Origin: Carcharhinus longimanus
Taxonomy: Eukaryota
DNA: 64,000 nucleotides
Assembly (NCBI GenBank): GCA_030264375.1
Contig: JASCQW010000081.1
Span: 40,264,246 to 40,328,245 of the forward strand
Direction: 5' to 3'
Both the position numbers and the translations under genes were made by a program. Shown here one piece after another: positions 1-64,000 of the stretch. A model generated the notes under the pieces. The model made no database searches. It was not told the DNA's origin and saw only the letters and a program-made list of their open reading frames with translations. Each line of letters begins with the position of its first letter. Position 1 is the first letter of the stretch.

Positions 1-330
1 CAGTCTGGCTGCTCTGGGGACCCTGTAATGCAGGCATTGATCTTTACTAATTCACTGTACTAAGCTTTATCAAGAAGGTACAATGAGAGCTTTCAATTTT
101 TAACCTGGTGACGTCTTTTACAAGCTAATGCAGAGATTGCATTTTTTTTCACCCTGCATATTAAGAAATCATATAATGACAGCTCTTTCAGCCTGGCTAG
201 AAGCTTCGCGTGATTTATGTTATTTCTCTGCACTTATTTCAATCACCTTGATTTTTAAGTACAAGTGAAAAGAGAATGTCAGTCACCTCTTACAAGCAAA
301 GTACTTAATGATTCGCCAGCTTAGTCCTTA
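1..330. promoter_or_regulatory. Candidate conserved non-coding element (enhancer-like)
   Basis: Repeat-free sequence with retained CpGs (tgacgtc, ttcgcgtg) and a PBX-HOX-type TGATTTAT at 211-218. Conservation not tested. Confidence 0.35.
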
Positions 331-1304
331 TGGCCAAAATGCCTGGTCAAGCAAATCCACTGCCTACTTGTTTCCCAAGTGTCAATCAAAAGCCACCTTT
401 AAACCCTACCCGCTCCAAGCCCCAACTCTGTTCAGGGACAGGGAAACATTTTAGAACATTGTATACAAATGCAGGCTAATCCCAGATTATTCTTTTATGA
501 TTTTGCATACTAAAATGCAGCAAATTTATTTTAACCTGATAAATTATGTTTTACTGGAAGAATCCATGCCACCTGTGACAATTTTGGTCATGACCATATC
601 ATTAGTAAAACGCTTAACAACATTTTCTAGCAATAAAGAAAATGTTGAACTTTAATGCATAAGTATAACTTGTTCTCCTTTCTTCACCCTTCCTCCCAAA
701 AAACATTACTAAATCACAATTAAAAAACTGCATTTGTGGCATAAACCTGAAAAGCCACATGGATACTGAGCAGAGGTAAGATCTGAAACCAGATATTGAC
801 ATGTGCATCCCTAATTGAAACATATCTGAGAACAGTGAATAACCAACCATGCTACTTCACTTCAAGTGCACACTCCACTCAACCCATCAAGTGTTCCTGT
901 CTTCCCACCTGTAATCGAGGCAGAAAGCTTTGCCAAATGTCAGAAATGAATTGCAGTTTGATTACTGGTTACTGTGAACCAAATCCTACCTTGTCCCTCC
1001 TTGCCCTTCTTAAAAAAGTGAGAAAATCAAGAGGCAAAATTGTTGAAGTTCTGTTCTCTGAATTTATAACAAGCTATATTGAGCAGAATGTTAACATCAT
1101 AAGATTTGAAAATNNNNNNNNNNACAGTGAGAAAATGTCAGAAGGATTGCTGTTTTCTATTATCTAGTTAGCACATACAAATCTTTTGAACTAGCATTTG
1201 ACTCTTGACTACTTTCAATACAAACATTCCAGGACATCATCAAATGGCAACCTCCCTCCTGTACAATTAGTGACTCATTGTTGATCTGCTAATGTATATA
1301 ACAC

Positions 1305-1680
1305 AAAGAAAGAACTTGCAATTATAGCTTGTCTATCCTAACCTCAGGATGTCCTAAGGTGTTTTACAGTCAACACAGTACTTTTTAAATGTAATTACCA
1401 CTGTAATATAGGAAACACAGCAGCCAATTTGTGCACAGCATGGTTTCACAAACAGCAATGAAATAAATAACTGGATCATCTGTTTTTAGGTGTTGGCTGA
1501 GAGATAAATGTTGGCTTGAACACCAGGGAGATCTCAATGCTCTTCCGTGAATTCTGCAGTGGGATATTTTAGATCCATTTAGGGGGGCAAATAGGATGGC
1601 TGTTTAACATCTCATCTAATGCCTGAACTTGAGTTTCTGACTCAGAAGTAAGAATGCTACCCCTCAGCAAAGGCTGACAC
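1305..1680 (-). mobile_element. SacSINE1-like Deu-domain SINE, near full length, diverged
   Basis: The reverse strand starts gtgtcagcctttgctgaggggtagcattcttacttctgagtcagaa (tRNA-like head), carries tgtgcacaaattggctgctgtgtttcct and ends gctataattgcaagttctttctttg. It is colinear with the copy at 24280-24675. Confidence 0.8.
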
Positions 1681-2110
1681 TCAATCGTACTGAAATAGGA
1701 GGATGGTAAAGTATATAACATTTCAAGATCAACATGAATAATCACTGCTGAGCATTAACCAGCAAAGGAACTGAAGCGCTGAATTATAAAGCAAAAATTC
1801 TAGAGAATAAATTGAAAAAAAATCTTGCTGAAACTGAACAGTGCCAGTTTTAAGAGTCAGCAGAGGGATTTGATATGCATTTTCCTATGAATGCAAAATG
1901 TTCTGGATGATAGCAATCTGCAAATCAAGACAGAAAATGTTGGAAATACTCAGTGCACTAGGTAGTAACTGTAGAGAGAGAAACAGAGTTAATGTTTCAG
2001 TTAGTGATCTTTCATCAAAAATTGCAAAGTTAGAAATATAACAGGTTTTAAGCAAGTACACAGGACAGAATGGAAGGAAGGAAGGACAAAAGGAAAGGTC
2101 TAAAGATGGG

Positions 2111-2405
2111 AAGTTTATTTATTGTGTCATAAGTAGGCTTACATTAACACTGCAACGAAATTACTGTGAAAATCCCTGCGTCGCCACACTCCGGCACCTG
2201 TTCAGGTACACAGAGGGAGAATTTAGCATGGCCAATGCACCTAACCAGCACGTCTTTCGGACTGTAGGAGGAAAACGGAGCACCCAGAGGAAACCCATGC
2301 AGATGTGGGGAGAATGTACAGACTCCACAAAGACAATGACCCAAGCCAGGAATTGAACCTGGGTCCCTGGCACTGTGAGGCAGATGTGCTAACCACTGTG
2401 CCACC
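2111..2405 (-). mobile_element. HE1-type V-SINE, tail type A (non-CR1 tail)
   Basis: The reverse strand has A box ggtggcacagtggttagc, B box ggttcaattcc, V-domain core gggtttcctctgggtgctccgttttcctcc, and tail ttttcacagta...tacttatgacacaataaataaac. Confidence 0.92.
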
Positions 2406-3011
2406 TTCAAAAGGATGGAGAGATTGCAGGAATAATAAGATAATGAAGCAAGGCAAAAGTTGGTTGGATGAGGGAGGAAAAGGTGGATGGGACACAGAAA
2501 ACAAGATGGATCTACAGGAGGTACAGGTTGGAATAGCAGAATCATTGCTTCCTGCTGCTGCTATCCAAAAAAAAATGTGGTCAGGGGTATTGATCTGAAA
2601 TTGTTGAACTCAAATGTTAAGTCCAGAAGGTTGTAATGTGCCTAAATGAAAGATGAAATGCTATTCCACCAGCTTATGCAGAGTTTTAGTGGAGAAGTAT
2701 AGGAAGCCAAGGACAGCAAGGTAGAGAATTAAAATGATGACCAACAGGCAGCTTAGGGTCACATTTGCAGACTGATTGCAGATATTCTGCAAAGTAATCA
2801 TTCAACCTCTGGTTTCCACAGTGCACAGAAGGGTGCATTGTGAACAGCAAATGCAGCATACCACATTGAAAAAAGCAAGTGCATCACCATTCCACTTGGA
2901 AGGAGTTCTGGATCCTATTTAGTATGCTGTGGCGTTGCCGGTGTTGGACTGGGGTAGGCACAGAAAGAAGTCTCACAACACCAAGTTAAAGTCCAACAGG
3001 TTTATTTGGTA

Positions 3012-3049
3012 ACACAAGCTTTCAAAGCACTTCTCCTTCATCAGGTGAG
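3012..3049 (-). ncRNA. Minimal hammerhead ribozyme motif (PLE-associated)
   Basis: Reverse strand: ctcac-CTGATGA-a-ggag-aagtg-cttt-GAAA-gc-TT-gtg. Helix I is cac/gtg; stem II depends on G-U pairs. Confidence 0.6.
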
Positions 3050-3324
3050 CGGGAGTTGGGTTCACAAACAGGGCATTTTTGATACAGACTCAATTACAAG
3101 ATAATGGTTAGAATGCGAGTCTTAACAGGTAATCAAGTCTTTACACATGCAATGCCTTGTCCTGCCTTAGACAATTCATGCCTCTTTAATCTGTGCTTAA
3201 CCCTCTTTCCACTTGCATTGTCTTCACCTGTAAAGACCTGATTACCTGTTAAGACTCGCATTCCAACCATTACCTGGTAATTGAGTCTGTGTCCGTATAT
3301 GCCCTGTTTGTGAACCCAACTCCC

Positions 3325-3363
3325 ACTCATCTGATGAAGAGGCAGCGCTCCGAAAGCTCGTGC
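3325..3363 (+). ncRNA. Minimal hammerhead ribozyme motif (PLE-associated)
   Basis: actcat-CTGATGA(3331-3337)-a-gaggc-agc-gctcc-GAAA-gc-TC-gtg. The core is intact and stem II is partly mismatched. Confidence 0.65.
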
Positions 3364-3989
3364 TACCAAATAAACCTGTTGGACTTTAACCAGGTGTTGT
3401 GAGACTTCCTGCTGAGTGAAAAGAAGGGAGGTCAAAGGGTGGGTGGTGCAGTGTTGAATCCCATTTGCTTTGGAATGGGAGTGGGTGCTGGGGTGACTGG
3501 GCCAGAGTGGAGAGAATGGTCCCATTAAAATGCCAAGAGAGGGAAAAGGAAAAATGTGTTTGGTAATGGCAGTTGTAATACAGCATAATCAATTGATTGT
3601 GGATGCTGGTATCAAGGAAGGTGAGAATAAGGTTCTGGAATGGAAATGAAGGGGCGACAGCAGAAGTGCAGAAGATAGAACAGACTTGGTCAAGGGTCCT
3701 GTCATTCAAAGTGAATCATTCTTCACTTGAGGAAAAAGGAAGAGATATCAGAAGCATTGGTATGGATTGGTAGCACCATTAGCAGAGATGTGATAGAGAT
3801 GGTGAAACTGGGAAAATGGATAAAGTCCTTACAAGAAATGGGTAGGAATGGGTGTAGAGATGTTGCCAAAGTAGCTGTCAACTCAGTGAACCTTCAGTGA
3901 ATCTTGGTCAATTAACTGTTCCCAGAAATGAAAGCAAAGAAGTCAAGTCGAGGAAGGAAGGAGTCAGAGATGGACCACATATTGCCTAT

Positions 3990-4560
3990 TATTGTTGGTA
4001 CCATTATTTGCTTGATTCCACTCTTACCACTCTGTCTGCAGATTGCGGGTCACTGGCAAAGCTTCCTTTCCCATCCTCCATGCCACTGCATCCAGAGTAC
4101 CCAAGGATCTATCTTAGTATCCTTGGCCCTTCCTGATCTACATGCTGCAATTCCCTACATCATCTATAGATCTGGGGTCAGCTGATGGCAACCAGCTTGA
4201 CATGTCTACCATTTCTGTTAATCCTATCACTATCTCTGCTTTCTGAATACTTGCCCTCCATCTTGGCTGAACTGCAATTTCATCCAGTTAACTGCTAGGA
4301 AGACCAAAACAATGATCTTTAGCCTTTGCCACTAACTGTACCATTGTCACCATTCCAATCTATTTCCATAACTTAACTGGGCTAAACTTTATGTCCTATT
4401 CAACCAAGAATTGAGCATCCTACAGATACTCTTTCCAAACAATAATCAACTACCACCTTTGCAAAGAGTTCCACCACCCTCAAGAACCACCTTGCTTCTC
4501 CAATTCCCTCTGCTCCTTCAAAATCTTTGATCTAATATTTCCTTCTTTGGCTCTGTGTTT
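3990..4560 (+). mobile_element. L2-clade LINE fragment (RT region and start of 3' UTR), heavily decayed
   Basis: Remnants V(P)QGSIL and FLIYML at about 4095-4147, and CNFIQLTARKTKTMIF (cf. NFLQLN..KTE.IVF) at about 4273-4320. ctaatatttccttctttggctctgtgt resembles the L2 3' UTR. Confidence 0.7.
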
Positions 4561-4561
4561 G

Positions 4562-6287
4562 AAACAATGAAGCCACTGTGACTGACACTGTTCCAGTTCA
4601 GGTTTACAAGGCTGGAGGTCAATATCTGGATAAGAATATCACTGAAATTCTCAGATAAATGTGGGAGCAAGGAACGATCCCACAATAATACAAATATGCT
4701 TCCATAAACTGCCTGTACAAGCAGAAAGTACCTCACAAATCTTGTGACAATCATAGGGGAATCTCACTCCTCTCCATCACTAGTGAGATCTTAGCCAGAG
4801 TCCTTATAAATCACTTAGTGCAATATCTCAACCAGGGTCTGCTGCCAGATAATTGGTGCAGTTTCAGAAAAGGTCAAGGAACCACTGATACAATGTCTGC
4901 AGTTAGACAGCTATAGAAGAAAATGCCAAAAACAGAACATGGGCTCTTAATCACATTTGTTGGCCTGCTGAAGGCATTTGACACAGTCAACCATGAGGGC
5001 CTTAGGTAACAGAGAAATTTGGCTGCTGAGAAATTTATCACAATGGTTCGGCAATTACAAGCACGCTCACGTCCTGGATGTTGGTGAGTCTTCTGACCTA
5101 GTCTAGCGCTAATCCTCTTCAGCAAGTTTTTACTCTGACCTGCTCATTGTTGCCTACCATGATGGCAATCCTGACATTATAATCAGATATCGCTTGGATG
5201 GGATGCGTCTCAGTCTGAGACAACCCCAGGCAGAGACTAAGATCTCCAAGACAGACTTTGCAATTTCCTGTTTGCCAGTGATGGTGCACCAACTTCCAGT
5301 TCAGAGCTGGACATGCAGTGTAGCATGAACCTATTCACCAACACCTGACAAACTTCAGCCTTACAATCAACACAAAGAAAACTGAAATAATGTACCAGCC
5401 TAATGTACTAGGGAAAAGCCCTGATTCAAGTTCAAGATTTCAATCCATGATCAGAACTTGTCAGCAGTAGATTAGAATCATAGAATCCCTACTGTGCATT
5501 AGCTCACTGATCTTGACAGCACGCTCTCTTGAGCTGTCAATATTGACGAGGAGACACATGCAAGAATTGCCAAAGCAAGCGTAGCCTTCATAAGATTTTC
5601 AACAACAGTCTGCGAACGAGTAAGAGTAAATTTGCCTTCCAAACTGAAAGGCTGTACAGCAATAATCCTAGTCCTGCCCACTCTGCATGTGAGACTTGAA
5701 CTGTGTACCAGCATTATGCCACAATGCCACATAGCTCAACTAGTTTCACTAAAACTGCTTTTGAAAGCTTCCAAAGATCCATCAGCAAGACAAAATGCCA
5801 GGTGCTCACCCGGGCAGGCATGCCAAGCATGCACGCCATATTGAGATAGTCACAACTGAGTTGGGCTAGGCATGTAGTCAGAAACCTAACAGTTGCTTAC
5901 CAAAGTGAATCTTCTTTGCAGAGTTTGAGTGTGGGGACTATTCTCATGGCGCTCGGAGGAAATGCTACCAGGACATTCTGAAACTTCACCTGGAATTTTG
6001 ATATTAACTTTTGAATCCTGGGAGAAGCACGCCCAGGTATGCTGCACCGGACACAACCAAATAAAAAATGGTGCAGCCTCCTTCAAAAACAAATGCAAAT
6101 TAGAGGCTCAGAGAAAACACTGGAAGAGGAAATTCCAAGCCAGTAACTCATCCAAAATTCAATCGCCTGCAGTCTCTTGAGCTATTTGCAGCAGAGCCTT
6201 CCAGGTACAAATGGGCCGTAACAGTTGCCTACATACCCACCAGAACCCTACCATACACATCAGATGATGAACATGGTGATCTTCACC
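4562..6287 (+). mobile_element. RTE-clade LINE, 5'-truncated and decayed
   Basis: SCDNHRGISLLSI (4740-4778), TFVGLLKAFDTVN (4953-4991), FLFASDGA (decayed FADD, about 5265-5288), AVNIDEETHARIAKASVAF (about 5533-5590), a QSQLRWAGHV-like stretch at about 5845-5877, and a decayed C-terminal zinc-finger region at about 6180-6240. Confidence 0.9.
5473..5498 (-). mobile_element. 26-bp HE1/CR1 3'-tail micro-insertion inside the RTE
   Basis: tagaatcatagaatccctactgtgca is the reverse complement of the tail ending the SINEs at 42288 and 46829. It is flanked by ATTAG at 5471-5475 and 5498-5502. Confidence 0.75.
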
Positions 6288-6362
6288 TTAATTACACTCG
6301 TGTAGAGCCTTGGAATGATTGTCTACATTAAATGTGCTACATAAATTCAGGTTGTTGTTGTA
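6288..6362 (+). mobile_element. L2 3' terminus (continuation of 3990-4560 after the RTE insertion)
   Basis: tgtagagccttggaatg...aaatgtgctacataaattcaggttgttgttg resembles the L2 terminal stem-loop followed by a (TTG)n tail. Confidence 0.65.
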
Positions 6363-7315
6363 ACGATCAGAAGTTTGCTGGAATATGCTGTCCAAAGAAA
6401 CTGAAGAGTGGCTCTGTGATCATAAACTGGGATAGAATAGAAACGAGAACTATTCTGCTCCTTATACTGAAGATTAAATCAGACATTAATATATTACTGG
6501 GCTATTTTATCCTTCTGATTTGTTCAAAAAAACGCAACTGGGAACAGATCCAGATTGATTGGGATTATGCTTGTGGCTGCACTGAGTTACACTAATATTC
6601 CAATTAATTAGTTAGTGGAGAAAAAAATTGCTTAACTGCTAAGTATGATACTATATTGTAATTACAGGTCTAAATTTCAATGACTATACTGAGTGATTTT
6701 GTGGTCAACAGAAGTGCTTATATGGTCAGCTAGCAAAAACACAGGCATATTCCTTCTGTTAAACAAGAGAAAAGTGGGTTGCTTTTTTTTTAAAATAGAA
6801 AGGAACGCGGTTTGATTTTTGTTTCAAAGAAACTGCGCAGAGACCGCAGTTTGCTGTTGTCTTCCCCTATTGTGGCTGAGGACTCATAATTCAAACCATA
6901 CTGAGCTGTAAACTGCCACGTTTCCAAGCCCAGCATTCCACTCTAATCTCCACACTGCCATATACTATTCCATATGCAGTGTTAGGTGTAAGGTCTTCAT
7001 TTAGGGCAATCATTCCCCCCGTGGGCACTGCTTAGATACAATGCAGAAGGCAGACTTTGTGGCAGCTGAGATGATTAGACCGACCCTGCATGAAAACGCT
7101 CTGTACAGTGCTTCCATCTCAAAGAAATTTGATCACTTTACTGCATTATATACCGCTTAAGCCAGAACTACTGGCAGTCACGCAGCAGTTCATATACCAT
7201 TGCTGCCACATACACAAAAAGGAACCCATATTCATTTAAAAATCCACTGTGTTTAATGGCAGTTTCTACATAATACAAACCCTCAACATTGAGCCAGGCT
7301 CACCAAAGACAAATG

Positions 7316-7319
<4 letters not shown>

Positions 7320-7346
<27 letters not shown>
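7320..7346. repeat. (TG)n microsatellite running into an assembly gap
   Basis: Seen directly. Confidence 0.95.
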
Positions 7347-7672
7347 NNNNNNNNNNNNNNNNNNNNNNNNNNNNNNNNNNNNNNNNNNNNNNNNNNNNNN
7401 NNNNNNNNNNNNNNNNNNNNNNNNNNNNNNNNNNNNNNNNNNNNNNNNNNNNNNNNNNNNNNNNNNNNNNNNNNNNNNNNNNNNNNNNNNNNNNNNNNNN
7501 NNNNNNNNNNNNNNNNNNNNNNNNNNNNNNNNNNNNNNNNNNNNNNNNNNNNNNNNNNNNNNNNNNNNNNNNNNNNNNNNNNNNNNNNNNNNNNNNNNNN
7601 NNNNNNNNNNNNNNNNNNNNNNNNNNNNNNNNNNNNNNNNNNNNNNNNNNNNNNNNNNNNNNNNNNNNNNNN
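7347..7672. other. Assembly gap (others at 1114-1123, 16965-17064, 18629-18766, 38136-38347, 42767-42866, 47789-47798, 48121-48160)
   Basis: Runs of N. Two are exactly 100 N, the usual placeholder for unknown size. Confidence 0.99.
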
Positions 7673-7858
7673 GAAAGAGGGAGATTTTATCCGAAGTACG
7701 GCGGGGTGGGGGGATGGGGGGGGGGGGGGGGGCGCTGCCCATGTCAAACATTTTATAGCATGGGCAATATATCATCTGTTTCAATATAGGTACACGACCA
7801 ATTATGGTGCCTGCCCACCCCAATCTTAAATATTGAGCCAGGCTGACCAAAGACAAGT

Positions 7859-8426
7859 GGGCTGAATGTTACCACGGGTGGGGTGGGGTGGGGTGGGGTG
7901 GTGTGCACAATCCCATTTTATCAGCAGCAGGGAAGGTGAAGGACAGCCCTCCAATCCAAAAGGTCAATAGAGACACTTAGGTGGATAAATTAAGGATCTC
8001 TTCACACTGCCAGTAGCATTTACAACAGCAGGTGGACCCCTCACTACACCACATGAGGAGAATGTCAGGTCAACCATGACAGCCTCTCCTGGGCTCAAGT
8101 GGGAGGGGCCTCCTTTCACCCACCCTTTGACCCATGATGAGAACACCAGCACCACCCTCCTCACTGGAGCCTTATCAAACTAATCCCAGCAGACCCAGAC
8201 CTCACTTACCCTGTTAGGAGGGCAGCACGTTTCCGTGGCATCTGCTTCTTTAAGGCACAGTCCCACTCACTCCAATTGATCAGCAGCTCGTCGGGGTGGG
8301 TGGCTGCCTTAGCCACAACTAATTTGTTAGCTGGCCCCATCACTAGGAGTTCTGCAAATGGCCAATGTGGGGTTTCCCCCCACTTTCCAGCCCATCATCC
8401 ACTACCACAAGAATAAAAATCAGCCC
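7859..8426. mobile_element. Non-autonomous DNA transposon (MITE, GGGC-ended, Harbinger-like)
   Basis: Ends gggctgaatgtt and aaaaatcagccc are imperfect inverted repeats. The interior is GC-rich with a (GGGGT)n run at about 7876-7901. No TSD resolved. Confidence 0.55.
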
Positions 8427-9511
8427 TCCCTGAGTGCACACGCTCAGGACTAACACCTATGTTTATTTGGTTGAAATGAGTAGCCTTGAGGTGAAGGTCT
8501 CTTCATGAACTCATATCATTATGGATGCTGACCGTCCCTCAAAATGGATATTATTTACACTTTGGAGTAAGGTGATGGAAGGATAGCTGCATGTCTGACA
8601 TTGGCTTCAATCCTGTCATGCAAAAACCCTTTAAGGAGCCAAAGTAGAATGGAGGTAACTGTCTTTGATCTAGGGGTTATTCAAGTTCCACTATAAATAC
8701 ACTGGTTGAGCTTGTTTGCAATGTCAGCATCAGTCATCTCATTATTCCCCCTTCTTGTGTCACAACCTTTCACTAACTTCCAGGAGTTAAGCTTGGATTA
8801 TTGCCACAGAAAATGCATGATATTCTTATTCACTAACCTGAAAATACCTAGCCAATGTGATCAGTTACAGGTATCCTGTGACAATATTGCCTTAGGAGGT
8901 AATTATGAAATGCTCCACAGCTTTGCATATGCTCTCCCTCTGTTGGGTATGTACTGACCTGCACTAATCCATTGCCAATAAACCGCAAGATGCAAAACAC
9001 TGGAGATCCTCGGGGTGTAAAACCAGATACCGTCCCCTGTCTGACATTGTGGATTAAAGTTATTCTAGGCATGGAAACAATATGGTTCAGTAAAAGGAAA
9101 CTGTTACTACCCTCAAGCAGTCTTTGCCCTGTAGCATAACAATACTTGCTTCAATGCACTGTATCCGCAAAATTAGCTGGCAACAGGTTTTGCACATGAA
9201 AAAAAACTACTTAAACAATTCTCCATTCCGAACACAAAGTTCTTTGCAATTCTAAACCTCTCAGTGATCTGCAGTGAGAGAGAAAATGATCAAACCACCA
9301 CCAGGGGCACTGTTGAAACCATGTAATCCATACAGCTGCATAAAGCCCAAAGTGAGTCCAACAACAGGACATCTGGATTTGACACATTGTGGATTTGACA
9401 CATTTTTAAATTGGTAGTATTTAATATAAATGTTGAGTAAAATGTAAGTGGCCCAAAACCAAGCCTTTGCACAAACACTAGCGATAACTCCCCTGTTCTT
9501 CAAAATCATAG

Positions 9512-9658
9512 AATGAAATCTCACAACACCAGGTCGAAGTCCAACAGGTTTATTTGGCAGCACTAGTTTTCGGAGCCTCAAGCTCCTTCATCAGGTCTGT
9601 GAGGACTTGTGTTCACAAACAGGGCACATAAAGACAAAATCAATTCATAAGATAACGG
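9512..9658 (-). mobile_element. Penelope terminal-repeat fragment with hammerhead motif
   Basis: Homologous to the left arm at 2967-3110. The reverse strand of 9561-9598 reads gac-CTGATGA-a-ggagc-ttgag-gctcc-GAAA-ac-TA-gtg. Confidence 0.85.
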
Positions 9659-9674
9659 CATCTCTGCATCATGG

Positions 9675-9890
9675 CTTCAAAATCATGCCATAGGAACTTT
9701 TACGTCCATCTGAAAGGGCAAGGCTTTGATTTAGTGTCTCATCTGAAAGACAGCATCTTCAACAATGCAGCGCTCCCTCAGCACTGCACTGGAGTGTCAG
9801 CTTATATTTTTGTGCTGAAGGTCTGGAAAGGGGTTGAAACTCACATCCTTCTGACTGAGAGGCAAGGATGGTACCAACTGGGTCATGGGT
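9675..9890 (-). mobile_element. SacSINE1-like Deu-SINE, 5' half
   Basis: Reverse strand gcctctcagtcagaaggatgtgagtttcaacccc...gctgacactccagtgcagtgctgagggagcgctgcattgt...cagatggacgtaaaag. Confidence 0.8.
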
Positions 9891-9904
9891 AATATGTTTA
9901 TGAT

Positions 9905-10250
9905 CCAGACCCTGTCCACTGTCCCTCCACATGGCTCCAGAACTCCAGGCTCTAAAGCCCGTAACTCTCCAGCGCTCCAAGCCCTGCTGCCTGTCACTCT
10001 CCAGAGTTCCAAACTCTGTCCCATCACTCCACATGGCTCCAGATCCTGCCCCATCACTCTCCAGAACTCTGGACCCTGCCATCTGTCACTCTCCAGAATT
10101 CCAGATATTGCTCTGTCACTCTTTACAACTCCAGACTCTGTTCCCCGACACTCACCAGAGCTGCCTCCTGTTATTTTCAAGAGTTCTAGATCCTGCCTTG
10201 TCATTCCTCACAACTGCAGACTTGTCACCACTCTGTGCCCTAATTCTTGG
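9905..10250. repeat. Degenerate minisatellite, 30-32 bp unit, about 10 copies
   Basis: Units include ccagatcctgccccatcactctccagaact, ccaaactctgtcccatcactccacatggct, ctggaccctgccatctgtcactctccagaatt and ccagatattgctctgtcactctttacaact. Confidence 0.85.
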
Positions 10251-11164
10251 CTCACCTCCTGGTGACAGCTATCATCATCACAGTGAGAGCACACTGTGGC
10301 TCTCATGTGGATGCTGGCAAATAGCTACTTCCTCCCAGTATGGATATAGATCAAAGTCCCACTATGTAAAATCACATGAAATCTCATCATCTGACTGACT
10401 GCTCTATTACGAAAACTTTTCTTGTAACATATATATTCTTGTGTCAGGACTGCTATATATGTAAAAAAAAATCTGCTGACAATTTTTAGTGTGAATACTC
10501 ATTTTGAAGTTTCTCTTGGCTGATAGAGGAATGGTGCATTTTGTTGTGATTTCTTAGCCCCAGTATTGCACATTCTCACTTCCACGAGGAGATTAGCTCA
10601 TTTCTGTGAACAATGAATAGATGGTCCAAGCTCGAGTTCTAGTGAGGAAATGAGACAAAGCAAAGAATGAACAGCATATAGGAAGTAAAGCAGTGGGAGA
10701 AGCATATAGAAAGAAGAAAATACTGAGGGCAGAAAGAGTGGAAAGCCCATTAAAACAAAAGACAAACCAAATCACGAGGGTAATTCCAAGGTACTGCTTA
10801 AGAGTGGTACTTTCTAGAGATGTCTCCCAGAAAATTGCAGATTGGCAGTGCATAATTTTCTGACAATTAAAATCAAAGGAAGATTCTTTGCTGTGAGCAG
10901 TTAATTGACCACTGAGCTCCTCGTTAGAATTATCAGATTACCAAATAAGCTGCATGAGGAAGAGAGAGATCCAAGAAGATTAAGTGTGCAAGAAATGCAA
11001 TTAAAGAAATCTGTTGCCGTAAAGAAAAAGGAGGAAGAATTTGTGAAAACAAAGCTCAAAGATGAACAGAGATACATAACCATAAATGTAAAAACTTGGA
11101 AAAAGATACATACAATGATGGATAAAGTTAAAATTTTAAAAAATGCAATGTGAGAAGAAAGATT

Positions 11165-11720
11165 TAGAGTGGAATCACGTGCTCTCACTGCTGGTGAGCG
11201 TGGAGGCGGGAAGGACAAGTTATTTGGCCGGATAGTGCTGTACCAGAACTCTACAACTCCTCTTGCTTTCTCCAGAATTATGTTCTGGGTGGGAAGGCCC
11301 AAAGTCAAAGTTCTCGCCAACTGAGATCCTTGAACTGCTGATCATTGACCACTGAAAGGTCTCATCCCACCATTGCTGGCACTGGTGGGTGGGCCTGTAA
11401 CCATGTGGTGTGTGTTAGGAATGAGCTAACTACAACCTTGCACTTTAAATCTAATTTGTTATGTTAGTTGTGTAATAGACCTCACTGGGATATATAAAGG
11501 GGTTACAGGTGGCACTGGGTGTTGGAGATTTGTTATGTAGAGTTGAATCAGAAAATAAAGGGAGTGTATGAAGAAGCAGGACTTGCTTCCTTTACTGGAC
11601 TGCAATCAAGAGGCTCAAACAGTGTGCATGGCAGCTAAAGGCACTCAGTGCATGATTGATGGACTAAATGTTAAGAAGGGGGGGAGGCGTGAGCTGCACC
11701 ACCACCCACAGGACATCAAT
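11165..11720. mobile_element. Decayed GC-rich MITE-like element hosting the solo LTR
   Basis: Shares the cattgaccactgaaaggtctcat-type motif with 63505-63530 and, more weakly, 7975-8005. Termini not resolved. Confidence 0.4.
11413..11621 (+). mobile_element. Solo LTR, 209 bp
   Basis: Starts TGTT and ends AACA, flanked by an exact 5-bp TSD GTGTG (11408-11412 and 11622-11626). It has TATATAAA at 11491-11498 and AATAAA at 11554-11559, in the expected order. Confidence 0.8.
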
Positions 11721-12564
11721 TAATATTTAAACATTCTTGAGACACAGCAATGCAACACCAAATGTTCAGAGGAGATATCTGTGTAAAAAAAAATGTAAAC
11801 TGTAGTAGCAAAGAAATCAACTTTAATTGCCTGAGCCATCTGGAGTTGTAAGAACGCAAGCACTTAAGTATGAATAACTAAACAATGTACTTTCCACAAA
11901 GACAACAGGATATTTTCCCTGTCATAGCTGTGTTAGATTTAATGTCTTAGTTAATAAAACGGAAATAAATGTTGCCATGAAGAATTTTTAAAAATTCCAC
12001 GAAACAACCTCCAGGCAGAACAATCCTAATGTATATATTTAAAGTTGAAATGGAGGATCAACGGACAAGATGTTATTCAAGATGACACAACGACTTTGTC
12101 TTCATTCTTCCATTTACCCATTTCACTATGATTATTCAACCACTTATGCTCTGAAATTAGCTTTGGTTGGGAACTTCCATGAAAGGTACCTTTAGTTTAT
12201 TGTGAGCTTTTATGTAGCAAATGCAGTAGCCACACCTGTGGTTTTTATAGTAGGTTTCAGTTGTTGAATGGTTTCTCAATGCCTTTCAACACTCATGAAA
12301 CATGTACTGTCAGCTAGTATCCAAATGAATGCAAAACTCGCCAGAGGTTAATGCTTCCACACAAGATTAAACAAAAAGGACTCAAAATAACTCTGGTAGG
12401 TTTCTCAATCTCCAAAGTTGATACAGTACTCCAGGAGGCATCACCCAAATTTTTTACTCTCCTGATCTTGTCTCACAAGTGTTTCTAAGGGTAAAACTGG
12501 TGTCCTCCTTAAAAGTCCTGATCAAATCCAAAACCTTGCCTCCAATGGTTCAGAGTTACTCCCT

Positions 12565-12654
12565 GGGCAGCATGGTGGACAAGATGCTCTTTTGGAGAGT
12601 CAGTGCAGACTCAATGGGCTGAATGGCCTCCTTCTGCACTGTAGGGGTTCTATG
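12565..12654 (+). mobile_element. HE1 SINE remnant (CR1-type tail with a short head-like stub)
   Basis: gggcagcatggtggac followed directly by the tail ...gtgcagactcaatgggctgaatggcctccttctgcactgtaggggttctatg. Confidence 0.7.
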
Positions 12655-13404
12655 CTTTTAAAATATTGGCCAGGATTTAAAATAATGAAAATCTGAGCAG
12701 AGAACTTAACAGTGTCTCAATTGTGCCAAATTGAAAGATTGAGAGCTGCATTGTTTAAGCTCAGTTTTTAGTTCATCCTTTCAAGAGTGTTAAAGTGATT
12801 TCTACACAAAGAATGGAACATAAATTGCGCCCCAAAAATTTAGTCTGTTCTTAGTTGCAGGTGGTATACTCCTATCCTACAGAACATCAATAGACGATAC
12901 AAAATGTTCTGAAAACTGGGAGGTAACCATTAAGGTCAGAGATCTTCTGGCATGGAGAATGTGACAGCTCAGTAAGATGGCTGACAATATACATCTTTCA
13001 CAGAAAACAGAAACAGTTGAATAAAAGTACTGTAAATCATAACTCAGCTTATATCTCAGTCTAAACTGTTTAAAGTTTGATGCTCCATTGAAGAGGAGGA
13101 GTGTTTGAAACTCTTATCAACTTAAAAAAAAATTCACACTGGAATGATTAAAAGACATTTTTCTGAGCTATCATATGTCCCTTGGTTTATTGCCAGCCCT
13201 AGTATTTCACAAAATGAACAACCGAATCACTATTTCTTCATAAACTAATCCCCAAGTAACTTTTAATCCCCTTTTAATTACAAACCTTAGCAATTTGATT
13301 ACCTGTCTTGGCTTTAACAAAGGCAGTCGTCAGATAAGAATTTACTGTCTCTATAGCAATATTACTTTTTTTTTTACAACCAACTGATTCAATAACTACA
13401 TCTG

Positions 13405-13643
13405 ATAGAATCACAGACTCCCTGTGGTGCAGGAGGAAGCCATTTGGCCATCGAGCCTGCACTGACAACGATCCCAAACAGGGCCTATCCCTGTAGCCTC
13501 GAGCATTTACCCTACTATTCTCCCTGACATAAGGGGCAATTTGGCATAGCCAATCCGCCTAACACACATATCTATGGACTGTGGGAGGAAATCAGAGCAC
13601 CCAGCGGAAACCACCTATGCAGACATGGGGAGGACAGGCAAAT
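13405..13643 (-). mobile_element. HE1-type V-SINE, tail type B (CR1/HER1 tail), 5'-truncated
   Basis: The reverse strand has core ggtttccgctgggtgctctgatttcctcccacagtcc and tail gatggccaaatggcttcctcctgcaccacagggagtctgtgattctat. Confidence 0.88.
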
Positions 13644-13919
13644 ACAAATGGGACTAGAGTAGAAGCTAAGGGAGTAAGTTTAACCTTAGCCATAAAATAG
13701 GAAACCAGGATCTCTGGGTCAGTTGACCCCACCCATACTACTCCTCTCATTGACTTTGATGGACTGAAGTTGATGTGATGTTAAAAAGGTAATAGACATA
13801 ACCCTGTCCAATTTGTCCTTCATTAAAATTACCTCCTAAATATTTCATTAGCAGATCTGGCTATGTTTGAGCACAAAAACAAACCATTTACTATTCTTAT
13901 GGAAGTGTATTTACATTTA

Positions 13920-14230
13920 TCAACATGGCTTAGTTGGCAACACTGCCAGCTTTGAGTATGAAAGTCATGGGTTCCCAACCCACTCCATAATCTGGACTGC
14001 AGAACAGTACTGGGAAAGTTTTGCACTGTCAAAAGGTAGTTTATTTTAGTTGATCTTTGAAACTGAAGTCATGCCTGATCCATAAAAGACCACATCAGAA
14101 GGCTCAGGTGTCTTGGGCTAAACTAATACCTCCAACAACATATTCCCCCTCCACATAAAGTTGGGTGGCTCTATTAAATTTGCATAAATGGCTAAATCTT
14201 TTCCCTACACAAATAATTCTTTTTGTCCAA
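13920..14230 (+). mobile_element. Highly decayed SacSINE1-like copy
   Basis: tggcttagttggcaacactgcc...gggttcccaacccactcca...cagtactgggaaagttttgcactgtc...cataaaagaccacat follows the order seen in the better copies. Confidence 0.55.
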
Positions 14231-14254
14231 TTTATTCATCTGCCGAAGGCCTGT

Positions 14255-14555
14255 GTTTTGCTGTAACACGTATCCTAGCCTCCGCCAGTCCTCCAGTGTC
14301 ATGCCAATGTAACCATTCTTCACACCGTTTTAGCTGACACAAGTGTTGCTGCACTGATTGAAGGTGGAATGCATCACAGCTGAGCTCAAGTCATCCTTGT
14401 CAAGCAATATCCACAAACATATATTTTTCTGGGTGGTTAGCCATCTGGAATGGAAACTGTCATTAAGTATTCCCTCCCTAACCCAGGGCACTAAAGCCAA
14501 TGCAGCTTCTCAATTGTTAGCCAGGCTGAAATGAGTTCCTCTGTATGGACCGATA
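14255..14555 (-). mobile_element. Ancient tRNA-type SINE family, unnamed (related copies at about 26530-26790 +, 37270-37480 -, 49580-49830 -, 60990-61092 +)
   Basis: Shared blocks among copies: atctcagcc/atttcagcc, gctacaatt/gctgcatt, and gaatagcctgcc (26761) versus aaatagcctgtc (reverse strand, 49681). Strongly diverged. Confidence 0.5.
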
Positions 14556-15504
14556 TGAATGGTTTTTAAAATTTATGATCAAATCTGCTTCAAACTATAC
14601 CATTGCTGACTTGTGAAACACTTAAACTGTAACTAAGTAAAGGAATTTCCTTTGGTGCCTTAATTAGCAAAAACAAAAAAAACTGTTCTAAATTTTTAGA
14701 TCAAAGTAAGAACATTTTAGTTAAGCTCACATAAATATAGGCATACATATATTAAATACATGTTATGAGGCCAAATGGAATTTGTTCTGGCTTAGCAACA
14801 TGCATAACTTCACTGCAAAGGCAGAGAGAATCTTAACTCCTTGTGGGGTTTTGTACATACAAATTGCTTAAGTTCAAGAGTCTGAATGAAAGGGTCAAGA
14901 AGGTGTTTGGTTAGGTGTAGTTTCACATTTCAACATATGTACTACTAGTTCAAGCAGATAGAGGCTCACTTTGATTTCAGGTGACAGTGTAAAACAATCA
15001 ATTTCAATTCCACTTCATTGATTTCAATGGTAAAAAAATTCTTGTACACCTAATGGAAATCAATAAGATTTCTTTCTCAAATGAAGAGATTTTTAAAGAT
15101 ATAAATATCGTCTATGGGTTTTCATAGCATAAAATAACAACTTTACAAACCCCTAAACTTTTCAATGTATGCTCAACTGGTGCAATCATGAAATAGATCC
15201 CTTTGCGAGCAGACGCTTTTCAACTATTATGAATGAAAGTACACTATCATGCATATTCAATTGGCTGGTGATTCTGTTCTGCTGAAATATAAGTTACTGT
15301 TAACAGACTGTATGCACATCATACAGGGAGGAGTCACTGCGAAAGCCCACAGTTCCAAAGCTTCGACGTGACAGGATCCTAGTTAAATGGAGAAATATAT
15401 TTTGGAGATAAGCCAGTGCTGCAGACAGGAATAGGTGACTCATGCACTACCAAGTGCCGCACTATCATCATAAATAACACAGTGGTTTCAGATAATAAGA
15501 AGAA

Positions 15505-15630
15505 ATATTCAGAAGAATGATCGATTGGAAATGTTAACCTGTCTTTCCATTTCAGATGCTAATTGGCCTTCTGTGTATTTCCAGCATTTTCTACATTTTA
15601 ATTCAAATTTCTACCACACATGCAGATTTC
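15505..15630 (+). mobile_element. Penelope terminal-repeat remnant
   Basis: gaaatgttaacctgtctttc...cagatgct...tatttccagcattttct, the reverse of the end at 1892-2000. Confidence 0.6.
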
Positions 15631-16370
15631 TTTTCAGCTTTTTACCTTCTTCGCAGACTTGTTCACAGCAGTCCCAATTTAGAAATCACACTAAAATATC
15701 ATTAAAAAGGATTGACAACTTCGAAAAGCTCAATAAGGATCCAGATGACTTGAACATCAAATGAGTTACACAATGGATATGAGGAAACAGTTGGACAGGG
15801 AAAGTATTTCTGAGATCTTGTTAAAAGTTTTTGAAACAAAATCATTTTTGGTTACTCATGTTGATCATACACAAAATTACAAGTAGTAAATATGATATTC
15901 CCCCATTCTATGAAACATTGTTTGTAATACAGTTCAACCCATTTGAAACTGCTCTCTCTGAAGTGTAATTTGCTGTCAAAATGTATCTTAACAACCCTCA
16001 ATTACATTGTCTTTTCCAGAAGTGCTCGAGAGACATTATGGGCTATTTGAAAACATTTGGAAGATTCCCTGATCGTGAGGTCAATTTGGAAAGATTAAAG
16101 TCTCGATGTAGTCGATTTCATTCTTTCAGAATACCAACCCTACTATCTCACCATTGCAGCACATAGCTGTTTTTAAAGGCCTCCAGTATCTTCCCTCAGC
16201 AACTCTGACAAGCATTTGTTTCTATTGCACCTGTAAATTACAGAACCTTTATTCAAAGTAAAAGTGCAGTGGGGTTACACATTGTGGAGCCCATTACGAA
16301 CAAGTCATTAAATGATAGATAATAGTCTCTCTGAAAGGGAAAAGTTACTGTGTGGTCCTGATTATAAAAT

Positions 16371-16877
16371 AATTTGATTTGATTTATTTTTGTCACATGT
16401 ATTAGCCTACAGTGAAAAGTATTGTTTCTTGCGTGCTATACAGACAAAGCATACCATTCATAGGGAAGGAAATGAGAGAGTGCAGAATGTAGTGTTACAG
16501 TTCTCGTTAGGGTGAGAGAAAGTTCAACTTAATGCAAGGTAGGTCCATTCAAAAGCCCGTTGGCAGCAGGGAAGAAGCTGTTCTTGTGTCAGTTGGTACG
16601 TGACCTCAGACTTTTGTATCCTTTTCCCAACAGAAGAAGGTGGAAGAGAGAATGTTCGGGGTGTGTGTGGTCCTTAATTATGCTGGCTGCTTTGTTGAGA
16701 CAGCGGATAGTGTAGACAGAGTCAATGGATGGGAGGCTGGTTTACATGAAGGATTGGGCTACATTCACAACCTTTTGTAGTTTCTTGCAGTCTTGGGCAG
16801 AGCAGAGCTATACCAAGTTGTGATACAACCAGAAAGAATGCTTTCTATGGTGCATCTGTAAAAGTTGGTGAGGGTCA
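16371..16877 (-). mobile_element. Rex1/Babar LINE 3' fragment
   Basis: Minus-strand translation TLTNFYRCTIESILSGCITTWY...KAASIIKDHTHPEHSLFHLLLLGKGYKSLRSRTN*HKNSFFPAA is typical of the Rex1 ORF C-terminus. The 3' end is ttttcactgtaggctaatacatgtgacaaaaataaatcaaatcaaa. Confidence 0.92.
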
Positions 16878-16892
16878 AATGACTTTGGAAAT

Positions 16893-17140
16893 ATAGAACA
16901 TAGAACATAGAACATTACAGCGCAGAACAGGCCCTTCGGCCCACGATGTTGCGCCGACCAGTTANNNNNNNNNNNNNNNNNNNNNNNNNNNNNNNNNNNN
17001 NNNNNNNNNNNNNNNNNNNNNNNNNNNNNNNNNNNNNNNNNNNNNNNNNNNNNNNNNNNNNNNNCCGCACTAGAGTAGTGTACAGTTGCAACATTACACT
17101 GCGACTCCTAAATTCAATCCCCCTACCAATAAACGCCAAA
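16893..17140 (-). mobile_element. Young CR1/HER1 LINE fragment spanning a 100-N gap
   Basis: ORF text LAFIGRGIEFRSRSVMLQLYTTLVR, a (GTTCTAT)n tail, many intact CpGs, and the 8-bp repeat AAATATAG at 16889-16896 and 17139-17146. Confidence 0.92.
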
Positions 17141-18442
17141 ATATAGGATGTAAATAATTTAAACCCTCTTTGTGCCACTGACTATTGAACAAAGAGTTTA
17201 ATCTTATTCTGTAGGAGAGGCAGTCACACCCTATTGGTGAAGTTGTATTATCTCATACAACCATGTTTATTTTTTTCATTTATATCAGTGAAATCATTCA
17301 TTTGCTAAAACAGTCTATTATATGATCTCAAGTAGCAACATAATATACACTGAGCCCTTCATTTAAAGCAATACCAAGTAAAAATCAATCAACTTGCAAG
17401 GTAAGGGTTTACTTTACTCGTTGCTCCAACATGGTCAGTAATCCAATTTTAACGTTTTGTAATAGTCAATGAAAGATTTAAAAGTGTGCACAATTTTTAA
17501 AGAGATAACACTACGCAAAAGAGACACCAAAGGAGGAAATAAATTGGTCAGCAACAATACACTCGAAATCACAAAGACTTTCCAACAGCTAACAAGCTAC
17601 TTAACCAGAATTAACAACAGAAAGTCTTTGAATGTAGCCAGACCATGTGCAATCATTCTACGAAGCAACCGAATTGGAAATTTGTAAATCCCTTCTGTGG
17701 GCACTGACTATGTGAGTGTATTCCAATAAGGGAAAATTAAAGGATATTTTGTTGGGCTGGGCAGCTTCCTAAGAAGCCACAGAAACAAATCAAACAAATC
17801 AGAGTCCTTCAAAAGAATAAAATGGATGTTCTTGCACAAAGATAAAAAAATTACAAATGTGATGGAAGGAAGGTGGGGCAAGCGAAGAGTTTGAGTCCCA
17901 CTCCAGCTGAGGTAGACTTAAGGCCTTCTTCCTCACACTGCCTGTTGTAATTTGATGATACCATCTCAAGTCGTAAGAAAGGTAATGAAAATAATTAGGT
18001 TCTGCACAGTGAATTACATCTGTCACAAAAACAGAACTTACTATAGGAAAAAATTTCCATCATTAAGTCGCTCTCCCTGAACCCACACAGCCCTTAGGTT
18101 TAAAACTAAAACCTGCACAAAATAGGAGATCATTGAATGAAATGTGTTGTTGATGTTCCAATAAATAACAATATGAAGACAGAACTGAAAGTAGAAACTG
18201 CCTGAAGCTCACAAAGACCAGTGGCATTTAAAATAGTATAGATGTTTTATCGGAAGGGGAGAGAACCGATTTGTTCAAGAGTCGGCCTGTCAAAAATACT
18301 GCCCTGAAGGAAACCAGAGGGGTGCACAAACTTACACACAAAATATTCCATGATTTTCACAATAATGTTTATGACATTATCCATACATGAAAAACTGTGC
18401 AAGTAATGGCAATACAAACCCAAGTTAATTAGCTCAAAGCAG

Positions 18443-18975
18443 AGAACAAAGCACAAAGAAAAGTATAGCACAGGAAGAGGCCTTTCTGCCCTCCAAACCT
18501 GTGCTGATTATTGTACCCTAACTAAGCTAAAAAAAAAACCTTCTGCCCTTACTTGGTCTGTATCCCTCCATTCATGTACCCATCCAGATGCCTCTTAAAT
18601 GTTGCTAATGTGCATGCTTCCATCATCTNNNNNNNNNNNNNNNNNNNNNNNNNNNNNNNNNNNNNNNNNNNNNNNNNNNNNNNNNNNNNNNNNNNNNNNN
18701 NNNNNNNNNNNNNNNNNNNNNNNNNNNNNNNNNNNNNNNNNNNNNNNNNNNNNNNNNNNNNNNNNNCTATGCCTCTCATAATTTTGTAGACCTCTATCAG
18801 GTCTCTCCTCTGTCTCCATCTTTTTAATCAAAACAATTCTAGTTTATTGAACCTCATAGCCAACACTGTTGAGACCAGGCAACATCCTGGTGAACCTTCT
18901 TTGCACTCTCTCCAAAGCTTCCATGTCCTTCTGATAGTACGGTGAACAGAAGTGTATGTAATACTCCAAATGAGT
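18443..18975 (-). mobile_element. CR1 LINE 3' fragment spanning a gap
   Basis: Remnants of LEYC.QFWSPYYRKDMEALERVQRRFTRMLPG and MEACTLATFKRHLDGYMN, with a (TTCTTTG)n-like tail. Confidence 0.9.
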
Positions 18976-19272
18976 ATTTTACATACACACAGCAAACAAT
19001 TACTGAGCATCTGTCATTGGTATTATTTGACAGAAAGTTGAGGAGGATGTGTATTTGAATTACCAAAATGCACTCCATTTTGAGGATACGCAGTTACAGA
19101 ATTAATCCTGCAATATCACTTCTACTCTTTTCACTCAGCAAGGGGTCTTGCAGGCACATCCAAAATAACAGCAACGCCACCCAAGTAACTTAAGCACCTG
19201 CATACATACAGCCATTCATGAGAATTAAATAGTGATGTGCCTAAAAAAGCACAGGGTGAAATACTCGTGAAG

Positions 19273-19312
19273 AACATGTATACTAACATGTATACTAACA
19301 TATATACTAACA
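19273..19312. repeat. 12-bp tandem repeat (aacatgtatact), about 3.3 copies
   Basis: aacatgtatact aacatgtatact aacatatatact aaca. Confidence 0.9.
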
Positions 19313-19319
19313 GTATATG

Positions 19320-19768
19320 TGTAGACAAGAGCTGAGCTAAAGTTTCGAGTCTGGATGACTCTTCGTCAGAGCTGATGACAACTGGAAATAGAATAAGATT
19401 GATACTTTTGTGTAGGGGGGGATGAGGAAGAAGGTGGGGTGGCAGTGGTGGATGGAGTGTTGGAGCTGGATAGAGCAGCAATGACAGGTGGAGGCAGGGG
19501 AGAGATTGGCAAAGATGTCATGGACAAAAGCGCAAAGGGAATGTAAATGGTGATGATTACAGCTAAGATAGGTGTGGATAGTGGCACACATTCTTTTTCA
19601 TACTCTCCCTTGTCTCCACCTATCGCTGATCTCTAGCCAAACCACACCCACACACACGCGCATGCACACATAGTTAGCTCTGTGTTCTCTCTCCACAGAT
19701 GCTGTCAGGTGTGCTGAGATTTTGCAGCATGAGCTAAAGTTCCAGCATCTGCAGTAATTTGATTCTAC
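19320..19768. mobile_element. Penelope-derived element with inverted ends
   Basis: The left part is in minus orientation and carries a hammerhead. The right part is in plus orientation and ends gttagctctgtgttctctctccacagatgctgtcag...ttccagcatctgcagtaatttg. Confidence 0.75.
19334..19374 (-). ncRNA. Minimal hammerhead ribozyme motif, best-preserved copy
   Basis: Reverse strand: agct-CTGACGA-a-gagtc-atcca-gactc-GAAA-ct-TT-agct. It has a perfect 5-bp stem II and a 4-bp helix I. Confidence 0.75.
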
Positions 19769-20379
19769 CTCATGTAACAGACTGTCCTACCTGAGTTATT
19801 TGTATTTGTTTTCCAAAGGAAGACACTAAAACACATGAAGAATCATGATCTGTTATTTGCTTCAATCCACATGTGCTTAAACTGGCCGAACAACTGTTTG
19901 CACTGCAGTTTGTTATTCATGGCTTTTCTCTTCCCCCTCAAACGAAATGTTGAATATTCTAGTAATTTCAGCTGCTATATTTTAAGAACTGGAGAATCAC
20001 TCCAATTTCACCAATTTACCTCTTAACCTATGACTCATCATTTTTACAGAAACATTATCACATTTCATGAATTATAACTTTAATGGAATTACGTAAATTG
20101 CAATTAGCTCCCTAAATTTAGATTATAATTTATAGCCTGTTAAGTTCTTCAGCAATACGAACGTAGCATAGTTAATTTTTTGCTATGCTGCATATGTAGA
20201 AGGTGGACATAAATATGTAGGTAGACATTTATTGCTATAAGACACCAAATTTATAATTACATTAGCTTTACTCATTAGCACTAGTCATAGTAAGTCATTA
20301 AAGAGTTTTTAGTTGGCAAATGTGTAACAAATTATAAATGATTCCAGCATAATTAATATTTGATACCATGGCGTGAAGC

Positions 20380-20930
20380 TTTAGGATGAAATCTGGAGAG
20401 TTATCAGGGAACACATCCCCACCGACTCAGGCAGGCCAGCGGCCATTTTACATTCTAATGAGTGCAGATGGGACTTCCGTCCTGACTTGGACAGGAGTCC
20501 CGCCCTGAAGAGCTGCTGGCCAATTAGAATGGTCATCAGCTCTCCTGCTCTTCCAGGAACAGCAATAATGGGACATGGAGGCCAGATAAATGATACAGGT
20601 TGGTGAGGGGTGGGGTGGAGTAAGGTCTAGTGGTGTCTGATGCCCCAGTCAGAAAGGGGCTTCTATATTCTTGCCCGAGATCCAGGATTTAAATTTTTTC
20701 TATTTTCCACCCTGATTTATCTGGCGCCCACCAGCCTAAATATTGAGGTGGGGTGGGTAGAGGCCCTCAAGTGGTCTTAATGGGGCAAGGCTGTGTTTAC
20801 CATCCAAGGACCTGCTCGGCCCACTGTAAAAACTGCAATCAGGCAAAGGGAGATGGGATCCTAGAGGGAATCTCGTCCATGCAATTTTGCACTCCATCCC
20901 CTCGTCCTAAAATCCCAGAAACTGAAGGGG
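20380..20930. mobile_element. Decayed GC-rich MITE-like element
   Basis: cctaaatattgaggtgggg...ggccctcaagtggtcttaat resembles cctgaaaattgaggctgag...ggcctttaagtcattaat at 63464-63510. Confidence 0.45.
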
Positions 20931-21051
20931 ACTGTCCCTATAAATATTGTGGCTACAAGAGCAGGTCAGAACCTTGGAATTCTGCAGCAAGTAACTCATT
21001 TCCAGAATCCCCAAAGCTTGTTCACTATCTACAAAGCGTAAATCAGGAGTG

Positions 21052-21955
21052 CCCAAGTTTGCAGATAAGCCAAAAACAGATGGGAAGGCAAGTGCTGTGG
21101 ATGCCACAGAGTCTACAGAAGGATATAAATAAAGTGAGTGAGCAAAAACGTGCCAGATGGAAAATAATGTAGGAAAATGTGAAGTTATGAACTTTGGTGG
21201 AAAGAATAAAGGAGTTGAATTTAAATAGAGAAAGACGGCAGAAAGCTGCGGCACAAAGGGATTTGGGGGTCCTCGTGCATAGATCTCAGCAAGCTAGCAT
21301 GCAAGTTTAGCAGGTAATAGGGAGGACAAATGTAATGTTGACCTTTATTTCAAAGGAAATGGGGTATAAAAATAGGACAATTTTGCTAAAACTTTAGATC
21401 ACACCTGAAATACTGTGAACAGTTTTGATCCCCAGATGTAAGAGGACATTTCATAGCATCTGAGAGAATCCAGAGAAGGTTCACCAGGTTGATCTCGGGT
21501 ATGGAAGGATTTTCTTACGAGGGAAGGTTGAGTAGGATGGGTTTGTACATACTGGAGTTTAGAAGAATGAGAGATAACTTTGAGATATATAAGATATTCA
21601 GCAGGCTTGATAGGGTAGAAGCTGAGAGGTTGTTTTCCCTGTGGGAGGACCAGTGGGCATAATCTCAGGGTAAAGAGTCACCCAATTAAGCTACAGGTGA
21701 GGAAGAATTTCTTCTCTGAAAGGGTAGTGAATCTGTGGAATTCTTTACCACAGAGGTCTGCAGGGTCTGGAACATTCAGTATATTCAAAGCTGAGATAGA
21801 CAGATTTTTAATCAGTAAGGGAATCAAGTGTTATGGGGATATGGTGGGAAAGTAGGATTGAGGATTATCGTGTCAGACCAGTCATGATCTCATTAAATAG
21901 TGGAGCAGACTTGATGGACCAAATAGACTACTTCTGCTCCTAATCTTATATTCTT
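21052..21955 (+). mobile_element. CR1/HER1 LINE 3' fragment
   Basis: KFAD, SLQKDI, GKCEVMNFGGKN, QRDLGVLVH, IQRRFTRLISG and RKNFFSERVVNLWNSLPQ, plus a 3' UTR ending ctacttctgctcctaatcttat. Confidence 0.93.
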
Positions 21956-21957
21956 TT

Positions 21958-22447
21958 GTGATGGAGTACTCGCCACTTGCTTGGATGAGTACAGCGCCAA
22001 TAACACACAAGAGCGACACCATCAAGGACAAAGCAGCCACTTGACTGACAGCAAATTCACTACCTTAAACATTTGCTCCCTCCACCACTGACACACAATG
22101 GCAGTAGTGCAGAGCATATACAAGACGCACCCCAACAACTCACCAAGGCTCCTTCACCAGTACCTTCCTGACCTGTAACCTCAACTGCCTAAACGGGCAA
22201 GGATAGCAGGTAACACCACAATCTGCAAATTCCCCTCCAAGCCACATGCAATCCTGCCTTAGAACTATAATCACCATTCCTTCGCTGTCACCAGATCAAA
22301 ATCCAAACAGCACTGTGGGTGTACCTACACCCAATGGACTTCAGCAGTCCAAAAAAGGCAGCTCACCACAGCTTGTCCAGGGAAATTAGAGATGGCAACA
22401 AAGGCTGGTCTAGCCAGAAACACCCCTATCTTGTGAAAGAATGAAAA
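21958..22447 (+). mobile_element. 3' end of a second CR1/L2-group LINE family (MEYSPLAW type)
   Basis: Translation VMEYSPLAWMSTAPIT...DTIKDKAA...LNICSLHH...IYKTH, ending gatggcaacaaaggctggtctagccag...aagaatgaaaa. Confidence 0.85.
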
Positions 22448-23039
22448 CAAACACTCCTGTAACTAATAGCAATATAATGCAAGAAAAGCCAACTGGACCT
22501 GGCAGAAGCTGAAATCTGCAGCCTAACCCTCTCAGAGCCACAATCTGCACCAGGGTCCCTACATGAGCAACACTGAATTTACACCAGTTCTCTTGAAACC
22601 ACTGGGAGTGCACCTCATAGTGCTAGTTAGAGTGAAGAAACCTACTGTTAAGGACAGCATTATCCGTTAAGACTTGGGCAGCAAAAGATTATAATTCAAT
22701 CTTTGCTTTGCAAATAAATTCAAATTCCACCGAATTTTCACATTTAAGAGCATGGTGTCTGCTCTCTTTTTGCTGCAGCTAGTAAAGTTGACACTGATAT
22801 AGAGGTTGGCTAAATGGTTTAACTGCTCTTTAATGCAGAATCAAGGGAGTATTAAGGAGGTAATAAGGACTGTTAATGTAGAGGGGCTTTTTCAGGTAAT
22901 TGGTTTGAGCAGGCCGATGAAAACTCTTGAGAGATCAACCTCTCATTGCCTCTGGCTGCCAGGAGTTGTGCTACTGTACTTTCTTCCAATTGTCCCACAT
23001 TTTAATCCAATTCTTTTTCATTCGATCATACCTCTTGTT

Positions 23040-23205
23040 TTGTACCTCGCACAATTTGACTTTTCATACAGTATATAATCCATCACATTCCTCCTTCTGT
23101 TTAGCTCTGAAAAAGGGTCAGAGACGCAAAATGTGAACTGTGTTTCTCTCTCCACAGGTGTTGCCAGATCAGCTGAGTTTTTCCAGCATTTTCTGCTTTT
23201 CTTTT
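23040..23205 (+). mobile_element. Penelope terminal-repeat remnant with decayed hammerhead
   Basis: agctctgaaaaagggtcagagacgcaaaatgtgaactgtgtttctctctccacaggtgttgccagatcagctgagtttttccagcattttctg. Confidence 0.7.
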
Positions 23206-23229
23206 CTATTTTTCATTCCACTGTCATAC

Positions 23230-23965
23230 CATGCAGAATGATACAACCAGTTCTGTCTGCAGCATTTTGCAATGAGGCCCATCCTCAAGATGCCAATCAT
23301 GTGCTTAGTGATGTTTCTGGTATTCAGTGATTATTACTGTACCCATTCTACACAGGCATGGTGAAGCTACAAAAAGTTGCCTTCAGCCAGAAATGGCTGC
23401 CCAACAAGCCCAGCCCTTAGCCATTCCCAGACAGAAGGAATTGGAGAGGATTGGAGGAGTGCCTCAGGGTAAGAACATTATGACAGCTGTCAGCAAAACT
23501 GGAACCAATGTAAATGATCCTGAGGCCAGGTAGGCATTGATGGGATGATTTGAGACAAGCTCAAATTTTACCTAAGGTGACTGAGAAGCCGCTGATGCCA
23601 GCCATCCCACAGTTCTAAAGGTGTCACACTCTGGGAAGTCATGTACTAATAAGCTTTGGTTAAGGGAGCATTGGCAATCTGCGTAACACAACTGTACACC
23701 GCAGACTGGGAAATATAGGTGGCATCTCCAAACCCATTCTGGGGAGAATCGAAAGACAGAGGGTTCAGGGTGCTTCTCACCCCGACAGTCATTGACAAAA
23801 TATGGCCCTCAATATAGCAGGTCCCAAATCTTACCATAGGTGGCTGTACAGATCTGTGGCACTTGTCTGATCAAATGCAGCCTCATGTCATAATGCCCCT
23901 CTAGGATATCCAAGCAATGACTGACACCAGTCCTACAGACTCGGTGGAATGATTAAGGCAGCTCC
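23230..23965 (-). pseudogene. PIF/Harbinger (HARBI1-like) DDE transposase remnant
   Basis: Colinear decayed motifs: HRVCRTGVSHCLDILEGHYDMRLHLIRQV; GHILSMTVGVRSTLNPLSFDSPQNGFGDATYISQSAVYSCVTQIANA (ORF 23646-23837); GISGFSVTLGKI*; LRIIYIGSSFADSCHNVLTLRHSS (cf. PGSCHD..ILR.S); GLLGS (cf. LLGD); NTRNITKHMIGILRM. The catalytic Asp positions are lost. Confidence 0.8.
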
Positions 23966-24279
23966 CCTCATCCACTCTGCCCAACAAGCCCAGCTCCTAT
24001 CTTCCTGGATACGGAGGTTGCTGCCGATATTCCAACAATCCATTCAGAATAAAGAAGCAAACACATTGCTCAACATAAGCTGAAAGTGCTTAGTCAGGAT
24101 GAGGAAGACTAACAAATAAACAAAAAGAATCAAATTCCAAACTCTGAAATGACAATCTGACACACCTGAAAAGTGTAGAGCCAAATGCTTAGAGGAGAAA
24201 ATTTCAGGGCAATGGGGAAAATGCCAGGAATGGAACTAATTTCAAAGCTCTTCTACAAGATTGCATAAATCTCTGATAA

Positions 24280-24675
24280 AAAGGAAAAATAAAGACATTT
24301 TTGCCCTCAGGATGACCCAAAGTGCTTTTGGGCCAATGAAATGCATTCAAAGTGTTGTCAGTCATGTAATGTAGGAAATACAGCAGCCAATTTGTATACA
24401 GCAAATTCCCACAAATGGCAATGTGATAATGGCCAGATAATCTTGTTTTATGATGTTGATTGAGGGATAAATATTGTCCATTGATAGGTTCCCAACACTT
24501 CTTTGAAATAGTGCCATGGGATCTTTTAAGTCCACCTGAGAGGGCACTTTAAGCCGCGGTTTAAGTTCTCATTGGAAATACAACACCTCTGATAGTGCAC
24601 CACCCATACCCTCCATGAATAAGACATGAGTCCAAAACCTTCTGACTTACTGGCAACAGTGCCAAAGCTGACACA
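24280..24675 (-). mobile_element. SacSINE1-like Deu-SINE, near full length
   Basis: Reverse strand ctctcaggtggacttaaaagatcccatggcactatttcaaagaag (Deu core), then aatatttatccctcaatcaacatc...aaattggctgctgtatttcctacattac...aagcactttgggtcatcctgagg. Confidence 0.88.
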
Positions 24676-26859
24676 TTTGAGAACATTTTGCTTTAAGACT
24701 TGATTTGCTTTCAATCAGTTACCATCTGCAATTTTTTAAAATGTTGCTTATTAGTTAAGGGACACAACTTGCATTGTCAAATACCTTTTTTTATTCTTTT
24801 CTCTGAGTTTAGTTTTCAAAATCTTTTATATCATTCATTCGGACAAGCTTCTGTCTCGTAGCTGGTGCTTGCTAAGCTCCTGAGACAGAGAGCTTTCAAA
24901 GATCATGCTTGACAGTGGCCACTGTTTAAATACTGGTACCTTGAGAGGAGGATTAGATCGCAGCCCCTTTTGTTTAACCACCTGTGGCTATAACAGATAC
25001 CATTACATTTGGGAATCTGCTTCTCTCCCACTTGCTCTTCAGGCACCTGCAAGTAGTCTACGCTGTGTAAACATGCTGTTGCAATTGGCTTTCTGCATAA
25101 GGTTTGAAAAGACACAAACTGCAAAACATCCATCCCATTCTCCCCCTGAACCCCGGTACAAACACAAGATTTAGCATACTTTTTGCAAGTGCTGTTGCTC
25201 TTATTTTACTTCTAGGGTTCCAAATAATTCAACATTATCTGATGAAGGAAAAGCAATGTCAGACTTGGCAGCTCTGTACAGTTAATAATTCCATCTTGAA
25301 CAAGGGAGATCTATGATTGCTTGATGAGAAGTACTGGTAGTTCAGGAACATTTCCTAGAAATTACTGTTTATGATACCAAGACTTAAAATGTTCATATGG
25401 CATTTCTCAGTTCACTGTTTTATTTTAAGCATGAAACCATAGGACCTCCATTAAATAACTGCTTAGGAATGTGACACAAAAAAGAATGGTTGTAAACTCT
25501 AGACACATTTTGGAATCTTCATATTCGAACTGATACTATGGAGCCAAACAGTGTGGTTGTTAAAACAAAAGTCTATTATTTCAGAATGTTTCAACATAGC
25601 GGGATTGAATGCAAGGTCTAGCATACTTCATAACAGAGAAATGGTGTGTTCCACACACATCACTGATTCCTCCAATTAAAACTAAGCGTAGTCTTGAATT
25701 GGAGTGGGCTTGAGGGTAGGGCTAATCAGACAAAGGCATGGGGGTGTAATACAGTCTTTATTTTGTTGTCACACATTTACTCTCTTTCCACTATAAATTC
25801 CTATGTCCACATTTATGATGGGAACTCAAAGTCATTTCATCACTTTGTAACTGCCAATGGTGACAATAGAACACCTCAGCCGGCAGGAAGGTGAAACTGC
25901 AGTGTGACAGGTTTACACACAGGCAGTATCCATAATAAATGTAGACAGAGGAATTTAAAACGGATAAAGATGGCTTTGAGGTAAGATCTTTCATAAATGA
26001 AAGAGAATCTTTAATGGCACGGCACATGGGAAATCAAGCCCAAAAGCAGTCTTCAGGTGAAGGGGAGTTACAAGGTGCGATACAATTGAACCTTCTAACA
26101 CATGACACTCAATGCCCATTTTAAAATCATGCATGCTGTTCTTACTTATAAATATTTTGATTTCAATTCATAATTTATTAAACGAAAATTAAGATGATTT
26201 ATGAAGCAAAGCAATAGAATTAGTTGAAGTACAGAGATTTTCTCGGTCATTGAGAGAGAGCAGTTTGAACATGTTAAAGACAAGGCCTGCAGCAGTAATT
26301 CTGGTAGAAGGATGAAATTACAGCATAATTTTATGTAGGCAATTTCTATTATAAATCTGGACATAAGAATTAAAGATGAAAGGTTGGCAAAGAAGTGTAA
26401 CTAAAATGTCACAACAGGAAGTATTTGCAGACATAAAATTCTTAACATGCATACGCAGCTAATAATTTTTTTAAAAGTGCATTCTGTACTGGGAAGAGAC
26501 TTGACAGCTTGTCCAGTAAGTAAAGGCACCATCTGGTGTTGCACTCATACAGGACAGAAGGTATCATGTTCAAATTTCGGCCTATGATGGGGAGCAGTTA
26601 ATAGCTACAATTAATCTCATTGCAATTAGCTTGAGGGGGTGAGAATCATGGAGGAATCCCACTCCTAATCATTATCCTGTGATCAGTGCTGAAAAACGTC
26701 CTTGTGTAAAGATTAAATGTGCACAGCGTTCGACCCTGCCCGCTTTCATTTTCTGTGATTGAATAGCCTGCCAAAACCTGAAGACTGGATTTTCTGATTG
26801 GCATTAAAGAAAGAAACAAAAAAAAGCTTTTAAAAAAAAATCAACCCAGATTTTCATCC

Positions 26860-28185
26860 CTATATCAGTGCAATTTTCCAAAAATCACAAGTCCCACCCC
26901 TGAACATGGTACTTTCCACTTCCACGGGGCAGGACTGGGAGGCAGGGTGCACTTCACCGAAGCAGATCAACATTAAATCATTTGCTACCTCCACTGAAGT
27001 GGACTTTTGGTAGGTCAGGAGTGTGAAACCTTTGTGCGAAATTAGACTAGAGAACAACAGGTTTGAACTTAGTAGATTTGTTTGGATAGTCAAGGTGTCT
27101 CTTTGGATCTGGCCCCGGGACATCAATGGGTAATGTCAGGTGCCCTTTAGTTGAATCAGGTAGGACTATAAGTAGGCGTAAATGAGTGTAGAAACCAGAT
27201 AAATGTACTGCTGTGAACGGACCTGTAAAATCAACTATCAAAACCATCAGAGGCACTTGTCAAATGGATCTGTCAATGGGAGCTGTCAAGGCATTTAAAA
27301 GATCCTGTCCATTGAATCTTGGAAAAAAAATGTCGGACTGTTTTAAAAAAAAATGATTGCTTGCTATTTCACTCTGTCAACATAAGCCAGAAGGTTTCCA
27401 TTACTGGATTGATGCTGCTGATTTCACAACCATTCATTATCACTTCTTGAAGTGACATTACGGGCAGGATTCTCCAGCCGCACGTGCCCCAATGCCAGAA
27501 ATTCCTGCTGAGCTCAATGGATGTTTAAATGGTTTGCCAAATTTTCTGTATCACCCACTACGATTCCCATGGGAGATAAGGTGGGAGAATTACGACCTAT
27601 GAATTCCAATGCTTATTGTTATGAGACTGTGCACATGAATGAAACGGTTGTTGTTAAAAGGCTTTTAATTGAAGAAATGCAAATATAGTAAACTAGTTTT
27701 TAGATTGAAAGATTTCTTCTCAATATAGTGAAGTCTGTAATAGACATTTAGAATGTGCATGGGGGCAAGAAAAGGGCTCTGGGGATGGATACAGAGGTAG
27801 AGGGACAATAAAGGGTTATCGAGGTAGACACAGGTGAACATGGAATATATGAGGGGCCCTGTGGATGGGAACAGGGCATGAAGTAACATGAGTTGGTATG
27901 GATAGGATATGGGATGTATGTATGGGTGTGAGGAGTGAGGGATGTTTTGTGTTTTAATCTGTACTTATCATTTTTGGACATTGTTTCAGAGCCCCAATGG
28001 AGACCTTTCACCCAGCCCACCTCCACACCTAATGGCCTCCTCACTTTTTCCCAGGTTCCTTGCCTCGACACATTTTTCAGTTTGTAACTCCAGACATTTG
28101 AGCAGCCATTTTTAAAGGTCGGGCTCAAAGAGCTAGGAAGTCTCTCATTGCTACGCACGCAACCCATGAGTAAAAACTGGATCAT
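26860..28185. mobile_element. Probable long decayed non-autonomous DNA element
   Basis: GC-richer block with a G-rich, purine-biased segment (27750-27940) like the interiors of the other MITEs. Termini not resolved. Confidence 0.35.
27462..27597. mobile_element. Short MITE (about 136 bp)
   Basis: TIRs gggcaggattctcc and ggagaattacgacc. Flanks tac/tat are a possible 3-bp TSD. Confidence 0.65.
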
Positions 28186-28639
28186 AGATTCCATCGTCTC
28201 ACCTTAAACATTGAAAGAAAAGACACTTGGACAAGGTTAAGTCAATATATTCAGAGGAAACGGGAGAACATGAAAGGAATGTATTTGATTGCCACCTTGT
28301 TTCAAAAATAGCATGGAAGGCATATGCTTTATAATGAATAATATATGCTTTTTAAAACCTCTCAGCCTACTTGGTCTCACAAAGATATTCAACTGTCATG
28401 GATATAGCTAAGCTTTCATCATTCATAAACTTATTTAGCACTTTTAGGGAACTTTTCTATTAATGGACTCTTGTCTGTTCATGGTGCATATCCCAGTATT
28501 CTTCCTAAAATCTTCACTTTAAAATAAAGCCTCTTCATAACTGACAGTGAATACAAGCTCTCAAATACAGGATTAAGTGCTTGGAGATGCAACTATTCAG
28601 GTGGGAAAGGAAATATTTTGGTGCCACTCCTGTAAAACC

Positions 28640-28925
28640 GCTGTTAAAGATTCATTAAAACATGCCCAGCACACTTGGTGTAATTACCATACTGTAAGAA
28701 CAGTAACCTTTTACTGAACGTTAGTGGATAGATTATTGGAATTGCATAAGCTGATTGGAGGCTGATCAAACGTCCATTGAAGTAGCTATTAAAATCTGAC
28801 ATTCTAATTATGCCATTAGAATGGGAAAAGAAGTGCCTCACAGCTCTTACGTGTACTGTGCACTAGCTACTTATTAATGGATGCAACATAAAAATAAAAA
28901 TATACACCAGTTAAGTTTAATTAAA
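28640..28925. promoter_or_regulatory. Candidate conserved non-coding element
   Basis: Dense homeodomain/POU-like words (attgcataa, ctaattat, ttattaatgg, ttaattaa) in unique sequence. Inference only. Confidence 0.35.
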
Positions 28926-29314
28926 AGCAATTTCCACAAGCTTTGGAGGCACTCGGTCCTTATTCTTGTTGGGTACCTTTGAACTACGTCAAAAGACCGG
29001 TTTTGCAATTGTGATTTTTCAGGACATATGTGCTCATGCTAATGAAACAAAATATGTCAGATTTGTCAGCAGCATCAAGAATATGACACCTGACCTCAGG
29101 CATGACAATGAAGTAAGGATCATGTCAACCAGAGTTCAACGAGCTTGGACTAATAAAGATACTTCCTTTCTTAGAATGGTTAGATCTGCTTCCTTGTGGA
29201 AAGTTATTTGAACTTCTTATATTTATTACTGGATCACATTTTACAGTTCCTTAATGTAATTTAATCTGGATATGCAAGTTCCAAATTCTGAACAGATCTT
29301 CTGTATTAAGTAAG

Positions 29315-29557
29315 GGGCAGCACGGTGGCACAGTGGTAAGCACTGCTGCCTCATAGCGCCAGGGACCTGTATTCGATTCCGGCTTATGCAGAGTCTGCAC
29401 ATTCTCCTCGTGTCTGTATGGGTTTCTTCCTGGTGCTCCGGTTTCCTTCCACAGTCTGAAAGACGTGCTGGTTAGGTGCACTGGCCACGCTAAATTCTCC
29501 CTCAGTGTACCCAAACAGGCAGAGTGTGGCAACTATCTGTGACACCAGTAAATAAAC
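29315..29557 (+). mobile_element. HE1-type V-SINE, tail type A, with an internal deletion in the tail
   Basis: gggcagcacggtggcacagtggtaagcactgctgcctca...aaattctccctcagtgtacccaaacaggc...tgtgacaccagtaaataaac. Confidence 0.92.
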
Positions 29558-31499
29558 GTAGAACTTTAATTTAAGTAGCCCAAAATACGAGTCAGGGATC
29601 ATCCTACCTTTTTCTTGGAAAGGGTTTACCTTAGAAAAAAATTACTGAACACATTACAGCTTCTTTGCTGAGACTGCTATCAATCTCCAATAGGAGCAGT
29701 CATCTTGGAAGAATTACCAGGAAATGACACTAAGTGTTACACTGAAGGCTAGATTTGAAAATAACTCTGGGGCACAGATGCAGTCTGCTTTTCATATACT
29801 GATTAAGCCTGACATACGTTGAGAATGTTTTTAAAACCTTCACAGATGTTAAAGTTTCTCTTGTCTTATAAATAGCTATGGTCAACTGATACCAATATGG
29901 TTCTGAGCGCTACAATTTCCAGTAAAATACCACTGCTGCTACCTGGCCTCCAAAGATAAAACATATTGATGGGGTGCAGGTACTGATTTTAAAGATTAGT
30001 TTGATGGATTTTAAGGATAAATTGATACAATTATGCATCCAAAACCTGAGAAATGGTTTAAGTGAAAACACAAAGAATAAAGGAAACATCAACTGCAATG
30101 AAAGACAGCCTATGACATATGGATCAGGTAATTGCTCCTTGAAGCTATAAAAACTGTAATGCTGCTCCTCAGAGAACAATAGTTGATACAGACCAACCAA
30201 CTATTAACAGTGAAGATTAGTTTGTGGAAGTATTACTTCACAGGACAGCCTGACTGGGGTTTAGCATTCAAAAAGGCTGAACATATTTTGCAGCAGACTT
30301 TTCCCATCATAATGAATGCTTTTTAAACACTTGTCAAAAGCCTGTACCATTTATACTCTTGCAATGCAGCAATAATCAACACTTACGTAAGGAATATGTC
30401 TTCAACAGCAGCCAGTACGATAGGGAGTTGCACAATTAAACCCCACCAAAAAAAAAACTCAGTGAATGATAATCTGGCCACACTAAATTAAAATCAACCA
30501 TGGGAATTAAGAAATGAAGTCTGGTTATGCTCTTCTATCATGAATCTTGACAGTTTACTTCTTGACATTAGGATTGGTTTGTCATCCCCACACTTGCCCA
30601 ATTTGTGCAAATAATATGACAAACTAAGCAAAAATCTTTGCTCATGTCTGATTTAAACCAGTACTATCAGTGTTTCTCACTGCTTTCTAACATTGCAACA
30701 TGAAGCAAATTCTGTAATGGATTGGGATCTCTGGCTTGCAGCCTTGTTGATAGATTTTAAGGACTCTAGTATTCACACCTCACTCTTCGTTGCCCCATCT
30801 AGTAGTATTGCACTGGAGTATTTTAACTTGCAATTAAAAATAATGTAACTGTTTAGTTTTTAAGCTAAATCTCCAGATTTAAATTTTTTTCTTTGAAAAA
30901 CCTGGTGTTTCAGTCCAAAATTCTGACTTACTACTTTATACAATTTCTTAAAATGCTGTAACATTTTGTCTTTCACTCATTGCTGTGCATTTTTTAACAA
31001 ATTTGTTCATCTTACCTTTAGGTATAAGTGATAATGTAATAATCGTGTCAAAATTTCTCTCAACAATATTCGTAGACCAATGCTTACCACTTCTGTTGGA
31101 TCTTTCTCTGCTCCTAATTTTAACAGAGGATTTAACGCATTTATTTGATACATTAATTTGTTTTTGAGCAGCTGCCCACTGACATAACCTGTCATCCTCT
31201 CTTTGGTTTAAATTTTTATTCACTATCTTGTTGTAGCTGGCCACCAGACTCTCTGTTCCTCTATTGGAATTCCAGCTAATCCCACAGCTTCCTATTCTCT
31301 CTGCTATTTCTCTGGTCTCTCTTTACATCACTCATCTCTTTTCATGCTTTGTTACCTTACACAAAGTCAGAAAGTAACGCTTGGGTGTGGGCTCAAGTCT
31401 TCCATGAGCAAGATGATTTAGGAAAATGTTTATAATGCACTAGATACACCAGATGAAAGGAAATACTTCAAAACTTCACAGAATTCCACTCGACTCCAG

Positions 31500-31615
31500 C
31501 ATTAACTGCTGTCAGATTCGGAACATTATGGGCTAAAGTCCCACCCCAGGGATCTGAGCACAAAACCTAGACTTACATTTCAGTATCGCAGTATAAGTGT
31601 GCTTTTGTTGCAAGT
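31500..31615 (+). mobile_element. SacSINE1-like head fragment
   Basis: tgggctaaagtcccaccccagggatctgagcacaaaacctagacttacatttcagt. Confidence 0.55.
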
Positions 31616-34600
31616 ACAACACTTATACAAAATGACACAACACGATTAAGACCTTAGTATGTAACATAATGGCAATAATGGCCTTGGAAGTAGTTAAAGG
31701 TGCACCCATTGTAGAGCACCAAAGAATCCAATACAGCAGATGATTCAAAGTCTTCCACACCAGGAGTGTGCTAAAAGCAGAAAAGAAGTCCAGTACTTAT
31801 TCCTGAAACAGGCTTTAAGCCTTTAACATATGCAAATAAGTGCCCATTTGAGTTACCAATACAAAATTCATCTGCTTTCAGCTATGTTCGGGAAAAACGC
31901 AGACTAAATACAACATAATTAGTGGTCCTTAAAAGAAGCAATGGAGCTGCCACTAAAATAGTAGGTGGTTAAAAAATATTATCAGAGTTAGGAGCCTGAA
32001 GGAGTAGGCATGCAGTGCCAAAAACCTATTCCTAATCAGCCCTCCTCCTTAAAGCTTCCCTCCTGTTTGTGCCACTTTGTTCCATCAGAGGGATAATTTC
32101 CTACGCCCAGTTTGTGCCAACCTGCACCAAATTCTAAGTGATTATCTTAATACATATTACATAAAATTGAAGATAACAAAAACCCATTGCAAAATATACA
32201 TGCCACTGTTATGCAGTCTGAATTAATGTCAATTATCTCCTCATACTTTGGATTAAAGGTTAAAAAGAACCACTTGTAAGTTGTTAAATGACTTAATTGA
32301 CTTATAGACAAACAAAACCCACCTGGCACATGCCAGACACCCTCTCATTACTTCTACCTCACTGTAAAGTTGCTTTCTGATCACAGGTGCAGTCTTTTGG
32401 CTTAGTTTCAATAATACTAAGCTGAGATAGTTTCAGACTGTGGTTAGATTTCATTCAAATTTGCTCTCCTACCTCCACAAGTTAATGCAGAAAATTGGCT
32501 AAAATCTCAGACTTGTTTACAATGTCAGAAAAAGTTGGACTGAGGCTAGTCTGGGCAATCTTTATTATCCGGGCAGCCTGACAGAATCTCAACATTGACA
32601 ATCAGTCAAGAATGCTAGTTTCAAGCAGCCACAGAGAAGCTGACAGGGCCAACTGAGTTACTGGCAATCCACAGGTTACGTCACCTGAACATGTCAAAAA
32701 CTGAAGGTGGAATAATATGGTGAGAAATGGCACTAATTTACTGTCGATACACTAGTTCTTCCCATGTTGGCATGGAAGTTGCCACATTTTCTTGGCTCGT
32801 CGCCATCACTTGTTATGTCACATTTTGTATCATATTCCATTCTTTGCATTATTAGCATTTCTTTAAGCCAGATGTTTCTGCAATATTATATCTCAACGTT
32901 AAACTTTCTCAATTCAAACCTTAGCTATTTTTCCGCAGCAAGGTAAATGCAATATTTTATAAAAGTCACGTGTTTCATCATACAAAATAAAAAGTCATTA
33001 TATGGAAAGCAAAACAAGCCATTTCTTGTTTAATAGGCTGAATTGCAACATAAACAATAAAACAATTGTCTCATTTTTCCAACTAGGATCCCAACATCTT
33101 AGAAGAATAAATTATTCATTCATATTCTTTAATTTTTTGAAGAATTGTCTATTTTTCCAAGACAATATTTTATTATTATTTGGTTTTAAAAGGACTAATA
33201 GTTCTCAAAAATAAACCAACAAATTCCCATTTTAGATAACTTGAGGTTAAGTATTACTATTTTTGAACCCATTAGTGAATGAAAAATATACTTTTCAATT
33301 TGATCAGAATCATGCCTTGTGGTGCACAGATTGAGCCATGGGATGAGAAATGATAGGGAGGCTGTGCCCTTACCAAAATATGCCAAATTTCCCATGTAAA
33401 ACTGAAATGTAATAAATAGTCTTATCAACTTTAAGATTTAAACATTTTAAGTGTATTTTACATCCCAAAGAGTTTATTTGTTAAATACCCAAAGACACTC
33501 TACAATAGCAACATCACAGATGGGTTTTACTTGCATTGTATCTTTGGATCCTAAAAAACTGAATTGATTAATTTAGTTTGCTATATAGAGAGAAAGCAGT
33601 GGTGGACTTCTCAGCTTGGAAGTGGTTGGGAAACCTGAAGAGAGGTTAAATTTCTTAAATATGGAAGAATTGTAAAATCTACTTACGTAAGCAGTTCATC
33701 TTTTGATTAAACATGCATTATAAGTAGAAAAAAGTACAATTGGTCAGATTATAATAACGTGTCTATGATTGGAGTTCATAGGCTCATTCTAGCTCACAGG
33801 ATAGTGATTGCTGTGCATTCTAAGCTTAACGTTTTGTTCAGCTGACAAGCTTTATGATCTCTCTGAACTCCATCACATTCCAAGTTCCCAGAGAACAAGA
33901 AAATCCCACATGATTACACGTGAGGAATACCAGAATCTAACTTTGTGCTGCTCAATATTGATGTGACAAGGCTCATAATTCTCCTACAGACAAATTTAGT
34001 ACTTGCTCTGATTAAACCTCAGAAGCATTCTGAATTTCAAAGTGGCTTATATCTGAGCCTTGGCGAGGTATATTAAAGTTCATATCCTACTTTATCTTCA
34101 AACAATTAGGTCCAAAGTCAGTTTCGAATTCATGCTTATTTTCCACATACACTGGTTAATGAAGAATTTAATCAACAGTGGCTTTGTTGGCCTCAGCTGG
34201 ATATGGTAAATGGATTCTAAAGCTGGCCATTAAATTTTTCAACCGTGTGCTTAAATATAGACAATTCTCAAAAAGAAAAGCCACAATTAAATTCCACCAA
34301 TTCTACAACTGGTACGACAGTGTTTCCTTTTCGCTAATTGTAGAAGGAAAAGATCTGATGGTGCCAAATTTGTATTTGATCCCAGTGACCTTTGTTAAAA
34401 AACAACTTTCCAAAAATATATCTTCTAATATCCTCAACACTTTGAGTCATGTACCTTTTCAAAGGATAAAGATTTTATTAAAATCCAACTGTATTTTGAG
34501 GAAGAATGTTAGCTAAAAGGAACAATGTTGAATAAAGCACATCCTTCCTACAATGAAGGAAAAAAGATCCTAAAAGTACTGCAGTATTCCCAAGGTAATG

Positions 34601-34899
34601 CTGGAGAGAAAATAAGGAAAGTATTATCCTGATGTAGCCATAGTTTGTCAGTTAAATGACTGCTGTCAGAACATAACTACCACTACAGCAATATTCATGT
34701 CTTGAGAATTGTAGGAACATTTTGCACTTATCTAACTAATGGAGCCTGGAAGGAATGCACTTACAGAAGGAAATATCATGAATATGAACACAATCAATGA
34801 AGATAAACTCATATCTATTTAAGGCTGTTCTCTCCCTAACACTTTGCAGTGCAGATTTTTAAAAATATTCTTTCACAGAGTCTGGCTGTCACTGGCTAG

Positions 34900-35039
34900 T
34901 CATGATTTGGAGATGCCGGCATTGGACTGGGGTAAACATTGTAAGAAGTCTCACAACTCCAACAAGTTTATTTGATAGTAAACCCACAAGCTTTTGGGGT
35001 TTGCCCCTTTGTCAGGTGAGTGGAGAGTTCTGGTCTCTG
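34900..35039 (-). mobile_element. Penelope terminal-repeat insertion with 12-bp TSD
   Basis: Homologous to 2923-3060 and flanked by exact GTCACTGGCTAG at 34888-34899 and 35040-35051. Its hammerhead is CpG-decayed (CTGACAA...AAAA). Confidence 0.88.
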
Positions 35040-35116
35040 GTCACTGGCTAGGCCAGTGTTTGGTGCACATCCCTAACCGTCCTTGAAAAGATAGTGGTGA
35101 ACCACCTTCTTGAACT

Positions 35117-36165
35117 ACATAGAAACACACGTAGAAAATAGAAGCAGGACTAGGCCATTCAGCCCTTTGTGTTTCCTCCGCCGTTCATTGTGATCATGAC
35201 TGATCAACAAATTCAGGACCCTGATCCTGCCTTCCCCATATGCCTTGAGCCCCAAGAGCTATATCTAATTCCTTCTTGAAGTCGCACAATGTTCTTGGTC
35301 TCAACTGTGTTAGTGAATTCCACAGATTCACTGCTCTCTGGGTGAAGAAATTTCTTCCACCTTAGTCCTAAAAGACTTATCTCTTATCTTCAAACTATGA
35401 CCCCCAATTCTGGACTCCTCCACCATCGGGAACATTCTTGCTCTGAATCTACCCTATTTAATCCTGATCAAATTTTATAAGTTTCTATGAGATTCCCTTT
35501 CACTGTTCTAAACTCCAAAGAATATAATCCTAACCAACTTAATCTTGTCCTCATATGACAGTCCTGTCATTCCAGGAATCAGCCCGGTGAACCTTTGCTG
35601 CACTCCCTCTATGGCAAGAACATCCTTCCACAAATAAGGACACCAAAACTGCACATAATGCTCCAGATGTGGTCTCACTAACATCCTATGCAATTGCAGC
35701 AAAACATCTCTATTCCCATACTCAAATCCTCTCACTACGAAGGCCAACATACTATTTGCCTTCTTTACTGCCTGCTGTACCTGCATTCTTCAGCATGAGG
35801 ACGCTAAGGTCTTGTTGAGTAACCTCCTCTCTCAATTTACACCCACTCAAATAATAATCTGCATTCCTATTTGTGCTACCAAAGTGGATAATTTCACACT
35901 TATCCACATTATACAACATCTGCCACACATATCCCCATTCACTCAGCCTGTCCAAATCATACTGAAGCATCTTTGCATCCTCCTCACAGCTCACTTTCCC
36001 ACCCAATTTTGTATCATTCGCAAATTTGGAGATGATACATTTAGATCCCTCATCCAAGTCATTAATATATAATGTGAACAGTTGGGGTCCTAGCACATAT
36101 CCCTGCAGTACCCCACAAGTCACTGCCTGCCATTCGAAAAAAGGCGCATTTATTCAAACTCTTTG
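35117..36165 (-). mobile_element. CR1/HER1 LINE, RT C-terminal half and 3' UTR
   Basis: ORFs 35752-36123 (GVLQGYVLGPQLFTLYINDLDEG...SKFANDTKLGG) and 35508-35786 (LVRPHLEHYVQFWCPY...VQQRFTGLIPG). Flanked by cttc(t/c)tgaact at 35106-35116 and 36166-36176. Confidence 0.95.
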
Positions 36166-37680
36166 CTTCCTGAACTGCAGCAGTCCATGTGGTATTGGCG
36201 TACCCACAGTGCTGTTCGGGGAGGATTTGCAGAATTTTGATGCAGCAACACTGAAGGAACAGTGATATAGTTCCAAGTCAGGATGGTGTGTGGTTGGAAG
36301 GGAAGTTGCAGGTGGTAGTGTCCCCATGCATTTGCTGTCCTCATCCTTCTAGATCACAGAGATCACCAATTTAGAAAATGCTGTCAAAACAGCCTTGCTG
36401 AATTGCGGTTCATATTGCTACAGGAAGCTATGGAGGTTGGTATCTTTATCGAAGTCAGATAATTCCAACCTCTCCCCTGAACTTTTTTATTTTGCATAGC
36501 TGTTACCATATTTATGATACAGGTATTGGTTTATTTCAAACATTCAAAATATATTTGCATGCTTTGTAGCATTTTGTTTCTTTTATCAAGACTTCCCTCA
36601 GAGAATGTAGCTTAAAGACTGATAATAAAACTCATTATTTACAACAAGCAAAATCAAAAACAGAATGGAAAATCTCTTGCTGTTTTTGCTGTATATATTA
36701 TGTAACCTATATCTACTAGTTTCCATCCCGTGGTATTGCTCATGGGTAGTATGGAACACTATTGCATTGGATAACTAATAATCAGACCTGTCCAACTCAC
36801 AGCTGCTCCTGTGTAAGGAAAAGGTCTAAGTGGGAAGAAAGACCATTGGAGATGAATTAGTATTGCTAGGAGCTTCTGTAAATTGATAACTGTTTGGTTC
36901 TTCTCCTTTAACAATCTAAAAGTCAGAAAAAAAGCACCCCAAAATCACCTGGCTGTTTTCTCTATTTGTATACTTCTTTCTATTGTCTGAATGTAATTGT
37001 TGGTGTTCTATAAAATATGTAATGTCGGTAGAGTAACATCTGGGGAATGGATGTTACCCTCTTGCCTTTCATATGGATATAGACATATATCTTGGAGTTC
37101 AAAACAGTTGCTAATCTTGTTTACTACTACACCTCGGCAATATAGACCGAAGCCACCCAAAGTTTTAATATTTCCTTTCTTGACAATTCAGCAACAACCA
37201 CCTTCGGAAATTGCTGCCAGACTTATTTTGATCCAAAGTAGTAAATTGAACTGAAGAGCCACAAGCTTCATATTGTATTTCCCAGCATTCACCTCTTCCT
37301 TAACTGAAGGCGTTGAACCTTGCCGGTGTACAGCTCCATGCTTATTGTAGCCCCATAGGTTATACAACTGGATCATTTTTCACATGTGAACCCGGGCAGC
37401 GAATGTCAGCAGCTTGTTCAACCAGGGCACTCTGTTGAATCCAGTGAAGTTATCACCTAATATATACACTTTAGGACATTCAGTGGCTCCTTCATGGAGG
37501 CAAGAGAGTAATTAATGGGAGTTGTATGAGGGCAGTAGGGGTGAGGGTGAGTGGGGGGGTGCAGGTTAGTGGGTGATTATTGAGATATGGGGTCATAGAG
37601 GCTATACAGGTCAGTGGGATAAATATTGGGCATCTGCAAGAAGTTCCTCCTCATCTTAACAATATTGTTATATTTCTATA

Positions 37681-37826
37681 GTTCTTGGGGCGAAGGGGAT
37701 CAAGGAGTATGGGGGGAAGGTGGGATCAGAATATTGAATTTGATGATCAGCCGGGATCAAAATGTATGGTGGAGCAGGCTCGAAGGCACAAATGGCCTAC
37801 TCCTGCTTCTAGTCTCTATGTTTCTA
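37681..37826 (+). mobile_element. CR1 3' terminus
   Basis: gatcagccgggatcaaaatgtatggtggagcaggctcgaaggcacaaatggcctactcctgcttctagtctctatgtttcta. Confidence 0.9.
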
Positions 37827-40221
37827 ATTGACAGGGAATGTTTCCAGGCAGCCTACTGCAGTTTAAGGACCACTGGTTAAGCTACCATGTTGAGTTCTAC
37901 TAAGTTGGACAGAGTGAGATCCTAGTTACTTCTCAGGATCCAAATTTAAATATATTCCTCTTCCCAGCAGGAGCACCAGTCACCTAGATTAATGTCAGTC
38001 TGAAAACAGGAAAAATTAGACCTCTAGCAGTCAGCCAGAGTTTTCTCATATATACAAATTGGGTCTCTCTACTGCATGATTGTGTTCAAACAGGATGGTA
38101 GCAAAACAGCAATCAGCTCCAATCTTAAGCATTTANNNNNNNNNNNNNNNNNNNNNNNNNNNNNNNNNNNNNNNNNNNNNNNNNNNNNNNNNNNNNNNNN
38201 NNNNNNNNNNNNNNNNNNNNNNNNNNNNNNNNNNNNNNNNNNNNNNNNNNNNNNNNNNNNNNNNNNNNNNNNNNNNNNNNNNNNNNNNNNNNNNNNNNNN
38301 NNNNNNNNNNNNNNNNNNNNNNNNNNNNNNNNNNNNNNNNNNNNNNNTAAAAGAGCTATAGAAGTTGCTAAAATTACTTGACAAGCTTATGGGACATACT
38401 GAGTTGGAAAACCCCACATTTGCATCTAATTAAATCAAAAATTATTTGGGGTATATTTGTCCTTCTCTAAAATTACTACTTATTTCGCTTGATTAGGTGT
38501 AGCATTCCAGGGTTGTGAGGTTCATTCTTCCAAAAGTATTTCTGACTCCTTCACCTTTATTTTAAGCATTCCAGTGCCACATTCTATCTGCAGCCATGGA
38601 AACAAGCACATGTCCTGCTCTCAGTCCACTGCCAATGTCAGTCGTAAACTGTCCATGTTTCCAACAAGGCTTGTGGATGATTCTCCTGCCAGTTTTATTT
38701 CCTCTCCTGTGGCAAAGCACCTAGTCTCCTCAAAATAACATGGCTATGACCTATTATGTGCAGGAATCCCAAATATGAACTCATGTTGTACGTTCACATT
38801 CCAACTCAAGAAGTTGCTATTTCATTTAACGTTTCCTCACAAACATTACATTGGCAAAAGAAGGTTGGAAGTTCCTCAAAGTTCCTCATCTCCATCAACG
38901 ATCTGGAAATCATATTAAAATGATATTCCCTCTGTTACTAGCACAGCCATTTGCAGTGTGATTTTTTTTTCCACCCAACTGTCATACCACACAAATTATT
39001 GCAAAGCGTTTAATGGCAGAATTGCCATTGGCATGCAGTCATCAGCAGAGAACAGCAAATCCATAATTCCGTTTGAGGACTGGCCACAAAGCTACACATA
39101 TACTTCAACTACAGCCATATAATACAAGGATCATAAACAAATATTCCTTATTATGTTTAACTTAGGGTGCTAGGGTCATTAAATTTTAAGTAGTTATGAA
39201 ATCTGGCCACAGAGTGTAGAATTTAATAAAAGTCCAACCTTACTTAGATTGCTGGTAACCCTGATTTTCTAAAATACCTATGGATAACCAGTAGCAAAAC
39301 GCCTTACTCCTGTCTAGCAAACTGTAGGAAAAAAACCTTGCTTTGCTCCTGGAATGACATTGATAATGTTAAACTTTCTTGTCTTTCACAAATCAATGAT
39401 TTTGCAGCACAATGGTTGACAATCTGTGAGTCAGACCTCAGTTTTTGCCCCAACAACTCAAGACCTGATGCAGTTATGCCTCAAAGTCCAGTATTTATAG
39501 TATCTTCTACATGCAGTTCCTTGTAGTTTTGGAATTTAATCCTGGGCTGTGTTGTGACCTTAAATCCATTACTTCCATGTAAAAATTCAAATGCAGAACT
39601 AACCATCTTTTACTGAGTATATTTCTTGGAGTGCTTTTGTGAACTACGCAAAATCTCTGACTTGGCATTCAGCAGCCTAACAACATTTCTCCACAACTTT
39701 CTGTACCCAATAAGCATCACGAAGTGAAGTGGTCTTTGTTAGAATTATTTCTATTGTTGCAGAACCTACAATGTGATTTTTTACTAAAATATTGCGGTCT
39801 GCTTAAAGTTGCAAAATGTCAAATTTTATGGAGTCCATCAATGCTAGAATGCTTCAATGGTTACAGATGTCTTCACCAGAGTGAAACCAAAAAAAATTGT
39901 AGCTGTAGAACTCAACTTTTTTGACTATCTCCTATGAGTGCAGGAAAATTGAACCCCAAATTATACTTTTGATAACTGTGGCAGAATTGGGGTCTGGAAT
40001 GCCATATGAATGTTGATGCAATGCAAGAACCTCAAAGTATTATCAGATCATGCCACAAAACATACATTTGATGTAGAAAACACAAAGGAGATCAGAAAAA
40101 AAGATTTAAGTCAATAAGGTACACAAAGTATCACTATAATATTCTAGTTATTACTGTCAATAGTCATTGGATTTTGATGTCATCAGGATGATGGAAATGC
40201 TTGAAACCAAACATAGCTCAA

Positions 40222-40489
40222 AGATTAGAACCCCGACTTTCAGCAGTGACGTTGGGAAACACTTCTTCACACAGCAGGTGATAGACATTTAGAACTCTCT
40301 TCCGCAAGCAACAGTTGATCGGGGACAATTTTTAATTTTAAATCTGAGATTGGTATATTTATAGTTAACCAAATGTGTTAGGAAATACTGGGGAAAAGGC
40401 GGATATATGGAGCTAGGTACAGATAGCCATGTTCTCAACGAATGACAGAACAGGCTCAAAGGGCTTTGTGGCCTATTCCTGTGCTCCTA
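40222..40489 (+). mobile_element. CR1 3' fragment, older subfamily
   Basis: Remnant KHFFTQQVIDI*NSLPQ and UTR caggctcaaagggctttgtggcctattcctgtgctcct. Confidence 0.85.
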
Positions 40490-42287
40490 ATTATAAAGTT
40501 CCAACTCCATGATTATCCTTCTCCAGTTGATAGGTCGGTGGACAACCATACGTTAGTTCAAGAAAGTGGTTGACTGGAACTCTCGCCGGATATCTTTATT
40601 AGATTTACAGCCGGAATTTTATCATAATTTATCCCGCAGCCTATTTTAAATTATGTACAGCCTTCCCGCTTTGACTTATTTGCTTATTTTATTGGCTTTA
40701 CAGCAGTCAAAATATTCCCCTGCGTCTATAAATGGCTACTCTTGGTGGCACAAGCTTTTGAGTTCTAGAAGGATAGCTATGCTCTGGAATTCCAGCTCAG
40801 CCAGATTGGTCAGACATGAGTTTAATTCCACCATTTTCCACATTGTGATTTCTCAATTTCCATTTACTGAAAAGACACTGAACAGAGATTTAGTTCATAC
40901 TTAAATTTAGTTTAATTTAAAACAGATTTTCTCACAAAAAAAACCATCAAAACATGAAATTCATCTCAGACTGCACTTTTGCAAGTTGTTTCGCTGTCAG
41001 TGTAAGTTCAAAGTCTATGGATGGTGCACATCCTAAGGAGACCCCGAAAAGGCTAGAAAGTCAAAAAGAAACTAAAAATAACCTAATACATAGCTTCTTT
41101 CGAAACAGAAAAAAGAAACTCATCTCATATTAAAAATTGCAGGAAAAAAGGGAAGGTGGAAGACGTTGGATTTGCACATCAAATTGGATGAAAAGATGAC
41201 CAAGTGACTCACAAAATGGTTTGTGCCAGAGATCTGAGCCAAATTCAGTTTTAGGCCTCGTTTAAATGCTACCAGCAAGCTACATCCCCAATCAGTCATC
41301 TCACTCCAGTTTACCCATTGGGGAGGGTGTGACATCAGCTCGTTCTCATGTAAAAGTCGGCAGCACAGAGGTGGGGACATATTTGAATGTTCCAACTCCA
41401 GGCTAGAGTACAACCTGAAAATCTCTTGAATGTTTTATGACCAGCTTCCAGACAGGCTGTGTAAAACATGATATAACCAGATGAATTATGCTCCATAAAA
41501 GCTCCTTCCATTGGTACCTAATTTCCACATTTCAAATCCAATGATGGGCAGGGGATTCTGATTGCAAGGTTTTAGTCTTTTCAGGTGGGCAGCTGGATGA
41601 CTGAAGTTGCCTGAGCCATTATGACAACTGGTGCATTTTGGTTCAAACGTATCATAACACAAAATTCAACAGCCTAGCACCCACCTTTGGATGCAAAACA
41701 GGTGGCCGTAAGTTGAATTTCTCCCCCAAGAAATGACATCCACTATGAGTTTACCAGCTGCCCTAACACTGCCAGTTAATGATTTATGTTTATTTACTTC
41801 ACCAGACCTATTTATATATGAATATTTTTACCATCACAAGGGCCACTGAGCAAACTAGTTTGCAGTGAGCTCTTCAGCTGGTTAAAATGGAGCACAGAGG
41901 TAAACATTGTTTCACAACTGCAAGCACAGACTTGCCACTAATGGTGCATTTAAACTACTAATTAAGCTGTTTAAGCAGTCTGCAGAAATGCGTGTCCCTG
42001 ACAGGCATTCACCTCACCATGTTCCCTGGCCAGACTGACTGAAATGGGACCCCATCTACATTACAGAACAAGTCATTTTACAGTCTGAGTCCTTCGCTGG
42101 GACCTATCTGGGGCACATGCCCATCTGAAACTTTATAAAAAGTTGCGATAAAAACAATACCAAATAAACTTGCCTTTAGACCGTGTTTAAGAGCCAAGGG
42201 AATAAATTAACATTTCGCAATAGATACGGCTAGATGTTACATCTGCTTTTTATATGAAGTGAATAAAGACTTTCAAATACTGCTCAT

Positions 42288-42604
42288 CAGCACAGCGGCA
42301 CAATGATTAACACTGCTGTCTCACAGCGTCAGGGACCCGGGTTCGATTCCAGCTTCGGGTGACTGTCTAAGCAGAGTCTGCACATTCTCCCCATATCTGC
42401 ACGGGGTTTCCTCTGAATGCTCCAGTTTCCTCCCACACTCCAGAGATCTGTAGGGTAGGTTGCTACGCTAAATTATCCCTTAGTGTCAGGGGAATTAGCA
42501 GGGTAAATACATGGGGTTACAGGGGGTAGGATCTGGGTGAGATTGTTGTTAGTGCTGGCATGATGAACCGAATAGCCTCCTTCTGCACTGTAGGGATTCT
42601 ACAA
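42288..42604 (+). mobile_element. HE1-type V-SINE, tail type B (CR1/HER1 tail)
   Basis: B box GTTCGATTCC at 42341-42350, V core, and tail gaatagcctccttctgcactgtagggattcta. Confidence 0.92.
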
Positions 42605-43417
42605 TGAATGTTTCAGGCTCATTTAAAAAAAGTATTAATTGCAAATTACAAATCTTGATATATTTTGAAGTTGATGATTTGTGGCACATATGCAAGGATA
42701 CTTAGTAGTGGAGCAAAAAGTTCTCTCATGAGTAATGTTTGAATTAAGGAAGTTGTCAAGCTGTTANNNNNNNNNNNNNNNNNNNNNNNNNNNNNNNNNN
42801 NNNNNNNNNNNNNNNNNNNNNNNNNNNNNNNNNNNNNNNNNNNNNNNNNNNNNNNNNNNNNNNNNNAAGCTGTTAAATATGTGGATTGAATTTTCACATC
42901 ACTGTCAGCTATCTTCATGTTTAATACATTTTTGTCCCAAATTATTACGGTCTCAAAGTCTGATAGGCTGTGCACAATAACACCTTTCACCAGGAGGGCA
43001 GGATAGAATGCCCCAATAAGTTATTCATGGCTACCATCACTGGAGCTTCATAATTGATTTGACTTATACGAGTTCAGCTGGACAAGATCAGTTTTGTGTT
43101 TGATTATAATGCTGACATGCCATAACAGAAGACAAAGTCGATTTGTACTGAGGTCATAGGATCCAACCTCACCAGCATTGCTTCATCTGGGGGAGGGAGA
43201 GGTAGGGGAAATAGTTCCCATATTGGTATGCTGAAATGGGGTTATAAAGAGGCTCCAGATACAGTTAAAAAAATGACTTTAATTACATCTGATTTAAATA
43301 GTAGTAATTAATTGGCTAAATTGGGTGCAGCTACAGGGATTTTACTATGTAGGTGAGATCGTGGAAGTTTATACACTGGTTTATCACGTTGTGTAGTTAA
43401 CAATTAAGCACGTGACA

Positions 43418-43617
43418 GAGGCAAAATATTGCAGATGCTGGAAGCTGAAACAAAACCAGAAAACGCTGGAAAATCTCAGCAGATCTGCCAGCATCTGTGG
43501 AGAGAATAGAACCAACATTGAGAGTCAGATGAATCATCCTGTCTCAAACTGTTGGCTTTCTTCCTATAGTTGCTGTCTGACCTGCTGTCATTTTCCAGCA
43601 TTTTCTGCTTTTGTTTC
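43418..43617. mobile_element. Short fold-back made of two Penelope terminal segments
   Basis: gaaacaaaaccagaaaacgctggaaaatctcagcagatctgccagcatct versus agttgctgtctgacctgctgtcattttccagcattttctgcttttgtttc (reverse complements). Confidence 0.75.
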
Positions 43618-44491
43618 CACCTCCCTTCCTTCTCCCTAGTCACAAGGAACTTTTCAATATTAGGATATCCACTGCTCCCTTTTATCAGACCCATGTGTCC
43701 AAGATAATAGAACCTTGAATCTATTTATTAGGGGATGGAACAATTGGTTCCACAATGTAGATGTGTCAGTCAGTGACCCTAAAATAATATAATAATGGAC
43801 CCAAGTCACAGTGCACACAGGGGTCACCCTGATTTGGTAATGTGATTAAAAAAAGGCAAAATTATGCCCAAAACATGCAAGGCAGCTTGACCGTGATGAA
43901 TGCTATGATGAAGTCAAGTTGGTTACAGAGAATTTGAAAACTGAAAAGGGACCATGTAATAAGTCTATCTTTCCATAGTTGAATTTGGTTAATAAATTGA
44001 GAATAGGTAAGGAACTGAAATAGAAGTACTTTTGGAAGTGAGCATGAATAGAAACAATGGAACTGTCAGATTAATTACAGGTTAGCTGACTGACAAATTC
44101 AATTTTTAATCATTTTCAATCTGCCCAGGAGTGTCTTTTCTTACCCCAAACCTTTCGTGCAAAAATACAGTTCTACAGCCATTTTTTCATAAATTCACAG
44201 GTGATACAATTCAACTTTTTTTAAAAAAATAAGCTTTTATTGGATTTAAAATGTGTGTTGTTTCTACATTTTATACAGCTATATTTATTCATTGTATTTA
44301 CATGCATTCTTGCCAAATTTAACTAATTTCAATGTTTTTACACTGGCATTTAATCTGCTGAAGCACACTTTCACTTTATACAATGGTAGACTTCTAGAGT
44401 CCAACATTCACAGTTGATAGAAAAGGTAACAAATAGGTTAACAAGGAGAGTTTGCTTGTCAGCAGGAAAAATATATTTGCCTCACAAAAGA

Positions 44492-44884
44492 ACTTCTTTA
44501 TTCATTTGTGGGTGTTGCTAGTTGCCCAGCAGTTATTGCCCATCCCCAGTTGCCCCTGGAGGGGCAATCACATTGCTGTGGCTCTGGAGTCACATGTAGG
44601 TTAGACCAGGTAAGGAAGGCAGATTTCCTTCCCTAAAGGACATTAGTGAACCAGATGAGCTTTTCTCATGCCTCACAAATGAATGAAAAAGTTATTTTGT
44701 GAGGCAAAGATATTTTTCCTGCTGACAATGGTTTCATGGTCATCAGTAGATTCTAAATTCCAGATTTGTTTTGCAAATTTCACCATGTTCTCCTGTGGCA
44801 GGATTCAAACCTGGGCTCCCAGAACATTAGCTGAAATTCTGGATTAATAGTCTAATGATAATACCACTGGGCCATCACCTCCCC
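44492..44884 (-). mobile_element. tRNA-derived SINE carrying the tail of the MEYSPLAW-type LINE
   Basis: Reverse-strand head gggaggtgatggcccagtggta...ggtttgaatcctgcc (A/B boxes), core ctggttcactaatgtcctttagggaaggaaatctgcc, and tail ggggatgggcaataactgctggg...aaatgaataaagaa. Confidence 0.85.
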
Positions 44885-45462
44885 TAACAATCAGCAAACA
44901 ACCTATTTCTATACTGCAGGCAACTATCAAGTACACAAATGAGACTTCTGGCTAAATATTTACAAATTTCTCACAAGTTAATTTTATCAAATTGCTATTA
45001 TCACAGGGAAGGAAAAAAAACAAAATATATTTGTTATAATCATAACTTTGAAATGTATGAAAACTTTTAAATTATAAATATGCCATAGTGATATGTCAGA
45101 ATGCTATTTATTTTCTGTCCTTTTTTTAAGATTTAGCCACAAATCTTTATCACAATTTGTCTCATGCTGGTCAGCCAGCCAGCAACCTGCACTGAACTTT
45201 AACAAATCTCTTGTTTACATTAAACAATCTAAAATTTACAGTTTAACTGATGCAGTCAATGCTCTCCTGCAGGATGTCCTTGGAAGCAAAGTGCAGGGCC
45301 CATGGTGCGTCCCACAGTTGAAAAAAAGCAACACGTCTTCAGGGAAACACAAAATGAGAAACACCAGATTACAGACCTGCTTCACTGTGGCTCCATCCAA
45401 AGGAAACAGAGAAACCACAGATTATATTAGTTTCAGTTGATAAGCCAAGTAACGGACACAAA

Positions 45463-46335
45463 GGGCAGAATTCTCCCAAACAAAACCGACTAAATGTCAG
45501 AATGGCATGAATAACAGAGAGATCTGAGCTGGCCTCAGGCGCGCTCTGTACCCCAATCCGCGCGCACACAGACTTTTTTGGATAGTTGGGAGCTTTGCAC
45601 TGCTACTGGGGTGGGGACGAGGGTAAGACACATTAACGTACTAGTCCAGCTTCAGAGCACTTGGGTACCATTTTGCAAGGGCATCCAGATCTCTCCGTGT
45701 GCTTGGAGACACCTCCATCCCCCTCACCCACCATGGACGTCAGACACACGCCATCCTACCCCCACACAGCAGCATGTTTCCCCACTCCACCCCCAACGCC
45801 AGTCTCCAGCATCAGGGCCCTTCCAATGGATCCCCTGCCTGACCGCTGACATGGCCACCATCACGACCACCAACATTATCTACCCCTGCATAGTCCTCCA
45901 TTACTTTGGCACTGCTCCTGTACACTGGCCATGGCCTGGTTGGCATTGCCAGGGCAGCCAGTAGCCACTGATGGACACTGCCTGGACATGACCCCAATCA
46001 TCCCAGGGCTTCAATTGCCTTGGAGCCCCCTGGCCTGGCCATCGTACCAGATCTCCTCGAGCGAAGGCCAGTAGTGATTCTCACAATTCACGTGTCGGGC
46101 CTGCACCCCGTGCACTGGGAGTCAAACGGGCTATGCATATTTAAATGTTATTTTAAATATGCCATTCGGGCTCAAGCCCTTTCTGAGCACCATCTTGTTT
46201 GCAGCATTAGAAAGGAGGCTGGTAAGATCACGAACTGTTTGCAGTCGGGTGCAAAATTGATTTTTAGGCCCACACGTTATTCCCTGGGATCAGCGTGTTC
46301 TGAGCCAGGCATGGCGAGGTCAGAGAATCACATTC
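45463..46335. mobile_element. GC-rich MITE (Harbinger-like), paralog of 62216-63171
   Basis: Starts gggcagaattctccc. 46070-46275 aligns with 62898-63110 (gtagtgattctcac...tattttaaatatg...tttctgagca...aggcccac). Confidence 0.75.
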
Positions 46336-46828
46336 AATATTCACAAATTGTAACATACATTCTTCACTTTGGGTGGCTATTTGACTAATCATGGTCTTCA
46401 GGCAGGTAATCCTTAGCCAATTTGCCAAGCCAGTGACATAATTCATTATCAGGGCAGCTTTAGTCTATCTTCTCTAATTAGTCTTCCTCAGACATTTGAT
46501 CTCTAAACAGGCAAGTATCAGCACTAATGGTTGATATGGAGTGCAAGAACTGGGCCAATGTTGCTTTTCACATCCAAACACGTGGTCTGACATAACACAA
46601 GTCAAGTAAAATTAGTCTGGGGAAAAAAAGGTATTGAGATAAAAAGGTTTTCCCCATAATAGAAATTTGCACATTTCTGTCCATATTTTCACAGGCTAAG
46701 GTTTTGCATCCCAAATTCAAAGGTCATACAGTAATGACATCAGCATTATTTTATGCTTCCATCTTGTATGAACTGTCAGTGTTGACTTGGTTCTTTACAC
46801 ACTCCCTCCTCTCCCTTCTCAACATCCT

Positions 46829-47140
46829 TGGGGCAGCACAGTGGCACAGGAGTTAGCATGGCTGCCTCACAGCACCAGGGACCCAGGTTGGATTCCCAGC
46901 TTGAGTCACCGTTGTGTGGCGTTTACATATTCTCTGCATGGGTTTCCTCCAGGTGCTCCAGTTTCCTCCCACAGTCGAAAGATGTGTGGATTAGCCATGC
47001 TAAATTGCCCCTTAGTATCAGGGGGACTAGTTAGGGTAAATGCATAGGGTTATGGGGATAGGGCCTGGGTGAGACTGTGATCGGTGCAAACTCAATGGGC
47101 CAAATGGCCTCCTTCTGCACCTTAGGATTCTATGATTCTA
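46829..47140 (+). mobile_element. HE1-type V-SINE, tail type B, full length
   Basis: gggcagcacagtggcacagg...gggtttcctccaggtgctccagtttcctcccacagtc...aatggcctccttctgcaccttaggattctatgattcta. Confidence 0.93.
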
Positions 47141-47309
47141 AAGTTAAACCAATTAAGTCCCACACAATCTTGTATAACATCATCCATAAGGATCAATACC
47201 TGGCTTGTTACCACAGAATTCTTATCATACCAAAGAAATCCATCTTTGGTACAACAATAATAAAGAGAACGGCTCCTGTTTCCTCTCCAGGAGGGACAGA
47301 CGATCTGGT

Positions 47310-47520
47310 TTTTGGAGCTAGATTGTCACGTCCTAAAGTTCAGATACTATCTCTTTCTTATTCTGAACCATGGGATATAATACATGGGCAGAAGCAACTG
47401 CCCATATACACTGTCTCTTCCATAGATTTCAATGGAAGAGAACATCAAGGTGACTTGTGTAATGGGCAATATTTCTGTTACCAGTTTTTTTGAACCTCCA
47501 ACAATGCTGAATTTTATCTA
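47310..47520. mobile_element. Old palindromic MITE (CCATTGANTTCAATGG-centred type; similar remnants at about 13690-13835 and 14960-15070)
   Basis: tctcttccat-agatttca-atggaagaga has perfect 10-bp arms, with outer arms tgcccat/atgggca. Confidence 0.5.
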
Positions 47521-47653
47521 TGTTTCCTGAACCACAGAGATAACTTGTAAAACAATTTTAAGTTGCAATATTTTCAGATTTACCAGAATTGCAAATGCTC
47601 CGGACATGCAATTTCCATGCAACCAGGATCTGCACGGCGATTAACAATTCCAA

Positions 47654-48338
47654 GGGCAGAATTTTAGGTTGTTCGGGTGGACGGCCCATTAAGTGGAAGC
47701 TCAGGAAATCAGGTGCGAGACCATCGCATGCAAATCCCAATGCCCTCATACACTCGTGCAATATTTCGGTCCGCGGGCGAGCGCGAGANNNNNNNNNNCG
47801 AGAATTGGAAGAGCACCCACCGACAATCAGCAGGCAACTCAGCCCATCAAAGGGCCACTTTAATGCAATTTTGCATGGCCTCTCTTATTTTATCGGTTGT
47901 CAGACAAGCCGATTGGCCCGGCCGCCTTAACGTTTTAGCTGCAACCTCGATCCAGACTGAGATAAAGTGTCTGGGGACTGAGGCTTGTACTTGAACATAC
48001 TGCCTCGATGCTCTTTGCAGCAATTTCTTTTTGCAGGTCTATGGTGACCTGAGAAAGGTCCACAGCCGCTGTCCTCTGAGGGAACACGTTAGAAGCGCAA
48101 AACTGCACCCTCCCTTTTCTNNNNNNNNNNNNNNNNNNNNNNNNNNNNNNNNNNNNNNNNCTTTCCCAGTGTGCATTTCACGCTGGTTGCTCATTAATTG
48201 GCCAGCCAATGTAATTTGACAGTTCGCTAGTGGGAGGCAAAATCCAAGTGCACTCAAAATTTAAAAGGAGTTGTGACAATTAAAGGCAAATGTTGGGGTC
48301 GGGAGCACAAACGTTTCCACATGCTACTCTTCAAGCCC
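47654..48338. mobile_element. CpG-rich MITE (GGGC...GCCC ends) containing two small gaps
   Basis: Starts gggcagaatttt and ends tcaagccc, with a local CpG excess relative to the flanks. Confidence 0.55.
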
Positions 48339-50229
48339 ATTGGCTACCATTGTAACATGCCTGCAAGAAGATCAAGACTACAGTTGACCATTACGGCACC
48401 TGCACTTCTGCATGTTCTTTGCTGCATAGTACCCAATGGTGTCTCAATAGCAGATGGAAAAGTTCAGTATCTTCCTCTCAGCTGATCCAGATTCCAAGAA
48501 GGCAGGTTACAAGCTAGTTCTTCCAGGGCCCAGAGAAATAGTTAGTGGTATTTCTCAAAGTGTGGTCAAAAAGGTGACACTGCTACCTGGTCATCATACC
48601 TTGCCATATTTCATTCAATATCATTTCATTCAATCCTACGTATAACATTGCAAAGTACAATTGGGTTCCTTCAAAAGAACCAACCTAACAGTTAAGTCTG
48701 TCACATTCACACCTCGTTGCATTGATTCACATTTGCTGAATCAGCATGATGGGCTAAATGGCCTTCTTCTGTGCTGTATCATTCTACAGCTTGCACAGCA
48801 ACCACATCAGAAAAACGAGGCTTGCCACCTCTCTGCAGATATTGGGGTGTGAGTGGGAATAGGCAGGAGGGTGCAGAGCATCTTTCTGACTTGCCTGGCA
48901 TCTTTCCACTGGTCCCTCCTTCCTCTGAAGACACCACATCAAACATATGTTTCTGGTGGAAGCCCTCTTGTGCCAATAAAGGCAGCTTGGTTTAAATTAT
49001 TGCACCTGCTACTCAGGCTCATGACAGCCCAAGTGCCAGCTGGAAACAACAACAAAATATACAATACTCTTTTTGTGAAAAAAGAGAGAAATTTGCTTAA
49101 CTTGAAAGAGTGCTGGCCTTTTATATGGCCGTCTGCATGTGTCTCTGGCCAAGGTCTTGCCCTCACCAGGTTGGAGAACTGGTATTCGGCATGCCCCGAG
49201 GTCAAAAATAGCCTGGCACTCTCCTCACCCCCACCCCCACCTATCTTTTCCAATACAAAAATAAAACTTCTGCCGTCCATCTATCAGCAGCACTGTTTAC
49301 ACCATTCTTCAGCTTTACAGAACAGCAAAGTCTAAGAAACAAGTTTCCCATTAGTGGACTATGACTCATACATCTCCAACTAACCACATTCACAAATGTG
49401 GTGGATGATGAACTACATGGAGGAGGGAGAGAGTGATCTTTAAATGTGCTTTCAAAAAGCTGTGTGGTCCAAATGCGGTCCACAAAGCTCTGTCATGAAG
49501 GTCACAGGCAGTGGATTATACAAGACTGGATACCACATCAGTCCAATACTATTTAATTCTCAGTAAATATTGTTCCTTTCTCCGCTCCAGCCCTGAATAC
49601 AATAAACCGCACTTCGATACGGTGCCAAACTAGCAGCAACCCTATGTACTCACTTGTGCCATCTTTCATATTCAAGTCGTGACAGGCTATTTAACCGGGA
49701 GAGTAATCCAGTTGTTACCTGGTGTGCATACATATCCCAGCGTCACAGGACAGCAATTAGAAATGCCCAGCCCTGGGGCACCAACTTCAAATACATTATC
49801 TGCACACCAATTCGCTAGATGAGATCAGTTAAAAAGAGACAATGCCGTGTATTTGTCCATTAATTAATTTTGGGACTGCACTCACATTACCCTTAAACAA
49901 AACAGGGCTAGACACATTACGGCAATATATCATCACCTTACACTGCCCATCATAGAGCATACCTATGTTAGCAATCCTGGTAAATCAGCTTGAGTGCGAT
50001 TATCTTGAAATCACCACAAGTCCTTGTGCTTCAATACTTATTAATTATTGGCTCACAGTTTTCTGTGCATGCAATGAATTCAATATAGGCAACAGGTCCT
50101 TCATGTAAACTGGAGCTAAGTCTTTTGCTTTCACATCCCCCTCCCCCTCCATCTGACTGTACTTTTGGTCCTTTTGAACTCCTTTCATCTACTGAGTTTA
50201 AGCCATTCCCAGGGTAGCTACTGGGTTGC

Positions 50230-50660
50230 ATATAATTTGTCTAATTAAATTTAAAGAAGGGCTATTTTGCAGAGCACTATTTCATCTCTCCCCCCTCCCC
50301 AAGCCCCCTCCCCCCACTCCTTGCACTTCACGCTGTGGCCTTTAATGAGGCTTCAAACATCATTTTAGCTCAGCTTTGGTTCCAGTTAAGATGGGCTGGC
50401 CTTGTTAAGACAGTCTTCATTTGTCAGGAAAAATTGCTTTATTGGGGTCACGGAATGCAAGGGCTTTGATTAAAGCTAATCAAGAGAGAGAGAAAAAACT
50501 AGACCCAAAGCATGTTCAATTGACCTTTAGTAAAATCTATCATTAGAACCCTCCGACAGAATCTCCTAGTTAAACAGTCATAAATAATATCAGGTTTCTT
50601 TACAGAGTCGCAATTTATTGCATCTAGAAGCAGTCAACCTCCAGCTGCTCTCTCTTCTTG
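50230..50660. promoter_or_regulatory. Candidate conserved non-coding element
   Basis: ctaattaa, CTTTGAT (TCF/LEF-like), TGACCTTT (nuclear-receptor half site), GTCATAAA (posterior HOX) and tttattg in unique sequence. Inference only. Confidence 0.4.
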
Positions 50661-50967
50661 GGGAACTAACGGATACTGAAGTGCTTACTCTTAAAATACC
50701 AGGGCTGAATTTTCAGCTCAAATAGGCAACCAATCTGGAAGTTTTCAGTTAATTAATTGAAAGCTACACTTTCATTCTTACCTTGCACTATGTCCATACA
50801 CTCACAGTGAACACTGTCGGTTTGAACCAATTGTAAATTAAAAATGCCAGTAAGGCGTTTCTAAGTAAAACAAAATAATGAGAGATCTGCTCAGCTGTCT
50901 AGCTTGAAATGTAAATCAATCTCTCTTAGCTCACTTTTTACCAGTTTTTAAAAACTTTTTTTAAATT

Positions 50968-51267
50968 TAAAGTTTATTTATTAGTGTCGTAAGTAGGCTT
51001 ACATTAACACTGCAATGAAGTTACTATGAAAATCCCCTCATCACCACACTCCGGTGCCTGTTCGGGTACACTGAGGGAGAATTTAGCATGGCCAACGCAC
51101 CAAACCAGTATGTCTTTCAGGCTGTGGGAGGAACCCGAAGCATGCAAAGGAAACCCACACAGACTCGTGGAGAATGTGCAGACTCCGCACAGACAGTGAC
51201 CCAAGCCGGGAATCAAACCCAGGTCCCTGGCACTGTGAGGCAGCAGTGCTAACTCACCGTGCTGCCC
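50968..51267 (-). mobile_element. HE1-type V-SINE, tail type A, full length
   Basis: Reverse strand gggcagcacggtgagttagcactgctgcc...ggggattttcatagtaacttcattgcagtgttaatgtaagcctacttacgacactaataaataaacttt. It probably sits in an older MITE starting gggctgaatttt at 50702. Confidence 0.93.
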
Positions 51268-52752
51268 TTCCATAGATCTTGAGCATTGGCGACATTAAAC
51301 CTTTCAAAGTTTCCTTACGTGGAAGCGAGAAGGGCAGCCAAAGGCCGCCCGATGTTCATCTGCTGACATCCTCTCTGCTTCTTCTCTTTAACACCTGCTC
51401 GGAGCCAAAAGTGGACCTGGGGTATATAAAAGAGGCCAAGTGGCTTTAAATCACCATGGCTTCCTGCAGTGTCTGCAGGGCTGGTGATCAACTCACCAGC
51501 ACGGTTTCCCAAAGAAAGTCACTATGGAGGTACAATCTAACCCTCCCGTTCTGATACTTACTGTCCCATTATGTATTTACAGCAGAGTCTTTTATTTCAG
51601 ATTTTCAACATTTGTGCTTTTCAATTCATTAGCACTGGTAAAGTGTTTGGTTTGAACAATACCTACACAAGTGTGAGGTGGAGACAAAGCATCAATAAAG
51701 TTAACAAACTGATTATATTCTCACAGTGGCTGGCATGCTGGTCAATTTATAAATTCCTATTAATACTGAATATTAAAACAGGTAGTTCTGGGGTTTTGCA
51801 GGTTTCACTGACAAAGCAACATCTGCTGGTAGCTACTTCCAAAATTGCAGGTATTTTCAAAGCAGAAATCACTGAACACCAAAACATTAAAAGGATGCAA
51901 TGGTCTGGACAATGCTCACTGATAGTCACAGCGCGAACACAGCTTAGCCTCCAGTGAAAACCTACATGCTGTCACATTCCCAAATAAATTTAATTAAAAC
52001 TAAATAGCCAAAGCTTCACAGATCTTACTTCAGCGTTAATGCATTAGGACAATCTTCCAGCATGTCTCCAGGAACTTGGAAAATACACAAGGATATCCTG
52101 CTCAGAACCTTTGAGTGAGGAACAATTCCATAACCACCATGCATCTCTGACTGTGCAGGCAAATTAAAAGTCTGCAGGAAATTAAATAGTAATACTGGAG
52201 AGGCTCTTGCCAATTGTAAGGCCTAATACAAAAAGGTCTCTATTGTGTAACATAACTTCAGACGAGTAAATCCATAAATACCTATAAATCTTCAGAAGAT
52301 GAACTTTGCAAGTCCCACTCACTACTGTAAGCTGGAATCATTCATATAAGCAAGCTAAAATTTTTCCTCTCCCAAATAGTGCTAACCAGAAGTGCGTAAA
52401 TGCAAAGGAAAAACGGGCACCAGTCCTTTGTTCCCATTCTTCTGAATTGCAATGAACACAAATTTCCTTTTCCGCATTTTCTGGTGTCTGCATCCATACA
52501 GACTTCAGTAATGTGTTAACTTTGGTACCAACACCAGGGACAGCACATAGCTTTCCTCTAAAAGCACAGAATGCAGAAAGGGTCAAAACTACTCCCCTCC
52601 AAAAATACAAATTTCAGAAAGATTATTTAGGTGCTGTTCAATGGGATAGACCGCCACTGTCATGTTAATTCTCTATTTTGAGCTTTTTAAATATAAAAGA
52701 AATGGTATTGCTTTAAAGAACATATTTCAGAATATGTTGAGTCTTGCATAGT

Positions 52753-53068
52753 GAAACTAGAACTAGGGGGCATAACCTCAAAATAAGGGCAAGCAGATTT
52801 AGGATTAAGTTGAGGAGGAACTTCTTCACACAGAAGGTTGTGAATCTGTGGAATTCCCTGCCCAGTGAAGCAGTTGAGGCTACCTCATTGAATGTTTTTA
52901 AGGCAAGGATAGATAAATTTTTGAACAGTAAAGGAATTAAGGGTTATGGGGAGCAGATGGATAAGTGGAGCTGAGTCCACAAAAAGATCAGCCATTATCT
53001 TATTGAATGGCGGGGCAGGCTCAAGGGGCCAGAAGGCCTACTCCTGCTCCTAGTTCTTACGTTCTTAT
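52753..53068 (+). mobile_element. CR1/HER1 LINE 3' end
   Basis: ORF 52744-52974 TRTRGHNLKI...RRNFFTQKVVNLWNSLPSEAVEATSLNVFKARIDKFL, a tail gttcttacgttcttat, and a possible TSD ATAGT (52748-52752, 53067-53071). Confidence 0.95.
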
Positions 53069-53745
53069 AGTTAGTATTAGAGGCTGTTTTCATTACCAGC
53101 CATACCAACCTGCTTTTAGAAACTGCTCACATGGAGGGAGAATCATGGAAGGTGCCCTCGCTGTTGCTCTTGTCTGTATGACTAACAGCTGTTCACATCA
53201 CAGAATACAAATAATTCCTCCAGCCATCAACAACCACCTCACACCCCTGGAACACATCTCTTCCTCCTCAGCATCCCTCCATTCCCCACACCTTAACTTC
53301 ACTATCAAACTTGCACCTCCCCCTATTTCTGTACCATCTGCAGATTTACACATGTTTGTTTATTCACATAGTGCTCTGTATCTTTTAGGCACCAGCTTAT
53401 CAGCTCTCAGTAAGGCAGATGACATGGGCACTCAGATGGTTAAATACGAGGACTACTAACACTCAATTCAATGTTTCTGGATGCATTAATGGCATTAATT
53501 TAGGAACTTACTGTTCTGCATGGCCAAGTGTTCAGATAAAAGTTCTTCCACTTTATCTTAAAAAAAACTTGTAACTCTCCCACATAGCATTTTTTTGTAC
53601 TAGAAGCCAGGCAAGACCAAGACTTCTCTTCTTGCCAATAGTATACTCTCAAGTTGCACCTCCTTTATTTAACGAAGGCTCAAAAGTAAGTTTGTGCACT
53701 GTAAGGTCTACAATAATTATTTTTAGACCACAGGAAGATCAGCCT

Positions 53746-53855
53746 GTTTTTTTTATTCATTCGTGGGATATGGGCATCACTGGCTGGCCAGCATTTATTG
53801 CCCATCCCTAAAGCCCTTGACAAGGTGCTGGTGAGCTGCCCTCTTGAATCAGTCC
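53746..53855 (-). mobile_element. MEYSPLAW-type LINE extreme 3' end
   Basis: Reverse strand ttcaagagggcagctcaccagcaccttgtcaagggctttagggatgggcaataaatgctggccagccagtgatgcccatatcccacgaatgaataaaa. Confidence 0.88.
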
Positions 53856-53999
53856 GGTAGGTATCTGTTACTTCTCAGACAACGAATGCCATCTTCCTAT
53901 AACGGCTCAGTTATGTCTTGCAAAATTTGCTAGGGGGAGTAAGGAGGTGGAAAATAGAAGCTAATTTTCACTGCACCAGGTTTGTCAAACAAAGACAGT

Positions 54000-54720
54000 G
54001 GGCAGAATTCTCCCATTTTGAAACTAAGTCCCATGGTGGGGGTGGCAACATGAAGTATTTCCTACTGCGACAGCCAGTAGCAAAACGCAGCAAATCTTTT
54101 GGTCCCGACCTCATTAATCATGCATCCAGGCATGTTACACATACTTCATGAGGGGTCCAGCCTGATTGACGTGTAGTCCTCTGTCATGCCTGAGTGTCAT
54201 ATTGAACAAATGGCCAACATCACTGACCAAAAAATGGTGGACCTCACGAAAATGAACATAGACCTCCAGGAACACTGGAAGACGGACCCACTCCAGGACA
54301 CCTAATCAGGAAGATCCAGCTACAGATGCTTCACCAACCTACTGCTGTTGTGATCAGGAGTCCAGGCTTGCAGGCAGCCTCCACCCTGAACTCCAGAGGC
54401 AGCTCCAGGCATTGTTTGGATGAATCCCGACATTTGCATGCCATGTTTCTCCTAATGCGTTACACGTCGGCGTGTTTTCCCACCGGCATCACGGAGAATC
54501 TGGTGTGAGGGAGTTGGGCCTTCATCTATATCCCATTAACAGGATGCAAATGAGGTTCATGCCAGCCTCTGGCAGGTTTTCCGACCCGGCATGGCAAGCA
54601 ACAGCGGAAGATCCTGCTGTAAATTCACGCCGACGGGAAAGCTATTTCTGGGCATCCTGCCACATTCTCCCACCATGCCTGCCATCAAACCCAGCGGCAG
54701 GACTTGGGAGAATTCCACCC
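54000..54720. mobile_element. PIF/Harbinger-type MITE with TIR and 3-bp TSD
   Basis: TIRs gggcagaattctccca and tgggagaattccaccc (14/16 complementary), with AGT at 53997-53999 and 54721-54723. Confidence 0.85.
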
Positions 54721-57700
54721 AGTATCTTGAATGATTTTTATTCACAATGCTGCTTCAAAGTATTTTGCAGCAACTCATGTTCTCTTCTAGGCCTGTTTAT
54801 GTCACTTTTCCCAAGTCCAGAATGCTCTTTGTAACCTCTCTGGAAACAGAGTCAAAATAGGTGAGTAAAAAAGTTCTTCTCATTTATGTTACTTCTGTAA
54901 AATTGGAGAAATAACATGTTTTATTTGATTTTATTTCTGCCTACAACAATGCTAGAGAAAAGAAGTGGCCTGCAAATGAATATTTTGACTTAGATTATTA
55001 AAAAAAAACATATAAAGAGAAAGTGACCAAAGAACACAGCACAGTAGATGAAGGATTTGGAAACAATGCAACAGTGGTAGAATATTTTGCCAATATCAAC
55101 TTGAAAGAAAATTAATTTTAAAGGAGTAGACGATGAATTGATTCAAGACATGAATTACAGCATTGGCTCTTCTACTCCTGAGGTCTGAGTGTAAATCCAG
55201 TTTGGGAATGAGGGATGAATATCCACTGTTCCTGACAGCTTTATAGCTATAATGTTAATGAATTGCTGGCTGACACAGAACTACCTCGATTGAGAAATAT
55301 TTGCATTGAGAGTGGCAAGGAAGAGTGACAAGGAAGAGAATAGAAATTACCAGCTTGTGCTCAATAAACCAAACAAACCCTGCCTTTCTTTTTGACTTCC
55401 AAGTTTTGAGGTCATCTGTTGTAATTAATCTACAATTGAGGAATTTTGCAGTATTTGGGAATACCCACCAGGCAAACTTACCCAGATTGTCAGACTTGTA
55501 ACAAAAGCCATGACATAATTGTAAATGTTGAGGTGTAAACACAACATTTCTGGGTTTCAAAATCAAAAGCAGAACAGGAGAAGGGAGGAGAGGAAATTGT
55601 CAAGGCGACAACCCACAGACAAAGACCACAAGTAAAAGCAACTGAAATAAGTTACAAATTTATGGATTAAATTGACTTCTTACAGGGCAAATTACATATG
55701 TTTGCTATTGTGATCCATATCCTGTTATATGTTACATGGATTATACTACAATGATCAGAGGACATATTTGTTAGTGGTGCTCACTTGTATAGTACCATAA
55801 CAATCCCTCTTTGTGCCAATATTTATGGAAAGCATAAACAAGCTGTGCCTTATTCAGAATGGTGTAAATACATTATCATGCAATGCACTGAACACACTAA
55901 CTAACCAGGAATCTGTAATACTTTTACGATGGTTTGATGTGTTCAAGCGTTCAATTAATCATTTCAATAACTGATAGAGTATTCAATTACTAAAATAAGC
56001 ATTTGGCACAGCCCAAGAACAAAGGCACTTTGCATTGGGAACGCTAAAAATTGTTGATTGCTACAAATAGCTAATTACTTCCAATGTGGGTCTGGGGTTA
56101 AGTAATTTTGAAATGAATAGCTGTCCATTTAGTCAATAACAGTTATGCCTGCAGTCCCCAGTTTGGAAAATAAAGTGTCCAACTGTTAATAGTCACAGGG
56201 TATTTTTCTTCCAGAGATCTCATCAAATTCTTCAGCCAGCAAAAGAATTAAGTATCATGAAAAAGTACAGCATAAAAGGAAAACCTTCTTGTCAAACTGG
56301 AAAAAAAAACATTAAACAGAAACTAATAAGTGAGATGCTATTGGAAAAAATTATGGTCAAATGTCGTACAGCAAAACCATACTTGAATCATAGGTAATGA
56401 TCCACTTCAGAACAATCACACCACTGACTCACGTGATATATTCTCCAATGGTAATCACTAAACTCCTGATTCTTTGCAAATTAGGTTAACTGTCTGTTAG
56501 AAGCCTTGAAATACTGTGACTTTAGCCTTCCAGGAAAGGGTTAATTTCTAGCAGCTTCCCAACTTTTCAGGCTTGCTATCAAGAATGATTGGAAACAAAA
56601 TCATAGCTCCCTGGCCACAGCGAAAAAAAAATGTACTTCAGGCATTTGAATAGGACTCAGAGAACAGAGGGGATGAAGGCCAGCTAGCAGAAATATTGGC
56701 TGTGTCAAGTTAGCTGGGAAGGTTCCAGGACCCTACATCTGCTTGGCAACGACTCAAAAAGAGATAGAGTTACTCCTTCGTCGGTGCAAAGCTTTCCCAG
56801 GCTACAATATATGAAAAACAGCTTTCTGTACATGATGGAAGAGCCCAGCAGCACTGCATCATACATATTAATCTCCCCATTCTTAAGCAGGGCTCACTGT
56901 CACATGATGCACTAAGTTTGCAAGCATCTACCACTGTCATGTCACATACTGTCCCAACATATGATCTGCCTCAGTTTTATAAACCGAGCATTTAACTTCT
57001 TAGACTTGAACACAAAAGACTCTTACATAAATATACCTAAAAACATTGATTAAAAAACATTGACACTAACATATTCAAAAAGTGACCCTGCTTATCTTGC
57101 AAGTTAAAATTTAGCCCTCTCCCCAAACTTTTGTATTTTAAGAAAGAAAAAGGAATGTTGTTTATTGCAGAGCAGGGTTTGGAGGAATGGGACTTGATTG
57201 AAATATAACTGATCCAAATGTTAAAATCCTAAAAGCTCGTTAAATTGCAATCGTGCCTAGTTAGTTGGAGCACTGTGTATAACTTATAACCCCAATCCAA
57301 ACACATTTCTTAGAAATCGAGTTGGGTTTCTCAATATTCAATCCTGTTTTAGGCTGATAAGCACTTCGTGAAGTGACCCAGGCACAAGACATAAGTTCAC
57401 GCTTACAATTCTCTCAGACTCAGAAGGATGGAAAAAGAAAAGGATAATTCACCCAGAACTGCTCTATAACCAATCCTGGTTCGACAACTACATTGTAAGA
57501 GGCTTGGAAGGAGGGTTTCCATCTGCCCTTTCAGTAAGATTGGTAGTACAGCATAAAGTTGGTTGGAATTTTCCTTGCCTCTTTCCTTACACACTGCCTT
57601 TGTGAAAGCAGCAATTCATGATGATGCGCAAGAACACAGGCGTTGGCAGCATTTATTTGTATGCGATTCAAAAAGAGTGTTGCAGCACAGTCTGATCCTG

Positions 57701-58779
57701 TCCTCACCAGATAACAATGAGAACCTGACCCAATACTTTGCTTGAACTAGTTTATGTACACTGAGGCAAGTTGTGTTTCCAGCGCCACCACAGTCTAGTT
57801 GGACGAACCATAAATCAAATATTGAAGCTGTGATCTTCCAGGCCACTGTGGCTTCATATCACCAAATGCAGTGCATTGAACAAAGGAGTTAGCAGAACAG
57901 CCTTAACTAGAATTATTAATATGGGTGAGATAGTTTGTAAAAGAATCATGCTTAGGTTAGACTATCATAAATAGATTCCAGTAGTATATTCAAAGTGTTT
58001 CACAGAGCTCCCGGTGTTTATATAATGTTTGAATGACAAACCCACTCTAAAGTTGCACTGCTCAAATTGCATGCAGCAATTACATAATTATGCCAACCTA
58101 ACACTTTAATATTCCCCATGCACATTTTGGTATAGAAATGCTAAAACCTGCTGCTTAAAAAAGCAAAAAGCAACAATTCAAATGAACAAACATTTAAGAA
58201 AAAACATGGAAAGAAGCGTATGATTGTATTCACATAGCAGAAGATTAACCAGGGGCAGGTTCAGACCCTAGTGGTACTATGTAAACAGTTCCCAATGTTT
58301 TAAAGTGCTTCAGACTATGCTAAGAAGAATACAATCTGATTCTACAAATATATCAAGGAACCGAACTGTGTTCAATATCTGAGCTGCTCCTTTTATTAGT
58401 CTATGATATAGCTGGACCTGGAAACCAGATCCAGCTGGACTAAACTTAATGCCTAACCCTATACAGGAGTGTAGGACGAGAAGATTGGATGGGGAGCAAA
58501 GGAATTTCTAATAGGAGGGGTTAAGTTTTTTTTAAACTATTCACTTCTGTGATAAGTTCATGAAATGGCAATATCCGTTTCATCTTACCCCCCGCTCCCA
58601 TAATCTTCCAACATAAAAGAACTGCTCTGAAATCACTAGAGGCTCACAGTGGACAAGTGCAGTCCCTCATTATGACTTTGGATGGGTCTTTTTGAACAGC
58701 AGAAATACATTTTCAATAAGGGATGGAAATGAGAGATTGGAAAGTTTTAGCAACAACAGTTTGAAAATTGGAACAAAAT

Positions 58780-59520
58780 TGCCTTCATGCCAGCAGTAGT
58801 GTAAGTGCCACATAACTGCTCAATTTATTAAACAGAGGCTGAACAGCATTCACACAAGGCTTTTATGACATATTTTGATTGCTTTGAAGCTGAACTACAG
58901 AAACTAACAAAGACAGATAATGCAACTTTAATTTCTTTAAAACGAGCTCTGTAAAGCTTCAATCAGCAGTTATTAGAGTAGGGCACAAACTGACTTCTTC
59001 AACTGTCTTCCCGCTGTCCTTTAGATATTTTAATTTTTTAAGAGGTCAATCAAAATGATGACGCCATCATTTATGTCAGCCAACCAATGTAAAATGATAA
59101 TCCCGACAATATAGCTCGCTGCAAGATTTCAAGTATTTTAATCATAAGAGATTAAATGAGTAAGCAACTAGCTCCATGGATGTTGGTACAGATAACTATT
59201 TTCAGGTCTGCGCACTATCAAATTAAGCTGTGTATAATCTCCGCAGAGTTTGTTTTGATGGTACCCTTCAATCCACTTTGCTAGGTGTAATGGGGAGGCT
59301 AGTAGCTGCCAGGGTGATATTAAATTCAGATAGGGTATATTCATGTGATAGTATGCATTAAGAAAACATTAGCTTAAGTCTCTACTCAGTAAGGAGTATC
59401 AATTTTCAAGATTAATCTTTATACAGAAATATATCAAAAGCCGCACAATGGCTTTGTTTCTCCATATGAGTGTTCTTAGTTAAAACAGTTTGCATTAACT
59501 CAGTAATACTGTCAAAAACA
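58780..59520. promoter_or_regulatory. Candidate conserved non-coding element(s)
   Basis: TTTTATGAC, AGATAA (twice), AGGTCA, several retained CpGs and no repeats. Inference only. Confidence 0.4.
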
Positions 59521-61434
59521 TTCACGTGCTGTGGGGTTTTTTTTACTGCCCTACTCTGGGAATTAAAGTAGTTTTAATTGACAGTATTCACAATAGTTTC
59601 AGAATAGAGCACTCCTATCTGTATTAAAAGATAACACACAGCATCACCACAACAGGAGAGACCATTTCTGGCAAGAAAAGATCATTTATATTGGCAGATT
59701 AGGTTTCTGCTGAATAAGGGTATCATTCTGTAGTTTAAAAACAGATTTGATTTAAAATACTATTAAACAAAAATCAAAAAACTGTGCCGTCCATTCTCAT
59801 TTGTTTATCTGTCAAATTCACAAAAAACGCGGTGTTACTCAAGAACAAAACCAGCAGCTGCACTAAAGCAATTAGCTCTCCCTTCTTAAAAAAAAATTAT
59901 TTTATGAGCAGGTTGAAAACGCGAGGACTCACCATTAAAAAGGCTGGGCAAATCATTTTAAAAGTATCACAAGATAACCAACAATCTCAGTTAAATGGAA
60001 CCTTATATAGGTATTTCCCCCAGATGTCTGCCTAAGAAAGCAATGCTTTGTTGCGGTCCTTCGTAGCCCATGGTGGTTGAGCTAGGAAGACGATGGGAGG
60101 GGTGACCCAAATCGTAAAATAAGCGCTTTCATATAAATGCAAAAGGGGGAGGATTTCTTCTCTCACCCTGTGTTTTGGATATGAACATAGTAGGAAGATT
60201 TCTTCTGATCGCTATTCCATGTAAAATTGTAAACACACTCTGAGAATGTATTTACAATTTTTCTCCAAAATAACATAGAAAAAACCTTCCCATTATCATT
60301 CACTCAAATGGTGACTAGAATTCCTCCCTCTCCCTGCATGGTAATTGCCATCTTTTTTGTCTAAAAACTGACTGATATAAAAAAAAAGCACTGTCCTATG
60401 ATGGGAAAATAATTTGCTATATAAATCGGCTAGCTACTCAACAGGCAAAAGATTAGCCAGTCCAGATTCGCATCCTGCAAACCTCGTCTTGAGTTGTCTA
60501 CGTGATTGATATCTGTAATCTTACAGCAAAATAATTTTCCTGTGATGATACATAACATCTGAAATATTAAAAATTACAACTATATACACTGTGATGTAGA
60601 CCAGTGGGGCAGTAGAATGAAAGCTCTCAAGATCTGGTACTGTATGAACAATGGCTGCAGTGCTGAATAAGTCATAATTATGTACAATTAATCTATTAAT
60701 AATTGATGAGATTTCAAGTAATTAAATATTTATTAATCACTTCTCAACCAAGGTAGTACCATTTCGGGCGAAGATGGTGAAATCTGTTCTTACCCTTTGG
60801 GCAGTCCAGCAGCATTATCAGATCTGGCTCCTAAACCAGGTGGCCACATGCTGGCGTCCCTAGGCTATCAATTTAGATTTATCAAAGACCAGCAGTGAGT
60901 TGGGGTTATGGAATAGGAAATTCCAAAGAGACTCCACTCTATACCAACTGCAACAAGCCAACTGGACTCCCATTAAATGTTTAAGTTCTTCTGATGGCTC
61001 AGCTGGTTAATGCTGTTGTCTAACCGGGGCTGCCCCAGGTGGATTAACTATAGTGTTCTGAATTAATCTATCTCAGCCAGGATGGTGGCAGTCATTATTT
61101 CCTTTCCTACTGCCTAACCTGGAACCCTTACCGGAAGTGGATGTGTGGGCTGGGAGGAAGGACATGGTCAGATTTGGCCAGGAAACTTCCAGTGGCAAAA
61201 TAATATGCTGACACATATTAAGGCACTGACGCCCATTATTAAGAAGCAGACTTAAAGGGCAGTCATTTGGTTGTGGCGTAAGGGTAGTCAGCTGGGTAAG
61301 ATGTCCGACGGCAAAGAATATCATGCAGCTGTTCCCAAGAGAAAAATCAATGCCTTCAGGTAAGGAGGAAAACTTCCATGGCTCTGAGATACTGTGGGGT
61401 TTTGATGTGTCTATTCTTTAACTTCAGAGGATGG

Positions 61435-62190
61435 CCATAGGATGAAGAAACAGAAGTAAGCAATTCAGCCCAATGAGTTTGCTCAGCCAATGAGATCATG
61501 ACTGATTTGATATAATCCTCAACTCCACTTTCCCACCATATCCCCATAACATTTGATTCTCTCACTGATCAAAACGTGTTTATCTCAGCCTTGATTATAC
61601 TTAATGACCCAGGCTCTGCATCCCTCTGCAGTAAAGAGGTCCACAGATTCGCTACCCTCAGAGAAGAAATTCCTCCTCATTTCTGTCTCAAATGGGTGAC
61701 CCTTTACCCTGAGATTATGCCCTCTGGTCCTAGACTCGTCCACAAGGGGAGAAAACCTTGCAGCATCTACTCTGTCTAAGCTCCCAAAAATCCCAGAAGT
61801 CTCAATAAACTCCAATGAGAACAAACTACTTAACAACTTCTCAGAAGAAAATCCCTCCATAGTGGGGTCAACCTAATGAACCTTCTGTGGACAGCCTCCA
61901 ATGCCAGTACCACTTTCCTTGGATAAGGGGGCCAAAACTGTCCACAGTATTACAGGTGTGGTCTAACAAGTGCCTTGTTTAGCTTTAACAAGACTTCCCT
62001 ACTTTTGTACTCCATTCCCTTTGAAATAAAGGCCAATGTTCCATTTGTTTTCCCAATTACTGGCTGGACTTGCATGCTAGCTTTTGTGATTTATCCACAA
62101 GGACCCCCAAATCCTTCTGTGCTGCAGCTTTCTGCAGTCTTTCTCCCTTTAAATAATAATCAACTATATTCTGCCAACCAAAGCACACCC
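61435..62190 (-). mobile_element. CR1/HER1 LINE 3' fragment, similar to 21052-21955
   Basis: ORF text DYYLKGERLQKAAAQKDLGVLV and LDRVDAARFSPLVDESRTRGHNLRVKGHPFETEMRRNFFS. Confidence 0.94.
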
Positions 62191-62215
62191 GTCTATATCC
62201 CTCTGTAGATTCTTT

Positions 62216-63171
62216 GGGTGGAATTCTCCTAATAATTTCTAACTGCCTTAGTGGCAAGAATAATAGTGATCTGTGCCGGTTTCTCAGGCATGAACCACAA
62301 ACTCCCCCCTCACACAGACACCTTTTTTTAGTGAGTTAAGAAGTTTGCGCAGGTACTGGGGTCTAAAATTGGTGGCAAGTCAGGCTTCAGAACATGTGGG
62401 TGCCGGTTCACAAGACCTAATCTCAGAGTGTATCGAGAGACCCCTCCCTCTGTACCCTCCACAGACATCAGGATCCTCCTTCCTCTTCAGCAGCATGTTT
62501 CCCCATCCCGTACCTGACATGAGTGACTGGTATTGGGACTCTCCTGACCTCCAATATGCCTTACCATGAAGCTCCCTAATATGCTTCCCCCATCAAGACC
62601 GCCTCCCCAATCCACTCTGTAAAACCCATCAGACATCCCCCCCCCACCCCCCGTCATGGCCTCCACCCCCTTGGCACTGCCCCTGGCACACTGACAGTGC
62701 CAAACTGGCACCACCCAGGCTGTCTGGTGGCCACTGCATTGTTGTCTGGTAACCACTGTTCGGTATTGCTAGTGTGCCAGTTAAGCACTACCAGAATCAG
62801 GTGTGTATCGCCCTGCCCTGCCACTGACCACCTGGGTTGTCTGTGGCCTCCGAATCCTGTGGCATGACCACTGTACCAGGTCTCCACTAGTGGAGACGGT
62901 AGTGATTCTCACCATTATCGCATCATGCTGGAAGGCCAGTGAATCCTGTACGCTGGGATTTGATTGGGTACGCAAATTTAAATACTATTTTAAATATGTT
63001 AATCGGCATCATGCCTTTTCTGAGCATGATCCAGTTCACACAATTAGGAAGGGGCCAGAAGACTTGCAAACTGCTTAGCGTCCGGTGCGAAACAGATTTT
63101 CAGGCCCACTTACTAGTCACTGAGATTGGTGCAATCTGCTAACAGCATGCCAAGGCCAGTGAATTGTCCCC
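62216..63171. mobile_element. GC-rich MITE (Harbinger-like), paralog of 45463-46335
   Basis: Ends gggtggaattctcc and gtgaattgtcccc, with internal similarity to 45463-46335. Confidence 0.75.
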
Positions 63172-63684
63172 TAAGTCCTAGAGTCCAGGAACTGATAATT
63201 GTGGGGATCTTGGGGCAAGATGAGGTGGTGAGGACCAGGGGTTGGGCAGAATGCAGTTTACAGTGTTGGTGGCGTGGCCTGGAGATGGTGGGTTGGGTGA
63301 AGGGAGGCTGTGGAGCACCTGTGGCAGACAGATCTTATGAGGTGATGTGCCCAATGTTGGTAATGAGCCACTGATGGAGGCATTCCCTCCCTTTTCCTCC
63401 CAGCCAAGGCCCGAGCAGAAACAATTTCCAGACTTCCCCTTGTTTCATACCCCATCCCACCAACCTGAAAATTGAGGCTGAGCATAATTTGGCCTTTAAG
63501 TCATTAATTGACCACTCAAGAGTCTCAATTGTGAAAGGATAGGCCAGGCTAAGCCTTGTCCATTTCACCTTAACATTGCAGAGGAGCCTGGGCAGGTGGG
63601 AGGGCAATTGAAAGGCCACCAGAGGAACTTTATAGTCTCCTCCGCTTGCAAACCAATGCATCAGCAGAATGCTAAATTCTGCCC
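63172..63684. mobile_element. Right half of a decayed MITE ending aaattctgccc (left half probably at about 61100-61430)
   Basis: The terminus is the reverse complement of the gggcagaattt starts seen elsewhere, and its internal motifs are shared with 20380-20930. Confidence 0.5.
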
Positions 63685-64000
63685 GTGAACATGCTCTCCA
63701 TTACACAAAAATTCTGATATTAAAATAACAAAACTTTAGTCAAAGAACCAAATGTAATCCTAAGGGCCTAAATATACTAAACACAAGCATGTTGGTTCCC
63801 GTCCTTACTGAAATTCTCACCTTCGCTGAACTTTAAAAAAAGTGAACAAATATCATTTTATCTTTCCTTTAGAATTAACAAAAGCAGGAATTTTGGCTTC
63901 GTAAAATATTTGCGAGCAAAGCCCAGCCTGTAAATTCAGCCAATATTGTTCCTGCATAACATTCATGTCTGGCAGTCAGACCTGGCTAAATCTGATATAC

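Follow-up and report, generated by a model that had tools for sequence, protein, structure and literature searches.

A V-SINE subfamily of Carcharhinus longimanus with a Rex1-like 3′ tail

V-SINE copies and a Rex1 fragment in the window

The window, a stretch of 64,000 nucleotides from Carcharhinus longimanus (assembly GCA_030264375.1, contig JASCQW010000081.1, positions 40,264,246 to 40,328,245 of the forward strand), holds six V-SINE copies and a fragment of a Rex1 LINE, located as follows.

2111..2405, minus strand: full-length type-A V-SINE copy, 90% identical to the family consensus
2349..2405, minus strand: tRNA-like head, with an A-box-like motif at 2388-2405 and a B-box-like motif at 2349-2359, by inspection
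2208..2325 (approximate bounds), minus strand: V-domain body common to types A and B, which part right after it
2173..2207, minus strand: type-A-specific linker, matching neither Rex1 nor the type-B tail
2162..2172, minus strand: left arm of the Rex1-like stem, 10 of 11 bases identical to the Rex1 consensus
2136..2161, minus strand: 26-nt insert replacing the 6-nt Rex1 loop, with a predicted inner hairpin; 10 nt in a mobile subfamily
2125..2135, minus strand: right arm of the Rex1-like stem; the family consensus equals Rex1 at 10 of 11 bases and this copy has one further change
2111..2124, minus strand: AATAAA and TAAACTT-type terminal repeat, where Rex1 instead ends in ATCAA repeats
50970..51262, minus strand: second full type-A copy, in which both arms, the 26-nt insert and AATAAA are present
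29317..29558, plus strand: type-A copy with the left arm and insert deleted and the type-A linker present
16372..16877, minus strand: 5′-truncated, broken Rex1 LINE copy, with the end of the ORF, 3′ UTR, stem-loop (16372-16418) and ATCAA repeats
42288..42601, plus strand: type-B V-SINE with a CR1-like tail
46833..47139, plus strand: type-B V-SINE with a CR1-like tail
13407..13635, minus strand: type-B V-SINE without a head

The six V-SINE copies share the head and/or the V core and diverge just past the V core, which bears out the claim of an earlier note on this DNA that two tail types sit on one SINE. Its account of the single copies stands in part. The type-A tail that it described is present at 2111-2405 and 50970-51262, two of the three copies it named, but not at 29317-29558, while type B stands on the same head and V core at 42288 and 46833, the copy at 13407-13635 having no head. 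On the V-SINE head, Rfam gave a weak tRNA-like match alone, under the gathering score, and the A-box and B-box labels follow what we take to be the box consensus. The Rex1 copy at 16372..16877 is 92% identical to the consensus of its family. Elsewhere in the window, isolated pieces matching the type-B/CR1 tail lie at 5474-5498 and 12599-12657, and a 700-bp repeat occurs in two inverted copies, at 21192-21894 and 61489-62183, which share 73% identity.

Abundance was estimated from 80 stretches of 10 kb at blind positions on large scaffolds (800 kb, of which 687 kb are non-N), a random sample of 0.03% of the genome. Here, 170 of 189 SINE-body matches reach the end of the V domain and divide into 64 type A, 87 type B and 19 unassigned copies. 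The same 687 kb contain 30 Rex1 3′ ends and 89 type-A tails, 70 of them with a SINE body upstream and the others truncated or beside gaps, so that type A has the interspersed, high-copy and 5′-truncated distribution of a V-SINE. Extrapolated from this sample, the genome would carry ~300,000 copies of type A and ~100,000 of Rex1. The V domain of the type-A consensus is identical at 59 of 64 bases, aligned by hand, to that of the “Racla” SINE given in the supplement of PMC5804259; from its name alone, we read “Racla” as R. clamitans, whose V domain is listed in the text of that paper (PMC5804259). Sequence near-identical to type A is present in sequencing runs under ten organism labels. Of the 20 matching rows, 8 carry a mark as a possible source of this DNA. 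In three runs, under three organism labels without that mark, ~80,000 contigs per run match the type-A tail region with an identical ending, and type A is therefore common to several species labels.

Further variants were seen among the loci. Type-A copies at L067, L229, L294 and L309 apparently share a deletion of ~25-30 nt at the end of the V domain, which suggests another subfamily, and a longer type-B subtype, in which the 3′ part of the V domain is duplicated, occurs in the random sample (e.g. L112, L128, L157). At L004:1220-1591, the 3′ part of type A comes directly after a type-B SINE. The resulting tandem of two tails may reflect chance adjacency or tail capture. A locus at L161:9911-10000 (minus strand) holds an FGxGT-type motif followed by a splice donor, and presumably resembles a T-cell receptor J segment.

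The Rex1 LINE and the source of the type-A tail

The LINE consensus extended from the window copy spans the end of the APE (endonuclease) domain, the RT and the C-terminus, and PF09004, which we take to be associated with Rex1, is located after the RT. The Rex1/Babar clade is described as having a conserved 3′ UTR followed by an oligonucleotide repeat (PMC6274825), and both are present in this LINE. A locus of the dominant family shares 32 of 44 residues, aligned by hand, with the visible 5′ part of RhiTyp_Rex1-1 (PMC13343379 supplement); the comparison with this and the other elasmobranch Rex1 consensuses of that supplement covers their 5′ 400 bases, in the homologous endonuclease region, and not their 3′ ends. 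Judged by sequence, the LINE partner is a member of the Rex1/Babar clade and is homologous to the named whale-shark Rex1.

The dominant family makes up 143 of the 146 Rex1 C-terminal matches in host loci, many of these loci having been selected with that family. The other three rows (two places) come from a second, rare family on host scaffolds (L073/L188 and L023), the tail of which has none of the arms of the Rex1-like stem; in the copy at L073/L188 the hairpin is longer and the repeat is of TTGAA type. The five chromosomal Rex1 regions inspected contain no intact Rex1 ORF, and long “open frames” on chromosomes were rejected as ORFs, being assembly gaps. Intact LINE ORFs of 800-1250 aa do occur on small unplaced contigs (L181, L182, L183, L195, L190, L191). 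In a database search, one of these was 92-95% identical to two proteins, one labelled Nile tilapia, and because of this identity the small-contig ORFs were rejected as host evidence. They possibly entered the assembly as non-host DNA, or the host by recent horizontal transfer.

The arms of the type-A consensus are TTTTCACAGTA / TACTTGTGACA and those of the Rex1 consensus are TTTTCACTGTA / TACATGTGACA. Each 11-base arm agrees at 10 of 11 positions, so that 20 of 22 arm bases and the AATAAA are common to type A and Rex1, and the single difference per arm falls on paired positions of the predicted stem, where U-A is replaced by A-U. The arm differences are thus compensatory and the stem is conserved in the consensus. 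The covariation that the earlier note proposed to test for is seen as one compensatory pair between the type-A and Rex1 consensuses, but not among SINE copies, where the Rex1 base occupies both arms in 2 of the first 100 (of 586) left-arm carriers, similar to the background of 2 of 75.

Two kinds of scan of the sample led back to Rex1. A search for the two SINE arms with loops of 3-40 nt between them (800 kb, 687 kb non-N) gave 61 matches, made up of 50 type-A SINEs and 11 Rex1 ends, with no other element type among them and no match in any of 3 shuffles. In a motif-free alignment scan with type A masked, the top match was a missed type-A fragment and the next six were Rex1 ends, all six exceeding 31.8, the highest score of a shuffled query; outside the SINEs, Rex1 gives the best match of the sample, ahead of any other LINE. 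The pairwise score of the type-A and Rex1 consensus tails is 36.2, which was reached by 0 of 20,000 shuffles, while the type-A and type-B tails score against each other at shuffle level. Against three CR1-type ends, type A scores 12-24 and type B 35-46, the type-B tail sharing 27-28 of 33 bases with two of these ends. The CR1 label of these LINEs follows a C-terminal motif that we presume to be diagnostic, and one CR1 seed was left out of the tail comparison as it had converged on a type-B SINE subtype. A 3′ tail shared with a CR1-type LINE, the trait of the HE1 family, is therefore found in type B alone and not in type A.

The stretch common to type A and Rex1 is short, consisting of the two arms and the AATAAA, and the 47-nt linker before the arms has no match in Rex1 or in the type-B tail. 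Part of the 26-nt insert resembles a duplicated left arm and TGTTAA loop of the dominant Rex1 (P about 0.01, post hoc). Duplicated stem arms or loops were also observed in the Rex1 copies at L235, L248, L254, L257 and others, consistent with slippage at the hairpin during copying.

Kimura distances, computed without CpG sites, are 0.090 for type A (IQR 0.078-0.108, n=89), 0.107 for Rex1 (0.086-0.134, n=41) and 0.142 for type B (n=92), the type-B and Rex1 values being inflated by several subtypes each. The type-A and Rex1 medians differ (p=0.01) and their ranges overlap. For the head and body alone, the distances are 0.102 for type A and 0.122 for type B (p=1e-5). Ages for single Rex1 loop types were left out, as 5 and 4 copies passed the filter. 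Nesting goes both ways: of 20 inspected loci, 7 have Rex1 nested in type A and 1 has type A nested in Rex1, and further cases comprise 3 of type A inside Rex1 and 1 of Rex1 inside type A. Overlapping divergence and mutual nesting therefore place type-A and Rex1 activity in overlapping periods. Type B is probably ancestral to type A, because it is older and because the HE1-HER1 pairing is listed in PMC3747384.

In essence, the best non-SINE match, the compensatory arm differences, the overlapping ages and the mutual nesting make it well supported that the type-A tail originates from a Rex1 3′ end, and the proposal of the earlier note that a V-SINE lineage acquired a Rex1-type tail is upheld to this extent. 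A rare, better-matching LINE could still be the donor of the tail, since the sample covers 0.03% of the genome.

Predicted folds and loop variation

The earlier note had drawn the same bulged stem in the SINE and in Rex1, and this depends on what is folded. The stem is predicted in the window Rex1 end (z -1.7), with a probability of about 1.0 in Rex1 and of 0.9 in the SINE consensus tail folded alone, but neither the window copies 2111-2405 and 50970-51262 nor the full-length main type-A consensus are predicted to adopt it at minimum energy; in that consensus, its probability is 0.03 and another fold is favoured by 3.8 kcal/mol. The extra inner stem that the note saw in the SINE loop is recovered as a predicted hairpin in the 26-nt insert.

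Column variation was read from 67 Rex1 tails that were not selected on the stem. Differences amount to 93/1048 in the stem, 65/905 upstream and 85/259 in the first four loop columns, so the stem columns differ at the background (upstream) level and the loop is far more variable. Four loop types recur among these tails. The sequence of the window Rex1 end (16372-16418, minus strand) is as the earlier note gave it, but its GGCTAA loop is a minority form, present in 1 of the 67.

Loop variation in the SINE includes a type-A subfamily with a 10-nt loop, of which there are at least 97 copies (e.g. G000:C27:75042599; L318-L347). Thirty of its loci were inspected, two being neighbouring duplicates, and 29 were readable; all 29 carry a linked 2-nt deletion, which lies outside the search pattern and is present in 28 of 75 main-family copies. 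As the deletion is common to all readable short-loop loci, the subfamily arose once and amplified without the inner hairpin. In its full-length consensus, the Rex1-like stem is predicted with a probability of about 0.9. From the loop variants that amplified, we infer that loops of 6, 10 or 26 nt are tolerated.

A 3′ bulged stem-loop followed by a short repeat, as in type A and Rex1, is also described for the stringent L2 tails ZfL2-1, ZfL2-2 and UnaL2 (PMC4176376, PMC1636434). In L2 elements tested in cells, however, the loop is the specificity element and loop swaps abolish mobility (PMC4176376), whereas here the Rex1 loop varies, the SINE loop measures 10-26 nt and the SINE and LINE repeats differ. 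Since loop swaps abolish mobility in those L2 elements, a SINE loop of 26 nt would need another mode of recognition. The literature searched yielded no work on the choice of template RNA by Rex1, which is reported to be the CR1-group LINE most often transferred horizontally (PMC13343379). Type A and its variants would provide a natural mutational scan of this recognition, predicting that the stem and bulge matter and that the loop and repeat do not.

Proposed mobilisation by Rex1 and known V-SINE partners

Type A is an abundant V-SINE subfamily whose last ~60 bases probably come from the 3′ end of the dominant Rex1 and which is probably copied by the Rex1 RT. Under this model, a CR1-tailed V-SINE ancestor would have exchanged its tail for the last bases of a Rex1 RNA, probably by template switching, and would then have gained the insert and a new terminal repeat. 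In the Pol III transcript, AATAAA and the short repeat would come after a bulged 8-bp stem. This stem and its bulge, not the loop, would be the binding site of the Rex1 protein, with reverse transcription primed at the repeat.

Two features of a stringent SINE/LINE pair, a shared 3′-terminal sequence and overlapping activity, are present. A third, the same terminal repeat, is absent, as type A ends in TAAACTT-type and Rex1 in ATCAA repeats, and the terminal-repeat comparison that the earlier note had proposed gave no shared signature. A Rex1 stem-loop joined to the SINE ending occurs at 0 places genome-wide, and a Rex1 subfamily bearing that ending was accordingly rejected as a candidate. Target-site duplications, which the note had also put forward for comparison, do not discriminate, since those of at least 7 nt are not above chance in type A (5/67, 2.3 expected), type B (3/52) or Rex1 (6/104). 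Junctions of a Rex1 end with a SINE tail number 22 for type A and 7 for type B genome-wide. Chimeras of a Rex1 end and a truncated type A (2 early cases) were rejected as evidence for a shared enzyme, because 22:7 fits the motif abundance of 31:12 and 7 of 20 inspected are Rex1 inserted inside the SINE; the Rex1-type A junctions were retained for dating.

The donor and mobiliser could instead be a Rex1 family other than the dominant one, rare or extinct, whose hairpin was longer and which ended in TAAACTT; we consider this unlikely. Such a family would account for the mismatch of the terminal repeats and for the lack of any SINE subfamily with fully Rex1-like arms; the second host family and Rex1-like elements of the small contigs do show longer hairpins before TGACAATAAA, and the catshark, skate and sawfish labels each list several Rex1 families (PMC13343379 supplement). 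However, none of the 89 type-A tails has a LINE bearing such a tail upstream, by inspection, the arms are absent from the tail of the second family, and the dominant family predominates among the C-terminal matches, subject to the selection of loci noted above. The likeness of part of the insert to the dominant-family left arm and loop, post hoc as it is, also points to the dominant family, in whose copies such duplications occur.

Rex1 could also have supplied the tail of a SINE that has since come to be moved by another LINE, be it CR1, Zenon, L2 or a relaxed L1/Tx1, which would act on its A-rich end or on an alternative fold. The enlarged loop, the changed terminal repeat, the alternative folds predicted and the absence of chimera enrichment agree with such an escape, and CR1-type LINEs are abundant, with some copies equally young. 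Against it, both arms are kept in all amplified variants seen while the insert is dispensable, and type A has neither a poly(A) tail nor, in any of 67 copies, a target-site duplication of 9 nt or more, which argues against L1/Tx1 and RTE, with their long duplications; we regard this escape as quite improbable. Convergence or chance between AT-rich hairpin ends is very improbable and already largely refuted by the motif scan and the 20,000 shuffles, for although the comparison was picked post hoc and concerns a short, AT-rich stretch, Rex1 was the sole element recovered in 687 kb, the order, spacing and terminal position are the same and the arm differences are compensatory.

With mobilisation by dominant-family Rex1 as the preferred reading, type A can be set beside known systems. 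The HE1 V-SINE and HER1 LINE are listed as a pair in sharks and rays (PMC3747384 table). Like HE1, the SINE described here has a tRNA head and a V domain in a shark-like genome, and type B has a CR1-like tail; unlike HE1, which is known here by description, type A carries Rex1-like arms and no CR1-like tail. No match to an HE1 sequence was obtained in the literature supplements searched, one file excepted. The same table lists SINE2-5_NV of the sea anemone Nematostella with Rex1-24_NV, also a tRNA SINE with a Rex1 partner; compared by this listing alone, it differs in being non-vertebrate and in not being labelled a V-SINE (PMC3747384). Bivalve V-SINEs are described with CR1, CR1-Zenon or Nimb tails (PMC4824008, PMC11481361) and a Xenopus V-SINE is listed with L2 (PMC3747384 table). 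In these, as here, the body is kept and a LINE-derived tail is exchanged, with the difference that both tails occur here at high copy in one genome. The main texts of PMC4824008 and PMC11481361, both on bivalves, contain no instance of “Rex”, and “SINE” occurs once in that of PMC13343379.

A Rex1 tail is described for no V-SINE and for no shark SINE in the literature searched, namely the available parts of PMC3747384, PMC4824008, PMC11481361, PMC6887750, PMC5804259, PMC5786205, PMC3531059, PMC5135761, PMC6274825, PMC4176376, PMC13343379 and PMC5499810; the original HE1/V-SINE papers, Repbase, Dfam and SINEBase lie outside this scope and may already contain the family. Tail switching and changes of V-SINE partner are already known, and the V-SINE/Rex1 pairing would be a new variant of this phenomenon, in which Rex1 joins the known partners of V-SINEs. 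More tentatively, this may be an undescribed partnership that ranks with the most abundant repeats in several species of shark, and in whose variants Rex1 recognises the bulged stem alone. Loops of 6 to 26 bases and a divergent repeat would then be tolerated, in contrast to the loop-specific L2 enzymes. The LINE RSg-1 may, we presume, be related to Rex1. Salmon SINEs are paired with it in PMC3747384. Filing every V-SINE as CR1-dependent HE1 would mis-annotate about 4 in 10 assignable copies of the sample (64/151).
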